64,000 bases of DNA. Source: Candidatus Poribacteria bacterium (lineage in GTDB: Bacteria > Poribacteria > WGA-4E > WGA-3G). This document shows positions 1-64,000 of this stretch, piece by piece. The position numbers were made by a program, and so were the translations under genes. Within the stretch, counting starts at the first letter, position 1, and each line of letters begins with the position of its first letter. The notes beneath the pieces are model-generated. The model had not been told where the DNA came from and did not search any database. It saw only the letters and a list, made by a program, of their open reading frames with translations. Where the stretch lies: positions 3,840,001 to 3,904,000 of the forward strand of contig OZ243938.1 in NCBI GenBank assembly GCA_965214095.1, written 5' to 3'.

Positions 1-181
1 TGTTGCATCTCCGATAGGATTCCTGTGTGACCACGTTGAAGTGTTATATGACCTTGACATTGAAGCGAAAGAGATAGCAGATACGTGCGGCATAGAATTT
101 ATTCGTGCTGGAACAGTAGGCGACCATCCAAAATTCATACACATGCTTGCGGATTTTGTTTGTGAAAGAGTTGAGATGTAG
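1..181 (+). CDS. hemH: Ferrochelatase/coproporphyrin ferrochelatase, 3' end (partial)
   Basis: Frame 2 reads VASPIGFLCDHVEVLYDLDIEAKE...GDHPKFIHMLAD, stop TAG at 179-181; matches the ferrochelatase F-x-x-D-H-x-E-x-L-Y-D-L-D motif; lies upstream of hemY. Confidence 0.9.
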   Translation, partial: VASPIGFLCDHVEVLYDLDIEAKEIADTCGIEFIRAGTVGDHPKFIHMLADFVCERVEM

Positions 182-252
182 GAGGGAACTCCGATTCCCG
201 ATTATTACTGAGTTAACTCGTACTTGACGACCTCAATATATGAGAGGGTATT

Positions 253-1680
253 TTGATGTCACAAGAACAGATAAGTGCAATTGTTATCGGTGGTGGCATC
301 ACTGGTTTGAGTGCAGCCTATCGCTTAAGACAGGAAGCAGAAGAAAGAGATATTCCTCTTAAAATCACTTTGCTTGAAGCATCCAATAACGTTGGCGGTG
401 TAATTCAAACTGAACACCGAGATGGGTTTATCGTAGAACACGGTCCGGATGCCTTCATTACGACAAAACCGTGGGGAAAAGCGTTATGTGATGAACTCTG
501 TATCTCTGATAAACTGATTGGCACAAATCCAAAGGTCAGACGAAGCTTCGTTGTAAGAGAAGGTAAGTTGCTTCCAGTGCCAGAAGGTTTTTATATGATG
601 GCACCAGGTTCGTTTGGTCCTTTTATCAAGAGTCCTATCTTTAGTCTATGGGGTAAATTTCGTATTGCGCTTGATCTATTTATCCCCCGGCGCAGCGAAA
701 TAGATGATGAGTCAGTTGCAAATTTTGTTAGACGTAGACTTGGAAAGCAGGCTTTTGAACGGATGGCACAACCGATGATAGGTGGTATCTACACCTCAGA
801 TGCCGAAGACTTAAGTCTAAATGCTACGTTTCCAAGATTTCTGGATATGGAACGAGAACACGGAAGCATCATCAAAGCACTCTTGGCACAAAAACGGAAA
901 GCAGCCCAAACAAGCCGTGACACAAGTGGACCGCGTTATAGTCTGTTTCAATCATTTACAGCAGGTATGCAGACATTAACTGATACTCTTGCGGAAAGAC
1001 TATCCGATTGTATTCGTTTACAGAAGAGAGTGAACACAATTCAGCAAGGCGAGAGTGACGTAGGTTGGATTGTGTGTCTTGATGACGGTGAAAAGTTTGA
1101 AGCAGATCTGATTTGTATCGCCTTACCTACCCACCATACCGCCAAACTAATATCTCCTTTTTCATCTTCTCTTGCGGGAAAACTTTCTGCAATTCCGTAT
1201 AAATCGTCTATCACAGTGAATCTTGCTTTTCGTCGTGAAGATGTGTTGCATCCTCTGAATGGAATGGGGTTTGTTGTTCCAATAACAGAAGGATTGCATA
1301 TAGTCGGGTGTTCGTTTAGTAGTGTAAAATTTGAAAACCGTGCTCCAACGGATCATGTTTTATTGCGTGCATTTGTTGGTGAAAACGCATATATAATTGA
1401 CGAAGGAACGGACACCGATAAATTGGTTGCTACTGTACTTAAAGAGGTGACGGAATTACTTGGAATTAGAAATGACCCTATTTTTTCAGTCGTAAGCGAA
1501 CATTCAGCAGCTATGGCACAATATCTCGTCGGACACAAAAAAGTGATTAGTGAGATAGAGAACTTAGTTGAGAACTTTTCTGGACTCGCTTTAGCAGGAA
1601 ATGCTTATCACGGAATCGGAATTCCTGATTGTATCAATAGTGGACAACAAGCAGCATTGAAGTTACTCAATGCATTGTAG
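253..1680 (+). CDS. hemY: Protoporphyrinogen/coproporphyrinogen III oxidase (HemY/HemG flavoprotein)
   Basis: GGGITGLSAAY FAD-binding motif, EHGPDAF, C-terminal LAGNAYHGIGIPDCI; follows hemH. Confidence 0.92.
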   Translation: MMSQEQISAIVIGGGITGLSAAYRLRQEAEERDIPLKITLLEASNNVGGVIQTEHRDGFIVEHGPDAFITTKPWGKALCDELCISDKLIGTNPKVRRSFVVREGKLLPVPEGFYMMAPGSFGPFIKSPIFSLWGKFRIALDLFIPRRSEIDDESVANFVRRRLGKQAFERMAQPMIGGIYTSDAEDLSLNATFPRFLDMEREHGSIIKALLAQKRKAAQTSRDTSGPRYSLFQSFTAGMQTLTDTLAERLSDCIRLQKRVNTIQQGESDVGWIVCLDDGEKFEADLICIALPTHHTAKLISPFSSSLAGKLSAIPYKSSITVNLAFRREDVLHPLNGMGFVVPITEGLHIVGCSFSSVKFENRAPTDHVLLRAFVGENAYIIDEGTDTDKLVATVLKEVTELLGIRNDPIFSVVSEHSAAMAQYLVGHKKVISEIENLVENFSGLALAGNAYHGIGIPDCINSGQQAALKLLNAL

Positions 1681-2704
1681 AAGAACGATGATGCGTTTTA
1701 TAGTTATTTCACGCACTGGTATTGTTAGTATATTTTTGTGTCTTTCGGGGATGTGTATTTTCTCACTCTTTTTGTCCTTTGTATCTGATGTGCGTAGCAA
1801 TGACGATAAGTATCACGACATGTTTCGCGGATTTGAAGAGGGTAAGTGTAAGAGTTGTCATCCAGCCATTTGGCGAGAATGGGAAAAATCTATGCATGCT
1901 CAAGCATGGACAGATGAAGTCTATCAAGCAGCTGCAGCACAGATAAAGGATAGAGAAAATAGTTGTGACCCGTGTCATGCACCAGAACCGATACTTGTGA
2001 CGGGTATTGGGAAAATGCCAAAATTGCGTAACGAACAACGTGACTCAGGCGTTTCATGTCTAATATGTCATCTGGATACGGATGGCGCAATGCATGGACC
2101 TCCTGCAAGTGCTGAAACAAATTTCCATGCAAATGTAACCGATCCTATCTATACGTCACCAACAAAACTCTGTGCTACGTGTCATGGTCAGAAAAGTGTC
2201 CCCGAACACGATCAGGTATCAAGTTTTCTTGACAGTAGATATGCGGAAGAAAAGAAGAGTTGTGCTACATGCCACATGCCTATTGTCAATCGGATGCAGA
2301 GCACAGCAAGTTACGAAAGCATCAAAGGGAGGAAACATACATGGCGTGGTAGTCGTAGTGTTGCTCAACTTAAGAGTGCTGCGACGGTCAAGATAGAGTT
2401 TGAAGGTAAGAAGGCAACAGTGATTCTACAAAACAAAGCCGGACATCTTATGCCGGGTGGAACGTTACGGACTATCATTCTTGATGTGACACACCTTTCA
2501 CCTGATGGCATTCAGCAACAGGAAAAACAGGTTTTAATTTCAGAAAAAACGGCAAATCGTCTAAAACCAGATGAGAAACGCACTTTTGTTTTTGCCGTGA
2601 ACGTGGGTGACAATCTTACAGCTCGTTTAAGGTATCAACTCACGCCAGAAACACCTGAAGATAAGTGGGTGCTTATGGCAGAAGTGATTATGGTTGTGCC
2701 GTAA
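1670..2704 (+). CDS. Membrane-anchored pentaheme c-type cytochrome (c554/c552-like)
   Basis: N-terminal hydrophobic segment; five CxxCH motifs (CKSCH, CDPCH, CLICH, CATCH, CATCH); WEKSMHAQAW motif. Confidence 0.85.
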   Translation: MHCRRTMMRFIVISRTGIVSIFLCLSGMCIFSLFLSFVSDVRSNDDKYHDMFRGFEEGKCKSCHPAIWREWEKSMHAQAWTDEVYQAAAAQIKDRENSCDPCHAPEPILVTGIGKMPKLRNEQRDSGVSCLICHLDTDGAMHGPPASAETNFHANVTDPIYTSPTKLCATCHGQKSVPEHDQVSSFLDSRYAEEKKSCATCHMPIVNRMQSTASYESIKGRKHTWRGSRSVAQLKSAATVKIEFEGKKATVILQNKAGHLMPGGTLRTIILDVTHLSPDGIQQQEKQVLISEKTANRLKPDEKRTFVFAVNVGDNLTARLRYQLTPETPEDKWVLMAEVIMVVP

Positions 2705-2760
2705 TTTATGTTGGTACTGTTAATGAAACATAAACTCTATACATCCCAAGAGAATCTTTG

Positions 2761-2789
2761 TTGACAAATTAATCGTTTTTTAGTACTAT
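2761..2789 (+). promoter_or_regulatory. Sigma70-type promoter P1 upstream of the giant surface-protein gene
   Basis: TTGACA-17 nt-TACTAT. Confidence 0.6.
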
Positions 2790-2856
2790 GTCAAATAGAT
2801 TATTTTTTAATTGTTTATGTATGTAGAATATTTTGGTAAAAATTCAGAATTTTCAT

Positions 2857-2885
2857 TTGACATAATTTATTAATTATGGTATTAT
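2857..2885 (+). promoter_or_regulatory. Sigma70-type promoter P2 (extended -10)
   Basis: TTGACA-17 nt-TATTAT with TGn before the -10. Confidence 0.65.
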
Positions 2886-2979
2886 ATTATACATTGATTG
2901 CAATTTAATCGTAAAATACAAATAGGCGGGGAAATTTACCGAATTTCTAACATAAAACGCCACATCCCGATTAAAATGC

Positions 2980-3008
2980 TTGCTTTATCTTGTTACTTTT
3001 GTTAAAAT
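2980..3008 (+). promoter_or_regulatory. Sigma70-type promoter P3 (extended -10)
   Basis: TTGCTT-17 nt-TAAAAT with TGn before the -10. Confidence 0.5.
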
Positions 3009-3110
3009 AACAGACGTTCTTATATTATGATCACAATTTTTTAAGTTAAATACATTATGTTACGTAATCATTTGAATCTGTTATGTGAACCTTCCATAAA
3101 GATTCCCGCT

Positions 3111-3303
3111 GGTCAAATACAAAACTTCGGTGCCACATTTTGCTCGCTTTTGACCTTACAAAACGGATACGTTGACACTATCCGCGGGTTGATTTACGTA
3201 CTAAAGGAAAGAAATTAAATGCTTGGTAGTAGGATGTTTATTTTGGATGGGCAGACACCTACCTCCGGTCGTTTTATAGTGTTTCCCGCTTGCCCATCTA
3301 AAA
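3111..3303 (+). promoter_or_regulatory. Structured 5' leader (three stem-loops)
   Basis: ggtcaaa/tttgacc (3111-3155), cggata/tatccg (3164-3184), ttttggatgggca/tgcccatctaaaa (3241-3303). Confidence 0.45.
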
Positions 3304-3355
3304 ACTTCAGTATTTAGTCTCGTATTTGCGTAGACTTAACGAGGAGGAAGAGTTA

Positions 3356-6300
3356 ATGAAAAAACGAACACTTGTTTGTTTTTTGATTTTTTTATTGTGT
3401 GTTTTTCACAGTTCAATTCCAGACACAGTGTTTGGGCAAGATGCGGATCAAACTCCAGAACAACTTGCTAAACAGGTGTTTGACGAACACAATCAGGTAC
3501 TTCGACGTGCAAGTGTAAAACAGTACCTGCCAGAGATTATTGAAGGACTTAAATCTACAGATGCGGACATCGTTTCTCTAATTAATTTAGCTATCACTTT
3601 GGTAGGGAGCGACCCCTCTGGGACAGGTTTAAAGGCTGCTGCTGAATCTCAAGGAGTCACACTAACAGATGACCATATTGCAATTATTGCTGACTCAGAT
3701 GTTCAAAAAGTACTTCAAGATGACACCACTGTGGCATTATTGAGTCTTACTGGTGATGACCTTGCGGCAGGACTTGATGAGCTTTTGAGGTTGATCAATG
3801 AGTCTGAGGCAATTACGGATCCAGGAGATTCAACTCCACCAGATCCAGCACCACCGACGATATCTATTACAACCCCGAGTCCGACAACTGCTCAAAGTGG
3901 TTCGTTTAATGTCGCTTTTACTACTGCTGATGCTAACCAAGACCCGGTTACTGTGACAGCATCTATTTCGGTAGATCCAGCTGAGGCAGCGGGATATTAC
4001 AGCAGTACGGTCATTGGCAACAGTGTCCGGGTTACGCAGACTGCTCCCACCACGGCAATGTCTACCATTCCTGGCGCGGCTGTCACGTTGACTCTGACAG
4101 CTAACGATGGGACAGCGGATTCAACCCCTGCAACTATTGTGATTACATTTGGTGCAGCGGAGTTACCGCCAGAGAAACCTCCAGAACCACCGGATAAGCC
4201 AGAACCTCCGACAGGTGATGAATTACCGCCAATTGGCGAAATTACTTCAAACTTGAACGGAACGTCACGAGTTGGTGGTTTATCCCTTAACCGGGTGCAT
4301 GGTAGAGCGTTTATCCGTGGTCTTATTGTTGAGGCTGCTGGACAAGCTACTCTTGATGCTTTTAATCAGAATCCTGACGCACTTGTTGAACCCGTTGTTG
4401 ATTTTATTTTGAATCAAGTGCCAGCAGGTTTTCTCCCAAAGAAACAGATTAGGCAAATGTTAACTGCAACACAACCTTCCTCTATTTTTGCTGAGGAAGC
4501 GGATTCGCAGTTGGATTTTGAGAACTTTGGGAATGCAATTGCACCAGCCCTTAATGAAATCATCTATACCAATGTAGATAATACTACGAAATACCTTGCA
4601 AGTGATAATCTGAATGTGTATGTCCGAGTTCCAGATACACTTCTTGGTGGTAACGTTGAAGTTGGTCTAAATGGTTATAAAGTTGCAAATGCAACGCGTA
4701 TCACTCCGTTAGTATTCCAACAGGATACGATTCCATATACATTCAGTTTGGATGAAACGCTTGCTGCGATGAACTTACCAGCATGGCCGAATGCAAATTT
4801 TGATAACCAACTATTCTCAGGTGTTGTCCTGCGTTATTCACAAACTGGTATTGATGGTGAATATATTGCTGTTGATATGGATCCAGTGCAGAGTGAGAAA
4901 GGTGTGGTTTGGGAAAGTGAAATAGGTATTCCGCCGCCAAAAGAAGAAAGAGACCCTGCAGCGAATATCTACTACTATTTTGAAGTCACATTGGCTGAAC
5001 CAGTGATGCTTGAACTTATCAACCCAGAAGCACTTAGTGAAGCGGTCAATTCAGTAGATGGAACACATACGCTTGAAGCAACTAGGACTTATGAGATCAA
5101 CAGTTGGGCAATGCCTGATCCGCGTAACATTCAATTGGATGATCGTGGTATATTGGAAGCGTTGTTCACAGATGATGTAAGAAATCAAATCATCCAAATT
5201 GTTGCACCTTTAGTTAATGAGATATTGGCTGGCAACGCATCAGAGATTAGAGTTCCTGGTAATCAAATTCGAGGACTCCAAAATGCATTGCTAAATAGTG
5301 CCAATGACTTATTCACACACTTTGAGACAACATTTGATCCGATGCTGGTTTCTGTATTCAGTTTGCCTTATGTTGACATAGCGACAGAGTCTCTCTGGTA
5401 TGCAAATATAGACCCAATTGCTGATGGACCTGTGAACTTTGAGGCACGTGTTGTTAATGCTGATGGTGATGTTGTAGATCATATTGTTGAAGAAATTACA
5501 GCTGATGATTCTGCACCTGAAGCAACCATCACTGAAATGGATGAAAACATCGTTCCTGCTGGAAATGCAACAGGTTACTGGAACCGAGATGGTGTTTTTG
5601 TTTCTACTGCAACTCCCGCAGATACGCCTGCTTTGATTAACATTACAAGCACTGTTACAAAAGGCACTGTAGGAGAAGGTGAAGGTTATCTCGTTTACCA
5701 GATTATCAAATTGGATGAGCATGGAAGACCTTTGAGCACTTGGTTGCCATTGACAGTTCTGAATTCTATGGTATCCTCTGATCTTTGGGATCTTGTTGTT
5801 GAAAATTTACCAGATGATCTGACAGAATTTGCTGTTCCAGGTACTGATACCACACTTAATATCAGTGATTTTCCATTAGAATTCATAATTAGTGCGCTAC
5901 AAGGTGATGTGCCTATTCCAGGTGTTGATATAGACACAATCATTATTGATGCTATAGAAGATTTCGTTGGAATAAGGATAAGTGAAGATCAATATGCGTT
6001 ACTCGCAGAGCTATTAGGCGCAGTTGTTGATGACATAAACTTATTTCCAATCACCTCTGACCCATCACGCATGATGACAATACCTATTCAAGGTGCAAAT
6101 ATGCCACTTATGCTTGGTAATTACGGCATTCGTGCGATGGGTATTGATACACTCTTTAATGTTGGTTCTCATGTGGCTCCAACACGTTTGAGAGTCGTTG
6201 TCCCTGAATGGGATAGAACCAGTGTCACTATGGCAAGTTTAGGAGATCTCAATGGTGATGGTGATGCGGATGAAGCGTATGAAAGTGGAACTATCTATAG

Positions 6301-9300
6301 TAATGCTACAGATGTTACGTTAACAGTCGTGGTTGATGAGCGCACGGTGCATCCAGGAACAGTAATGGTTCAATATTTGGATGCTGAAGGAACTTGGCAG
6401 ACCATCGATGAACTTGAATTAGCCGAAGCCGGTGTTCCAGCAGGAACAGCACTCACACTTCCATGGAGCGTAACCGATTTTGATGATTTAGTCATGGCGG
6501 GTGATACCGTTGAACTTCGGACAGTTACTACGAACGGTCTGAAACTTACTGATGAATCAGAAACGTTTAGCATTAATCTTGATGCTGATGTTCATCCAGT
6601 TGATCCGAAAGTCCTGAATGTTGATTTTGATGAAACATCTGTCATGATGACAAATCCTGATAGTGGTGCCCCACAAGGCACAATCCAACTGATTGCACAT
6701 ACGCCACGCAGAACCGTACCTGAAACTACATCACTTCTTGTTGAAGTAAAACGCGCAAGTGATGAAAAATGGTCAATGGTTGGTACTGTTGAAATGGGTG
6801 ATGCAAACGGTATGAGTGGTGTAGATGCCGCCGCAATTATGTTTAAAGGTAAAACATTAGGCGAAATCTATCCTTCAGATGCTTCAATGATTCACATTAA
6901 TGAAACCAGCAGTTACCTAATGTGGACTATAACTGTAGATACAACACTCTTAGAAGATAGTATTACAGTGGATAACCCGGGTGCTCGTGATGCATCAATG
7001 GATGACAACCAATATATGGTTCGTGCTACACCTGTTGTTGATGGTAGTCTACCAGATAATCCTAATGAAAATCCGACAGCTGAAGGTGAGGAATATACGG
7101 AAATGTTCTCAGTTGACAACGATGATGATGTCGCACCGCTTGGTCCGACGAATGTTGTTGCAACAAGCATTGACGCGATGTATCATGTGTTTGAAGACAA
7201 TGGTGATGGAACATACACCGTTGGCGGTCTCGTTGATAAGTATGATCCAGAGATCAACTCTCCGACCGTTACTATTGCAATTACACCATCTGCTGATCGT
7301 CCTACATACCATTCAGTCAAGTTGCTAACGACACTGCCCGAAGGTGCTATTATCGGTGAAATCACTGAAACCGCTGAAGGTAGTGGTGTGTTTACTGTAA
7401 CAATTGATGTTGGCACACTTATGGATGCTGATGAGTTTGTTCACAATGACAGATACCTTGAGGACGCATATATAGATAATCCAAGCGAATTTATCTACAA
7501 TCCGAAAGGTGATGTCTTTACATTCCAACTTCATGCATTAGCGTATGATAAAGCAGAAGCGTATGATGATGCTACTGCTGCAGACGAAATGTTCATGGAA
7601 TATGGGAATGTCCAAGCTGACGATTATGATGGTGACGAAATCACGGTCAATGTGCAAAACACATACAGAAATGATCCTGGTGTGATAGCAATAACCGTTG
7701 AAAATTCAGATGGTATGGTAAATCCTGATAGTGGTGCACCACAAGGTGAACTTACTTTCAATGTATATACATACTATGTTACATCACCTCCAACCGAAGG
7801 AATTCGTGTTGAAGTGAAACGACCCGTTGATGATACATGGGAACGTATTACAGGTACTGCTGTAGAGCCCGTTGAAGTAGATGTTTCCGATGTGCCAGGT
7901 ATTGCCGATTTAGACGATATTACTGGCGGACTTATCGGAATTACACAAGCAGGAACTGAATCAGGTGGTGAATCTGTAGTCGCAATTCCCGGACGTTTCA
8001 TGAAATGGCAGTTTATCGTTGATACTCGCGAGTTAGCACTTGAAGATACCGTCACAGCAGAAGGTACCATCAAATTAGATGATACAATCAGTCGTGGCGA
8101 TGCATCTGAACGTGATGTATCTGTAGACGAAAACCAATATGAAGTGCGGGCGATTTCGCTCACACCAAAGAATATCGATCATCCTGAATACCCACAACGG
8201 GATGGTGTTGAAGCATCCTTCTCATTAGATAATGTTGATGATGTTCCACCACTAGGTCCCACAAATATCGTTGGTGTTTCTGATAGAGATGCCTATGGTG
8301 ATATGCAATCGATTGAAGCCAATGAAGATGGCAGCTACACGGTTGGTGGTATTGTTGATCAAGGTGTGAATTCACCCGCTGGAATATTCCATATTGAACC
8401 AACTGCTGAACCAATTACTTATGCTGGTGGTAGCCTTAAGCTTGTTCAAACTGCTCCTGATGGAACAGAAACAGAAGCTGCTGGAAGCCTTGATGATGGG
8501 TATATTGAAATAGATGTAGGTCTTCTTGAAAATGGAACTTACATGTATTATGCCCTCGTTGCTGATAAAGAAGGTAATGTTCAAGTACAAGGTGAAGCAG
8601 ATATGCCATCACCTATTGTAACTGTTCATGTCAATAACTTCCGTGTAAGTGATATTACAGATCTTACTGTAACTTCAGTTGATGGCGTAATGGTTGATGG
8701 AGAACTTCCTGAAAGGATTCCTCTCCGTGAGTCCATCGGCGTTAGTTTCAATGTTCCTAATGGCACATTGATGGTTGATGATCTTACTGCTGTTCATGTC
8801 AATGGCGAACAGGCTGCATTTGCTGCTGGTAGTGATGCTGAAAACGCATTCTCGCTGATGGCATCAGAACTATCAAAGATTGCAAGTGGTCACTATACTG
8901 TACGAGGTGAAGTAACCAAACGCAATGGTTCTGTAACCTTCCCAATGGCAATGGTCAACTTGGATAATACCGCACCTATGATTAGTTTCGTATCACCTGT
9001 TGAAGGTGAAGCGATAAATGATTTACCTACGCTTCATGCTATGTTTAATGATGGTGATCTCGGTGTTGGAATAAGTGTTGACACAGCAATGGTAGGCTTA
9101 GCACGGGTAAGACCTGACAGTGAAAGCCAAGAAGAAATTGCCATTGATGTAGACCAAGGCATGGTTGAACAAGACATCGACTCAGTTGTCTACACTCGTA
9201 TTGACAAACTTGCAGGCGGTGCCTATAAGTTTACAGTACAAGTTTCTGACAGCCTCGGTAACGTTGGTGAAGCATCAATAGCATTTGCTGTTGAAGGTAT

Positions 9301-12300
9301 CAATCCAACTGTTATGATTACTGCACCTGCTTCTGGACAGGCATTTGACGCAAGTCCAGCAAGTGTCACTGGTTTTTTTGCCGGTGGTGGTGAAGTAAAT
9401 ATCACAAGTTTTACCGTGAATGATGTTGATGTTTCAGAATCGGTAACAGTAGATGAAAGCAACTTCACTTATGTGCCTGATGAAGGTTTCAGTGAAGATG
9501 CATATACAGTCTCTGTTGAGGTAACAGATGGTAGCGGATTAACCGCACAAACATCATTAACCTTTACAGTTGAATATCCAGTTCCAACCGCAACTATTGA
9601 CACACCAACTGCTGGTCAAGTCTATAACCACGGTAAACCAATTATTACAGGCACATTCTCTGGAGCTGACCCCGTAATAGGAACACTCTCCATTGATGAT
9701 GGCGAAGGTGTGATGGTTGTTGATGGTAATGACTTCACTTATGAACCAACTGAAAACTTGGCTGATGGTGACCATACAGTCACTCTCGCCGTGATAGATG
9801 TCAATGGAAATACTGCAGAAGCAACGACCGAGTTCACAATAAATATCGCAGGTCCTTCCGTAGCAATCCATTCACCTACTGCAGGGCAGATGTATGACCA
9901 CGGTATGCCAAGTATTAGAGTTGAAGCTTCTGCCGACGACGAAGCACAACCCGTAACAGTTTCAGTTATGGTTAATAGTGAAGCTGCGACAATGAATGAT
10001 GATGGCACGTATTCACCTGCTGCTGAGTTAGGTGATGGTGAGCATACAGTAGTTGCTACGGCGACAGATGCCAATGGTAAGACTGCTGAGGCAACAGTTA
10101 TCTTCTCTGTCCTATTGCCTGTCCCGACAGCGTCCATAACAACACCCGCAGCAGGTCAAGTCTATGACCACGGCATGCCTATTATCACGGGTGAAGTTTC
10201 TGGTGCTACACCAATAGCAGGTGTACTCTCTGTTGACGGTAAAGAGGTAATGAAAGTAACTGATACTGAATTCTCTTATACACCAACAGATGCACTGAGT
10301 GATGGAGACCATACAGTCATGGTGTCAATCACTGATGCAAACGGTAGAACCGCGCAAGCATCTACAAGTTTCACAGTGAATATACCTGGTCCGTCAGTCA
10401 CACTTCATTCACCAGCCTCTGGACAGATGTATAGTTATGACGAACCAGTAATAACTTGGGAATCATCTGGCGTTGCAGAACCTATTTCTACATCCCTGAC
10501 AATTAATGGTGAGGAAGTAGAATTAGCAGACGGCGCAGATAGTTATACACCTGAAGAAGGTTTAGGTGAAGGTGAGCATACGGTTGTTGTAATGGTGACA
10601 GATGTAAATGGAAAAACTGCACAAGCAACTGCTGTCTTTACAGTAGAATTTCCAATGGCATCCGTAACACTTACATCACCAACTGCTGGACACACCTATA
10701 CCAACGGCTCACCGGTTATTAGCGGTGAATTCACAGGTGTTGGTGAAGTTGAAGTGAAAGTTACTGTTGCAGGTAAAGACGCAAAAGTTACCAAAGATGG
10801 AAACCAATTTACAGCTGAACACCCAAGTGTTTTGGGACATGGTATGCATAAGGTTGAAGTTGAAGTAACAGATGCTAACGGAGAATCAGCAATGACTTCT
10901 GCTGAATTCATGGTTGATCTACCAGCACCAACTGTTGAAATTCTTTCACCAGCTCCTGCACAAACTTATGGTAATGGTGAAGCAGTTGTTGTTAGAGTTG
11001 AATACGCTGGTATGGATGTAAGTGTATCATCATTTACTATCAACGGCGAAGATGTTGAGGTAGAACCCGAAGACAACATGTTCATGCATACACCAGAAGG
11101 ATTAACAACTGGCGAGTATGTTGTGAACGTTGAAGTTACGGATGCTGCCAATAATAAGACAGCAATGGATACTGTTGTATTCAATGTTAAGTTGGATTCA
11201 ACGCCACCTGTCATTTCTGAAGTTGCACCATCAGGAACTCTCAAGGACACATGGGTGAATGTCTCTGTTGTCGTTAGTGATGAGCAGTCTGATATAATAG
11301 GTGTTGACTTCTTCATTCGCAATGAAGCTGATACACATAAAGGATTCCTTCCTTTAGGTACTGTTATTGCAGGTGCTCAAAATAGTGCGACTACACAGCA
11401 AATTGCTGATGGCAATGTCCTGACGCAAGGAAGTTTCGCAAATGGAACACATACACTGAAAGTAGTTGCTACCAGTGAAGGTGGATCATCGTCTCATACA
11501 TGGTCATTCACAGTGGTTACAGACAACATCAAACCAACGATCACATCAATCACACCATCTGGTACACTTCATGCTGGACTTCCGACAATATCGGCAAGTG
11601 CACATGATGCATCAGGTGTGGCTGAGATTGTTATTACCGTGATGGATAGTAGTGGTGAAGTTGTTGAAGGTAACATGGAGAATGATGATGAGGATGGTTC
11701 TGAGGGGATCACCCGTTCTGACTTCATGCCTGAGATGCCTCTTGATGAAGGCACTTATGTGATTGAAGTTCGAGCGACCGATACACACGGCAATACATCT
11801 TCTGCAAAAGGTGGATTCTCTATTGACTTTGATACTGCTGCACCATTGATCACTTCTTCATCACCACAGAATGGTGCACGCTTGATGTATGCACATGATG
11901 ATGAGAAGAGACCAACTATTTCGGTCACCTATGGTGATGCAGAAACCGGTGTCAACGTTAAATCCATAAGGTTTGTCTTCAATGACGAGTTGATTAACCT
12001 CACAGATGATCAAAAGTCAGCAACACAGGTAATCTATATGCCTCCTGCTGACCTTGAACCTGGACAATATACGGTTAAGATAGAGGTGTCTGACAACGCG
12101 CAGAAACAAGGAAACGTCTCTGATGAAGCAGAAGGTGCTCGTGAAGCGAACACTGCTGTTTATGAGTTTAGTTTCTTTGTTGAGCATGGCGATGTGCCAA
12201 TTCTGAGGGCAGCACCATTTAACTATCCTAACCCATTCACGGATAAAACTCGGATTTCACTCGTACTTGCACGTCGTTCAAATGTTACTATCACAATATA

Positions 12301-12529
12301 TGACGTAACATTACGCCCCGTGCGCGTGCTTGTGGATAACGAAATAATGGAAGCTGGTTATTATACACCTGCAGCTGATTCAGATACAAATCCCTTCAGT
12401 TCAATCGGTTGGGATGGAAAATCAAGCAACGGTGAAGACTTAGCTCGCGGAATCTATTTCTGTGTAATAATGGTAACAGATGGTGTTGAACCTGAATACG
12501 CCATTCTTAAGCTCGCTCTGACGCGCTAA
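3356..12529 (+). CDS. Giant acidic secreted surface protein with Ig-like repeats and a C-terminal T9SS type A/FlgD-Ig-like sorting domain
   Basis: RBS GAGGAGG at 3341-3347 then ATG 3356; signal peptide MKKRTLVCFLIFLLCVF; about 11 Ig-like units (PT/SVxIxSPxxGQ...) at ~8970-12180; C-terminal NYPNPF...ITIYDV...WDGKSSNGEDLARGIYF. Confidence 0.8.
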   Translation: MKKRTLVCFLIFLLCVFHSSIPDTVFGQDADQTPEQLAKQVFDEHNQVLRRASVKQYLPEIIEGLKSTDADIVSLINLAITLVGSDPSGTGLKAAAESQGVTLTDDHIAIIADSDVQKVLQDDTTVALLSLTGDDLAAGLDELLRLINESEAITDPGDSTPPDPAPPTISITTPSPTTAQSGSFNVAFTTADANQDPVTVTASISVDPAEAAGYYSSTVIGNSVRVTQTAPTTAMSTIPGAAVTLTLTANDGTADSTPATIVITFGAAELPPEKPPEPPDKPEPPTGDELPPIGEITSNLNGTSRVGGLSLNRVHGRAFIRGLIVEAAGQATLDAFNQNPDALVEPVVDFILNQVPAGFLPKKQIRQMLTATQPSSIFAEEADSQLDFENFGNAIAPALNEIIYTNVDNTTKYLASDNLNVYVRVPDTLLGGNVEVGLNGYKVANATRITPLVFQQDTIPYTFSLDETLAAMNLPAWPNANFDNQLFSGVVLRYSQTGIDGEYIAVDMDPVQSEKGVVWESEIGIPPPKEERDPAANIYYYFEVTLAEPVMLELINPEALSEAVNSVDGTHTLEATRTYEINSWAMPDPRNIQLDDRGILEALFTDDVRNQIIQIVAPLVNEILAGNASEIRVPGNQIRGLQNALLNSANDLFTHFETTFDPMLVSVFSLPYVDIATESLWYANIDPIADGPVNFEARVVNADGDVVDHIVEEITADDSAPEATITEMDENIVPAGNATGYWNRDGVFVSTATPADTPALINITSTVTKGTVGEGEGYLVYQIIKLDEHGRPLSTWLPLTVLNSMVSSDLWDLVVENLPDDLTEFAVPGTDTTLNISDFPLEFIISALQGDVPIPGVDIDTIIIDAIEDFVGIRISEDQYALLAELLGAVVDDINLFPITSDPSRMMTIPIQGANMPLMLGNYGIRAMGIDTLFNVGSHVAPTRLRVVVPEWDRTSVTMASLGDLNGDGDADEAYESGTIYSNATDVTLTVVVDERTVHPGTVMVQYLDAEGTWQTIDELELAEAGVPAGTALTLPWSVTDFDDLVMAGDTVELRTVTTNGLKLTDESETFSINLDADVHPVDPKVLNVDFDETSVMMTNPDSGAPQGTIQLIAHTPRRTVPETTSLLVEVKRASDEKWSMVGTVEMGDANGMSGVDAAAIMFKGKTLGEIYPSDASMIHINETSSYLMWTITVDTTLLEDSITVDNPGARDASMDDNQYMVRATPVVDGSLPDNPNENPTAEGEEYTEMFSVDNDDDVAPLGPTNVVATSIDAMYHVFEDNGDGTYTVGGLVDKYDPEINSPTVTIAITPSADRPTYHSVKLLTTLPEGAIIGEITETAEGSGVFTVTIDVGTLMDADEFVHNDRYLEDAYIDNPSEFIYNPKGDVFTFQLHALAYDKAEAYDDATAADEMFMEYGNVQADDYDGDEITVNVQNTYRNDPGVIAITVENSDGMVNPDSGAPQGELTFNVYTYYVTSPPTEGIRVEVKRPVDDTWERITGTAVEPVEVDVSDVPGIADLDDITGGLIGITQAGTESGGESVVAIPGRFMKWQFIVDTRELALEDTVTAEGTIKLDDTISRGDASERDVSVDENQYEVRAISLTPKNIDHPEYPQRDGVEASFSLDNVDDVPPLGPTNIVGVSDRDAYGDMQSIEANEDGSYTVGGIVDQGVNSPAGIFHIEPTAEPITYAGGSLKLVQTAPDGTETEAAGSLDDGYIEIDVGLLENGTYMYYALVADKEGNVQVQGEADMPSPIVTVHVNNFRVSDITDLTVTSVDGVMVDGELPERIPLRESIGVSFNVPNGTLMVDDLTAVHVNGEQAAFAAGSDAENAFSLMASELSKIASGHYTVRGEVTKRNGSVTFPMAMVNLDNTAPMISFVSPVEGEAINDLPTLHAMFNDGDLGVGISVDTAMVGLARVRPDSESQEEIAIDVDQGMVEQDIDSVVYTRIDKLAGGAYKFTVQVSDSLGNVGEASIAFAVEGINPTVMITAPASGQAFDASPASVTGFFAGGGEVNITSFTVNDVDVSESVTVDESNFTYVPDEGFSEDAYTVSVEVTDGSGLTAQTSLTFTVEYPVPTATIDTPTAGQVYNHGKPIITGTFSGADPVIGTLSIDDGEGVMVVDGNDFTYEPTENLADGDHTVTLAVIDVNGNTAEATTEFTINIAGPSVAIHSPTAGQMYDHGMPSIRVEASADDEAQPVTVSVMVNSEAATMNDDGTYSPAAELGDGEHTVVATATDANGKTAEATVIFSVLLPVPTASITTPAAGQVYDHGMPIITGEVSGATPIAGVLSVDGKEVMKVTDTEFSYTPTDALSDGDHTVMVSITDANGRTAQASTSFTVNIPGPSVTLHSPASGQMYSYDEPVITWESSGVAEPISTSLTINGEEVELADGADSYTPEEGLGEGEHTVVVMVTDVNGKTAQATAVFTVEFPMASVTLTSPTAGHTYTNGSPVISGEFTGVGEVEVKVTVAGKDAKVTKDGNQFTAEHPSVLGHGMHKVEVEVTDANGESAMTSAEFMVDLPAPTVEILSPAPAQTYGNGEAVVVRVEYAGMDVSVSSFTINGEDVEVEPEDNMFMHTPEGLTTGEYVVNVEVTDAANNKTAMDTVVFNVKLDSTPPVISEVAPSGTLKDTWVNVSVVVSDEQSDIIGVDFFIRNEADTHKGFLPLGTVIAGAQNSATTQQIADGNVLTQGSFANGTHTLKVVATSEGGSSSHTWSFTVVTDNIKPTITSITPSGTLHAGLPTISASAHDASGVAEIVITVMDSSGEVVEGNMENDDEDGSEGITRSDFMPEMPLDEGTYVIEVRATDTHGNTSSAKGGFSIDFDTAAPLITSSSPQNGARLMYAHDDEKRPTISVTYGDAETGVNVKSIRFVFNDELINLTDDQKSATQVIYMPPADLEPGQYTVKIEVSDNAQKQGNVSDEAEGAREANTAVYEFSFFVEHGDVPILRAAPFNYPNPFTDKTRISLVLARRSNVTITIYDVTLRPVRVLVDNEIMEAGYYTPAADSDTNPFSSIGWDGKSSNGEDLARGIYFCVIMVTDGVEPEYAILKLALTR

Positions 12530-12549
12530 GTAAACAGATAAGTCCACAT

Positions 12550-12580
12550 ATTGGAATTGGGATATGTTCCCAATTCCAAT
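12550..12580 (+). other. Perfect 13-bp intergenic stem-loop
   Basis: attggaattggga-tatgt-tcccaattccaat; no U-tract follows. Confidence 0.7.
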
Positions 12581-12604
12581 GGTGAGACTTCAATGGAGGA
12601 TATA

Positions 12605-13579
12605 ATGTCTAACACAAAGCAAAAATTGCTATACGGTTTAATTACCGTTTCATTTCTTATCCTTGCTGTGTCACCTATCTGCTTTGCAGAGGGTGAGGTA
12701 AATTTAATGCCTCATCTACGTTTAGGGGCAGGTGCGCGTTCAATTGGTTTAGGCGGCGCATTCACAGCAATTGCAGAAGATGCCACTGCCACTGTCTGGA
12801 ATCCTGCCGGACTTGGTTCAGCGGCGGATCTTAGCCTCAATTTCTCTACTCAGAGACTATCACTTGATAGAAGTCATAATTTCATCGCAGTTACAAAAAC
12901 TCTCGGTAATGCTGGAGCTGTCGGTCTTGCTGCAACTAATTTTGGTGTATCGGATTATAGTTTATATGATGCATCAGGTGATTATGGTGGAAAAGCCGAT
13001 TACAGCACAAATGCCTATTCACTTTCCTACGGAATTGCATTCGGAAACTTCAATGTTGGTCTAACTGGCAGAATGCTTTCTGACAATTTCGGTGTAGACT
13101 CAGTTGAAAACCAGAGCGGTTTCGGTGGTGTTGATATCGGTTTGATGGGCCACGCATTACATATAGATGTTGAAGAAATGCAAGTTCCTACTTTCCATTA
13201 TGGAATTGTTGGTAAATATCTTGGCGCATCTGTTGGTGAAGGTACTGTCCCTATGGTGGTTAATGTTGGCGTTGCCTATGATCTTTATATGGGTAATGTT
13301 GTTACTTTCTCAGCTGATATTGAGCAAGAATTCGTCAATCTTGATGACAGCGCATTTAGCATGCGTGGTGGTGTAGAATATCGGTTGATGAATATCAGAT
13401 CAACAGAATTCGCACTACGGGCTGGCATGAGAGCATCCCGCGATGTTCAGAACCTCTACGGTGGATTCGGTGTGAATGTTGCTGGACTTCAAGTTGATTA
13501 TGCTATCCAAGATGGTATATCAAGTGGAATTAATAGTGATGGAAGCACACATTATGTTTCTGTTTCCTACACATATTAG
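12605..13579 (+). CDS. PorV/PorQ-like (UPF0164/FadL-type) outer-membrane beta-barrel
   Basis: RBS GGAGGA at 12595; signal peptide; GARSIGLGGAFTAIAEDATATVWNPAGL signature; C-terminal YVSVSYTY beta-signal. Confidence 0.8.
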   Translation: MSNTKQKLLYGLITVSFLILAVSPICFAEGEVNLMPHLRLGAGARSIGLGGAFTAIAEDATATVWNPAGLGSAADLSLNFSTQRLSLDRSHNFIAVTKTLGNAGAVGLAATNFGVSDYSLYDASGDYGGKADYSTNAYSLSYGIAFGNFNVGLTGRMLSDNFGVDSVENQSGFGGVDIGLMGHALHIDVEEMQVPTFHYGIVGKYLGASVGEGTVPMVVNVGVAYDLYMGNVVTFSADIEQEFVNLDDSAFSMRGGVEYRLMNIRSTEFALRAGMRASRDVQNLYGGFGVNVAGLQVDYAIQDGISSGINSDGSTHYVSVSYTY

Positions 13580-13599
13580 GACTTAAGAGGAGAATACTA

Positions 13600-14463
13600 A
13601 TGAATATGATTAAATCCACACTAAAATTAACCTTGATTCTCTATCTCTGTGTAGCACTCAGTGGGGTGTATATCTTATCTGCTACAGCACGAATCACACC
13701 AAAAGAAGGTGGTGAGGATACTAAACTGATCACTATTGTAAAAGGTGATACACTTTGGGATCTCTGTCAAGAACATTTGAAGGATCCTTTGCGGTGGCGT
13801 GAGTTGAGTAAGTATAATGACTTCACAAATCCTGACCTTATTTATCCAGGCGAAAGCCTACGGATACCAGTCTCTATGATGAATGGTATTGTTGAGGAAG
13901 TTGGAAATAAGGTTGAAATTGATCAGGAGGAGTTGGAGAAATTACGTGCTGAACTTGAAGAATCTGAAGCAACTCGTGAGAAATTGTCAGGTGAAATAAA
14001 GAGTTTGAATGCAAGCATTGATAAGCTTGAAAAACAAATTAAAGCTCTTGAAACCAGCCAAAAATCACAGAAAGTTTTACTTGATGCAATTAAGAAAGCA
14101 AATAATGATGCCGCGACAGATGTCAAAAAAGTAGTGAGAAATAACAAAAATGCATTACAAAAGCAGTTAAACGAACTACAGGGACATCTTGATTCTTCTA
14201 ATGAGATGCTTGGATCACTTCAAAAAAATCTTAAGGCTACACAAGAACACATCGGAAATATACAAAGTGATGTGAAAACTGTGTTAGCACAGATTGAAGC
14301 AAATCAAAAGGGAATCAGCGAACTGAAAATGATGTTAAAAGATGCTGAAGGTGTGCATGAAGAGGTCTCTTCATCCAAACGCGCACTTGTCTTTGTTACG
14401 ACAGTTGCTGCTGGTATCGGTTGGTTTGTCCTAAATGCAATCGGCGGACGTAGTGGCGAATAA
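13600..14463 (+). CDS. LysM peptidoglycan-binding protein with long coiled coil and C-terminal TM helix
   Basis: IVKGDTLWDL...NPDLIYPGESLRIP LysM motif; heptad-rich central region; hydrophobic C-terminus. Confidence 0.85.
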   Translation: MNMIKSTLKLTLILYLCVALSGVYILSATARITPKEGGEDTKLITIVKGDTLWDLCQEHLKDPLRWRELSKYNDFTNPDLIYPGESLRIPVSMMNGIVEEVGNKVEIDQEELEKLRAELEESEATREKLSGEIKSLNASIDKLEKQIKALETSQKSQKVLLDAIKKANNDAATDVKKVVRNNKNALQKQLNELQGHLDSSNEMLGSLQKNLKATQEHIGNIQSDVKTVLAQIEANQKGISELKMMLKDAEGVHEEVSSSKRALVFVTTVAAGIGWFVLNAIGGRSGE

Positions 14464-14482
14464 GCATACTCGCTAGACTTTT

Positions 14483-14520
14483 AGCAGGGAAGGTGTGTAT
14501 AACACCTCCCTGCTTTTTTT
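14483..14520 (+). terminator. Intrinsic terminator of the surface-protein operon
   Basis: agcagggaaggtgt...acacctccctgct followed by a T-run. Confidence 0.85.
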
Positions 14521-14534
14521 ATATTATATTCATA

Positions 14535-15140
14535 ATGCATTCACTTAATTTTAATTATCAATTAAAGCCTTTTGATAAGACAATTCAACTATACGGCGAC
14601 AGAGCAGGCGGTCAGGGAAACTTTGACTTTGCAGGACTTGCAGAACTTCAAACCTTAAAGGTCGTCTTATTGAAAGGAAATCCTCATAGTCTTGAACAAC
14701 CAGCAGATTGGAGGCGGTTTCTACGACTGCTTGATCTTGCCCAACGTTTACATAAGCCTGTGATATTATGGAACCTTCCACTCACACAGAACACATCAAT
14801 AGAAAAACTAACGTCATTGGAATTGGGAACAGCAATTAAAGATGTTAGAATCAAACTGCTCAGATTACCGCAACCCATAATATCTGTTTATGATGATACT
14901 TTCGGTATAGACAATGAGAATTATATATTAAAGAGTGTGGATGGAACAATCGTAGTAGTCTCTGATGAGGAAAATGATAAGAGAGAACAGATAATAAAAC
15001 AGAACAATTTATCCTATGTTAACCAACTGTCAGATATATCAAAGAAGGTATCTGAATTGTTAGATGAGTTTTCAAGAGAAGAAGTCAGTGAATTATTTGC
15101 TATACGATTAGAAAGAGTTCAGGAAACAGAGAAAAGTTGA
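14535..15140 (+). CDS. Degenerate acetyl-CoA carboxylase carboxyltransferase alpha (AccA)-like protein
   Basis: IQLYGDRAGG..FAGLAEL, PADWRRFLRLLDLAQRLHKPVILW and LLRLPQPIISVY align by eye to AccA motifs; IDTPGA and GEGGSGGAL are absent. Confidence 0.55.
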   Translation: MHSLNFNYQLKPFDKTIQLYGDRAGGQGNFDFAGLAELQTLKVVLLKGNPHSLEQPADWRRFLRLLDLAQRLHKPVILWNLPLTQNTSIEKLTSLELGTAIKDVRIKLLRLPQPIISVYDDTFGIDNENYILKSVDGTIVVVSDEENDKREQIIKQNNLSYVNQLSDISKKVSELLDEFSREEVSELFAIRLERVQETEKS

Positions 15141-15194
15141 GTTCATTTCATTCACATATATGAGTTAAGAAAGAGTCTAAGCCAATATTACCCT

Positions 15195-16082
15195 TTACGC
15201 AATCAACACATCGTGAACTGTATCCCATAGGAGTATTATTACATAAGCAATCACGGTGACCACTAATACCACTTTTATCCATTTGTCACCCATTTTTACT
15301 GCCAAATGACTTCCAATCCAGGCACCAGTTGCGTTACCAACCGCCAATGTAAAACCCAAAACCCAATTGACATGCCCCTTGCTAATAAAAATACCTAAAG
15401 CAATGATAGTATAAAAGAATATAATAAAGACTTTATGTGCATTAGTTATCACCAGATCGCTATCATCCAATATTCGCAAGGTAGCAATGACTAACAAACC
15501 AACCCCTGCCTGTATGAAGCCACCATATATACCAACAAAGAATAGAGCAATAAATGTGACAATTTGATATTGCATTCCACTCGGATTTATTTTTTTCTGT
15601 AACCATTCTGTTGGATTAAATAGTGTCAGAATTAGCATTGTAATCATTACAACAGCAAGAACAGGTTTAAATACGCTATAAGGTGTCAAGGTAGCAATGT
15701 ATGCTCCTATTCCTGCACCGATCACGGCAGGGATTGTTAAGTTTATAGCGTGTCGAAAATTTGATACTCCCTTACTGCGGAACCCCATAATTGCACTGAA
15801 GTTTTGACAGATAATCGCCACTCGATTCGTTCCGTTAGCAATGTTTGTTTCATCAGTTCCCGTAGGAAGGGATGAAACATCAATTGCAAAAGGTATAAGA
15901 TAAACAAGAGTGGGTAAAGTCAAGAGAGAACCACCAAATGCAATGGTGTTGAGAAACCCAGCAAACATACCAACTGTCATTAGTAGAATAATATACAAAA
16001 TATCAAGACCGAATAACTCAATTCCCATCAAAATCTCCTTCTCGTTGTGAAGTTTTTCTTGTTCCATGACGATATTTGACAA
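15195..16082 (-). CDS. TauE/SafE (TSUP) family sulfite/anion exporter
   Basis: AGFLNTIAFGGSLLTLP, ANGTNRVAI, GIYGGFIQAGVG; multiple TM helices. Confidence 0.85.
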   Translation of the reverse strand: MSNIVMEQEKLHNEKEILMGIELFGLDILYIILLMTVGMFAGFLNTIAFGGSLLTLPTLVYLIPFAIDVSSLPTGTDETNIANGTNRVAIICQNFSAIMGFRSKGVSNFRHAINLTIPAVIGAGIGAYIATLTPYSVFKPVLAVVMITMLILTLFNPTEWLQKKINPSGMQYQIVTFIALFFVGIYGGFIQAGVGLLVIATLRILDDSDLVITNAHKVFIIFFYTIIALGIFISKGHVNWVLGFTLAVGNATGAWIGSHLAVKMGDKWIKVVLVVTVIAYVIILLWDTVHDVLIA

Positions 16083-16311
16083 ATCTTATCAAAAGAAATG
16101 CAACAAGATTACCTAAAACAAAAGCACTTATGATCCCAATTAGTAATGAAAATGCAATTGTTTGAAATAACCCGTATCCAAATGGACAATGCCAACCAAA
16201 TATCAGAATTCCAATTCCTGAGATAACTGCTCCGAACAGAAAACCGGTTATGCCAGCAATACCTGATATATTTTGATATTTTTTCAGTTGTGGTAGGTGT
16301 ATTTGAAACAT
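16018..16311 (-). CDS. Small hypothetical membrane protein
   Basis: Two Gly-rich hydrophobic helices; overlaps the TauE 5' region. Confidence 0.5.
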   Translation of the reverse strand: MFQIHLPQLKKYQNISGIAGITGFLFGAVISGIGILIFGWHCPFGYGLFQTIAFSLLIGIISAFVLGNLVAFLLIRFVKYRHGTRKTSQREGDFDGN

Positions 16312-16425
16312 ACATCACCAAATAAAATATGTACAATTTGGAATAAACAAATGGTGGTGCGTTGTACAATGCACACACCACCGAGACTTGTTTTCATATT
16401 TGTTGATATGAACTCAATCTGTGAT

Positions 16426-16565
16426 TTATAGTAAAAATCATAATTATTTACACACTACGGTAGGTTCGGTTTCCTAACCGAACCAGTGTTTGTCCAGTCT
16501 CATAGATGCGGTTAGGAAACCGCATCTACCGGTGAGTGTGCACGTGTTTTTACATTTCACTATAA
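16426..16565. repeat. MITE-like/REPIN composite repeat, copy 1
   Basis: Ends TTATAGTAAAA...TTTCACTATAA; contains GTAG-REP hairpins gtaggttcggtttcctaaccgaacc and (opposite strand) gtagatgcggtttcctaaccgcatc; near-identical copies at 45591 and 59295. Confidence 0.85.
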
Positions 16566-16596
16566 TTATGGAGCAATTTGATGTCATCACAGTATG

Positions 16597-17610
16597 CTAA
16601 TCGATTCCTAAATACTTATTCCTTCCTTTGACAAGTGCTTCTATTTTCCGGTCAACGACTGACCTTTGTAGCATCCAAAACCCGCAGTCTGGATGTACCC
16701 AACCAATTCTTCCAGAACCTAATACCTGTTCTGCTTTTTCTATGCTGGTTGCAACTTCATCAGGAGTTTCAACTGGATTAACTTTCACATCAATGACACC
16801 GATACCGAGTTGTATTTGTGCGGAAACATCCTTGAGTGCATCAAGATCCGCATTCGGACGATGTTTCAACTCTAATACAAGATGGTCGCATCTTAGCATA
16901 TTCAGGAAGTCTATCAGTGCCTTCCAACTACCTTGTTGGATTACTTGACCACCATAATTGCCGAAACAAAAATGTACCGCCTTCTCGCCATCAAATGCAT
17001 CGAGAACAATATTGATTGCCTCAGCAGCACGAGGACCGTCTTGTGGATTACCGGGTATATTTGCCTCATCAACTTGAAGGCATCGGCATTTCAGATCTCG
17101 CACCTGAGCAGACATTGTCTCAGCCAAGGAGGTGAGTAACTTGTCAAAGTCACCGTAATGTTTGTCCAACAAAGTCCGGGCAAGCATGTATGGACTAGTG
17201 ACAGTAAATTTTAAGTTATTACCTGCAACATCCACCGCACGTTCACAATCAGATACAAGGTTTAATGTGCCCTCACCTAAAGTATCCTCAACAACACCCG
17301 CGGGTTTGGCACGGAATGCCATCGTTTGCATCTGTCTAAATTCAGCCCAATCTTGTCGTCCAACTTCTGATCTAATACCAGAAAGCGGCCTTATAAAATA
17401 ATCAATCATCCCATTGGTATCAGGATGATTGACATCAAATCTGTATAGTTCACCATCGGTGGGTAGGTCAATACCGTGTTGCCGTTGTATATCTACTACA
17501 ACTCGGGTCGCATCAATCAGTGCTTGTTCTGACGGCATTGCATGAAGCCAAGATGGCACTGGATACGAACCGACAGTTGTTGTCGATATCTGTGGAGTAT
17601 TTGTTATCAT
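16597..17610 (-). CDS. Cobalamin-independent methionine synthase, catalytic-domain-only (core MetE-like)
   Basis: TTTVGSYPVP, PTDGELYR, LQVDEA, Zn ligands HFCFGN and PDCGF; ATG at 17610 preferred because the ORF-track extension lies in a mobile-element hairpin. Confidence 0.85.
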   Translation of the reverse strand: MITNTPQISTTTVGSYPVPSWLHAMPSEQALIDATRVVVDIQRQHGIDLPTDGELYRFDVNHPDTNGMIDYFIRPLSGIRSEVGRQDWAEFRQMQTMAFRAKPAGVVEDTLGEGTLNLVSDCERAVDVAGNNLKFTVTSPYMLARTLLDKHYGDFDKLLTSLAETMSAQVRDLKCRCLQVDEANIPGNPQDGPRAAEAINIVLDAFDGEKAVHFCFGNYGGQVIQQGSWKALIDFLNMLRCDHLVLELKHRPNADLDALKDVSAQIQLGIGVIDVKVNPVETPDEVATSIEKAEQVLGSGRIGWVHPDCGFWMLQRSVVDRKIEALVKGRNKYLGID

Positions 17611-17615
17611 ATCTT

Positions 17616-18049
17616 CGGTGTCAAGACCCCGTTGCTTTAGCACGGGGATGTAGACACCGCTCCTATTGTGTGTCAAGAAAAAACTTGCCTTTTAATCTAA
17701 AAACTAATATAATATCTTTAGCAATCGGCATTGGTTGTGATTGATGCTACGGCAGATAGCTAAGCAGTGAAACAATCACGTAAAAGCTTTGCTATTCAAT
17801 ACTGCTAAAGTTTTCAAAACATCTGTTGCGTGTTAGGGAAAGAAGTTTCAAAACTCATCCCGTTGATATTCACACGTGAAAATGTTTCTTAAGACCTCCT
17901 TTGGAGGTGCAGTTGGGACATCAACTGTTGGAGTAGGCTTTGTCACTGGAATGCCTGTTAGGTTTTCTAAACAAGGTCGTTGATACCACAATTGCTTGTG
18001 TGATTCTTTCAAAAGAATCACCGGAGTTTTAACTCGGTGAGTATGTCAA
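17616..18049 (+). mobile_element. Non-autonomous IS200/IS605 derivative (PATE-like) with left-end hairpin and tnpB-type right end/omega-RNA
   Basis: Left hairpin cggtgtc-aagaccccgttgc-ttta-gcacgggg-atgta-gacaccg (17616-17659); right end gaatcaccggagttttaactcggtgagtatgtcaa (18015-18049); TnpB-tail-like remnant AVGTSTVGVG near 17910; no tnpA/tnpB ORF. Confidence 0.7.
17685..17713 (+). promoter_or_regulatory. Sigma70 promoter inside the IS605 remnant
   Basis: TTGCCT-17 nt-TATAAT. Confidence 0.65.
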
Positions 18050-18081
18050 ATTATTCAATATAGGAATCCTATGCTATGATA

Positions 18082-19092
18082 TTATTCATTAACAAGTTCA
18101 TAAGAGACAAGTTCAAATTCTGATTCTACCGGCACGCCGCCTCTGGTTTGCGTTTGCGTGAATTTAATGATACCGACATTCGGAGCCAACCACTTATTGA
18201 CAACTGTAATATCAAGGTCAAAATCAGGTCCCTGAAGTTCAAAAATCCAGTGAAATGATTCTTGGATTTGGAACACGTTTTCAAAAGTACCAGCAGGGAC
18301 AGTCACAGTTTCTTCAGAGAGAACTTCGAACTCATCTTTACCGTGGTCTAATGGAAAGAGTTCAGGTGCTAATTTTGCTTGAAAATTGACGTCCCATTTC
18401 CAACCGGGTATAAGCGGAAATTTATACAAAGGTAGAAATGGAACAAACATTATCGTATCTTCAGTGCCAGGGGTTATATTCTGTGCGTGTTGGAGAATGC
18501 CTATTATGTTCCCATTGTCGTCTAACTCAGGTCCAAGATAGGAGTAGTCCGCAACATTTTCCAAATCTTCAGCAGTGTTCGTCTTTTCAAGAACAAAACT
18601 CTCAACGGTTTTTCCATCTGCAAGTTGAATCTGTATAGTATCTATAATTTCAAAGATTATCTCTGTGCCTTCAGCATCACGGTATGTCCATTTATTTCCT
18701 ACTGCTAAAGGGTAATAGTTACCTTCTCGTCCACGCCATACTTGGATATCAATGGTGCTTGTCGTAGAGCTTTTGCCATCGCTTACAGTCACATGAATCG
18801 GATATTTTTTTTCATCTTCTGGCGCGATCCAGATTGCCCCGGATTCATCCCCAGATATTTCTCCATTTGCTGCAGACCATGTGTATGTTAAGATATCGTT
18901 ATTAAGATCATACACTTGGAGTCGAATGGATACTTCTGCTTCTGGTAGAACTATCTCCGAATCTGTTTCAAAGACAGAGATTACTGGGGCAAAATTCTTA
19001 TTTCTTGGGACATTCTCATCGATGCCACAACCAACGATAGCTACAATAAAGAGGATACTAAAAAATGTCCAAACGGAACTATTCTTTTTCAT
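18082..19092 (-). CDS. Lipoprotein with Ig/PKD-like N-domain and beta-rich C-domain
   Basis: Lipobox IVGC; LTYTWSA...VTVSDG Ig-like segment; YYPLAVGNKWTY and ETVTVPAGTF...WLAPNVGIIK motifs. Confidence 0.7.
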   Translation of the reverse strand: MKKNSSVWTFFSILFIVAIVGCGIDENVPRNKNFAPVISVFETDSEIVLPEAEVSIRLQVYDLNNDILTYTWSAANGEISGDESGAIWIAPEDEKKYPIHVTVSDGKSSTTSTIDIQVWRGREGNYYPLAVGNKWTYRDAEGTEIIFEIIDTIQIQLADGKTVESFVLEKTNTAEDLENVADYSYLGPELDDNGNIIGILQHAQNITPGTEDTIMFVPFLPLYKFPLIPGWKWDVNFQAKLAPELFPLDHGKDEFEVLSEETVTVPAGTFENVFQIQESFHWIFELQGPDFDLDITVVNKWLAPNVGIIKFTQTQTRGGVPVESEFELVSYELVNE

Positions 19093-19832
19093 GAGTTCAT
19101 TTCCTTGCCACGTAGGACTTCACGTGATTGCGTTGTTCCATTACCTGTGACATTATATGCGAATGTATTCATTAGCCTGTCATTTTGCGAATTATTAGGT
19201 GCAGAGCCGTGTATGATAAGCGCATTGAAGAACACGGCATCTCCAGGATCCATTTCTACTGCAACAGCGTCTTCTCGTTCTTGATAGTGTCCGGGTAGAA
19301 ATACACCGAATGTTTGATGTTTACGTTCATGTTCTTGCAAACCCCAGTTATGACTTCCTGGCACAAACTGAATACATCCATTTTCAAGGTTCGCTTCGCT
19401 TATTGCAAGTTGACAATTTATCATAACTGGTTTGTTGTTGTCATTTTTCCAATAAGCGTAGTCTTGATGCCAAGGAATTGCTGTGCCATCACCACCTGCT
19501 TTCGGTAGAAGTTTGCTATGAAACAGTGATATGTCAGGACCCATCATGCCTTCCAGCGCATCCAGAACGGCATCGGAGCGGAGAAGTCTGTTTAGTGTTG
19601 GACTCACTACTTCACTGTGCATGAGTTGCTTAATTAGCGGTGGGTGATCAGGATCATCTTCGTAGACTTCCCACGAAATACCTATGCCTTGCGTTGGATT
19701 CTCTGCCATACGGTTGTGAATGTCGTCAACTTCTTCTAAAATACTTGTGATGTCTTCTGCGGAGACGAGTCCTTTTTTTAGAAGATAACCGTTGTCTTCA
19801 TAAAATTGTTTTTCTTTATCTGTGATTCCCAT
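19089..19832 (-). CDS. Phytanoyl-CoA dioxygenase (PhyH) family Fe(II)/2OG dioxygenase
   Basis: FYEDNGYL, PWHQD, NGCIQFVPGSH, IHGSAPN. Confidence 0.9.
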   Translation of the reverse strand: MGITDKEKQFYEDNGYLLKKGLVSAEDITSILEEVDDIHNRMAENPTQGIGISWEVYEDDPDHPPLIKQLMHSEVVSPTLNRLLRSDAVLDALEGMMGPDISLFHSKLLPKAGGDGTAIPWHQDYAYWKNDNNKPVMINCQLAISEANLENGCIQFVPGSHNWGLQEHERKHQTFGVFLPGHYQEREDAVAVEMDPGDAVFFNALIIHGSAPNNSQNDRLMNTFAYNVTGNGTTQSREVLRGKEMNS

Positions 19833-19946
19833 TTATAGTTCCTTTTGACAATAAGATTTATAGTGAATTATAATGTAAATTTGCAGAAAAATCAAGGTTT
19901 TCCTAATTGAAAACCAAGGAACATCCAATTGTCAAGATTCAGTATT

Positions 19947-20080
19947 GTGATACTCACGACGACTAAAGTCGTGTGCTTCTTTAGCACACAACTCGCCTAT
20001 GTAATTCCTGCTTCCATCTCTCGTGCCTCCCTCCTGAGCTGCTTGAGGTCTTATATTGAATTGCACTCCAACTAACAGGT
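19947..20080 (-). mobile_element. Orphan IS200/IS605 right end with omega-RNA-like scaffold
   Basis: Minus strand reads ...tataagacc...gaggca...gaagcaggaa...gaagcacacgactttagtcgtcgtgagtatcac, resembling tnpB 3' ncRNA and a TCAC right end; no tnpB ORF. Confidence 0.55.
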
Positions 20081-20229
20081 ATAATGAATCGGGAAATCGT
20101 CTTTGTCAATGGTGTAATACTGCTTTTCATGAACCACTTTAATTAACGCATTGCATTGGAAAAGTGTTTACATCAGTTTTGAATACTGCTACAATACCGA
20201 CAGACATTAAGATGAAAACGGATGGTCTG

Positions 20230-20583
20230 ATGGATTACACGCTTGAAAACTGCCAAAAAATAGTTGACGAATGGATTAACTCAGTTGGTGTGCGATATTT
20301 TTCGGAACTGACAAATACTGCTATTCTCATGGAGGAGGTGGGTGAGTTAGCGAGAATAATGGCACGCAAGTTCGGTGATCAAAGTTTTAAGGACAATGAA
20401 GAAGATCTAAATCTTGCTGACGAGATAGCTGATATCCTTTTTGTTCTGATATGTTTGGCAAATCAAACAGGAGTCCACCTTGAAGATGCTTTCAAGCAGT
20501 CTATTCTAAAGAAAACAGGTCGTGATAGAGATCGTCATGCTAATAATCCTAAACTCTTTTCAGATAGTGGAGAAAAAGAATAA
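20230..20583 (+). CDS. MazG-like nucleotide pyrophosphohydrolase (YpjD type)
   Basis: YFSELTNTAILMEEVGELAR, LADEIADILFVLICLANQTG. Confidence 0.9.
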   Translation: MDYTLENCQKIVDEWINSVGVRYFSELTNTAILMEEVGELARIMARKFGDQSFKDNEEDLNLADEIADILFVLICLANQTGVHLEDAFKQSILKKTGRDRDRHANNPKLFSDSGEKE

Positions 20584-23309
20584 TGACGCATAGAAGTTTA
20601 CCGTTTTTTCTGATTCTCCTACTGTTGACGATTTCTGGTTGTGTGTTTTACAAGAGTACCCAATCAAGTTCACAAGAGATCGTTGATCCGTTGATTGAAA
20701 GAAATCAGCAATGGCGTGACAATGTTGATGCGGGTAATGCAGCGATAAAACGGGGTCAATTACAGGATGCGCTTGCAGCATTCAACGCAGCCATAAAAAT
20801 CCATCCGAATTCAAGCCTACCCTATTATAAAATCGCTGAAATCTATCTACAACTTGATGAATATGAAAAAGCACGGGACGCATTTTACGCATTCTTAGAA
20901 CTTGAGCCAAATCATATCACTGCACTTAATTATGTTGGGTTTATTTTTGAGCAATTGAATGATTACAATAATGCAGCAAAGTATTATGAACGTGTGCTAA
21001 GTATTTCAGATGATGATCTCTACGCCCTAAACCATCTCGGTTTAGCCTACAAGCAGTTAAACCGACTTGATGAAGCAGAAGCTACACTTCTTAGGGTATT
21101 GACACTTGATCCGGAATGTGAGAGTCCGGCATCAGAAAATTTACATAATTATTTAGGATTAATATATCTGATGCGGGGTGAAGTCGGTGAAGCGATTGCG
21201 CAGCTACGAGCATCAATTCGCATTTTTCCTAATGATATCTGGGCAAGGCAGCGTTTGGCATCAGTTTTTGAAGACCACCAACGTTACTTTGAAGCACAAC
21301 TTCAATATCAGCAGCTTCTTGAAGTTGACTCCGATAACCTATATGCGAAGTCAAGATTGCAAGCACTTGCTCAACTTAGTCCTGTGGCGACTACCACAAT
21401 AAATGTCCCACCTGTCTCTATTATTGAAACAGATGTTAATAAAATCATTGCGGATGCTCCTACCTCAGAAGATTACCCTAATGCTGATGTCCTCATCCTG
21501 TTCAACCATTTTAGCCATGATGTCCTACCTACGGGACGGTCGCGTTATACTACGCATCAAGTTGTTAAAATACTCAACGAAAGAGGGATACAAAAATACG
21601 GTGATATTGCAATTCCATATCAACCGAATACCCAAAATATTGGCGTGAACATTGCCCGAACAATTGCACCAGATGGCACAGAACATATTCCGCCTGAAGA
21701 AGCATTCAATGATGTGACACCCCCAGGTTTGTTATCCTACAATTTGTATTCTGATATGATGTGGCGTGTGATTTCTATGGTAGGGTTGTCTCCAGGTGTA
21801 TGCATTGAATACCAAGTGACGCTTGAAGATAAATTAGAACAGGTAACCGGAAATAAAACCTGGATCACAGGTGGCTATAACTTTCAATCTTCAGAAGTTA
21901 CACTTGAAACGGTCTTTGCATTGAGATTCCCACAGGATTATCCTATCCAGTGGGAAACCGATAACTTTGAGATTAAACCAGAGATTTCTTACGATGACAA
22001 TGGGATTGTCTTGTATGTATGGCGGAATGGTGAAGTGCCAGCAATAAAGATAGAAGATAGAATGCCGCATATCAATGACATAGCAATGCGGTTGCGTTAT
22101 TCATCAATTGAATCTTGGCAGGACGTTTACAAGTGGTATAAAGATCTCGCGAAAGGTCGTTATGTTTCTGACGAGCATATACAGTATACTGTAGAACAAC
22201 TCATAGAAAACCTAAAAACCGACAACGATATTATTCGGGCAATATATCACTTTGTTTCCAAACAGATCCGTTACGTAGGAATTGAGCTTGGACAGAGTGC
22301 CTACCAACCATCTGCTGCAACGGAAGTGCTGCAAAAACAGTATGGAGATTGTAAGGATAAAACGACTTTGCTTATTTCAATGTTGGATCTCGTTGGTATC
22401 AAGGCGTATCCTGTAATGGTTAGCACGGCTCCTTATGAAAGAGTTAATATGACCTTGCCATCACTCAGTCAATTTAATCACATGATCGCAGCTGTTCCAA
22501 CGGGAAAACGGAAATATATCTGGATGGACCCTACATCTAATACTTGTGGTTACGGAGATTTACCTTATAAGAACCAAGGACGAGTGGGATTCCTTATTGG
22601 AGATAGAGATGGTACTTTTGTTGATATTCCCATATTTCCAGCAGAATCAAATAAATTGGTATCTAAAACGGAGTTATGGTTAAATGATGAAGGTAAGACA
22701 AGAGGTGAAATACAAATTCGTTTGACTGGACAATATAATCTAAGTACCCGTTGGAGTTATAAACAGATTCCACCATCAGAATGGAAGAACACTCTTGCTG
22801 CTGAACTCAATCCGCTTTTTCCAAATATCGTTATAGACGATGCCACAATCTCCGATTTATATGATTCGGATTCACCACTTAAAATAAAAGTAGACTTTCA
22901 CATTGAAAACAGTGTAACGGAACTCAATGATCAAGCTTTGCTTCAGATGCCGATAGATGAATTTTCTGACTATGCGGAAATTGTAGCCGCTGCAGAACGT
23001 TTTTATCCTCTTGACCTATACTATCCGATACAGATAGAGAAAACAATTCAGATTCACTTACCAGATGGTTGGTCAACTGTGTTGCCTGCTGACATTAAAA
23101 AGGAGACGAGTTTTGCTTCATTGCATAGGCAGTATAGACAACATGAGAATATAGTCCTTTATCAATTAGTTCTGACATTAAGGCAACAGTCAATTCCTGC
23201 TGTGGCATATACAGAAGCCAAACAATTCTTCAATCTACTTGCGGATGAGGATGGCAGTAGTCTCCTATTGAAGACAACCAACGATGATATATCTAACTTA
23301 AGAAATTAA
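20583..23309 (+). CDS. TPR-repeat lipoprotein fused to DUF3857 and transglutaminase-like domains
   Basis: Lipobox ISGC; several TPRs; catalytic triad motifs GDCKDK, FNHMI, WMDPT; TAATG overlap with mazG. Confidence 0.85.
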   Translation: MTHRSLPFFLILLLLTISGCVFYKSTQSSSQEIVDPLIERNQQWRDNVDAGNAAIKRGQLQDALAAFNAAIKIHPNSSLPYYKIAEIYLQLDEYEKARDAFYAFLELEPNHITALNYVGFIFEQLNDYNNAAKYYERVLSISDDDLYALNHLGLAYKQLNRLDEAEATLLRVLTLDPECESPASENLHNYLGLIYLMRGEVGEAIAQLRASIRIFPNDIWARQRLASVFEDHQRYFEAQLQYQQLLEVDSDNLYAKSRLQALAQLSPVATTTINVPPVSIIETDVNKIIADAPTSEDYPNADVLILFNHFSHDVLPTGRSRYTTHQVVKILNERGIQKYGDIAIPYQPNTQNIGVNIARTIAPDGTEHIPPEEAFNDVTPPGLLSYNLYSDMMWRVISMVGLSPGVCIEYQVTLEDKLEQVTGNKTWITGGYNFQSSEVTLETVFALRFPQDYPIQWETDNFEIKPEISYDDNGIVLYVWRNGEVPAIKIEDRMPHINDIAMRLRYSSIESWQDVYKWYKDLAKGRYVSDEHIQYTVEQLIENLKTDNDIIRAIYHFVSKQIRYVGIELGQSAYQPSAATEVLQKQYGDCKDKTTLLISMLDLVGIKAYPVMVSTAPYERVNMTLPSLSQFNHMIAAVPTGKRKYIWMDPTSNTCGYGDLPYKNQGRVGFLIGDRDGTFVDIPIFPAESNKLVSKTELWLNDEGKTRGEIQIRLTGQYNLSTRWSYKQIPPSEWKNTLAAELNPLFPNIVIDDATISDLYDSDSPLKIKVDFHIENSVTELNDQALLQMPIDEFSDYAEIVAAAERFYPLDLYYPIQIEKTIQIHLPDGWSTVLPADIKKETSFASLHRQYRQHENIVLYQLVLTLRQQSIPAVAYTEAKQFFNLLADEDGSSLLLKTTNDDISNLRN

Positions 23310-23430
23310 TGCTTTTTTATAGTTTAGAAATAACTTCATCCTTTTAATTTTTAATAAATTATTCTGATTCTATTTTTAACAATTTTGATTATGATCTTAT
23401 CCTACATATATTATAAGGGGAAGCAATTAT

Positions 23431-25035
23431 ATGAATGACAACAGAAAACCTAATATTGTTCTCATCCTAAACGATGATATGGGATTTTCAGATTTAGGGT
23501 GCTATGGTGGTGAAGTCAATACACCGAATTTGGATCGGCTCGCGGCAGGTGGACTTCGGTGGACGCAATTTTACAATACCGCACGATGCTGTCCGTCACG
23601 GGCATCAATGCTTACCGGTCTCCATCCACATCAAACCGGTGTAGGACACATGATGAGTGATGATGGATTAGAAGGGTATCGTGGAGACCTGAATGATCGT
23701 TGCATCACGATTGCGGATGCTGTCCGATCCGAAGGCTATGGCACGTATATGAGTGGAAAATGGCATATTTCCAGACATACTGGTCCAGATGGTCCTAAAC
23801 ATAGTTGGCCCTGCCAGCGGGGTTTTGATGAATATTACGGTATAATTACAGGGGCTGCTAACTTTTGGAAACCGAACACATTGACGCGGAATAATACGCG
23901 TCTTGATAGTGATGACCTGCCAGAAGGATATTTTTTTACAGATGCTGTAAGTGATGAAGCAGTGAATTTTATTCAGAATCACCATAATAAGAAAGGTGAT
24001 AGTCCGTTTTTCACTTATGTTGCCTACACCGCACCGCATTGGCCGCTACATGCACACGATGAAGACATAGCGGAATACAATGGAAGGTTTGCAGCAGGTT
24101 GGGATGAACTCCGAGAAGAACGTCTATCACGCATGCGTGAAATGAAGTTACTTGATGAATCATGGGGACTGACTGCTCGCGATCCATCACAACTTCCGTG
24201 GAGTGAAGCACAATATAAGGAATGGAACCAACGTCGGATGGAGGTCTATGCAGCACAGATAACACGCATGGATGCTGGTATAGGACGAATCATTGATTCA
24301 CTTGAAGAAACGGGACAATTAGAGAATACCCTTATCCTGTTTTTAGCAGATAACGGTGGGTGTGCCGAGGAACTCGGTGGTCCACCTGCAGTGCGTGATA
24401 GAGATACACATATTAGCACACAGTTGACCTCAGATGGAAAACCTGTTTATCGTGGTAACGATCCGAGTATTATGCCAGGACCCGAAACCACCTATCAGAG
24501 TTATGGTGTGCCGTGGGCAAATCTATCAAATACTCCGTTCCGTCTTTATAAACACTGGGTGCACGAAGGGGGAATTGCAACGCCATTGATAGCACATTGG
24601 CCAGATGCAATCAATTCGGCAGGTGAACTCCGTCATCAACCAGGGCAGCTTCCAGACATCATGGCAACTTGTCTTGAGGTATCTGGTGCTTCATATCCTG
24701 AAGAACATGAAGGCAACCCTATTTTACCTTTAGAAGGGACAAGTTTAGTTCCAATTTTTGATGATAAAGATAACGGTAAAGAAATCCTATTTTGGGAACA
24801 CGAAGGTAACTGTGCTATTCGTCAAGGGGATATGAAGCTTGTCTGTAGATTCCCTGGTGATTGGGAATTGTACGATCTCCAAGCGGAACGAACGGAAATC
24901 AACAATATCGCCGACAAGCATTCGGAAAAGGTGAAAGAATTAGATGGTTTGTACCAAGACTGGACGAACCGCTGCTTTATATACCCTTGGGATAAACTTC
25001 AGGAACACCGTAGACAACGTAGACAGAATAGATGA
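23431..25035 (+). CDS. Arylsulfatase (Cys-type, cytoplasmic)
   Basis: PNIVLILNDDMG, CCPSRASMLTG, GKWH. Confidence 0.92.
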   Translation: MNDNRKPNIVLILNDDMGFSDLGCYGGEVNTPNLDRLAAGGLRWTQFYNTARCCPSRASMLTGLHPHQTGVGHMMSDDGLEGYRGDLNDRCITIADAVRSEGYGTYMSGKWHISRHTGPDGPKHSWPCQRGFDEYYGIITGAANFWKPNTLTRNNTRLDSDDLPEGYFFTDAVSDEAVNFIQNHHNKKGDSPFFTYVAYTAPHWPLHAHDEDIAEYNGRFAAGWDELREERLSRMREMKLLDESWGLTARDPSQLPWSEAQYKEWNQRRMEVYAAQITRMDAGIGRIIDSLEETGQLENTLILFLADNGGCAEELGGPPAVRDRDTHISTQLTSDGKPVYRGNDPSIMPGPETTYQSYGVPWANLSNTPFRLYKHWVHEGGIATPLIAHWPDAINSAGELRHQPGQLPDIMATCLEVSGASYPEEHEGNPILPLEGTSLVPIFDDKDNGKEILFWEHEGNCAIRQGDMKLVCRFPGDWELYDLQAERTEINNIADKHSEKVKELDGLYQDWTNRCFIYPWDKLQEHRRQRRQNR

Positions 25036-25131
25036 TAGACGGAAAAACATTTTCGTCTAAAATGATTAGATAAGAATATGATTGCGTACCTAGAATTATG
25101 TTGTTGAATGTAAATAATAAGGAGAAAGAGA

Positions 25132-25638
25132 ATGGTTGAAATTGGAGGACAGACGTTCTCATCAGTTGCAGATGTGCGAAAGCATGTACATGATCTGTTA
25201 AGCAATTTCCCGATGGATGAACCGTTAACAGGGACAGATGGTGCAATAATCCAGGAACTTTTCTTATGCCATCCCGATGCCGAAGAGAAAATTGGGGACA
25301 AGGAAATACAGTTCTTTAAGGTTGGGAAACATCAGCAGGCAGGGGCACGCGCATTTTGTATTGTGCGGTCAGATGATTCTGAAGAGACATTCAGTATGAA
25401 AAAGTGTGTTTCTGCATGGACACAGACACAGAAAACAGATGCATCAGCAAAAACTGCTAAAAGTCAGAAACCGAAACCACAGCAAGTTGTCAATACATTA
25501 GATTTAGAGACTGGGACAGATGTAGAAGGATTAGCTGGACTCATAATTCGCTTTCAACGTGTTGTGGATCTTCATGCACAACTCGGTCTGGAGATTCAGC
25601 AGATACAAAAAATATTGGCGGAAGAATCAAAGCAGTAG
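25132..25638 (+). CDS. DCL/DeCL (DUF3223)-like domain protein with C-terminal coiled coil
   Basis: HPDAEEKIG...FCIVRSDDSEETFSMKKCV resembles the DUF3223 HP..K.G...CF...R.DG...FSY.KC pattern. Confidence 0.65.
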   Translation: MVEIGGQTFSSVADVRKHVHDLLSNFPMDEPLTGTDGAIIQELFLCHPDAEEKIGDKEIQFFKVGKHQQAGARAFCIVRSDDSEETFSMKKCVSAWTQTQKTDASAKTAKSQKPKPQQVVNTLDLETGTDVEGLAGLIIRFQRVVDLHAQLGLEIQQIQKILAEESKQ

Positions 25639-25687
25639 GAACTAATGATGTATGTGGTTTTCCTGACATTAGACACACATCATGATT

Positions 25688-25713
25688 TAGGCGCGCTTAA
25701 AAAGCGCGCCTAC
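25688..25713. terminator. Hairpin between convergent genes (GTAG-REP-like on the minus strand)
   Basis: taggcgcgctt-aaa-aagcgcgccta. Confidence 0.6.
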
Positions 25714-25737
25714 TGCTTTGTGTAAGTTTACCTAATG

Positions 25738-26835
25738 TTATGCACTACATGCAAGCATTTTCAAACAAACTGGGTTCGGCACTTCAGTGACGTTTCCTGT
25801 ATCAGTGAGTTGACCAGTATCAGGATTGACTGCAAATGTAACTATATTACTGGTCTGTTGATTAGCAGCTAAAAGAAAGGTGCCTTCAGGATTCAATCCA
25901 AAGTTTCGTGGTGCTTGCCCTTGTGTAGATTCACAACCGGTATAATTTAACATACCAGTTTCTTGATCAATAGCGCAGATGACGATACTATCATGCCCGC
26001 GATTTGAACCGTAGAGGAATTTCCCAGATGGATGCACATGAACATCTGCGCAGTGACTTGTTCCATCAAAGTCATCGGGTAACGTAGAAATAGATTGGAT
26101 TTCAGTGAGTGAACCTGTGTTTGCATCATAGCGAAATGCAGTGAAGGTAGAATCCAATTCATTGATAACATACGCATATTTTCCATTTGGGTGAAAATCA
26201 AGGTGTCTTGGACCTGCTCCTGGATGTACCCGTGCCCATGGTTGTGTGTTCGCATTGAGTTTTCCGTTGTCTAAATCCAGTTGATAGATGAGTATTTTAT
26301 CTAGACCTAAGTCTGGGGCAAATGCATAACGGTTATCAGGATCGATCATAATGGCATGTGCGTGTGGTTCAGATTGCCGTCCGGGATTGATACTTGATCC
26401 TTGATGTTGTACAAAACTTGAAGCTTCAGCCAGCCTGCCATCTTTTCCGATGGGGAATGCAGCGACACTTCCGCCGCCGTAATTTGCAACAAGCAGGTAT
26501 TTGCCTGTTGCATCAACACTCACATGACAAGGGGCACCACCACCTGTAGCCTGTTGGTTTAGGAAGCTAATCTCTCCTGTGCTTCCATGAATGTAAAATG
26601 CTGTGACTGCGCCGCTTGCTTTGCCTTCAAATTCGCCAATTTCATTTACCGAGAAAAGGTAACGTCCACTGGGATGGATATCCAAAAATGATGGATTTAC
26701 CACACCCGTTATCTTACTGGAATATTCTAATGCACCTGTTTCTCCGTCCATGTGATAGACATATATTCCTTCGCTATCACCGTGTGTATATGTGCCAACG
26801 TAAACGTAATAATCTTGATTGTTTTCTTTTGCCAT
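25738..26835 (-). CDS. pgl: 6-phosphogluconolactonase (cycloisomerase-2 beta-propeller)
   Basis: YVGTYT, VANYGGGS, PHAH, GAGPRHLDFHP, SNRGHDS, PRNF. Confidence 0.88.
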   Translation of the reverse strand: MAKENNQDYYVYVGTYTHGDSEGIYVYHMDGETGALEYSSKITGVVNPSFLDIHPSGRYLFSVNEIGEFEGKASGAVTAFYIHGSTGEISFLNQQATGGGAPCHVSVDATGKYLLVANYGGGSVAAFPIGKDGRLAEASSFVQHQGSSINPGRQSEPHAHAIMIDPDNRYAFAPDLGLDKILIYQLDLDNGKLNANTQPWARVHPGAGPRHLDFHPNGKYAYVINELDSTFTAFRYDANTGSLTEIQSISTLPDDFDGTSHCADVHVHPSGKFLYGSNRGHDSIVICAIDQETGMLNYTGCESTQGQAPRNFGLNPEGTFLLAANQQTSNIVTFAVNPDTGQLTDTGNVTEVPNPVCLKMLACSA

Positions 26836-26861
26836 TAAATGTTTCTCCTTGCTGAAATAAA

Positions 26862-28466
26862 CTAAATAAGCTTTACATGAAGGGAGTTCTCATCACTCTC
26901 TTTATAGCCAATCCGTATTGCTTTTGTGCGTATGGTGGTTTCACCTTTTGGTAAACGTAGTGGTTCTGTATACAGTATCCAATGTACATCCTCTCCCTGT
27001 TCCATAGTATAAGCGATTGATGCACCCTGTGTGGAACAGTGAAGTTGTAATAGCATTGGTGCTTCCCATTCTCCATTCTCCACAGCTGGTTGTCTGCCTG
27101 GATTTGAGGTGTTTATTGGGATGAAAATTGGGGACGCTGTTTGTGGTTGTTCTCCATTTGGATACCACTTCGCTTTCATCTGTTCTTCGGAAATATCTCC
27201 CATATCTCCGAATGTGGATTGCCATTCTGCTAATGTATTCCGCATCCGTTCAAGCACATCTGCATGTGAGGCATCCTCTGCTAAGTTGCTGAGTTCAAAT
27301 TTATCGTTTTCAACATCGTAGAGTTCCTCTGCGGGTCGGGGGTATTGGAACATGGTCAATTGATCACCCTCTAATTTGTCTTCAGCATAAAGTCGCCACA
27401 TTTCCTGCATCACAGGATGTCGGTTGCGGTAAGGAATCCAGAGGAGATAAGGTTTTTCTGGATAGTAATTTCTAATATATTTATATTTTTTATCGCGCAC
27501 AGCACGTATCATGTCATAAGATTCATCATATCTGTCGCGAGTTGCGAAGATGTAATCACGTTCAACTTTCTGTGGTCCGAGGAAGGGTTGTCCCTGTATG
27601 TGCTGCGGCACTTGTACACCACACAACGATAATACAGTGGGTCCAAGGTCAATTAAACTGACTAATTGATCACTTTCGCTGTTTGGTGTAATTTCCTCGT
27701 GCCAACGTACGATGAGTGGTATCCGTATTCCTGCGTCATAGGGCCACCGTTTACCACGTGGGAGTCCTTCTCCGTGGTCACTCCAGATAAAGACGATAGT
27801 GTTTTCAGCGAGTCCATCTTCCTCCAATTGGTCTAACAGTTCACCGACACGTGCATCTGAAGTAGCGAGATTATCGTATTGTCGTGCTAATGCTTCGCGT
27901 GCTTTCGGTGTATCTGGTAAATATGGAGGTAACTCCACATCATCAGGATTAGTGGTTATTGGTCTGTCGTCTCTGTCCCACATTCCGCTTTCGTGTGTGA
28001 CAGTGGGATTGAAAACTGAAAAGAAAGGTTGTCCTTCCTCACGATTTCGCCAGTGACCTTGGTTGCTGTTGTCATCCCAAGCAGTGATAGGTGGGGTGAA
28101 CTGATAGTCTGTTTTGTTGTTGTTTGTGCAGTAGTAACCAGCAGCTCGTAGATATTCAGTAAAGGTCTTAACATAGTGAGGAAGCACTGCAGAATAGGGG
28201 GTTGGCATGTTCGGTGTATTGCGGTTGGTATGTCCTGTCCGCATGTGGTGTGTGCCTATAGAGGTTTGATACATGCCTGTGATAATAGCGGAACGACTCG
28301 GTGCACAGACACCAGCTGTTGAAAACGCGTTTGGAAACCGACATCCGCTGGCAGCGAGTCGGTCGATGTTTGGTGTACGTGCGATTGGGTCACCATAGCA
28401 ACCGAACCGTGGTGTTGTGTCTTCTAAAGATATCCAAAGAATGTTAGGACGATCTGATATGTTCAT
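26862..28466 (-). CDS. Sulfatase with C-terminal FN3-associated/CHB_HEX_C-like domain
   Basis: CAPSRSAIITG; C-terminal STQGASIAYT...YTEPL...KAIRIGYKES. Confidence 0.9.
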   Translation of the reverse strand: MNISDRPNILWISLEDTTPRFGCYGDPIARTPNIDRLAASGCRFPNAFSTAGVCAPSRSAIITGMYQTSIGTHHMRTGHTNRNTPNMPTPYSAVLPHYVKTFTEYLRAAGYYCTNNNKTDYQFTPPITAWDDNSNQGHWRNREEGQPFFSVFNPTVTHESGMWDRDDRPITTNPDDVELPPYLPDTPKAREALARQYDNLATSDARVGELLDQLEEDGLAENTIVFIWSDHGEGLPRGKRWPYDAGIRIPLIVRWHEEITPNSESDQLVSLIDLGPTVLSLCGVQVPQHIQGQPFLGPQKVERDYIFATRDRYDESYDMIRAVRDKKYKYIRNYYPEKPYLLWIPYRNRHPVMQEMWRLYAEDKLEGDQLTMFQYPRPAEELYDVENDKFELSNLAEDASHADVLERMRNTLAEWQSTFGDMGDISEEQMKAKWYPNGEQPQTASPIFIPINTSNPGRQPAVENGEWEAPMLLQLHCSTQGASIAYTMEQGEDVHWILYTEPLRLPKGETTIRTKAIRIGYKESDENSLHVKLI

Positions 28467-28571
28467 TCTGACTCCCTTTTTTACAAAGATTGTACCCTAA
28501 ACAGCGGTTTAAGTCAACATGGTTGTGAAGTTGTATGCGGGGTTATCGCGCCAAAGTACCGTTAAGTATAT

Positions 28572-29885
28572 TCAAGAATCCTCAGACATAACACAACGAA
28601 ACCCTATGCTATAGCACGTATATCTTGGTGTATTCCGAGAACGGTAAGCAACCCGTACATTCTGAGGTGTACTCACACAGGATCCTCCTCGCAATATCCG
28701 AGAAGACTTGATTTCCGTATAATTATTCACAGTACCATTTATACTTTCTCCTGAAATTGGGTTGTTCTCTGGTGAACGCGCGTAGAAATTTCTATCCCAT
28801 TTATCAAGACACCATTCATATACATTTCCCACTACATCATACAAGCCGTAGCCATTTGCAGGATATTGACCTACAGCTGTTGTCTTACCAATCCAAGCAT
28901 CATAGTTCACATAAGTGGTATCTATTGTGTCTCCCCACGGATATTTTTCTCCAGTGAGTCCTCCGCGTGCAGCCTTTTCCCATTCCGCCTCTGTTGGGAG
29001 TCTCTTACCTACCCAACGCGCATAAGCCATCGCAGCATACCAACTCACCCAAGTGACCGGATGGTCTTCCTCTCCTCTCGGAAAAATCCCAAAATTCCAA
29101 TTCTTCAAGTACTCACCATCGTGATATTTCCGTGGAATGCTTTCTATACCGCTTTTTCCCATTTCATACCATTTTGCTGGTTTGCACCATTCTGGATTAG
29201 CATCAACAAATTCCTTATATTGTGCGTTCGTCACAGGATATTTGTCAATATAGTAACCATCTAAATAGACAGAATGTACAGGTTTCTCATCGCTATATGC
29301 AATTATCTCTTCACTTCCCATTTGAAAACTACCAGATTGGATAAGTAGCATCCCTTCCTTTTCTGTCGGTGTCGGTATAGAGAGTTCTTCATGTTCAGAA
29401 GGAACAGTAAGCGTCTGTTCAGGAACTTCTTCTGTTTGATCTGATACAAATTCTATTGGTGATGTCTCATTACCTTGTAGAGAAGCAATATATAACTGTC
29501 GCTTTTCTGTATCTATGAGAACGTCACGCGCTTGATTTAAGAGTGTACGCCATTGTCCTTCTGTTCTACCATCAGCACGGGGACGACCACCCGCCTGCAA
29601 AGAAGCACTATACAATCTTTTATGTCCAGCCTCAACAAGATTCTGGATTTCTGCTTCATCTATGCTTCGGAACGCATCAGTAGAAAATCCTAATACATCA
29701 AAAAAACTTATATCTTCACCAACAACCAAACCGAGAGACACAAATATCTCTGTAGCCTCATCAACAGATAGACCATAGTTTTGCACTGCTTGGCGTATGA
29801 GACCCTTACGTTGATCGTTAGATATAGTTGGAGAAGCATCTCTCAGCGCACTAATTATTGTAATGAAGTCATCACGGTTTGCCAT
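28572..29885 (-). CDS. J-domain-like (HPD-less) protein fused to an FGE-sulfatase/SUMF1 domain, paralogue 4
   Basis: N-terminal FFDVLG...GGRPRADG...WRTLLNQARDVLID; C-terminal FQMGS, RLPTEAEWEKAARGG, GNVYEW, RGGS, GFRCV. Confidence 0.85.
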   Translation of the reverse strand: MANRDDFITIISALRDASPTISNDQRKGLIRQAVQNYGLSVDEATEIFVSLGLVVGEDISFFDVLGFSTDAFRSIDEAEIQNLVEAGHKRLYSASLQAGGRPRADGRTEGQWRTLLNQARDVLIDTEKRQLYIASLQGNETSPIEFVSDQTEEVPEQTLTVPSEHEELSIPTPTEKEGMLLIQSGSFQMGSEEIIAYSDEKPVHSVYLDGYYIDKYPVTNAQYKEFVDANPEWCKPAKWYEMGKSGIESIPRKYHDGEYLKNWNFGIFPRGEEDHPVTWVSWYAAMAYARWVGKRLPTEAEWEKAARGGLTGEKYPWGDTIDTTYVNYDAWIGKTTAVGQYPANGYGLYDVVGNVYEWCLDKWDRNFYARSPENNPISGESINGTVNNYTEIKSSRILRGGSCVSTPQNVRVAYRSRNTPRYTCYSIGFRCVMSEDS

Positions 29886-29897
29886 ACAATTATACCG

Positions 29898-31301
29898 TTA
29901 GAAATGATGCATAGGATTATCAGGTGCATCACGATCACGATTCAGGTCCCATAAACGTACATTCTTGTCCGTACTACCACTTGCAAGAATTTGTCCGTCA
30001 GGCGAATATGCAAGGGATTTTATTGTGGACTTATGTCCAGTGAGTGTAGAAAAAAATACATTTCTGGTAGTGTTCCAAAGACGTATCAAACCATAATAAC
30101 TACCACATGCAAGTGTTGAACCATTGGGTGAAAAAGATAAAGAATTAAACCAAGAGAGGTGTCCTGCCATAAAGTTCTGTCGTCCACCAGTTGCAGCATC
30201 CCACATAAAAATATTACCATTTAGGGTTGTGCTTGCAATAGTATTGCCATCAGGTGAATAAACCACTAAATGTACACTATTTTTGTGACCACTCAATGTG
30301 AATTTTTTGTAAAACATAACTACATCCCAAACACGAACAGTCCTATCATAACTACCACTTGCAATTGTCCTACCATCAGGTGAAAAGACGAGAGAACTTA
30401 CCCAATTGCTGTGGTCTTTGAGAATATATATTAGTTCACCTGTATTGGCTTCCCACAAGCGTACCGTTCTATCGTGACTACCACTCGCGAGTGTCTTGCC
30501 ATCAGGTGAATAGACGATTGAACTTACTGCCCCGTAATGGCCAGTGAGAGTATTTTTGAGTTCACCTGTGTCAGAATCCCATAAACGAACTGTCTTATCA
30601 TGGCTACCACTTGCAATTGTCTTACCATCGGGAGAATAAATGACCGAAGTTACTTCGTCTTGATGTCCAATAAATGTCCATTTCAGTGTTCCACTGAGTA
30701 CATTCCAGACCTTTGCTGTGCTATCTGAACTACCACTGACGAGTGTAGCACTATCCGGGGAAAATACAACAGAATTGACGGATCCTTTATGTTCTGAGAA
30801 AACTGTATCTTCTATTTTAATTTGCGGTTTTGTAATTGCATTTCTTGAAGATATAGGAACACTTTCAGGTGTATCATCGGTATTCTGGATATTTAGTTCC
30901 TCGGTGTATTCTTGCCGCCGTTGTGGGTTTGTAAGTATATCTCTTGCTTGATTTAAGACCGTACGCCATTCTGCTTCTGACTTTCCATCAGCACGAGGAC
31001 GACCACCTGCTTGCAGCGATTCAGCATATAATTTTTTATGTGCTGCTTCTACACGAGAGATAATATCAACTTTCGATAGGTTATCAATCGCAGACATTGA
31101 TAAACCCAACACCTCAAAATAGTTGATCTCCTCTCCTATTATTAATCCTGATGCATCTAAAATCTCAACCGCCTCATCAACCGAAACGTTGTACTGTTGA
31201 ACCGCCCGACGGAGTAAACCTTTACGTTGTTCATCCGATATTGTCGGAGAAATCAATTTCAACTCATTTATGAACGTAATATACTCGTCGCGTTTTGACA
31301 T
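29898..31301 (-). CDS. J-domain-like (HPD-less) protein fused to a WD40 propeller, paralogue 3
   Basis: Same N-terminal module; seven GH...SPDG..ASGS.D.TVRLWD-type repeats. Confidence 0.88.
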   Translation of the reverse strand: MSKRDEYITFINELKLISPTISDEQRKGLLRRAVQQYNVSVDEAVEILDASGLIIGEEINYFEVLGLSMSAIDNLSKVDIISRVEAAHKKLYAESLQAGGRPRADGKSEAEWRTVLNQARDILTNPQRRQEYTEELNIQNTDDTPESVPISSRNAITKPQIKIEDTVFSEHKGSVNSVVFSPDSATLVSGSSDSTAKVWNVLSGTLKWTFIGHQDEVTSVIYSPDGKTIASGSHDKTVRLWDSDTGELKNTLTGHYGAVSSIVYSPDGKTLASGSHDRTVRLWEANTGELIYILKDHSNWVSSLVFSPDGRTIASGSYDRTVRVWDVVMFYKKFTLSGHKNSVHLVVYSPDGNTIASTTLNGNIFMWDAATGGRQNFMAGHLSWFNSLSFSPNGSTLACGSYYGLIRLWNTTRNVFFSTLTGHKSTIKSLAYSPDGQILASGSTDKNVRLWDLNRDRDAPDNPMHHF

Positions 31302-31488
31302 GTTAATTCTCTTTATATTAATACTGGAAAATTGTTATGGAAGCACTCTTGTAAGACGGCTTTGTAAGCACGATATAACAGAGAACACGTTTGAATTAAC
31401 GCAATTCATTGCGTCTCATTTTACATTTGGAAGCACTATTTTATTTTTTGCTTAGAAAACTTGACAATTGAAAGCCACATGTATAGTT

Positions 31489-32778
31489 TTAGGATTGACT
31501 CGGCATAACACAACGAAACCCGACATAACTCTTCGTTCTCCATGGAGCTAAAGTGCGACGAATTGAAACTCGTACATCTTGTTCTTCAGAATTCCATGAA
31601 CCACCTCTGATCACTCGATATTTCTTAGATGTCAAATAGGCATCCAAAATCTCTTCTATACTGCCACCTGAAACAGGATTGTCTTTTTCCGATAACTTGT
31701 AGAATTTGCTATTCCATTCATCAAGACACCATTCACTTACGTTGCCTATAATATCAAACACACCGTATCCGTTTGCAGGATAGTTACCTACGGGTGTCGT
31801 TTCTCCAACCCGATTATCATAGTTTGCGTATTCTCTAGAAATTGCATTGCCCCAAGGAAACTTGTATTCAACTAATCCCCCACGTGCTGCCTTCTCCCAT
31901 TCTGCTTCAGTCGGTAGGCGTTTACCAACCCATTTTGCATACGCCATCGCAGCATGCCAACTTACCCAATTCACTGGATGGTTCTCTTTCCCACTGGGAT
32001 ACTTCCCTTTAAACCAGTCCTTCAAATAATCACTATCCCGATACTTTCTTAAAATAAATTGAAAGTTATACATCCCAAGATTATTCCATTGTGGATTAGC
32101 ATCTACAAATTCCCTATACTGTTCATTTGTCACAGGATATTTATCTATGTAGAATCCATCAACATATACTGCATGTGCAGGTTTTTCGTTTGCATGTGAA
32201 TCATATTCGTCACTCCCCATTTGGAATTCGCCAGCCGGTATAAAGACCATCCCATCATTTTCTAAAGGTACAGAACTAACATCACTTTTGGGTGTATTGG
32301 TAGCAGACTCTTCATGTGCTAATTCTTCTGCATCTAAAACTATTTCCTGTGTTGGTGATACACTGTTTTCAAGCCTGTTGATATACGCATTACGTTTTTC
32401 AACATCCATTAGAATATCACGCGCTTGATTCAGAAGTGTTCTCCACTGCTCTTCACTTTGACCATCAGCACGAGGACGACCACCTGCTTTCAACGATTCA
32501 GCATATAATTTTTTATGTGCTGCTTCTACACGAGAGATAATATCAACTTCCGATCGGTCATCAAACTCAGAGATTGTTAAACCCAACACCTCAAAATAAT
32601 CAACTTGTTCACCGATAACCAACCCAGATTCGTTCAGTATATCAACCGCCTCATTAACTGAAACGTTATACTGTTGAACCGCTCTACGGAGAAGTTCTTT
32701 TCGTTGTCCATCAGAAATTGTAGGAAAAATTGATCTTATCTCATTTATGAATGAAATATACTCATCTCGTTTAGACAT
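31489..32778 (-). CDS. J-domain-like (HPD-less) protein fused to an FGE-sulfatase domain, paralogue 2
   Basis: DYFEVLG...GGRPRADG...LLNQARDILMDVEKRNAY; FGE-domain motifs. Confidence 0.85.
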   Translation of the reverse strand: MSKRDEYISFINEIRSIFPTISDGQRKELLRRAVQQYNVSVNEAVDILNESGLVIGEQVDYFEVLGLTISEFDDRSEVDIISRVEAAHKKLYAESLKAGGRPRADGQSEEQWRTLLNQARDILMDVEKRNAYINRLENSVSPTQEIVLDAEELAHEESATNTPKSDVSSVPLENDGMVFIPAGEFQMGSDEYDSHANEKPAHAVYVDGFYIDKYPVTNEQYREFVDANPQWNNLGMYNFQFILRKYRDSDYLKDWFKGKYPSGKENHPVNWVSWHAAMAYAKWVGKRLPTEAEWEKAARGGLVEYKFPWGNAISREYANYDNRVGETTPVGNYPANGYGVFDIIGNVSEWCLDEWNSKFYKLSEKDNPVSGGSIEEILDAYLTSKKYRVIRGGSWNSEEQDVRVSIRRTLAPWRTKSYVGFRCVMPSQS

Positions 32779-32790
32779 TTTATGCTCATT

Positions 32791-34053
32791 TTAGGAATTG
32801 GTAGTATTTGATTGGATTCCAGCAGGGTGTCTCTCTGCACCGTGTCCAGATAGCACAGACCAAACACAACGAAATCCTATTACATTCAGCGAAAAGGAAG
32901 GTGACTCTGCATTACGATTCGCAATTCTTACTAAAGATGCAGGTATCCGCCAAGAACCACCACGCAGGACGCGGTTTGTTTCAACATCTAAAAAATGGTT
33001 CTCAACCCACTCAATCGAATTCGCACCAACGATCGGGTTGCGAGGCGATGACCCCATAGCGAAACCATCATGATACGCATCAAGACACCATTCCCATACA
33101 TTCCCACACATATCATATAAATCATACCTATTCGGAGGATATTGCCTAACAGGAGTAGTTTCACCGATGTTCCAGTCATAATTTGCCATTGATGGATCTG
33201 CATCATCACCCCACGTGTACTTATTCCCACTGACACCACCGCGTGCTGCTTTTTCCCATTCTGCCTCTGTAGGAAGTCGTTTGCCAATCCATTGAGCATA
33301 AGCCATCGCGGCATACCAACTCACATTGACAACTGGGTGTTCGGCTTGAGAATCACGAAAACTGTTCGCTTTCCAATGCTTTAGATAGTCAACATCACTA
33401 TATTCATGAGGAATGTTATGCCGGTTCCATTCTGGGTTTTCATCCACAAATGCCTTATACTGTGAGTTTGTCACAGGATATTTATCAATATAAAACGCAT
33501 CCAGATAAACGGAGTGGATAGGATGTTCATCACCATAAGCTTCGTCATCAGCACTGCCCATTTGGAATTCACCTGCAGGAATCAGTGCCATGTTGTCAAG
33601 TTTCGGAGTCCTCAACGTCTTCTCAATACTTACCGTCTCTTGTTGTATGCTTGACAGATGTCCCAATCTTCTTTTAGGGTCTATTAAAGAATCACGGGCT
33701 TGATTCAAGAGTGTCCGCCACTGCTCCTCTGTCTTGCCATCAGCACGGGGACGACCACCTGCTTTCAACGATTCAGCATATAACGTCCTATGTGCTGCTT
33801 CAACACGATGAACAATCTCTACTTCGCTGAGGTTTTCAAGTTCTGAGATTGACAAACCCAATACCTGAAAATAATCAACCTGCTCACCGACCTGTATTCC
33901 TGATGAATTGAGGATGTCTATGGCTTCATCAACAGTGAGTCCATATTCCTGAACACCTAACCGAACAAAACCTTTACGTTGTTCATCTGTTATTGTCGGT
34001 GAAGCTGTTCTGAGCGCGCTGATAAACGTAATATATTCTTCGCGCTTGGACAT
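32791..34053 (-). CDS. J-domain-like (HPD-less) protein fused to an FGE-sulfatase domain, paralogue 1
   Basis: DYFQVLG...GGRPRADG...LLNQARDSLIDPKRR; FGE-domain motifs. Confidence 0.85.
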   Translation of the reverse strand: MSKREEYITFISALRTASPTITDEQRKGFVRLGVQEYGLTVDEAIDILNSSGIQVGEQVDYFQVLGLSISELENLSEVEIVHRVEAAHRTLYAESLKAGGRPRADGKTEEQWRTLLNQARDSLIDPKRRLGHLSSIQQETVSIEKTLRTPKLDNMALIPAGEFQMGSADDEAYGDEHPIHSVYLDAFYIDKYPVTNSQYKAFVDENPEWNRHNIPHEYSDVDYLKHWKANSFRDSQAEHPVVNVSWYAAMAYAQWIGKRLPTEAEWEKAARGGVSGNKYTWGDDADPSMANYDWNIGETTPVRQYPPNRYDLYDMCGNVWEWCLDAYHDGFAMGSSPRNPIVGANSIEWVENHFLDVETNRVLRGGSWRIPASLVRIANRNAESPSFSLNVIGFRCVWSVLSGHGAERHPAGIQSNTTNS

Positions 34054-34100
34054 AAATTCATTTCCTATGCAAAAATACTTCGGACGAAGTTAGGAGATAC

Positions 34101-34125
34101 TATACCATTTCTGAAAAATGGTATA
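34101..34125. promoter_or_regulatory. 10-bp inverted repeat between hsp70 and the J-like genes
   Basis: tataccattt-ctgaa-aaatggtata. Confidence 0.4.
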
Positions 34126-34154
34126 TCAGACACAAATACATTGTTGGCAAAACA

Positions 34155-35750
34155 CTATTCAACAACAAGATCCTGAAGTTCTGTTTTAGCCTGTGCAACC
34201 TCATCTTCATTGAGCGTAGGTCGTTCAATAATAGAGAAAAGATCGTAAACAGCAGTCGCCTCATCATTTGAGAGAGATTTAGCGGTCACCTCAAGATTCT
34301 GGTCTAAGTTGTATTTATAGTTCACCTCAATCGGTGCCCCTTGTGGCAAACCGAGGGGTAGTTCCAGTGTACATTCACCCAATTTGTATTCATCAAACAG
34401 ATCAATATCATCCTTACGTTGGTCCTGCTCAAGTCCTTGCACCACTTCAATTAACACGGATGGTTGATTGTGGTCCACCGTCAAGAACTTATCCGCTACT
34501 TCACACGGAATTGCTGTCATTTTCGGTATCATCACATGAATAACATACTCACGCAGTGCATTAAGAACAATAAGACCAAGATTATGTGTTGCACCATCAG
34601 TAACCGTTACTTTCGGAACACCATCAGGACCGATGAAACGGTCTATAACTGCCTCGGGCATATCTACCGTCTCTGTATCTCCCTCCGTAATCTGACGGAG
34701 AGTCCCCTGAATCGCTGCACCGAGAGCCACGACTTCATCAGGATTGACTTCATGCGGATTGATCTCTTTCCCACTAAGTGTAGCTATCATCTCTTGTATC
34801 ATCGGCATCCGTGTTGAACCACCTACCAATAGGATTTTATCAATATCTTCCCACGACATATCTGCTTCAGAAAGGACAACATTGCACAGCACACGACATT
34901 TTTCAAGCAAGTCCGAGGTGAGTTGTTCAAACTTCTCACGTGTCAACTCAACACGTGTTGTTTTGCCATTGTAACCACATACGATCAATGCTCTCTGTCT
35001 TAACGACAAAGATTCTTTCGCAGTAATCGCATCCAATTGAAGGTCTTGATATGAGTGAAGGTCAACTAATGGATTCTCACCGTGTTCTATCTCAAACATC
35101 TCTGCGACATGCATGATGATTTTATCGTCCCAATCTTTTCCACCCAAACGATGGTCACCATTTGTCGCAAGCATCTGTATCTCCGACTCAGATACACTCA
35201 TGATCGTCACATCAAACGTGCCACCGCCAAGGTCAAACACAAATACATTCTGATTGCTTCCCAATTGGTCCATCCCATAAGCAAGTGCAGCAGCAGTCGG
35301 TTCATTGAGTACCTGCAAGACATTCAATCCTGCAATTCTACCAGCGTTTCGTGTTGCTTCGCGTTCAGCATCGTGAAAATAAGCGGGGACAGTAACAACA
35401 GCATCCGTTATCTCTTCACCCAGATAAGTTTCCGCATCCTGCTTGAGTTTCGTGAGAATAACCGCAGAGAGTTCTTCGGGGGAATAGTCCTTCTCATCAA
35501 ACGTGCGAAAGAATTCCGACTTGGATTTACCCATCTCGCGCTTAATAAATTCAACAATCTGTTCTGGTACTGCCCGTGCATTTTGCTTCGCTATCTTCCC
35601 AACCGTTACAAGATTGTCTTCAAACATTACAACCGAAGGTGTAATACGTTCACTCTCTAAGTTCGGTATTATCTCCGCTTGTCCATGTTCATTCACATGT
35701 GCAATCACTGAAAATGTCGTCCCAAGGTCAATTCCAACGACTTTACCCAT
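34155..35750 (-). CDS. Specialised Hsp70 (DnaK paralogue lacking most of the helical lid)
   Basis: GIDLGTTFS, TVPAYF, NEPTAAALAYG, VFDLGGGTFDV, LLVGGSTRMP, NPDEVVALGAA; about 530 aa; ATG overlaps the grpE-like stop. Confidence 0.92.
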   Translation of the reverse strand: MGKVVGIDLGTTFSVIAHVNEHGQAEIIPNLESERITPSVVMFEDNLVTVGKIAKQNARAVPEQIVEFIKREMGKSKSEFFRTFDEKDYSPEELSAVILTKLKQDAETYLGEEITDAVVTVPAYFHDAEREATRNAGRIAGLNVLQVLNEPTAAALAYGMDQLGSNQNVFVFDLGGGTFDVTIMSVSESEIQMLATNGDHRLGGKDWDDKIIMHVAEMFEIEHGENPLVDLHSYQDLQLDAITAKESLSLRQRALIVCGYNGKTTRVELTREKFEQLTSDLLEKCRVLCNVVLSEADMSWEDIDKILLVGGSTRMPMIQEMIATLSGKEINPHEVNPDEVVALGAAIQGTLRQITEGDTETVDMPEAVIDRFIGPDGVPKVTVTDGATHNLGLIVLNALREYVIHVMIPKMTAIPCEVADKFLTVDHNQPSVLIEVVQGLEQDQRKDDIDLFDEYKLGECTLELPLGLPQGAPIEVNYKYNLDQNLEVTAKSLSNDEATAVYDLFSIIERPTLNEDEVAQAKTELQDLVVE

Positions 35751-36444
35751 TCGTATTGTCCCCTTTCTCACCAGAAGTAGATTTACTTACAATTTCTTCA
35801 CTGTTTTCTGTTGAATCGGAATAACGATAAATTGTCACCTCTTCCGGACGAAATACCTTGTCACGCCAATTGAACCCTATTTTATGTACTTCAGCAATTG
35901 TCTTGTCCTGCTTAGGATCATCTGTTGATATTGTTTGGCGAGTCTTATGCAGTTGCCGATCAAGCGTCCTTGTGGACTCCGCATAAGGTGTTACATCCAA
36001 ACGGTACAATACCTCTTCCAATTTATATCGGAAATTCTCAAGATTGTTCCGATATTGTGTTAAACCATCAGAGATAACTCCATCTTCCGCCTCAAGTATG
36101 ACATCAAGTTGAGATTCAAGCAACAGATAACTGTCGTAAAGTTGAATCAGATTGTGGATAATCGGTTTGTGAAGTACTTCCAGAAGGAAACTCTCTTTAT
36201 AGTCCTTCATCTCCGCATAAATCTTGTCAAACATCTCTGTCTGATTCTGATTGCGAGCAATCTGCTTCTCAAATAATTCTTGTAACGCAGCCAAACTTTG
36301 TTGGATTACTGATAACTCACTATGAGACGACATTTCAGGATTGTCTTCTGATGGAAAGGTATCCACTGCTACATCAAATTCCATTTCAGCCTCATCACTG
36401 TTCTCTTCTAAATGTGCATCATTTTCATTTTTTTTCTTATCCAT
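35743..36444 (-). CDS. grpE: GrpE-like nucleotide exchange factor
   Basis: Acidic N-terminus, long helix, C-terminal LDRQLHK...IAEVHKIGFNWRDKVFRPEEVTIY GrpE head; coupled to hsp70. Confidence 0.8.
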   Translation of the reverse strand: MDKKKNENDAHLEENSDEAEMEFDVAVDTFPSEDNPEMSSHSELSVIQQSLAALQELFEKQIARNQNQTEMFDKIYAEMKDYKESFLLEVLHKPIIHNLIQLYDSYLLLESQLDVILEAEDGVISDGLTQYRNNLENFRYKLEEVLYRLDVTPYAESTRTLDRQLHKTRQTISTDDPKQDKTIAEVHKIGFNWRDKVFRPEEVTIYRYSDSTENSEEIVSKSTSGEKGDNTNG

Positions 36445-36535
36445 ATTTTTCGCATACCTCCCCAATTATAGAGACACCTGAGACCCAAAAGGATAGCAAT
36501 AAATACCAGTGGACTGACAAAGATATTAATTATTT

Positions 36536-37828
36536 TTACCCCTTCTGCCACGGCACACTTCCCGCTCTCTGAGTCTCCTCCTGAAACAGATTTCTCATCT
36601 CATTATACATTTTTTTATCCGATTGAGAAATATCTGTTGTCTCTAAAGGATCGTTGGATAGGTCATAAAGTTCCAACGGTTCAAATGGACGGTTATGCAG
36701 CAACTTTATATCACCTCGACGAACTGCATGCTGACACTGACCACTAAACTGTTGTCCACCTTCCCTACGTATCCAATATAAGAGACGATCAGACAAATCC
36801 TGTTTTTCTCCCTGAAATGTTCCCCAAATCGAATGACCATCAATTTCATGTTGAACAGGCACATCTGCAACTTCACATAGTGTCGGTAACAAATCACTCA
36901 ACATAGCAACCTGATCCGACACATGTCCTTCCGGCATATTTTCTTGCCACATAGCACAAGTCGGTACGCGTATTCCCCCTTCATACATCTCACCTTTCTG
37001 ACCACGCAACGGACCGTTGTGTGCACCAACATTCATCTGTCCTCCATTATCCGACGAATAGATGACAAGTGTGTTTGACAACTGATTAGTCTCCTCAAGT
37101 GTGTCAAGCACTCGTCCGATACCGGCATCCATGTGTTCAACAAGGGCAACATACTTCGCACGTTGATCAGAAATATCTGGTTCACGTTTCTTCACGCGTT
37201 CTATCCAATCGTCTGGGGGTTGAATTGGTGTGTGCGGTGCATTGTACGCGAGATATAAGAAAAATGGATGGGAAGTATGTGCATGCGTTCGAATAAAATC
37301 AACACTCCAATCAGAAAACAGATCTGTCGCATGCCCTCTCGGATCAATAGTACCATAATCGTCCCGCATATAGTTGTTGTTATGCCGAAGGTGTGTATAA
37401 TAGTCATCCATCATATCACCAAGGAAACCATGAAAATGGTCAAACCCGCGTTTACAAGGATGGTTCTCATCTTCAAGACCCAAATGCCACTTCCCGATAA
37501 GTGCCGTACGATAGTCTTTCTGCTTCAACATTGAAGGTAACGTAATCGCATCCTGACGAAAGTAACCCCAATTGTTCTGTGCATGTGTGCGAACCACTCC
37601 CGGAACACCAACCCTATCGGGATAACGTCCTGTCATCAGCGAAGCACGACTCGGAGAACACACTGAACAATTCGCATAAAAATTCGTAAAACGCACACCT
37701 TCATTCGCAATTCTGTCTATATTCGGTGTTTGTATTGATGGTCCATCATGTGCAGAAATATCACCATAACCGTGATCATCTGCAAGAATCAGTAATATGT
37801 TCGGTTGTTTTGCCATAGTATTCTCCAA
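36536..37828 (-). CDS. Sulfatase (arylsulfatase/GalNAc-6-sulfatase-like)
   Basis: PNILLILADDHGYGD, CSPSRASLMTG, GKWHLG. Confidence 0.9.
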   Translation of the reverse strand: MENTMAKQPNILLILADDHGYGDISAHDGPSIQTPNIDRIANEGVRFTNFYANCSVCSPSRASLMTGRYPDRVGVPGVVRTHAQNNWGYFRQDAITLPSMLKQKDYRTALIGKWHLGLEDENHPCKRGFDHFHGFLGDMMDDYYTHLRHNNNYMRDDYGTIDPRGHATDLFSDWSVDFIRTHAHTSHPFFLYLAYNAPHTPIQPPDDWIERVKKREPDISDQRAKYVALVEHMDAGIGRVLDTLEETNQLSNTLVIYSSDNGGQMNVGAHNGPLRGQKGEMYEGGIRVPTCAMWQENMPEGHVSDQVAMLSDLLPTLCEVADVPVQHEIDGHSIWGTFQGEKQDLSDRLLYWIRREGGQQFSGQCQHAVRRGDIKLLHNRPFEPLELYDLSNDPLETTDISQSDKKMYNEMRNLFQEETQRAGSVPWQKG

Positions 37829-37877
37829 ATATGTGATTTTTGTTCTGATTAGATTTAAAAATACGCTTTACAATAAC

Positions 37878-37981
37878 TATGGTAAATTATTGAATTAATT
37901 CTACACATTGCTGAGGCGAGGTTAGGAAACCTCGCCTACCGTTGATAGAAAGTGTAGATATAATTTTATGCTTCACCATAA
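37878..37981. repeat. MITE-like/REP composite repeat, variant type
   Basis: Ends TATGGTAAA...TTCACCATA; internal hairpin aggcgaggttaggaaacctcgcctac. Confidence 0.7.
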
Positions 37982-38036
37982 AACGCGTTAGTAGTCGCGC
38001 AATGCATTGCATCTAGTGTTCTGTCTACTCTAATCT

Positions 38037-38120
38037 TGTAGGTCGGGTAGAGGCACGAAACCCGACATGCAGCCATTTATCATCAATAAAGTCGGGTTTC
38101 GTGCCTCTACCCGACCTACA
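38037..38120. repeat. REPIN-type inverted GTAG-REP doublet
   Basis: tgtaggtcgggtagaggcacgaaacccgac ... gtcgggtttcgtgcctctacccgacctaca (perfect inverted pair). Confidence 0.85.
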
Positions 38121-38242
38121 ATGTCCGAATGGACACTCCACTAGGACATCTCCTTGCATAAGAAAGATACGCTAATTCAAATCGTATTACTAAACCCTAC
38201 CCAACCTCCAATAAAATGGATTCCAAATCTTCTAAACCATAT

Positions 38243-39223
38243 CTAAGCATACGCAGCTTGAATCAACGCATTTATATATCCAAATTGATATGCCCACGCC
38301 TGCCGAACTCGTCCAGACACACCTTCAGGAGCAGTATCGTCAGGATGAGATGGTGCATGGTCTGGCATCAACATATACGGATAATCCACATCACGTAAGG
38401 TTTGTGCAACCTTATACATATCCACATCACCTTCGTCAGGCCACACCTCTTGGAAGTTGTGCAAACCACCCCGTATATTGCGGAAATGTATGTTGAATAT
38501 CTTTTTGCGTTCACCAAAATACGCAATAATCTCGTATAATTCAGAACCGGGATCCTCTAAACCCTCAGATACAACTCCGCAGCAGAAATTAAATCCGTGA
38601 TATGGACTTTCATTGATTTCAGCAAATCTTTTTAATCCATCAAATATCGGATAATTCCAACGTTCAACACCTCGTAAAATTGGCGCAGGTGGATCATTAG
38701 GATGACATGCCATCTGAACCTTGTTTTCTTCCGCAACAGGAATGACATGTTCAAGAAAGTATGCAATTCTGTCAAATGCCTCTTCCCGACTCACCTCACC
38801 TGCATCAGAAAGTGTATCGTTGTCATACTTAGAGAAATCAAATGTACTATACCTTGAACCACCACGTCCAAGCGTGCTTTCTGTCCGTTGATGATTCAGG
38901 ATACAGAAATTATAGTTCAGACCACGTAAACCTGCCTTCGCAGCATGCTCTATGGTCTCACACACGCCATCAAGGTCTCTATCTCGTTGTGGATCTTGAG
39001 CCAATGTAATACTTCTTGGTAGTCCAATATGAATCATCTCAAGACTCACACCCGCAGCTTCTGCTTCTGCTTTGTGTTGCATCAACGTCTCGGGTTGAGT
39101 GTTTCTGACTGAAGCATCCATGTGTGTAACACCATGCCGCACAAGAAACTCCAACTCTTTTGGAGATGTCCCTACACCCTGTACCCCTACATGCATCTTC
39201 CCATTGTTGTTTGTTGTTTCCAT
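38243..39223 (-). CDS. Mannonate dehydratase (UxuA)-family TIM-barrel protein
   Basis: RBS AAGGAGG; MACHPNDPP, GFNFCCG, IHFRN, DEGDVDM, MPDHAP. Confidence 0.8.
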   Translation of the reverse strand: METTNNNGKMHVGVQGVGTSPKELEFLVRHGVTHMDASVRNTQPETLMQHKAEAEAAGVSLEMIHIGLPRSITLAQDPQRDRDLDGVCETIEHAAKAGLRGLNYNFCILNHQRTESTLGRGGSRYSTFDFSKYDNDTLSDAGEVSREEAFDRIAYFLEHVIPVAEENKVQMACHPNDPPAPILRGVERWNYPIFDGLKRFAEINESPYHGFNFCCGVVSEGLEDPGSELYEIIAYFGERKKIFNIHFRNIRGGLHNFQEVWPDEGDVDMYKVAQTLRDVDYPYMLMPDHAPSHPDDTAPEGVSGRVRQAWAYQFGYINALIQAAYA

Positions 39224-39420
39224 AACACAATCCTCCTTTTGGTATAGAATCCATTGACGAATTGTATCATGTTCACAACTTATGGTCAATTCCTACAACA
39301 TGTACTCTTGTTAGACGGGTTTCCAACCCGATTTCTTTTTACACGTTACACAAAAACAACATTGCCATAAATAACAATACATGCTAAATTGAAAATAGCA
39401 AACAGAAGAGACTTATCACT

Positions 39421-40272
39421 ATGAAAACTAAATTTACCACACTACTCTTTTTCGCAATATTTCTACCACATTTCTTCAATTCTACATCAATAGCATTGCA
39501 AGATCCGCTTACACTCGGTGATCACTTTATTAAATTAAACAATTACGATGCTGCGATCACAGAATATAAACGGTTCATTTTCTTTCATCCAGACGATATA
39601 CGCGTCTCAGAAACCTACAATCAGATCGGACTCGCATATCGTTCACAAGGCTTATGGCAAGAAGCAATATTCGCACTGAGAAATGCCGTCTTAAACGCAA
39701 ATACAGACGAGCATAAATCTGTATTTCAACTTAACCTCGCAGTTACACTCATCGCATCAGAAAACTATGACCTTGCCCGATTAGAATTGATCAAAGTGAT
39801 GCTACGAAACACAAGTGATACAACATACAAACGTTCACTATTTTTACAAGCAGTGACGTATATTTACCAGTATCGATGGGAGGATGCTCGTAAAATCCTT
39901 AAGGACTATACCACTGATGAATCGCTAAATCAACTCTTTGAGAAAGCGATGAATCTCACACAAAAGTCTACAAAAGTCGCCAAAGTGTTATCCGCAGTCA
40001 TACCGGGAACAGGTCAGATGTATGCAGGCAGCTGGGGAGGCGGGTTGAACGCACTTGGACTAAACGGGGTGCTTGGATACGTTACAGTAGATGCCGTCTT
40101 GAATGGTCATTACATAGATGCAGCGTTATGGACATACTTTATTTTTAGGAGATACTATATGGGAAATCTGTATAGATCAGGAACCGCAGTAGAAACATAT
40201 AATCAAGAACAATCCCAACGTGCCGCTGAAAACATCCTACAAAGTCTTCAGGAAATTGCCAACAAGAAGTGA
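39421..40272 (+). CDS. Exported TPR-repeat protein
   Basis: Signal peptide; YDAAITEYKRF TPR; LSAVIPGTGQMYAG TM2-like motif. Confidence 0.75.
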   Translation: MKTKFTTLLFFAIFLPHFFNSTSIALQDPLTLGDHFIKLNNYDAAITEYKRFIFFHPDDIRVSETYNQIGLAYRSQGLWQEAIFALRNAVLNANTDEHKSVFQLNLAVTLIASENYDLARLELIKVMLRNTSDTTYKRSLFLQAVTYIYQYRWEDARKILKDYTTDESLNQLFEKAMNLTQKSTKVAKVLSAVIPGTGQMYAGSWGGGLNALGLNGVLGYVTVDAVLNGHYIDAALWTYFIFRRYYMGNLYRSGTAVETYNQEQSQRAAENILQSLQEIANKK

Positions 40273-40284
40273 TGGCTCAATCTC

Positions 40285-42180
40285 TCACGACTTCATCCGT
40301 GTCTGCATAATATACACAACACCAAGGAGGACAATACCAATAACAAACGTCCAGATAGAATTCATATAAGCGAGCAATGCCGCAACACCAAGCAAAACAG
40401 ACTCATACCAAGTCGTTTTACGCATGAAGTAACCCATCGCAACAGTCGCGAAAATGATAGTACCAGCAAGAGCAGTCACTACAGAAGTCACATATTGAAT
40501 CGGTGTCCCGCCAATAAATAGAATATGCGTATAAGCAAAAAGCAGTGGCATGATATATAGCAGCTTAGCAAACTTAATACATGCCCAACCAGTTTTCCAC
40601 GGGTCAGCACGCGCAATTGCAGCCCCCGCATAAGCACCTAACGCAACAGGAGGCGTAATGTTAGAGTCTTGACTCAACCAAAAAATAATCAAGTGAGAGG
40701 CAATAACGGATATTCCCATCTCAGGACTCGTTAGTATCGGTACAGCAAGTTGAGAGGTAATCAGATACGCAGCAGTAACGGGTATACCCATACCAAGCAC
40801 TAATGAAGCAGCAGCAAGCAGTAACACCGCAATCGCTCGGTTACTACCCGCAACAGACAAAACTAAATCAGGAAACTTTGAACCCAAGTCTGTTAGATTT
40901 ATAACACCGATGATAATACCGATGGTACCGACCGCACCACCGATAGCAAGTGAGTTCTTGGCACCCGCAACCATTGCTTCCCAAATCCGTTTGGGAGTCA
41001 AACGCGTTTCAGGACGGAAATAACTCACAACAATCGTAACAAGTATGGAGTAGAATGCAGCTTTATATGCTGAATACCCAGTCATGAGTGCACCAATGAG
41101 TGAAACCAACGGTAATAGGTAATACCACCCCGTTTTTAGAAGCACAGATAACTTGGGTATTTCTGATTGTGGTAACGGTTCAATGCCCTGTTTTTTCGCT
41201 TCAAAATGCACCATCAACCATACGGACATAAAATATAGGATTGCAGGCACAATTGATATAAGAGCGATTGTGCTATACGGTGCACCGGTCCGTTCTGCAA
41301 TCAGAAATGCACCTGCACCCATCACCGGCGGCAAGAATTGTCCGCCGACAGACGCGGATGCTTCTACTGCTCCCGCAATGTGCGGACGAAAACCTGTGCG
41401 TTTCATCAGTGGAATCGTAAATGCACCAGTGGTAACAGTATTGGCAATTGCACTACCCGCAACAGAACCGAAAAAACCAGAGGTAACAACGGACACTTTG
41501 GCTGCGCCACCGATTGACCTGCCTGTAAGTGACATCGGCAAATCAATGAAGAACTGACCAACACCAGATTTTTCCAAAAACGCACCGAAGAAAATAAAAA
41601 GGATAACATAAGTCGCCATCACATTTGCCATAATACCGAATATACCGTCTTGATTGAAAAAACAGTGTTCAATAATACGACGTAATGAGAAACCCGGATT
41701 CTGAATAACTTCTGGCATACTACGACCAAAGAGGGCGTAAAGGATTCCCACTGCAGCAATGATTGACAAACCCCAACCGACCGTCCGACGACTCATCTCA
41801 AAACTTACGATGAGTCCAAGAGCACCCATCACAATATCCAACTGCGTATAAGCACCAGCACGGTCGACAATATTGGGATAATCAATTATCCAATAACCAA
41901 TGGAGCATACACTGAAAACTACCAATAATATATCAATTATAGAGGGACGAGAGGAAGGCGAACGATGACGAAATTTATAGAGGATACCGATTAAGACAAA
42001 AGTAAAAAGTAGATATAAACCGAGATGATACTGTTCGGAAGCCGTGCCAAAACCTGCACTATAAATATAGAAACCGACAAAAAGGACGGCACAAATCTCA
42101 AAAATCCATTTGGAAATGCCCTGTATTTCGGGACGTTGTTTTGTAAATGCTGTTACTTCTTGTGTTTCTATCTGTTCCAT
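40285..42180 (-). CDS. TRAP transporter fused 4TM/12TM permease
   Basis: GGAAKVSVVTSGFFGSVAGSAIANTVTTG, EASASVGGQFLPPVMGAGAF, SNITPPVAL. Confidence 0.92.
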   Translation of the reverse strand: MEQIETQEVTAFTKQRPEIQGISKWIFEICAVLFVGFYIYSAGFGTASEQYHLGLYLLFTFVLIGILYKFRHRSPSSRPSIIDILLVVFSVCSIGYWIIDYPNIVDRAGAYTQLDIVMGALGLIVSFEMSRRTVGWGLSIIAAVGILYALFGRSMPEVIQNPGFSLRRIIEHCFFNQDGIFGIMANVMATYVILFIFFGAFLEKSGVGQFFIDLPMSLTGRSIGGAAKVSVVTSGFFGSVAGSAIANTVTTGAFTIPLMKRTGFRPHIAGAVEASASVGGQFLPPVMGAGAFLIAERTGAPYSTIALISIVPAILYFMSVWLMVHFEAKKQGIEPLPQSEIPKLSVLLKTGWYYLLPLVSLIGALMTGYSAYKAAFYSILVTIVVSYFRPETRLTPKRIWEAMVAGAKNSLAIGGAVGTIGIIIGVINLTDLGSKFPDLVLSVAGSNRAIAVLLLAAASLVLGMGIPVTAAYLITSQLAVPILTSPEMGISVIASHLIIFWLSQDSNITPPVALGAYAGAAIARADPWKTGWACIKFAKLLYIMPLLFAYTHILFIGGTPIQYVTSVVTALAGTIIFATVAMGYFMRKTTWYESVLLGVAALLAYMNSIWTFVIGIVLLGVVYIMQTRMKS

Positions 42181-42186
42181 AAAGTG

Positions 42187-43584
42187 CTAAAAGTCTGTTG
42201 CAATCCCTACCATCACTGAGGTCTTATGGATAGGCTCAAATTGTACAACACCTTCATCTGTCGTTACACGACGGAAGCGATATTCATTGATTATAATCGT
42301 TTGAACAGGAGGAACAACAACATATCGGATTTCTAAGTTAAGAGCAGACCTTTCATCAAGATCAATCAAATCCTTGAAGAAACCTGTTATGCCATCTTCA
42401 CCAATATTCCGTTTAGTATAGAATGCACGAAATGAAAGACGTGGAACTAAACTAGATTCCTTTATGCCTAAATAGAGTTTTGATGTGTTATTGTTATATC
42501 TCTCAAAAGCACCCAGTAGATTGATTTGGGGTAGTGGTTGCCAAATAAGTTGTGTGTAATAACCGTGTCTCGCTTCATCGGTTTCTTCATATCCCCAAAA
42601 CTCAGGCGTTCCTATTTCATAAGTGTAATCAAAAACAGAAGGAATGTAGCCATCACTGAAAATACGGTATTCTAATTTGATAATCGCTTTGTTATGCACA
42701 AAACCGATACCGGTAGCATTTCCAATACCCAAGTCTGATACTGATGTAACCTCATCTGTTGTGGAATCATCCGGTTGTGTCTCAGTATCATCAACTTCTA
42801 AATCTATAACATCTGGTTTTGGAGGAGGATTAAGTGCAGCAATATCGTTATACAAATCAAGTCGAAAAGTACTACGTTCAAAAATTGGAAACCCAAAATC
42901 TACACCGACTGCATTCAAGGGTTCTTCACCTTTTTCCAGAGAGTTAGGGTCAATATCGGTAAGATAAGTAGCACCGACTTCAAATCGCGTCAAAAGGTTG
43001 TTGTTTTCTTGCCGTAGAAATGGTCGGTAAAACCCACGTCCACCGAAAATAGTGGGTGCACCGAAGTCATTCAACATTGTTTCAACACCATATTTCCTAT
43101 CAGATTTTCTGATGTTAAAATGCAAACCACGCCGATCATGATTAGAATAACCTGACATGATTGAACCGTGTCCTATCGTGAGATAGTCGAATTCACCCAG
43201 TCGGAAGTATAAAGGATCGTAAGGTTGTCCATAACGGAAATAGCGGATCAATCTTAACCAAGTGCTGAAGCTGTCCCATGTCTCACCATCCTCTGCCAGG
43301 AAGCGATCTTCTCCAACTTCTGCATAAGGATTGTAGAGCAACACAAAATCAAAACCCAGACCGAAATTGCCGATCGGGAATTCCGGTTGAAGTTGAAGTC
43401 GAACAAAAACATCACCGTTTATGAAAGTTAAGCCACCACCATAAAACCCACTTGTGAGGAAGTTCTTTTCAACCATCGGTGTTGACATATCTTGGGCAAA
43501 AATTGGCGGGCAAAAGAGAAACAGAAATGTGATAGCAATAAAAATACTTCGTCTTAACATACTAACCAACGTAATAGTTCTCAT
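42187..43584 (-). CDS. Hypothetical exported, probably outer-membrane beta-barrel protein
   Basis: Signal peptide; alternating beta-strands; terminal Phe. Confidence 0.6.
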   Translation of the reverse strand: MRTITLVSMLRRSIFIAITFLFLFCPPIFAQDMSTPMVEKNFLTSGFYGGGLTFINGDVFVRLQLQPEFPIGNFGLGFDFVLLYNPYAEVGEDRFLAEDGETWDSFSTWLRLIRYFRYGQPYDPLYFRLGEFDYLTIGHGSIMSGYSNHDRRGLHFNIRKSDRKYGVETMLNDFGAPTIFGGRGFYRPFLRQENNNLLTRFEVGATYLTDIDPNSLEKGEEPLNAVGVDFGFPIFERSTFRLDLYNDIAALNPPPKPDVIDLEVDDTETQPDDSTTDEVTSVSDLGIGNATGIGFVHNKAIIKLEYRIFSDGYIPSVFDYTYEIGTPEFWGYEETDEARHGYYTQLIWQPLPQINLLGAFERYNNNTSKLYLGIKESSLVPRLSFRAFYTKRNIGEDGITGFFKDLIDLDERSALNLEIRYVVVPPVQTIIINEYRFRRVTTDEGVVQFEPIHKTSVMVGIATDF

Positions 43585-44255
43585 GCATCAATTATCCTCC
43601 CATCCTTCATCTGAATAATGCGATCTGCATTCTCTTTGAGTCCTTCATGATGAGTTACAATCGCAATGGTAGTTTGATGTTCATGTCGTAATTCTTGTAT
43701 GAGATTCATCAAATTATCACTTTGTCGGCTGTCTAAGTTTGCGGTCGGTTCATCAGCAAAGATGATTTTGGGTCGGTTGGCGAGGGCTCTGGCAAAAGAG
43801 ACGCGTTGTTTTTCACCGCCAGAAAGTTGTCCAGGACGATGATGTAGTCGATCACTCAATCCTACGCGAGACAGTAGTTCAATCGCGCGATTCTCTGATT
43901 CAAATGCTTTTGTCTTAGCAATGTCCATCGCAACCATCACATTTTCCATCGCTGTGAGATACGGCAACAGATGAAACATTTGAAACACAAAACCGATCTT
44001 TTCTCTACGAATCATGCTAAGATCATGATTTACAGTATCAACTTGTTCCCCATCAATTCGGATTTCTCCATCATCAGGTGTCAATATGCAACCGAGTAGA
44101 CTGATAAGTGTTGTCTTTCCACAACCACTATCTCCCATAATCATCACCAATTCACGTTCTTCTATATGGATATCAACAGAATCGATGGCGACAACAGCAG
44201 CATCACCGAAACCAAAACGTTTTGTCAGACCGATACCTTCTATGATTGCTGACAT
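43581..44255 (-). CDS. ABC transporter ATP-binding protein (LolD/MacB type)
   Basis: GDSGCGKT, LSGGEKQRV, FADEPTANLD. Confidence 0.92.
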   Translation of the reverse strand: MSAIIEGIGLTKRFGFGDAAVVAIDSVDIHIEERELVMIMGDSGCGKTTLISLLGCILTPDDGEIRIDGEQVDTVNHDLSMIRREKIGFVFQMFHLLPYLTAMENVMVAMDIAKTKAFESENRAIELLSRVGLSDRLHHRPGQLSGGEKQRVSFARALANRPKIIFADEPTANLDSRQSDNLMNLIQELRHEHQTTIAIVTHHEGLKENADRIIQMKDGRIIDA

Positions 44256-44280
44256 AATTCACAACCTTATGGGATTTTCC

Positions 44281-45558
44281 TTAATTTGTTGATATTGTAG
44301 CCACTGCTGGTGCAATATCTGTAGACCGCATCTGTGTAGTATCAATTTCACCCCGAAACGCAACCATCGGATCAACTCTGATGGCTTTACGCGCCGCTAA
44401 ATAACCGCTACCACAACAGACAACAAAACTAATCAATACCACGATGATGGATTCTACAAAATGTATCTTTACAAAGATAGGTGCTGCAGCAGCAAAGATG
44501 TAAGAGAGACAGTATCCGATGAAAACACCAATGAGAGAAATTAATGCAACCTGTTTGAGTAAGAGCAGTATGACATAGTTATTTGATGCACCAATGGCTT
44601 TCAGAACGCCAATTTCTTGCGTCTTTTCCAACATCGTCACATAGGTAATCATTCCAACAATCAATCCTGCTGCTAACCATAGCATAACCCGTAAGAACTG
44701 CACTGCCTTCATCGGTTCGTCAACCCAATACTCCATAATATCCGAGAGCGTTTGGTTTAAACTACGTGCTTCAATCGTATCCCAAGCGTCTAAATTGGCT
44801 GCAACTTCTTCTGCAGTTTGAAGATTGTTTATGTTCAATGTTGTTTGATCAGGTGTTTGGAGTGTACCGATATTAGCACCAATTTGTTCCTGCAGTTGTT
44901 TATGTAGTGTTTTAGCAACCATCATATTAATATGCGGTGTGTTTTCAAGAATAACGCGTTGTGCAACACGAACATCCATAAATAATAATGGAGTATCCAA
45001 TACAAACATCAGGCTTTTTGCTTTTCCTACGACTCGAACTTGGTCTTTACTTATAGTGATAACTTCACCTATTTCAAGTCCCATTTTTTCATCAACAACC
45101 ACTTCATAAGACACATTGTCTTCAGGACGATAGTCATCATAAGTGCGGGGTGTAAACATTCTGCCCTCTACGACCTGTTTGGGACCCCCGAGTTCTCCTA
45201 ATGTATATCCTACAACCATTGCCTTTGTAGGTTTCCCATTAACGTTTGGTCGTGCTTGTGCAAAAATCAACGGAGAGGCTGAGTCTGGTACTAACCCTTC
45301 CGCTGATTTCAAACCCGCCATGTATTCCTCTGCCAACAGTGAGAAACCGATAAACGCACCGCCTGAACCTTCTCCAGAAATCCAGATATCAGCACCAGTA
45401 GATTTAACATACTGTTGTGCTTGGATACGCATGCCGTTCATTATCCCACCAAGCAGCAAAATAAGCGAAATCAGTACAATAATGCCGAGTGCTGTTAACA
45501 CAACTCTCGCTTGACGAAAACGCATGTCTTTTAAATATAGGTATTTCATAACTGCCAA
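44281..45558 (-). CDS. ABC transporter permease (FtsX/MacB type)
   Basis: N-terminal TM, periplasmic domain, EIGVLKAIGA motif, three C-terminal TMs. Confidence 0.88.
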   Translation of the reverse strand: MAVMKYLYLKDMRFRQARVVLTALGIIVLISLILLLGGIMNGMRIQAQQYVKSTGADIWISGEGSGGAFIGFSLLAEEYMAGLKSAEGLVPDSASPLIFAQARPNVNGKPTKAMVVGYTLGELGGPKQVVEGRMFTPRTYDDYRPEDNVSYEVVVDEKMGLEIGEVITISKDQVRVVGKAKSLMFVLDTPLLFMDVRVAQRVILENTPHINMMVAKTLHKQLQEQIGANIGTLQTPDQTTLNINNLQTAEEVAANLDAWDTIEARSLNQTLSDIMEYWVDEPMKAVQFLRVMLWLAAGLIVGMITYVTMLEKTQEIGVLKAIGASNNYVILLLLKQVALISLIGVFIGYCLSYIFAAAAPIFVKIHFVESIIVVLISFVVCCGSGYLAARKAIRVDPMVAFRGEIDTTQMRSTDIAPAVATISTN

Positions 45559-45590
45559 AAAAGTTTATATTGATTATTGTTGTATACTAA

Positions 45591-45729
45591 TTATAGTAAA
45601 ATGTAAGAATATGTGCACACTTCCGGTAGATGCGGTTTCCTAACCGCATCTATGAGACTGAACAAACACCGGTTCGGTTAGGAAACCGAACCTACCGTAG
45701 TGTGCCAATAATTGTGGTTTTTACTATAA
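45591..45729. repeat. MITE-like/REPIN composite repeat, copy 2 (inverted relative to copy 1)
   Basis: TTATAGTAAAA...TTTTACTATAA; same two REP hairpins. Confidence 0.85.
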
Positions 45730-45748
45730 TCTACTCAAACTTTGTTTG

Positions 45749-46042
45749 TTATTCTGATTCTATTTTCTTTGAATATTCAATTGCCCAATAGATTATTTTA
45801 CGGAGCACAATCATCAACGCAAGGACTAATAGGTTTTCCCAAAATGTAGATTTAATCGTTTCTCTAAAACGTTCAAAATTTGACAGTAAAGGGTCCGTTG
45901 TATGCCATGCTTTAACATTGAAATATATTGCTAAACCAATAGGGATAAGACTAACCCAAAGTCCGAAAATAAACTCTACTGTAATCAGCATAAAATATGC
46001 TGCATCGGACATCAACTTTATCAGTCTATTAAATTTATTCAA
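45749..46042 (-). CDS. Small hypothetical membrane protein
   Basis: Two hydrophobic helices; GAGAGG RBS upstream. Confidence 0.55.
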   Translation of the reverse strand: MNKFNRLIKLMSDAAYFMLITVEFIFGLWVSLIPIGLAIYFNVKAWHTTDPLLSNFERFRETIKSTFWENLLVLALMIVLRKIIYWAIEYSKKIESE

Positions 46043-46059
46043 GTGTACCTCTCAACTAA

Positions 46060-46968
46060 TCAATTAAGGTTATTTATTGATGCTATTCTTTCATGCATAG
46101 TCTGTCGTTTACGTCTGTGTAGTTGGACATGATCTAAATACATCTCATCATCTTTTTCCGATCCAGTATCCCGTTCAAGAAATAGTGGAAATTCTGATGC
46201 AGGAGGCTTAGCATTATGATAGGCGTGGCTATAACTCCGCATAATGATTCGTTGTTCACGGTTGAGCGTTTCTAACCAATCTTTTGATGAATGAAACCGA
46301 TCCGCAGGTGTAACCCAAGACGGACAATAAGCAACAAAGATGTTATATCGCACCACATCACTATCATTCGTTTCCACACGATGCCAAATACTGGAGTGCA
46401 TCACTGTCATTGTTCCCTTCCGAGGACATACAATTAACTCACCAGGTAGACTCTTATGTGTATCATATCCATTCATATATTGCTGTCGGTGGCTACCCGG
46501 CAACACAACAAGGTTTCCCATTCTTTCATGAGGTAGATCTGTCAACCAATATCCTATTTTGATTTGCAGAGGTAGATTGGGTGAAAACACACCATAAGGG
46601 AGTGCGCGTGCACCATCTGGATGCCACTGATTATACTGTTTGCCACCAGGTGGACGTAGAAAAAATTGACTCTGATGCAATTTGAGAAGCTCACCGAATA
46701 GATCATAAGCGTATCCAACGTGACGGTCATGATCAATCAACTCTGTAAAGACGGGATCACGTTCAACGATATTCTCCATTCCAAGGTAACCGCCTGCGGT
46801 ATATTTGGGATTACTTTCGGCAACACGATCTATTGCATCTTTATACACATCGATATCTTCATCTGATACTGCATTTTCAATGAAAATAATTCCGTCTTTA
46901 TTGAATGTATTCCACTGTTCCTGTGTAAATCCGGGTGGCGCAATTCGGTATTTCTTATCGGTTTCCAT
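46060..46968 (-). CDS. PhyH-family dioxygenase
   Basis: FNKDGIIF, WHPD, GNLVVLPGSH, IWHRVETN. Confidence 0.88.
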   Translation of the reverse strand: METDKKYRIAPPGFTQEQWNTFNKDGIIFIENAVSDEDIDVYKDAIDRVAESNPKYTAGGYLGMENIVERDPVFTELIDHDRHVGYAYDLFGELLKLHQSQFFLRPPGGKQYNQWHPDGARALPYGVFSPNLPLQIKIGYWLTDLPHERMGNLVVLPGSHRQQYMNGYDTHKSLPGELIVCPRKGTMTVMHSSIWHRVETNDSDVVRYNIFVAYCPSWVTPADRFHSSKDWLETLNREQRIIMRSYSHAYHNAKPPASEFPLFLERDTGSEKDDEMYLDHVQLHRRKRQTMHERIASINNLN

Positions 46969-47100
46969 TGGATGACTCCCTCGGTTGAATATAGATGAGA
47001 AAAAAGAGTGTATAGGTTAGATTAAACTTGCGAAATTTAAAATCCAAATGGATGTTTGTTTAACCCAACCTACAGGTTTAGTTTTACTCACCTTTATGAT

Positions 47101-47116
47101 AGCAAATTCTGTGCCA
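47101..47116 (-). promoter_or_regulatory. Sigma54 (-24/-12) promoter for the PhyH gene
   Basis: Minus strand TGGCAC-AGAAT-TTGCT. Confidence 0.7.
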
Positions 47117-47166
47117 GTCTAAGACCTCAGCACTGGTGGGTTCTTTGTATAATACCATGAGCGAAC

Positions 47167-47213
47167 TGCACATAAGAGTGCAAACCCCTCGTCCAACTGC
47201 ACAGAATAGTGCA
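47167..47213. promoter_or_regulatory. Two tandem palindromic enhancer-like sites
   Basis: TGCAC-ATAAGA-GTGCA (47167-47182) and TGCAC-AGAATA-GTGCA (47198-47213), 31 bp apart. Confidence 0.6.
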
Positions 47214-47230
47214 TTTCTACTTGAGGTCAA

Positions 47231-47327
47231 TTATGGTAAATTATTGAATTAATTTTACACATTGATGAGGCGAGGTTAGGAAACCGAACCTACCGTAGTG
47301 TATAAATAATTATGGTTTTTACTATAA
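47231..47327. repeat. MITE-like repeat, chimeric copy
   Basis: Left half matches the 37878 copy, right half matches the 45591 copy. Confidence 0.75.
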
Positions 47328-47333
47328 TACCCA

Positions 47334-48518
47334 CTAAACCCCGACTGCTGTTTCGCACATGTCGTTCTGAAGTAGCCAAACCGAAACTGCGTGAACGATG
47401 ATTTGATTTGCCCGTTCAACAATCGGATTTAAGGATGGGATATGTGTAAACATGGTTTGTGCTTTATCTTTAAGATTCTCTGTTTTCGGTAACTCAAGGA
47501 TCTTCATCTCTTTGAGAAATGCTTCGACCTCTGCTTGACCGATACGAGCGCGTCTGCGGAGTTCTTCTAATTTTGGCGTATGTGCCCATACTTGTAATAC
47601 AGTTTTGCTAATCTGTTCAACCGAAAAACTCGCGGCAAGTTGTTGGGCAGCATTTTCAATAGCAACGAGAGACAGTTTACTTTTGCCTGCAACGACATGC
47701 GGAGGCGGTAAGCGAAGGTCCCAAACAATTCTAAAAACAGACAATAATTTCAAAATATAGTAAGTGATGTCAATTTGCCACCAACGAAAACCTTGTGGGG
47801 CAGCACTCGGAAAATGGTGGTGGTTATTATGCCATCCTTCTCCCAATGTAATGATGGCAAGAAAAATGTTGTTGCGAGAATTGTCTCCAGTGTCATAACG
47901 TTGCTTCCCATAGATGTGGGAAAGAGAATTGATAACAAAAGTTCCGTGATATAGAAGTACAGTACTTATTACAAAACCCACGACAAGTCCAGACCAGCCT
48001 GCAATTGCCCAAACGAAAACACCTAATAGTATCGCAGGTAATGTATGGAATTTCCCAAGCCAAACAAGTTCAGGATATTTTCGGAAGTCCTTTATCAGAC
48101 TGTAATTTACACTTAGCCCGCGTTTGCACAAAATCCAACCTACATGGGAGTACCAAAATCCATGTTTAACTGGTGAATGTACATCTTGTTCTGTATCAGA
48201 ATATTTATGATGTTCTCGATGTTTCGCTGCCCACCATAAGGTAGCCCGTTGTGCCGAACTCTGTCCGAGAAATGCCAAAAAGAATTGAAAGGCACGGCTT
48301 GTTTTGAATGCTCGATGTGAAAAGTAACGATGAAATCCTGCTGTGATACCAAACATACGGATAACGTAAAGAACGCCGCATATAATCCAATCGGTGGGTT
48401 GAACATCTACCCAAAAGACAGCAAAACATGCGAGGTGAATCAATATGAAAGGTATAGGTTGAGGATGAACAATGTCCACCGCATCGGCGGAACGCGAGTT
48501 GCTTGGTTCTTTAGACAC
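47334..48518 (-). CDS. Acyl-CoA/acyl-lipid delta-9 desaturase
   Basis: His boxes HRYFSH, HREHH, GEGWHNNHH. Confidence 0.92.
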   Translation of the reverse strand: MSKEPSNSRSADAVDIVHPQPIPFILIHLACFAVFWVDVQPTDWIICGVLYVIRMFGITAGFHRYFSHRAFKTSRAFQFFLAFLGQSSAQRATLWWAAKHREHHKYSDTEQDVHSPVKHGFWYSHVGWILCKRGLSVNYSLIKDFRKYPELVWLGKFHTLPAILLGVFVWAIAGWSGLVVGFVISTVLLYHGTFVINSLSHIYGKQRYDTGDNSRNNIFLAIITLGEGWHNNHHHFPSAAPQGFRWWQIDITYYILKLLSVFRIVWDLRLPPPHVVAGKSKLSLVAIENAAQQLAASFSVEQISKTVLQVWAHTPKLEELRRRARIGQAEVEAFLKEMKILELPKTENLKDKAQTMFTHIPSLNPIVERANQIIVHAVSVWLLQNDMCETAVGV

Positions 48519-48551
48519 TAATTTTGTGTTCCTTCAGCATTTAGCTTTCAA

Positions 48552-48571
48552 GCATAACAACAATGTTATGC
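48552..48571. promoter_or_regulatory. Palindromic operator candidate upstream of the desaturase
   Basis: GCATAACA-acaa-TGTTATGC. Confidence 0.45.
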
Positions 48572-48709
48572 CATGTTAAAAAATGTGTGCGTGCCGCATC
48601 ACAAGTTCTTAGGACGCGTGACGCTTTGGTGTGTAAATTGTTAGATTCTGCCATATTCTCACTTGCAACCGAACTGATTTAGGATCGCACACATTATCAA
48701 AATTCATAC

Positions 48710-50149
48710 TTAAATCAAACTCGGATGTATCTCAACAGGGTAGGGTTTAGCATCCGACAAAATCTGATGCGTATTTCGTAATTTTGTAAGTTCTGTCTTT
48801 GTCCGTGCCTGAATGTCTATTAACTTTGGAAAATTATACAACAATTTTCCGTCTATTACAATAGGAATTAAGAGCGGCTCGCCATCAGGGATCGATTCAT
48901 CCCAAAGTGTAACACAATCCTTACAATAAAATCCATCTGTATTAGTATAACGATATATCTGTTTTCTACCGGGAATAGTAGCCTTGGCAGGTTCATCAAT
49001 CGTCTGTTTACCAACAGGAATACCATCTCGTTCTACAGACTTATAGACACCACCGAGGGCAGAGGGTCCACCTTCTCCCGTAAGTGAATTAAAGTTTGCA
49101 CCTGTCGCTAAACGGGTACCAACGCCGAAACTGTCTATCGGTGCGTTATTTTCAAGAAGTTTGTCTATCCCAAATTCATCAAGTTCATGACTTGCGATAA
49201 TCTGAACATACTCAAGTGCTGCATCATCAAGGATACTACGCACCTGTTTACTAAGCGACACAAGGTCACCACTATCCAAACGGACTGCTTTCAACTGCAA
49301 TCCACGACCTTCCATCTCTTTTGCTACGATACACGCATTCCTTGCTCCCTGAATCGTATCGTAAGTATCTATAAGAAGCGTTGAATTGTGTGGAAAAGCA
49401 TTGGTATAATCTCGGAATGCATCTATCTCTGAAGAGCGATCCATAATGAATTTATGACCCATCGTGCCGACATACGGAATATCAAAATATCGTCCAGCGA
49501 TGACAAGTGATGTCCCGCTTGCCCCTCCGATAAATGATGCACGTGCTGCAAGGATACCCGCATCTCTACCGTGAGCACGTCTCGCACCAAAATCAAAGAC
49601 TGGTTTTCCTCTCGCCGCGCGAACTATACGTGATGCTTTCGTAGCAATCAATGTCTGAAAGTTCATCACACTCAACAGATAAGTCTCAAAGAGTTGAACA
49701 TCGCGAGATCTACCAGTAACATTGATAATCGGTTCGTTAGGAAACACAATTGTGCCTTCAGGAACAGCATAAACAGAACCATCAAATCGGAAGTCTCTCA
49801 ATGATTCAACATAATCTACGCTCAATTCACTCTGTTGTAATAACCATTTGAGAGTGTCCTCAGTGAAACTAAGATTTTGTATGTAGTGGATTACTTGTTC
49901 AAGTCCTGCTGTGACAAGATATTTTCCCTGTGGAATTCTGCGGACATAGTAGTTTGCAGTAATAGTAGAATCGTTTCTATTCTTGAAATCTGCATTCCCC
50001 ATTGTGAGTTGATAGTAGTCTACAAAGAGCGACATATCTGATTCTGTCAATAGGGCAGATTTTGGAGAAGAATCAGGTTTCTGTTCTGAAACATCAGGAA
50101 TGGTGTTCATAGCAGTTGCTTTCGTATTGGACATACAAAACCATCTCAC
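48710..50149 (-). CDS. pncB: Nicotinate phosphoribosyltransferase
   Basis: DYYQLTM, DFGARRAHG, GTMGH, LIDTYDT, VRLDSGD, FGVGT. Confidence 0.92.
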   Translation of the reverse strand: MRWFCMSNTKATAMNTIPDVSEQKPDSSPKSALLTESDMSLFVDYYQLTMGNADFKNRNDSTITANYYVRRIPQGKYLVTAGLEQVIHYIQNLSFTEDTLKWLLQQSELSVDYVESLRDFRFDGSVYAVPEGTIVFPNEPIINVTGRSRDVQLFETYLLSVMNFQTLIATKASRIVRAARGKPVFDFGARRAHGRDAGILAARASFIGGASGTSLVIAGRYFDIPYVGTMGHKFIMDRSSEIDAFRDYTNAFPHNSTLLIDTYDTIQGARNACIVAKEMEGRGLQLKAVRLDSGDLVSLSKQVRSILDDAALEYVQIIASHELDEFGIDKLLENNAPIDSFGVGTRLATGANFNSLTGEGGPSALGGVYKSVERDGIPVGKQTIDEPAKATIPGRKQIYRYTNTDGFYCKDCVTLWDESIPDGEPLLIPIVIDGKLLYNFPKLIDIQARTKTELTKLRNTHQILSDAKPYPVEIHPSLI

Positions 50150-50190
50150 AAAAGTCGTCAGTACACTACAACCGTTTTATAGTTGTCTAT

Positions 50191-51903
50191 CTACCAATCC
50201 TGCGTAATCTGTATCAGTTGATTTGCTGTTATATTTTGAAGTGACTGCGTTTTTCCGTTAGTCCAGATAACCTTCAACAACTTAATCTGTGTTGACTTAC
50301 CTAATCCAAATTCAGCGGCATAACTGTTAGATGACATGTAACTTTCACCAGCATATATTTCTCGTATCTGTGTGGCATCAGCGGTTGTAAGTTGTATTTT
50401 CGCTCCAACAGCATATCGGTTTTCATTAGTACCTATCAATTTCACATGTAACCATTTGTTGCTATTCTTCAAAGTATCAGCTTGATTTTGAAGTAAAGTA
50501 GGTTTCGCATAATTGTTGACGATGAAAATGTCTACATCACCATCATTATCATAATCTCCGAAAGTAGCACCGCGACTGACACGAAAGGGAAGATCGGCAA
50601 TACCTGTGCTTTTACTTACGTCACTGAATACACCATTACCATCATTCTGGAACAGTTGATTGTGCTGTGGAATGAGTGTTTCTGGTTCATCTAATTTCTG
50701 GAAAGTACTACCGTTAGCAACGAATACATCTAAATCGCCATCGTTGTCATAATCAAATAGGGAAGTACCCCAACCAATTTCCTTGATGCTAACTTCAGCC
50801 AACATAGTGGTATAGGATTCATCTACGAATCTGATTCGTTTCGTGTTGTTCTCCTCATTCAACAAATTTCTGTAAAGCACATTTTCCTGATCAATCCAGT
50901 GCGTGATGAATAAGTCAATATCCCCATCGGAGTCGTAATCTCCCGTTGCTAATCCCATAGAACCGCGAAAGTCTGCTGCCCAAGACTCAGCACTGACATC
51001 AGTAAACGTACCATTTCCATTGTTACTGTAGATATGGTTTTCCGATGTGTCATTTGCAACATAGAGATCTACATCATTGTCATTATCAAAGTCGCTGAAG
51101 ATTGCCTGCATACTTCTCCCACCCGATGCAGCTACCCCCGCTTCAATCGTAACATCTGTAAATGTCCCATCACCGTTGTTCTGGTACAGCACGTTGTCTT
51201 GCGATTCAAAAACGGTGGGATTCAGGGCACTTGGTCCATATATTTCTGCTTGGTTTGCACCGATATTCATTTCCTGCAACTTTTCAAGATTGTATTTAAC
51301 ATAGTTACACACATATAGGTCTAAATCGTCATCTCCATCATAATCAGCAAACACAGCACCTGTACTCCATAGTGGACAACCTACGCCTGTCGTTTGAGTC
51401 ACATCAGTAAATGTACTATTCCCATTATTGCGATAGAGAACATTTTCACCGTAGTTTGTTACATATAGGTCGAGGTTGCCATCACCATTATAATCTGCAA
51501 AGACACACCCCATCCCGTAACCTGTGTCACCAACATTCGCAGATTCAGTTATGTCTGTGAAAGTCGCATCCCCGTTATTCCTATATAATACATTTGTAGG
51601 TACGTTTTTCACTTGCTTTGATGAAATATTCTTAAAAGGCCCATTGATATTTACAATGTATAAATCCAGATCACCGTCATTATCAATATCTGCGAAACCT
51701 GCACCTGAACCCATATCTTCTGGGAGAAGACTGGAACGTGAACCAATTGAGTGCTTGAAACGGATACCTGCATCGTCGGTTACATCAACAAAAGTAGGGG
51801 ACTGTGCATGAACATATATTACTATAGACAAGAATACGACAAGACACAGAATGGAGAGGGAAATGTGTCTATCTCCGATTGTTGTATCTATATATGTCTT
51901 CAT
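50191..51903 (-). CDS. CRTAC1/ASPIC-UnbV family FG-GAP repeat protein
   Basis: Repeated DxDNDGDLDLYV...LYRNNGDGTFTDV; C-terminal AVGAKI...FGLG UnbV domain. Confidence 0.9.
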   Translation of the reverse strand: MKTYIDTTIGDRHISLSILCLVVFLSIVIYVHAQSPTFVDVTDDAGIRFKHSIGSRSSLLPEDMGSGAGFADIDNDGDLDLYIVNINGPFKNISSKQVKNVPTNVLYRNNGDATFTDITESANVGDTGYGMGCVFADYNGDGNLDLYVTNYGENVLYRNNGNSTFTDVTQTTGVGCPLWSTGAVFADYDGDDDLDLYVCNYVKYNLEKLQEMNIGANQAEIYGPSALNPTVFESQDNVLYQNNGDGTFTDVTIEAGVAASGGRSMQAIFSDFDNDNDVDLYVANDTSENHIYSNNGNGTFTDVSAESWAADFRGSMGLATGDYDSDGDIDLFITHWIDQENVLYRNLLNEENNTKRIRFVDESYTTMLAEVSIKEIGWGTSLFDYDNDGDLDVFVANGSTFQKLDEPETLIPQHNQLFQNDGNGVFSDVSKSTGIADLPFRVSRGATFGDYDNDGDVDIFIVNNYAKPTLLQNQADTLKNSNKWLHVKLIGTNENRYAVGAKIQLTTADATQIREIYAGESYMSSNSYAAEFGLGKSTQIKLLKVIWTNGKTQSLQNITANQLIQITQDW

Positions 51904-53258
51904 GATTTTAGGAAGTTGGTAAAGATATTACGGTTTAAAAACCGTTCGTCATTAAGGATATCTTGATGGAGTGGAATAGTGGTCTTTATGCCTTCAATTT
52001 TAAATTCAGATAACGCACGTTTCATCCGGGAAATTGCTTCGTTACGATCACTACCTATTGCGATCAATTTAGCCACCAGTGAATCGTAGTGGGGTGGTAC
52101 CGTATAACCGTTGTAAACATATCCATCAACCCGAATACCGATACCGCCAGGAGGCTGATAGTCTGTTACCAAACCAGGAGAAGGCATAAACTGATTGGCT
52201 GGGTCTTCTGCATTGATGCGACATTCAATTGCGTGTCCCTTGATGTGAATGTCAGATTGATTGTACCCAAGTTCCTCACCCATCGCCAACCTTATCTGTT
52301 CCTTAATCAGGTCGACACCGGTAATGCTTTCTGTGATGGTATGTTCAACTTGAATACGCGTATTCATCTCAAGGAAATAGTAGTTTTCGTTTTTATCAAC
52401 GACAAACTCTATTGTGCCGGCATTCCTATATCCGATTGACTTGGCAGCCTTGACAGCTGCTTTGCAGATTTCATTACGGACTTTAGTGGATATGGACGCT
52501 GCAGGTGCTTCCTCAAGCAATTTCTGCTGTTTGCGTTGAATAGAACATTCGCGTTCCCCGAAGTGCACAACATTGCCGTGAGCATCCCCTAAAACCTGTA
52601 CTTCAATGTGTCGTGCGTCTTCAATCCATTTTTCAATGTAGACATCACCGTTTCCAAAAGCGGCTTCGCTTTCTGCTTTTGCGGTATGAAACAGGTTGAA
52701 CAGACTCGGACGATTGTATGCAATGCGAATACCACGTCCCCCGCCGCCTGCTGAAGCCTTGATTCCGACAGGGTAACCGATTTTTTCAGCAAGTTCAGCT
52801 GCTTCTTCAGGTGTTTCAACTGTCGCTTTCTTATCTTTTTTCCGTTTTTTACTTTGGCTACCTGGAACAAGTTTCAATCCAGCCTTCGCGACTGTCTCAA
52901 GCGCAGTTATCTTGTCCCCCATAGTAATCAGATCTTTAATGGAAGGTCCAATGAATTTAATTTGATGTGCTTCACATATCTCTGCAAATTGTGCATCTTC
53001 TGCGAGGAAACCGGCACCAGGATGTATTGCATCAACATTAGCAAAATCTGCGACAGCTGTGATGTTCGCGTATTTAAGATAACTTTCTGCGGAGGGTGGT
53101 GGACCGATACAGTATGCCTCATCCGCGTACTTGACGTGGAGTGCATCTTTATCTGCTGTAGAATATACTGCCACAGTCTTTATATCCATGTCCTTACAGG
53201 CACGTATGACACGGATAGCGATCTCGCCTCGGTTGGCAATCAGAATTTTTTGAAACAT
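51900..53258 (-). CDS. accC: Acetyl-CoA carboxylase biotin carboxylase
   Basis: KILIANRGEIA, GGGGRG, EMNTRIQVEH, YDSLVAKL. Confidence 0.95.
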   Translation of the reverse strand: MFQKILIANRGEIAIRVIRACKDMDIKTVAVYSTADKDALHVKYADEAYCIGPPPSAESYLKYANITAVADFANVDAIHPGAGFLAEDAQFAEICEAHQIKFIGPSIKDLITMGDKITALETVAKAGLKLVPGSQSKKRKKDKKATVETPEEAAELAEKIGYPVGIKASAGGGGRGIRIAYNRPSLFNLFHTAKAESEAAFGNGDVYIEKWIEDARHIEVQVLGDAHGNVVHFGERECSIQRKQQKLLEEAPAASISTKVRNEICKAAVKAAKSIGYRNAGTIEFVVDKNENYYFLEMNTRIQVEHTITESITGVDLIKEQIRLAMGEELGYNQSDIHIKGHAIECRINAEDPANQFMPSPGLVTDYQPPGGIGIRVDGYVYNGYTVPPHYDSLVAKLIAIGSDRNEAISRMKRALSEFKIEGIKTTIPLHQDILNDERFLNRNIFTNFLKS

Positions 53259-53262
53259 AGTC

Positions 53263-53748
53263 TTAGTTTTGCCTCACACGGAAGAGGGGTTGATTATATT
53301 CAACTGCTTCTCCATCTTCAATAAAGATTTCAAGGATTTCACAATCGAAAGGTGCTTCAACATCGTTATATGTTTTCATGACTTCCAAAGTAGCGATAGG
53401 CTCACCAGCCCCAACTGAATCGCCTACATCAATAAATGGGGGTTCATCGGGTGCGGGGGATCGATAAAACCGGGCAGGCATAGGCGAACGAATTATATCA
53501 TCACCTGTTTCGCTTTCTGTAACAAGTGTTGGTGCTACTGGACCTGTAGATGTAGGTGCAGTAGTAATCTGCTGAACGGTTGCGCGTGAAATCTCAATTT
53601 CAATTTCACCCTCACGAACTCGAATCGAGGCTAAATCTGAGTGTTCTGCAATTGTAATCAGTTGCTCAAGCCGTTCAATGAGTAGATCAGAGTTGATTTC
53701 AGCATCAGCCGTAGAATCTTGTTCTTTACTATTATCGTTTTTATTCAT
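53263..53748 (-). CDS. accB: Biotin carboxyl carrier protein
   Basis: IRSPM..FYRSP, EVMKT biotinylation motif. Confidence 0.92.
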   Translation of the reverse strand: MNKNDNSKEQDSTADAEINSDLLIERLEQLITIAEHSDLASIRVREGEIEIEISRATVQQITTAPTSTGPVAPTLVTESETGDDIIRSPMPARFYRSPAPDEPPFIDVGDSVGAGEPIATLEVMKTYNDVEAPFDCEILEIFIEDGEAVEYNQPLFRVRQN

Positions 53749-53751
53749 GTT

Positions 53752-54309
53752 TTAAACCCTTTCAACGTATTTTCCAGTCCGTGTGTCTACTTTTATGGTC
53801 GTTTCATTTTTAACAAAGAGCGGGACATTGACGACAGCCCCAGTCTCTAATTTTGCCGGTTTTGTTCCACCACTCACTGTATCTCCACGTAACCCTGGGT
53901 CAGTTTCAACAATTTGGAGTTCAACGAAGGTTGGCAATTCTACAGCAAGGGGTGTAGCACCATCCATTTTGACGATAACATTCTCACCTTCTTTTAGATA
54001 CTTCACGTTTTCACCGAGCATTGCTTCTGGAAGTTGATGCTGATCAAATGATTCGTTGTCCATGAACCAATGCAACTCACCTTCTCTGTAGAGGTACTGC
54101 ATCTCTTGATCTGTAAGGCGTACAGTTTCAATAGATTCACTGGAACGAAAAGTGCGGTCAAGAACTGCCCCATCTTTGACTCGCTTTATTTTTGTTCTGG
54201 CGAATGCTCCTCCTTTTCCCGGCTTAACGTGTTCACAGTCTACTACAGTGTAGACGATATCATCAAGTCGGATTACTAATCCGTTCCGTAAGTCTTTTAA
54301 TGCTGCCAT
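53752..54309 (-). CDS. efp: Elongation factor P
   Basis: HVKPGKGGAF, GDTVSGGTKPAKLETG, VDTRTGKY. Confidence 0.95.
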   Translation of the reverse strand: MAALKDLRNGLVIRLDDIVYTVVDCEHVKPGKGGAFARTKIKRVKDGAVLDRTFRSSESIETVRLTDQEMQYLYREGELHWFMDNESFDQHQLPEAMLGENVKYLKEGENVIVKMDGATPLAVELPTFVELQIVETDPGLRGDTVSGGTKPAKLETGAVVNVPLFVKNETTIKVDTRTGKYVERV

Positions 54310-54385
54310 TAATATTCCTTTCTATAATACCGAAGTATGTATTCTATCAAGATTTCATATATGTGTTAATAGTGCTTTTGAATGA

Positions 54386-54976
54386 TCATATTAATTCAAG
54401 TGCTAATCGCAACGCTTCTCCTCTATGACTGATGCTGTTTTTGACAGTTTCACCTAATTCCGCAAAAGTTTCCTCATATCCATCTGGCACAAAAATTGGG
54501 TCATATCCGAAGCCGCTTTCTCCTGACGGTGTCTGGGTGATCTGTCCTTCACATTTTCCCACAACAACTTTTATGTCATTGCTATTATTCGGTTCAGCAA
54601 TGGCGATTGCTGCGACAAATCGTGCCTTCCGATTTGTCGCACCTTCTATTGCTTCAAGCAACTTCTGGATACGGATAGCATCGGTAGCATCCTCACCTGC
54701 CCATCGTTTTGAATGAATACCAGGTGCACCGTTAAGTGCATCAACTTCTAATCCAGCATCATCGGCAAGTGTGCGATGTCCTGTCCACTCTGCAATTACT
54801 GTTGCTTTCTTGGCTGCGTTCTCTTGATATGTATCTCCATCCTCAACCACTTCTGGTGCATCGGGAAAATCCTGAAGCGATAAGATCTGAATGTTCCGAT
54901 GCTCTTTATCTGTGTTGAGCATTGTTGTCAACTCTTTGACTTTGCCAAGATTACGGGTTGCCAATACTAACTTCAT
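54386..54976 (-). CDS. rdgB: dITP/XTP pyrophosphatase (RdgB/Ham1)
   Basis: [33 protein letters not shown]. Confidence 0.92.
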
Positions 54977-55754
54977 CAAGATTCTCAAGCATAATTCTGT
55001 TCTGTAGACGAACAAGTTGTTGAATTCCATTTACAGCAAGGTCAAGTAATTCATCAGACTCTTCACGAGTAAACGGGTTATGTTCAGCAGTGCCTTGGAT
55101 TTCAATGAACTTACCACTTCCTGTCATGACAACATTCATGTCAACATCCGCAGCAGAATCTTCAGTATAACAGAGATCCAGCATTGGCGTTCCATCAATA
55201 ATACCAACGCTTGTTGCGGCGATATTCTCAACGATAGGCAACTCATCAATTATCTTCTGATCTTGTAGTGTCTTACATGCATCCCAAAGTGCCACATAAG
55301 CTCCCGTTATCGCGGCAGTACGTGTTCCACCATCTGCTTGGATGACATCACAATCAAGCCAAATTGTCCTCTCACCTAAAATGTCAAGGTCAACAGCTGC
55401 CCGTAGCGATCTGCCTATGAGTCTTTGTATTTCCTGGGTTCGTCCACCGAGTCGTCCTTGTGTTGCTTCGCGTTGCATGCGTTCAGAAGTGGAACGTGGT
55501 AACATTGAATATTCTGCAGTAACCCACCCTCTACCTTGAATGTTTTGCTCTCTCATAAAACGTGGTTGCCGATCATCCACTGATGCTGTGCAGATAACCT
55601 TCGTATTCCCTGTATTTATCAGGACTGATCCTTCTGCGTGTATAGTATAATTGCGCTGTATTGTAACAGGACGCATCTCATCCGGTTTTCTCTCATCATC
55701 TCGGATAATTGCCCTCTCAGTATGTCGGACATTATTGGTATTTTGTGTTGTCAT
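54951..55754 (-). CDS. rph: Ribonuclease PH
   Basis: [37 protein letters not shown]. Confidence 0.95.
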
Positions 55755-55980
55755 AAGTTAAACTCTTGTAATATTTTAGTGTTGTCAATTATGACAATCC
55801 ATAGCTGGCAATACAATGACATGATAGTCAGATTCTCTTTTGATAGAGGTTTTGTAAGCCCAATGTTGTGAACCTAAACCTACAAAATCGGACTTACAAA
55901 ACCTTCCAGCAATAAGTAGGATACATTAATTGACATATATGGAAATCAATTAGTTCTGCTCAAGCAATGTTATTACGCAA

Positions 55981-56184
55981 TTACAATTCTTTAAGTAGCT
56001 CCAACGCCTTTGTATAACTTTTCCGTTCCAAATAGTGCATTAGCATTTTTGGTGCGGTTTCTTTAATTTCGGTTGATAACTGCTGAATTCGGAGCAGTTG
56101 ATCTGTAATTTCGCCACCAGCAGAGATACGGTTCATCATATCTTCTAATGTGTTGTGAAGTTCAGTAGATTGTTGTGTTGTCAT
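55981..56184 (-). CDS. Small hypothetical protein
   Basis: 67-aa helical ORF overlapping the PhyH stop (ATGA); LMHYLERKSYTKAL tail. Confidence 0.6.
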   Translation of the reverse strand: MTTQQSTELHNTLEDMMNRISAGGEITDQLLRIQQLSTEIKETAPKMLMHYLERKSYTKALELLKEL

Positions 56185-57113
56185 TGTGCACCATTCTCTT
56201 CCGTAGGTATAGGTGGTAGTTCGTTGACTGCTTTACATGTTCGCAAGCCTATGCTTTTCGGTGGTTCATCATATCCTTTCCAAGAATACGGGTCAACGCC
56301 TGAAACAGGAACAACACAGCGACGGTCAGCACTTGCGGGGCGTTCACCTTCTCTGATTGACCACGGTAACAACGACCATGAATTACAGTAATGATTAACA
56401 AGCACACGTCGGAATGTACTGCCACGATTTTTGCGGGAACGGTGGAGTAAATATCCGTTGAAGAAAACCAGTGCACCAGTTTCCACCTCAACAGGGACTT
56501 CTTCAGAACCGTCAAAGCCGTAACTCTCTTGAGCGAAGTCAAATTCATCAGGATTTTCGTGATTGCGTTGTGGATAGAGATACCCTTGACGATGTGAACC
56601 AGGGAGCACCCACAGGCACCCGTTTTCAACATTAGCATCGTCCATTGCAATCCATGCACCGATTAGGGAACGGTCACGAGTGGGAATATAGATCTCATCC
56701 TGATGCCACGCCTGTCCTTGAAAATTAGGTGGTTTGACAAATAGCATGGACTGCATACACTTGACACTACCGTCCCAATAAGGCAGGTGTGCAGCGGTTA
56801 TTTGACTAAGAATACCGCAGATTTTAGGATGCTTGACATACTGCTCAATAGTATCGCTTACGAAATGCGGTTGATGGATACAGAGAATCCTACCTATTGC
56901 TTCTTCGTCTGTAACACTATCAGGCAGTGGATTCATATTATCGCATTCATATCCACCGCGAGCAAGTCTGACTGCATCTTGTCTGAGTTCTTCAATCTCA
57001 CTTTTGGAAAGCAAGTTCGGTACGACAAGGTAACCGTTGTCTATAAAAAACTGACATTCTTCGTCAGATACGATATTTGGAACATCAATTCGTTCTGATA
57101 TTTCAGGACCCAT
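56181..57113 (-). CDS. PhyH-family dioxygenase
   Basis: FFIDNGYL, AWHQD, NGCLWVLPGSH, LLHRS. Confidence 0.9.
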   Translation of the reverse strand: MGPEISERIDVPNIVSDEECQFFIDNGYLVVPNLLSKSEIEELRQDAVRLARGGYECDNMNPLPDSVTDEEAIGRILCIHQPHFVSDTIEQYVKHPKICGILSQITAAHLPYWDGSVKCMQSMLFVKPPNFQGQAWHQDEIYIPTRDRSLIGAWIAMDDANVENGCLWVLPGSHRQGYLYPQRNHENPDEFDFAQESYGFDGSEEVPVEVETGALVFFNGYLLHRSRKNRGSTFRRVLVNHYCNSWSLLPWSIREGERPASADRRCVVPVSGVDPYSWKGYDEPPKSIGLRTCKAVNELPPIPTEENGAQ

Positions 57114-57163
57114 TTGTTTATATTCCTCCTATGGCTTAATCAAAATATGAAGTCTTTCTACGA

Positions 57164-59260
57164 CTATACCCTATTTGCCAGGAACATCTCCGTTATTGCA
57201 AGTGCAAATACAGCTAACAAGATAAATGTAGAAAGGCTCTGATTTCTCTCTACATCCTCTTTATATTTTTTCACAATTTCAGGTGTAAGTTCGGTTGGTG
57301 TGCGATCTGTTTCTGTCGTACCAATTAGCATGCTGGTCAATTCTTCAGGATTCCGGGGCGTTAAATCCGACTCCACAGTATCCACATTGATAACGAAATA
57401 GCGTTGTTCTTCACCAGACTGATGCACTGAATAGATACCTGGATTTAATGTATCTTCATAAAAGAGATTGCCCTGTTCATTTAGTGACATCCTTGTTTCT
57501 TTACGGTCAGGATCAAAGACTGCTACCTCTTTTCCCGCATTTTCTTGAGAACTACTGTATTCTATTCCATCACCAATCCGATAATCTGGCACTTTACCAG
57601 CTTGCTTCAATGCCAAATATTTTATGGTTTCATGAAGGAACGGAAGAAAGACACCGTGTATAGGCAAGTCATTCCACTCCCTATCAATCGTGGAAGTATA
57701 ACATAATACACGTCCGTTTCCATATATTTTTTCTACAACTGCTGGATTTCCATCATCAAAAACAGCGATGACGGAGGCATCAGATGTGGGTGTTGACTGA
57801 TAATAACGGAAGAAACGTCCTTTGGCAAAATCACCATGATTTGGATTACTAAACGGTGCAAAAATGGGATGTCGATATTCTACATTCGCAATAACCTGAA
57901 ATTCCTCTTTACCGATGGGATCACCAACAGCTTGCATTAATGTGCAAGGCAAGAGTGAATTTTCGGTTCCACCAAGTAGTTGTTGATAAACACCAGAATC
58001 CACCTGATCTCCCATTGTGAGAATTAATCCGCCGCCAACATTGACATAAGTTTTCAACCTTTCTGCTTCAGTAGAGCTCATTTTGCTGAGATTTGCGAGG
58101 ATTAGCACATCATATCTTTGTATGACAGCTGCGGATGGAATAGTAGTAGATTCAGTATAATCAATTGGCACGCCATCATCCCCAACATCCACAAGTGCTC
58201 TTGTCAAAAAGAAGGTTTCATCATCTATATCATTTCTTTTCCGTTCACCATTGACGCAGTGCGCCTTGATGGACTTCATACTTTGGACAGTAAAATAACG
58301 GACATTGTCAATTTCCAGGTCATCACTCTCAATTTCAACCCTACCTGTATGAGCCGATTCTGTTTGAAGATCGATTTTGATCCTAAAGGCAGCATCTAAA
58401 CTGTCATTAGGTTCAATATCCAATTGTAATGTTTCTACCTTATTATTATCAATGAAAAGGCTAACGGGGAGATTCTCAACACGTTCATTACTGTAGTTGT
58501 GGATACGTGCCACCAATTCTGCATCTTTTTGATCGAGAAGGACAATAGGGGGAACATTGATAACTGTAACTGCTCTGTTTTCTTGCTGTTCAGCTGCAAC
58601 ATCAACAAATTCAATATTAACATCTGGACTCAAGCGATCCGTTTCAAGGAAACTTTCCCATCCACTCTTTTGCAGGTCAGCAACAAGATATATCTGCTTC
58701 TGACCAACTGAAACAGCCTTAAGTATTTCATTAGCAGTTTGTATAGCATCAAGGTAATCCGTTGTATAATTTGTTAACGTTGCATTTTCTATGGCAGATC
58801 TGATGTGACTATGTTCAGAGTCAATTGGTAATATCTGTCTTGCTTTGTCTGCAGATAGAATAAGTGCTACGGCATCTGCACTTTCTAAACTATCAAGCCG
58901 TTTAATTGCCTCTTTTTTGGCTTCTGCAAATGTGTCTGCATACTGCATACTGTAAGAAGTATCCAAAATTATCACAGCATTTCTCACACCACCTAATTCG
59001 GGTGCTGTTGCGGGGTCCTCAGCAAAAAATGGTCGTGCAAAGGCAAAACCGAGTAGCAGTAGCATCAACATACGCATCAGTAGCAGAAGTAATCGCTTTA
59101 GTTTATGTCGCTGCACATTCGTTTGATGTGACATCTGAATAAAGCGAACAGTACTAAAGACAAGTCGCCGTGCCCGTTCCCGGTTCAATAAATGGATAAT
59201 CAGAGGGATAGATGCCCCTACTGCCCCTGCTACGGCAAACATTCCAGCTAAAAGACCCAT
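57164..59260 (-). CDS. BatA N-terminal/vWA domain membrane protein
   Basis: IPLIIHLLNR...LLLLMRMLMLLLLGFAFARP BatA motif; MIDAS DTSYSM; GATase-like domain; C-terminal TM. Confidence 0.88.
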   Translation of the reverse strand: MGLLAGMFAVAGAVGASIPLIIHLLNRERARRLVFSTVRFIQMSHQTNVQRHKLKRLLLLLMRMLMLLLLGFAFARPFFAEDPATAPELGGVRNAVIILDTSYSMQYADTFAEAKKEAIKRLDSLESADAVALILSADKARQILPIDSEHSHIRSAIENATLTNYTTDYLDAIQTANEILKAVSVGQKQIYLVADLQKSGWESFLETDRLSPDVNIEFVDVAAEQQENRAVTVINVPPIVLLDQKDAELVARIHNYSNERVENLPVSLFIDNNKVETLQLDIEPNDSLDAAFRIKIDLQTESAHTGRVEIESDDLEIDNVRYFTVQSMKSIKAHCVNGERKRNDIDDETFFLTRALVDVGDDGVPIDYTESTTIPSAAVIQRYDVLILANLSKMSSTEAERLKTYVNVGGGLILTMGDQVDSGVYQQLLGGTENSLLPCTLMQAVGDPIGKEEFQVIANVEYRHPIFAPFSNPNHGDFAKGRFFRYYQSTPTSDASVIAVFDDGNPAVVEKIYGNGRVLCYTSTIDREWNDLPIHGVFLPFLHETIKYLALKQAGKVPDYRIGDGIEYSSSQENAGKEVAVFDPDRKETRMSLNEQGNLFYEDTLNPGIYSVHQSGEEQRYFVINVDTVESDLTPRNPEELTSMLIGTTETDRTPTELTPEIVKKYKEDVERNQSLSTFILLAVFALAITEMFLANRV

Positions 59261-59294
59261 CGTGTTTATCTCCTTCGTTCACTCTTTACACAGT

Positions 59295-59432
59295 TTATAG
59301 TAAAAACCATAATTATTTACACACTACGGTAGGTTCGGTTCCTAACCGAACTGGTGTTTGTTCTGTCTCATAGAAGCGGTTAGGAAACCGTTTCTACCGG
59401 GAGTGTGCATGTATTTTTACATTTCGCTATAA
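59295..59432. repeat. MITE-like/REPIN composite repeat, copy 3
   Basis: TTATAGTAAAA...TTTCGCTATAA; same internal hairpins with point changes. Confidence 0.85.
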
Positions 59433-59441
59433 CTACCACTA

Positions 59442-60404
59442 TTATATAAATCCCTGTCGTTTCGCTAGATATGATGAGAGTGCCCTATCAATCGGTGTTG
59501 TCGTATTCATCAAATTATAATCTATATCCGATTGGTTTAATGTTGTTCGGTAATGATTTATAAATTCGTTAAAATTACTGAGATAACTTTCTTGTATCAC
59601 TTGTGGAGTTGTAATTATCTCTTGGTCGCTTTCAGAATCGACGAATCTGATGAGTCTTTCAAACTCAAAATCTACTTCCTGTTGAGATAGAATATGAAAA
59701 ACAATGACTTCGTGTCCATCATATCGCAAGTGTTCCAAACCTTCAATAACTTCATCAGGATTTTCATCGTATAGGTCAGAAATCAAAATGACTAACCCCC
59801 GTTTCGTAAGCCGTTCTGCGATTTGGTGTAGCGGTTCTCCGATGCGTGTTTGCTTTTCCGTTTGAATGTTCTCCAATGTTAACAAGATAGTGTGCATGTG
59901 CGATGCACTACTCCGTGCTGGCAAGTACTGATGGACTTTGTCGTCAAAATATGCAAATCCAACTGCATCTCGTTGCTTCGCCATGAAATAGGAGAGAGAA
60001 GCGATGAGAAAACATCCATAGCGGAGTTTGGATAATGGACCTGTTGTTGATGATTCATCGGTTTGTTGGATTTCATCTATCTCCGCTAAATCTTCAGGAG
60101 CGGGATGTGCCATAGACTGACTCGTATCCAACAAGATATAGCAGTTGAGGTTTGTCTCTTCCTCAAACTGCTTGATATAGTAACGATCAGTTCTTCCATA
60201 GACTTTCCAGTCAATGTGTTTTGTATCGTCTCCCGGCATATATTGTCTATATTGCGAAAACTCAACACTAAACCCGTGATAAGGACTTTTGTGTAAACCA
60301 GAGATAAATCCTTCCACTACATATTTGGCAATGAGTTCAAGGTTCCCTATTTGTGCAAGAATGGTGGGATTTAAGTAATTTCGTCCTTCTAATCGCTGTT
60401 GCAT
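59442..60404 (-). CDS. DUF58 family protein (MoxR-associated, vWA-like)
   Basis: GLHKSPYHGFSVEFSQYRQYMPGDD..IDWK, LDTSQSM, ISDL. Confidence 0.92.
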   Translation of the reverse strand: MQQRLEGRNYLNPTILAQIGNLELIAKYVVEGFISGLHKSPYHGFSVEFSQYRQYMPGDDTKHIDWKVYGRTDRYYIKQFEEETNLNCYILLDTSQSMAHPAPEDLAEIDEIQQTDESSTTGPLSKLRYGCFLIASLSYFMAKQRDAVGFAYFDDKVHQYLPARSSASHMHTILLTLENIQTEKQTRIGEPLHQIAERLTKRGLVILISDLYDENPDEVIEGLEHLRYDGHEVIVFHILSQQEVDFEFERLIRFVDSESDQEIITTPQVIQESYLSNFNEFINHYRTTLNQSDIDYNLMNTTTPIDRALSSYLAKRQGFI

Positions 60405-60417
60405 GTGTGTTGGTTTC

Positions 60418-62292
60418 CTATTTTTTTCGTAAAACAAGAAGGGTTAAATCGTCAAATTGATCAGCATTTCCCTGAAAATCAATTACAGATTCATAAATCA
60501 GATTACATATTTGAGAAGCATCCTTATCAGGACAAGTTTTAGACACCTTTTCAAGCCGTTCTTCATCATAAAATTCATCGTCTATATTGACGGTTTCAGT
60601 AACTCCATCTGTATAGAAGATGACAATGTCCCCACTTTCCAGAATTGTCTGTTCCGCCTCATATTTTGCGATGAGCGGCACCATATCATTTGGAAACATT
60701 CCGAGTGGTAACCCGCCAACTTCTTCTCCGAGCCACACAATGTCTCCGTTGTTTTTCACTATTAGCGGTGGGTTATGTCCACCATTTAATGATGTCAAAG
60801 TGTCCGTTTCTGGACAAAGATGACTATAGAAGAATGTCGCATACTTTTCTTCTGTGCCACTAACATATAGTAACGAATTCAGGGTCATTGCCATGTCAAT
60901 CAGTTCATTTTTCATATCAGCAAGTTCATCTGCATCAGGAACTGTTGCACTTGATAATTCGGAGATAAGTCCGGCCCGTAGCGTAGCCATCAATAACGCT
61001 GCTTGCATCCCCTTTCCAGAGACATCAGCAATGGCAAGCCCCCATCCACCTGCAGACAATTCAATACAGTCGAAATAATCTCCACCAACTGGTCCCCGTG
61101 GTTCGTAGTGTCCAGCCACCTCATACCCAGGTATGTCAGGAAGCGTATCAGGGATTAGGTTTTCTTGAATTTTGCGTGCTTCTTCCATTTCAGCTTGCAA
61201 TTGACGTGCTTCAAGTGCTTCTTGATGTAGGTGTGCGTTTTCTATCGCTACACCAGCCTGTTTGGCAAATGAATCAAGGAGTGTTTCATCTTCAAATGTG
61301 TATTCTGCGTTTCTACGACCCCGTTCTTCTTTGTCACCCACAACGAGTACACCTAATATATCACCATCTCGACCTTGAATTGGACCCGCCATCAGGTTTC
61401 TGCCACCAAACAGTGAATCCACTTTTGCTGAACATTGTCCCGGTCTACCCTCTTTAACAACATTAACTAACATCTGCTGAGACATTTGGGATTCACTTTC
61501 ATCAACATCTTCCATTGAAATTATAAACTTTTTCTCAGGATCATTTTCAGGATCATCAGCCACCAAAATATCCGGTGGAAACGCATAGTGTAATTCAAGG
61601 TTCGGTTGGTTTGTTTGAATTAGCATCAGTGCTCCAACATTAGAGTCAAGAAGTGCTACTGCTTGATGAACTACCTGTTCAGCAGCATCTTCAGGCTCAA
61701 GAAGTTGACATATTTGTGGTGCACTTTCTGCCAACATAAACAACCGAAACTTTTCACTCTGTATACGTTCCTCATTACGAGAATATGCGATTGCAATAGA
61801 AATCTGATGTGCAAGAATAGTTAGGAGTTCTTGCTCCCATTCTTCTAATTTTGCACGTCCCAAGAATTCGCCCAAACAAAGGATTCCAAGGAACTCATCT
61901 TGTATTTTTAATGGCACCCAAAGGCGATGCATAGAATTGTCTGTCAGTAGATCCGAATTTCTGTTAATAAAATTGTGTAAGTCTTCCGGAGTTTTGTCTA
62001 GTTCAACAGATGAAGATTCAAGCAAACATGCAACTTCGTCTGGTTGAATGTCTAATTGTGTATCATCAATTTCTGGTGTTGAGGCAGCGATTGACAGATA
62101 GTTATCTGTTTCGTGGTAACATAGAATTGCACCACGTCTTACCTGAAGAGTCCCGAGTGCTATGCGCAAATATGTCTTACTTGAAAGCTTAAAGTTGCTA
62201 TGTCCGGAGATTAGTGTTTGACCTAACTGCTCCAGTTCGGATAGGCTAAAGATTAACCTTTGTATAGTTTCTTCTGCAGAACTGAGGTGCAT
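60418..62292 (-). CDS. RsbU-like PP2C/SpoIIE phosphatase with two GAF domains
   Basis: VGGDYFD, IADVSGKG, YTDGVTE, DDLTLLV; N-terminal GAF motifs. Confidence 0.92.
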   Translation of the reverse strand: MHLSSAEETIQRLIFSLSELEQLGQTLISGHSNFKLSSKTYLRIALGTLQVRRGAILCYHETDNYLSIAASTPEIDDTQLDIQPDEVACLLESSSVELDKTPEDLHNFINRNSDLLTDNSMHRLWVPLKIQDEFLGILCLGEFLGRAKLEEWEQELLTILAHQISIAIAYSRNEERIQSEKFRLFMLAESAPQICQLLEPEDAAEQVVHQAVALLDSNVGALMLIQTNQPNLELHYAFPPDILVADDPENDPEKKFIISMEDVDESESQMSQQMLVNVVKEGRPGQCSAKVDSLFGGRNLMAGPIQGRDGDILGVLVVGDKEERGRRNAEYTFEDETLLDSFAKQAGVAIENAHLHQEALEARQLQAEMEEARKIQENLIPDTLPDIPGYEVAGHYEPRGPVGGDYFDCIELSAGGWGLAIADVSGKGMQAALLMATLRAGLISELSSATVPDADELADMKNELIDMAMTLNSLLYVSGTEEKYATFFYSHLCPETDTLTSLNGGHNPPLIVKNNGDIVWLGEEVGGLPLGMFPNDMVPLIAKYEAEQTILESGDIVIFYTDGVTETVNIDDEFYDEERLEKVSKTCPDKDASQICNLIYESVIDFQGNADQFDDLTLLVLRKK

Positions 62293-62419
62293 ATCGGATT
62301 GTTCCTTTTATGTCTTCTCAACTAATTTCAGGTATTCAATCCTGTAGACCCATTGGGTTAGAGAACGTTGGATTGGGCAGTTAAGGTTCATTATTGGGGT
62401 GAGTCTAGTTTAAAGCAGT

Positions 62420-62764
62420 TTAAAAATTTGCAATGGCAGTCTTTTCATCTGGAAAGATACCAGCATATTTTGCGATTGCCATCATACGAAAAGTCCGTTC
62501 TTGTGTTGCGGACAACCCACAAAAATTCAAAGTGCCATCACGTTCATCAAGTGCCTCTATAATTTCTATCAGTATAGAGATACCTATGCTGTTAATCAGA
62601 GCAGTTTGCTCTAAATTAATTACAAGTTGTGTATATCCTTTTTCAATAAGTTCTTGTGCCTTTTTTGATAGATCTTCACCGAGAGCATCATTTAAATAAC
62701 CTGCTGTTTCCAACACAGCATATTCGTGCTCAGCACGTACCTGAATATCAAATTTATTTGCCAA
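62420..62764 (-). CDS. STAS-domain anti-anti-sigma factor (RsbV-like)
   Basis: LVINLE..LINSIGISIL phospho-Ser motif; GAGGAGG RBS. Confidence 0.88.
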   Translation of the reverse strand: MANKFDIQVRAEHEYAVLETAGYLNDALGEDLSKKAQELIEKGYTQLVINLEQTALINSIGISILIEIIEALDERDGTLNFCGLSATQERTFRMMAIAKYAGIFPDEKTAIANF

Positions 62765-62801
62765 ACCTATACCTCCTCAGAATGCAATGTCCGTTTTGAA
62801 A

Positions 62802-63236
62802 TTATGATGCCGTTCTTTTTATAAAACTAACCGTTGTTCCGTTTTCACCACTCTCAATATTGAATTCATCCATCAGAGTCATTGTAATCTCTAAACCCCA
62901 TCCACGTTTTCGCATTTCCGTATGGATCTGTTGACGGTTAGTGATTCTGTTATGGTGGTCTTCTGCTGTGAAACCGACACCGTGGTCAGTTATTTTACAT
63001 TCCAATTCATCAGCCTTAACTATGTATTTAATGAAAACTTGTCGATCTTCGCTTTGGCTATGTTCAAAGGCGTTAATGCATGTTTCTATGATCGCTAATT
63101 GAATCTCTTCAGTCTGATCCTCGTTAAAGTGGTTCAATTCGGCAAGAACTGAACCAGTTTTGGCTGCTACAAGCTCCATGTCTCGGTCCATCGGGATTGT
63201 CAGACACACTTGATCTTTCAAAACTGTATTGGTCAC
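62802..63236 (-). CDS. RsbW-like anti-sigma factor/Ser kinase (HATPase_c)
   Basis: IETCINAFEH N-box, ITDHGVGF G1 box, RGWGL, GTTV. Confidence 0.88.
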   Translation of the reverse strand: MTNTVLKDQVCLTIPMDRDMELVAAKTGSVLAELNHFNEDQTEEIQLAIIETCINAFEHSQSEDRQVFIKYIVKADELECKITDHGVGFTAEDHHNRITNRQQIHTEMRKRGWGLEITMTLMDEFNIESGENGTTVSFIKRTAS

Positions 63237-63698
63237 GCTGAGTTGCCTCCTTGTTAAGGGTAATCCGATTCTCTCACATAAGATAAATAATTATTGGCAA
63301 TTTAGATCTCTTAATATTTAATGATTTATATTATGATTCCATATTGATGAAGTAGATCTATTTTTAGTAATTATAACGCCAACTAATCTATCCTGTTTTC
63401 CCGATTGGTTTGGATTCTTGCTTAGCAATAAGATTCTATCTTTTCTAAAATAACATTCAACTAACTTTTGCTATATCTTAATGATTTTAATTTCTGTATT
63501 ACTAATATTATAGGATAACACGGTTGATTTAAAATTTCAAGGTATTTTCTCATAAATTCCAGAAGCATTCAATTGTTAGAATTCGCAATTTTTGGGAGAG
63601 TTCTAACGCAATTCAGAAAATACAGAATCTCGACCATTGAATAGATCTGTTTTACCTTAGATGTTATAGAATTAATGTTATTTCAACCTTGTCAAATA

Positions 63699-64000
63699 CT
63701 AAGTATTTGCTGTTTTCGTTTCCTCCACAAACCACCGTGCATCTTCCATTCGTGCACCAGCTTCATCGTCTTTGGGTTGATATTTAGTGAACTTTACTAT
63801 ATCACAATGCATAAGAAAACCTTGTAAATGTTTGACATATATTTCATCAATTTGTTCATTTGATATCTGTCTCAGAAGTCCGACAGTAGTCAACTCCAAT
63901 GCGGGGATGTTGTATCGTGCGGAAATATATTCTCGGATTATGTATGATATTTGAGTATGATATGTTTCCAAATCACAAGATGTCGAATCAAGTGTATTCA
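63699..64000 (-). CDS. Bat-operon-associated hypothetical protein, 3' end (partial)
   Basis: Frame stays open to the window edge; ISYIIREYISARYNIPALELTT...CDIVKF motif typical of proteins in MoxR/Bat clusters. Confidence 0.6.
   Translation of the reverse strand, partial: NTLDSTSCDLETYHTQISYIIREYISARYNIPALELTTVGLLRQISNEQIDEIYVKHLQGFLMHCDIVKFTKYQPKDDEAGARMEDARWFVEETKTANT

Follow-up and report, generated by a model that had tools for sequence, protein, structure and literature searches.

A second Hsp70 set in a sponge symbiont

We analyzed a stretch of 64,000 nucleotides (designated the window) from a genome of Poribacteria, which are sponge symbionts, and identified in it a second, dedicated Hsp70 set that lacks HPD in its J-type partners and Arg167 (E. 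coli DnaK numbering) in its Hsp70 (Table 1). The genes of this operon-like set follow each other in the order GrpE-like protein, lidless Hsp70 and four adaptors. All four adaptors begin with a J-like module, made up of a small N-terminal domain and a predicted degenerate J domain, which is followed by either a non-catalytic FGE-sulfatase-like domain of lectin fold (FGS) or a WD40 domain. Ankyrin, HEAT, TPR or PEGA domains were found in the same position in adaptors of relatives, and adaptors were arrayed 1–10 per set across loci. Sulfatase genes were located on both sides of the operon (23431-25035, 26862-28466 and 36536-37828). Metatranscriptome contigs from two runs of one study, ~93–95% identical to the window, spanned the Hsp70, GrpE and adaptor genes; these contigs derive from a relative, DNA carry-over is possible and gaps in their coverage carry no meaning.

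Table 1. Genes and sites of the Hsp70 set (positions are those of the window).
Feature	Position	Strand	Basis or details
GrpE-like nucleotide-exchange factor, 240 aa, operon gene 1	35743..36465	-	Pfam GrpE, E 9.8e-11
Short Hsp70 paralogue without helical lid, ORF of 538 aa	34155..35771	-	Pfam HSP70, E 1.9e-123
CAG codon, Gln at the E. coli DnaK R167 column	35313..35315	-	Minus-strand reading and alignment
Adaptor 1: N-terminal 3-helix, J-like and FGE-sulfatase-like domains	32791..34053	-	Module 33619-34053, GGRPRADG 33736-33759
Adaptor 2: J-like module and FGE-sulfatase-like domain	31489..32778	-	GGRPRADG 32461-32484
Adaptor 3: J-like module and 7-repeat WD40 propeller	29898..31301	-	GGRPRADG 30984-31007
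Adaptor 4: J-like module and FGE-sulfatase-like domain	28572..29885	-	GGRPRADG 29568-29591

The GrpE-like protein matched Pfam PF01025 with 42 bits against a gathering cut-off of 25.8 (40.2 bits in the genome scan) and scored under every NCBIfam GrpE equivalog cut-off. The Hsp70 probably starts at the ATG at 35748-35750, which would give a protein of 531 aa. It belongs to the actin-like ATPase family PF00012 and has six catalytic/allosteric residues as in E. coli DnaK. It is neither a DnaK equivalog (432 bits with the best NCBIfam DnaK model, cut-off 648) nor an HscA equivalog (336 bits, cut-off 708.55). The helical lid (SBD-alpha) is absent: the Pfam HSP70 match spanned positions 1–509 of the 599 in the profile, and no residue was found at the DnaK 526 column. 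Relatives among the closest proteins were 521–547 aa long.

Gln in place of Arg167

In canonical DnaK-type Hsp70s, the Asp of HPD is captured by a conserved Arg, R167, which also forms pairs with D393 and D481. When the window Hsp70 was aligned with E. coli K-12 DnaK by MAFFT, Gln fell in this column (residue 153 of the ORF, residue 146 from the likely start), while Arg was present in two solved DnaKs also. Residues K70, P143, D148, R151, E171, T199, D393 and D481 (DnaK numbering) were identical in the window protein, which therefore retains both Asp partners of R167. Further canonical contacts were altered, with D477 replaced by Lys and L391 by Val. The Gln had been reported in the initial annotation, and this assignment was correct: CAG is read in frame (35315-35313) between aligned landmarks that are identical, and the peptide given there, AGLNVLQVLNEPTAAA, is encoded by 35286-35333 on the minus strand, overlapping the annotated span 35296-35335.

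The 120 closest proteins in a collection of 5.8 billion had Gln (116 sequences) or His (2) at the R167 column, with two not matched by the search pattern. Similar distributions were observed in 31 related loci (28 Gln, 3 His) and in 55 distinct clade sequences (50 Gln, 4 His, 1 Ala). Over all clade members examined, the residue was Gln, rarely His, once Lys and once Ala. Arg was kept in 13 of 13 comparison proteins, comprising DnaK, HscA, HscC, Hsp70-vWA paralogues and one other (E. coli DnaK, HscA and HscC, the genome's own DnaK and 9 poribacterial paralogues). The non-Arg Hsp70s formed one clade (SH-aLRT 98) in a tree obtained by a quick search, with long outgroup branches. On this tree a single change suffices for the loss of Arg, and the four His cases have two origins. 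Judging from these alignments, the Gln of the window protein is not a chance substitution, and a non-Arg residue is fixed across the clade.

Degenerate J domains without HPD

GGRPRADG was present at residues 99–106 of all four downstream proteins, and HPD was found in none of the four modules. The motif had been described as invariant, which holds within the window (4/4) but not beyond it, where the exact motif occurred in 51 of 191 J-like ORFs of related loci. When 33 diverse modules were compared, only G99, R103, D105 and G106 of the motif were invariant, together with H88, Y92, S95, L96, W112, R113, L116, N117, L123 and R129 elsewhere in the module. The two main loop types share only P-R-x-D-G; variation was observed at position 101 (Arg, Leu or Val), 102 (Pro, Ile or Val) and 104 (any residue). 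Next to Q-type Hsp70s, position 101 was Arg in 104 cases, Leu in 39 and Gln in one; next to H-type Hsp70s it was Arg in 10. Loops were shortened and devoid of P-R-x-D-G in L079, L080, L090 and L094, while the neighboring Hsp70 stayed Q-type. The helices and the loop core were strongly conserved over more than 170 paralogues.

Alignment of the J-like profile with four true J domains by hhalign gave a probability of 93.9% (E 1.6e-7). In an AF2 model of the module (pLDDT 86.6), helices 77–97 and 109–124 flank the loop 98–108, and the best-ranked rows of a Foldseek search with this model were J domains (E 0.15–2), with no row at E <= 0.001. The sole match in a sequence-profile search of solved structures was Jac1 (E 0.8). 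Because these structure searches were weak, J-domain homology rests on hhalign. Weak Pfam DnaJ matches were detected in 10 of the 33 modules (best E 0.013), and the four window adaptors had no DnaJ match (PF00226) at E <= 0.01. Only the last and weakest of the J-like matches, P0252, had HPD in the loop. Profile-profile alignment paired HPD with AGG (type 1 loops) or ANV (type 2 loops), not with the arginines. An ESM Atlas search with the J-like module gave a best score of 0.79 and was uninformative. By sequence comparison, the J-like modules are degenerate J domains that lack HPD.

Occurrence and organization of the set

The same genome also encodes a housekeeping system: its DnaK is normal and has Arg, each of its four ordinary J domains has HPD, and an ordinary GrpE adjoins dnaJ, the window GrpE-like protein being the second one. 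Among 176 Poribacteria genomes, J-like genes were detected in 63, the Hsp70 in 62 and both in 61; the Hsp70 occurred alone in one genome and weak J-like matches alone in two. The two families were adjacent in every complete locus examined, and within the genus both were missing from 6 of the 39 further genomes. The Hsp70 and J-like families are inherited and lost together. No canonical J domain was found among 2898 ORFs of 67 loci. One protein, P0166, is a natural fusion of an Hsp70 NBD with a J-like module, and NBD fusions without SBD exist. Locus surroundings differed between genomes. So far this accessory module has been detected in Poribacteria only, the phylum surveyed at the genome level; the 132 family representatives from the protein collection carry no taxonomy.

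In literature searches limited to accessible text, we found no description of this Hsp70/GrpE/HPD-less adaptor system; supplementary files might list such architectures.

Predicted complex of the J-like module with Hsp70

Three runs modeling the J-like module with its Hsp70 gave an ipSAE of 0.70, and the best of three controls reached 0.17. Of 80 solved complexes, 58 attain this ipSAE, as do 2 of 110 mismatched pairs, a calibration that is only rough here because the models were run with custom alignments and with ATP/Mg. The runs agreed in at least 95% of their contacts, and the pLDDT of the partner was at least 83. The predicted contacts map to DnaK positions 63–68, 81–84 and 230–259, which places the loop on NBD lobes IB and IIB, away from residue 146 (the R167 equivalent). 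Patch residues E67, F68, K205, D209, L228, L231 and Y234 were conserved in the clade and different in DnaK. The patch is common to the Hsp70-vWA paralogue, which keeps R167, and is therefore not specific to Q-type Hsp70s. Arg, Leu or Val at loop position 101 would fit a hydrophobic contact at the predicted site. R103 and D105, which are invariant in the loop, were not among the confident predicted contacts; the site comes from one structure-prediction job, and residues that it leaves unnamed are simply uncertain. Since L079, L080, L090 and L094 lack P-R-x-D-G, docking exactly as modeled is impossible for them.

This model, which passed its controls, joins adjacency, co-occurrence in 61 genomes, NBD-J-like fusions and a separate housekeeping set in bearing out an earlier suggestion that the genes form a dedicated set. 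A dedicated pair without the canonical trigger is supported by these data. Insulation from DnaK/DnaJ, which had also been put forward, is plausible: the canonical trigger appears to be abandoned on both sides, so that the set probably works orthogonally to DnaK/DnaJ.

A proposed rewired Hsp70 machine and its alternatives

We propose, with a probability of roughly 0.55, that the set serves Poribacteria as an accessory, second Hsp70 machine, in which a GrpE-like protein, a lidless Hsp70 and tandem degenerate-J adaptors have been rewired off the canonical trigger. Capture of R167 by the Asp of HPD would have been given up on both sides. According to the complex model, the J-like domain may still dock on its own Hsp70 via the tip of the lengthened helix II-III loop (G99-G100-R/L/V101-P102), the predicted target being a hydrophobic patch specific to the clade and located between NBD lobes IB and IIB. 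A single rewiring event would then have left two marks, Q167 and the Arg-rich motif, with no compensating contact pair. Whatever the lectin-fold or repeat domains of the adaptors bind would be delivered to the ATP-driven Hsp70. This range of domains suggests a function in sensing or conflict, as opposed to general protein folding.

An alternative is decay, in which the Hsp70 would be J-independent and uncoupled, with higher basal ATPase, and the J-like relic would act as a scaffold, tether or even client; the two losses would have occurred because selection was relaxed on an unused interface. In DnaK or Ssq1, substitutions at R167 or at its Asp partners increase basal activity and block J stimulation (Tomiczek 2020, in the accessible text), and given that loss of R167 in DnaK has these effects, the window Hsp70 may simply be J-independent. 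HPD is likewise held essential for stimulation (accessible text of Mayer 2021 and Malinverni 2023). Loss of the loop motif in some members and the existence of SBD-less NBD fusions also agree with decay. However, the J-like helices and loop core are strongly conserved in more than 170 paralogues, Gln is fixed rather than drifting, and the model predicts a specific interface far above controls. We consider decay unlikely.

A more speculative possibility, to which we assign a low probability, is that the HPD-less J domain gates nucleotide exchange or cleft closure from the IB/IIB groove, and that an immune-like conflict system has this set as its ATP-driven core. R167-triggered ATP hydrolysis would be lost, the lengthened loop would plug into the clade-specific groove on the exchange-factor face, and the J-like domain would compete or act in concert with the private GrpE. 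The diversified lectin-fold, WD40 and ankyrin adaptors could serve as sensors in sponge symbionts. If true, the set would be an Hsp70-based counterpart of MoxR-vWA ternary systems. None of the six operon proteins had an AAA+ or vWA domain in Pfam, the test for MoxR-vWA membership; vWA was detected only in some other loci, fused to a second Hsp70. No RVT_1 match, which would indicate a diversity-generating retroelement, was found in the 94%-complete genome. PADLOC gave no match for the Hsp70, GrpE, FGE-type adaptor, Hsp70-vWA protein or caspase-PEGA-FGE protein, and the WD40 adaptor matched a repeat model only.

The initial annotation had read Q167 and the Arg-rich loop as reciprocal changes across one interface. 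The Arg loop would then lie at the canonical site facing residue 167, the R-to-Q and HPD-to-GGRPRADG changes would compensate each other, and the canonical J trigger would be re-keyed. Both changes are indeed fixed and always occur together, and there is a precedent in the DnaK R167H allele, which suppresses DnaJ D35N (Tomiczek 2020, in the accessible text), with His occurring naturally in 4 of 55 clade members. Because D393 and D481 are kept, a loop arginine could in principle stand in for R167. Two weak sequence-to-profile alignments set R-P-R on H-P-D (Jac1, E 0.8, and P0252), whereas the better-supported profile-profile alignments set AGG or ANV there. The single change on the tree provides no independent replicates of covariation. 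In the alignment of the loci, switches between Gln and His did not track the loop, no signal was observed at position 101, and the loop varied or was absent while Gln stayed; the expected covariation at position 167 was thus not found. The complex model puts the loop on IB/IIB, and other canonical contacts were changed too (D477 to Lys, L391 to Val). A compensating contact pair is not supported by these data, and we regard a re-keyed trigger as distinctly improbable.

Least probable by far is a role in sulfatase maturation, with the J-like-FGE fusions as formylglycine-generating enzymes and the Hsp70 holding unfolded sulfatases encoded beside the operon: sulfatase genes flank the operon, 29 ORFs of the genome have a Cys-type sulfatase signature and 10 of its 11 J-like ORFs have the FGE-sulfatase-like domain (E 8e-67 in the candidate tried as an active FGE), but both cysteines of the Streptomyces FGE (2q17/6muj), presumably its catalytic pair, are missing from adaptor 1 (aligned to Ile and to a gap), and none of the genome's 26 FGE-like ORFs matches a Cys-pair pattern, so that an active FGE was rejected, WD40, ankyrin, HEAT, TPR or PEGA domains take the same position in paralogues, and locus surroundings differ in other genomes.

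A rewired machine would be of interest for the Hsp70 cycle in general. In the control of Hsp70 by J proteins, HPD and the arginine that it captures are regarded as near-universal and indispensable. Substitutions in HPD are described as disabling (Mayer 2021, in the accessible text), and a survey of ~280,000 J proteins left sequences without full HPD out of its curated dataset (Malinverni 2023, in the accessible text). Both are missing from the poribacterial set, a natural, conserved and repeatedly duplicated one, although its ATPase core, linker Asp, SBD Asp and private exchange factor are retained. With this set, one could test which elements of the Hsp70 allosteric switch can be dispensed with, and its Hsp70 and co-chaperones are a ready candidate for an orthogonal pair. 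It also places the lectin-fold (FGS) and eukaryote-like repeat proteins, which are typical of sponge symbionts, in a new context.

Comparison with known systems

Like the E. coli DnaK-DnaJ-GrpE triad, the window combines an Hsp70, a GrpE-family factor and J-fold partners in one operon-like set. In contrast to the triad, R167 is Gln, the lid is absent, D477 is Lys, and HPD is replaced by a loop approximately two residues longer with a P-R-x-D-G core. The Hsp70 also differs from DnaK in a 19-residue deletion in lobe IB, an insertion of 25–35 residues before the linker and the linker itself (VTVTD versus VLLLD). Unlike DnaJ, each partner carries a fused lectin-fold or repeat domain, and the partners occur in arrays of 1–10.

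HscC-DjlB/DjlC and HscA-HscB provide other examples of a non-housekeeping second Hsp70 beside its own private J proteins, and DjlB and DjlC also depart from HPD (HPE). However, HscA and HscC keep R167, and their partners keep the acidic third residue. HscA and HscC function without GrpE (Mayer 2021, in the accessible text). The DnaK R167H/DnaJ D35N pair involves the same Hsp70 position, and 4 clade members with HPD-less partners next to them have a natural His there. That pair is a laboratory one, with one change per side and a proven contact, whereas here the whole loop is rebuilt and the complex model does not support a direct contact with residue 167.

Pam16/Tim16 is also a J fold that has lost HPD, and one of the 33 modules had a weak Pfam Pam16 match (E 0.021). 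Pam16, a mitochondrial J-like protein without HPD, regulates the true J protein Pam18 and is not known to act on a matching altered Hsp70. In the present set, there is no HPD partner in the locus and the Hsp70 itself is altered.

Other parallels are seen with the NTP-dependent ternary conflict and FGS-sensor systems (Kaur et al. 2020, 2021, in the accessible text). Variable domains of the FGS, repeat and caspase kinds are common to both, as are a component fused to vWA (in some loci), the presence of more than one paralogous adaptor in a genome and a patchy accessory distribution. In the accessible text of Kaur et al., an HSP70-GrpE-DnaJ context appears only in GAP1-N2 GTPase systems of actinobacteria and firmicutes. 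Unlike the ternary systems as described there, whose core is MoxR and vWA or a STAND NTPase, the core of the poribacterial set is Hsp70 and GrpE.

The Q-Type Hsp70 and Its J-Like Adaptors

Among the readings considered, most support goes to a second Hsp70 machine that gave up the canonical HPD-to-R167 trigger on both sides in a single ancestral event; its J-like domain would have been kept as a docking device, with a modelled docking site elsewhere on the NBD and not at residue 167. The window Hsp70 (Pfam HSP70, E 1.9e-123) is preceded by a GrpE-like gene (Pfam E 9.8e-11) and may also be read as 531 aa from the ATG at 35748-35750, which is the start in its relatives. On the minus strand, GCA GGA TTG AAT GTC TTG CAG GTA CTC AAT GAA CCG ACT contains the CAG codon (35315-35313), and its Gln aligns with R167 of E. 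coli K-12 DnaK, as the initial annotation had claimed; the peptide cited there is coded by 35286-35333, which overlaps the span it had been given. The column is also Arg in two solved DnaKs. In the same E. coli K-12 alignment, K70, P143, D148, R151, E171, T199, D393 and D481 are the same residues in the window protein. In the interface accounts of Tomiczek 2020 / Mayer 2021, the HPD residue D35 bonds R167 and Q378, H33 bonds the L391 carbonyl, P34 packs on P419 and K48 pairs with D477, and D393 and D481 are otherwise the partners of R167; suppression of D35N by R167H and uncoupling of J stimulation by R167 changes are described in the account of Tomiczek 2020. The corresponding residues of the Q-type protein are Q167, Q378, V391, P419, K477, D393 and D481 (DnaK numbering), that is, its canonical J interface is changed at several points and both Asp partners of R167 are kept. 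The window Hsp70 also has a 25-35 residue insertion at ~360-385, ahead of the interdomain linker (VTVTD vs VLLLD in DnaK), and in lobe IB it lacks 19 residues that E. coli DnaK has.

All four downstream gene products carry GGRPRADG at residues 99-106, in agreement with the initial annotation. The J-like module is the first 145 residues in each of these adaptors (57-59% identity to the module of the first), after which three of them continue with an FGE-sulfatase-like domain and the fourth with seven WD40 repeats. The module did not reach the Pfam DnaJ threshold. A profile of 33 diverse modules matched four true J domains with an hhalign probability of 93.9% (E 1.6e-7), pairing module residues 58-134 with DnaJ residues 3-68. 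J domains were also the best Foldseek rows for the AlphaFold2 module model (pLDDT 86.6; helices 77-97 and 109-124, loop 98-108), but every E was 0.15 or worse. Taken together, these results identify the module as a small N-terminal domain of three helices joined to a J-domain homologue whose HPD loop is rebuilt and ~2 residues longer. Three loop alignments compete: hhalign places A98-G99-G100 on H-P-D and R-A-D-G on Q-G-D-K (with an equivalent result for a second subtype, described below), two weak sequence-to-profile alignments place R-P-R on H-P-D, and an R-A-D match is also possible by eye. His is absent under all three, and the HPD motif as such is lost. The three-helix domain is mobile: it may precede or follow the J-like domain, and two copies are sometimes seen.

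Distribution and Origin

A scan of one genome per species yielded 37 loci, titled Poribacteria (35) or "uncultured bacterium" (2); the patterns used were N-terminus-specific and so of short reach. Only 132 proteins (E <= 0.001) came out of an exhaustive profile search over 1.84 billion representatives, so canonical J domains were not pulled in. Many of these proteins have the J-like part alone and form a second subtype with the loop Y-A-N-V-P-R-x-D-G, likewise poribacterial and equipped with a GrpE and an Hsp70 of its own. Across the family, the C-terminal domains include FGE-sulfatase-like, WD40, ankyrin (up to 1884 aa), HEAT, TPR and PEGA with a peptidoglycan-binding domain, and arrays contain up to ~10 paralogues.

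Column 167 is Q in 28 and H in 3 of the orthologues from 31 loci (79-98% identical), and Q in 116 and H in 2 of the best 120 database proteins, the other 2 having no pattern match. Among more distant Hsp70s (61-77% identical), a group that takes in the neighbours of the second subtype, the residue is Q with a single H; in a still more distant paralogue (46% identical), from locus L081, it is Ala. E. coli DnaK, HscA and HscC retain Arg, as do the window genome's own DnaK, eight Hsp70-vWA-type paralogues located upstream in part of the loci, and one further paralogue. In a quick maximum-likelihood search on 68 distinct sequences (a set without partial ORFs aligned over <450 residues and without one identical duplicate), the 55 non-Arg Hsp70s form one clade (SH-aLRT 98), placed in an unresolved three-way fork with the vWA-fused clade and the other Arg-bearing paralogue. 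The R label changes once on this tree, and His has two origins.

Locations of features in the window and related loci (L, locus; G, genome, G000 being that of the window; C, contig; P, database protein)
Feature	Location	Strand	Remark
Hsp70 ORF	34155-35771	minus	538 aa from GTG; CAG codon in frame
Flanking sulfatase gene	23431-25035	plus	window
Flanking sulfatase gene	26862-28466	minus	window
Flanking sulfatase gene	36536-37828	minus	window
N-terminal three-helix domain	33886-34053		window example; module residues 1-56
N-terminal three-helix domain	L064:10430-11908; P0150, P0163, P0171		mobility examples
Seven further J-like-module genes	G000:C1:3943590-3953813	plus	tandem; ~40 kb past the window's right end
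Second Hsp70 paralogue (~49% identical)	L064:5126-7219, L072:5000-7084, L076:10628-12895, L080:11240-13441, L092:8747-10564, L093:8129-10222, L094:2428-4515, L095:10710-12842		ahead of GrpE-like gene in some loci; Arg at column 167, N or S at D481; vWA fusion by Pfam in L064 copy
Distant cousin locus L081	G029:C32, 8117-16643		GrpE-like gene, Ala-type Hsp70 (also D393 to R, D481 to E), J-like match (HPD-less, very weak, E 0.0017), then 768-aa Arg-type Hsp70
Putative fusion ORF	L094:4328-6310		NBD, three-helix domain, GrpE-like tail
Broken type-1 Hsp70 copy	G097:C2:1401420-1402928		TGA and TAA stops
Intact second-subtype system	G097:C2:902143-911994		same genome as broken copy
Gene upstream of grpE	L066:5290-7125; L070:13375-15282		caspase-like, PEGA and FGE-sulfatase-like domains

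Evidence for a Dedicated Gene Set

The window genome (5.25 Mb, 94% complete) has a separate housekeeping set, with one Arg-bearing DnaK, a second GrpE of ordinary type adjoining dnaJ, and four J-domain matches, three above the Pfam cut-off and all with HPD. It contains 11 J-like genes (four in the operon, seven ~70 kb off) vs one Q-type Hsp70, and since there is no second Q-type Hsp70 in the genome, this single protein presumably serves all 11 adaptors. Among 176 Poribacteria genomes, the J-like profile was found in 63, the Hsp70 in 62 and both in 61, an overlap counted by hand from two match tables; matches in the two J-like-only genomes were weak (E ~1e-4), and the gene in the lone Hsp70-only genome lies at a contig end. 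Both are absent from six of the 39 further genomes in the genus of the window genome, and two of these six are single-contig assemblies. No canonical J domain was detected among 2898 ORFs of 67 loci, where four weak matches (E at least 0.003) were the J-like genes themselves. In database protein P0166, an Hsp70 NBD with Q at column 167 is joined directly to a whole J-like module, and the related putative fusion in L094 has Lys at this column and no substrate-binding domain. The separate housekeeping set, the co-occurrence, the absence of canonical J domains and the fusions support a private Hsp70/exchange factor/adaptor machine that was gained and lost as a unit.

Loop Variation and the Predicted Complex

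P-R-x-D-G is the only loop part common to both subtypes. R, L or V stands at position 101 and P, I or V at 102, while 104 can be any residue; of the 191 J-like ORFs in the related loci, 51 have GGRPRADG unchanged. Covariation of the loop with column 167 was not observed, as identical loops adjoin both Q and H Hsp70s; in four systems the loop is shortened and without P-R-x-D-G, and the column there is Q (L079, L080 and L090) or Lys (the L094 fusion).

One complex prediction was made, with the full Hsp70 alignment, ATP and Mg, and J-like residues 57-145. The ipSAE was 0.70 in three runs vs 0.17 for the best of 3 controls, and 58 of 80 solved complexes attain the mark, as do 2 of 110 mismatched pairs, a calibration that is only rough for a run with its own alignments and small molecules. 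The runs shared at least 95% of contacts, with partner pLDDT of at least 83. The prediction passed, and a pass supports, but does not prove, binding of the module to the Q-type Hsp70. Confident module contacts are residues 96-102, 104 and 113, and those on the Hsp70 are 63, 66-68, 79-82, 205, 209, 212-213, 216, 226, 228, 231 and 234, equivalent to DnaK positions 63-68, 81-84 and 230-259. In the DnaK fold these positions belong to lobes IB/IIB, where they top the nucleotide cleft at a distance from residue 167. The modelled mode differs from the solved DnaK-J-domain mode, and the pass is therefore not mere memory of that complex. The patch E67, F68, F80, K205, D209, L228, L231 and Y234 is conserved in the clade, different in DnaK and common to the vWA-fused paralogue, which keeps Arg. 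The R/L/V alternation at 101 would be in keeping with a hydrophobic plug; R103 and D105, which are invariant and make no confident contact in the model, may shape the loop.

The reciprocal contact between Q167 and the Arg-rich loop proposed initially is thus unsupported, as the loop varies independently and docking is modelled away from 167. The co-evolved pair put forward with it holds as a gene set, through co-occurrence and fusions, and its insulation from DnaK/DnaJ is plausible. Two rival readings are less probable than the abandoned trigger: plain decay that left the Hsp70 independent of J proteins and, less probable still, a re-keyed canonical J contact with substitutions on both sides.

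Sulfatase maturation by the adaptors, suggested by sulfatase genes on both sides of the operon, fails: the FGE Cys-pair pattern is present in none of the 26 FGE-sulfatase-like ORFs of the window genome, and WD40, ankyrin and HEAT domains are interchangeable with the FGE-like one. A Cys-type sulfatase signature is found in 29 ORFs of this genome.

Comparison with Known Systems

The proposed second Hsp70 machine without the HPD-to-R167 trigger is of real interest for research on Hsp70 mechanism. In the literature searched, we came across neither an Hsp70-GrpE set whose J adaptors lack HPD nor a naturally occurring Hsp70 clade without Arg167. PADLOC gave no match for the Hsp70, the GrpE or the FGE-type adaptor and only a repeat model for the WD40 adaptor, and no reverse transcriptase was found in the window genome. 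The set, whose biological role we infer, resembles the NTP-dependent conflict systems and FGS sensors outlined by Kaur et al. in its lectin-fold FGE-like domains, repeat domains and paralogue arrays, its optional upstream caspase-PEGA-FGE or Hsp70-vWA genes, and its patchy distribution; compared with the conflict systems outlined there, the core of the poribacterial set is different.
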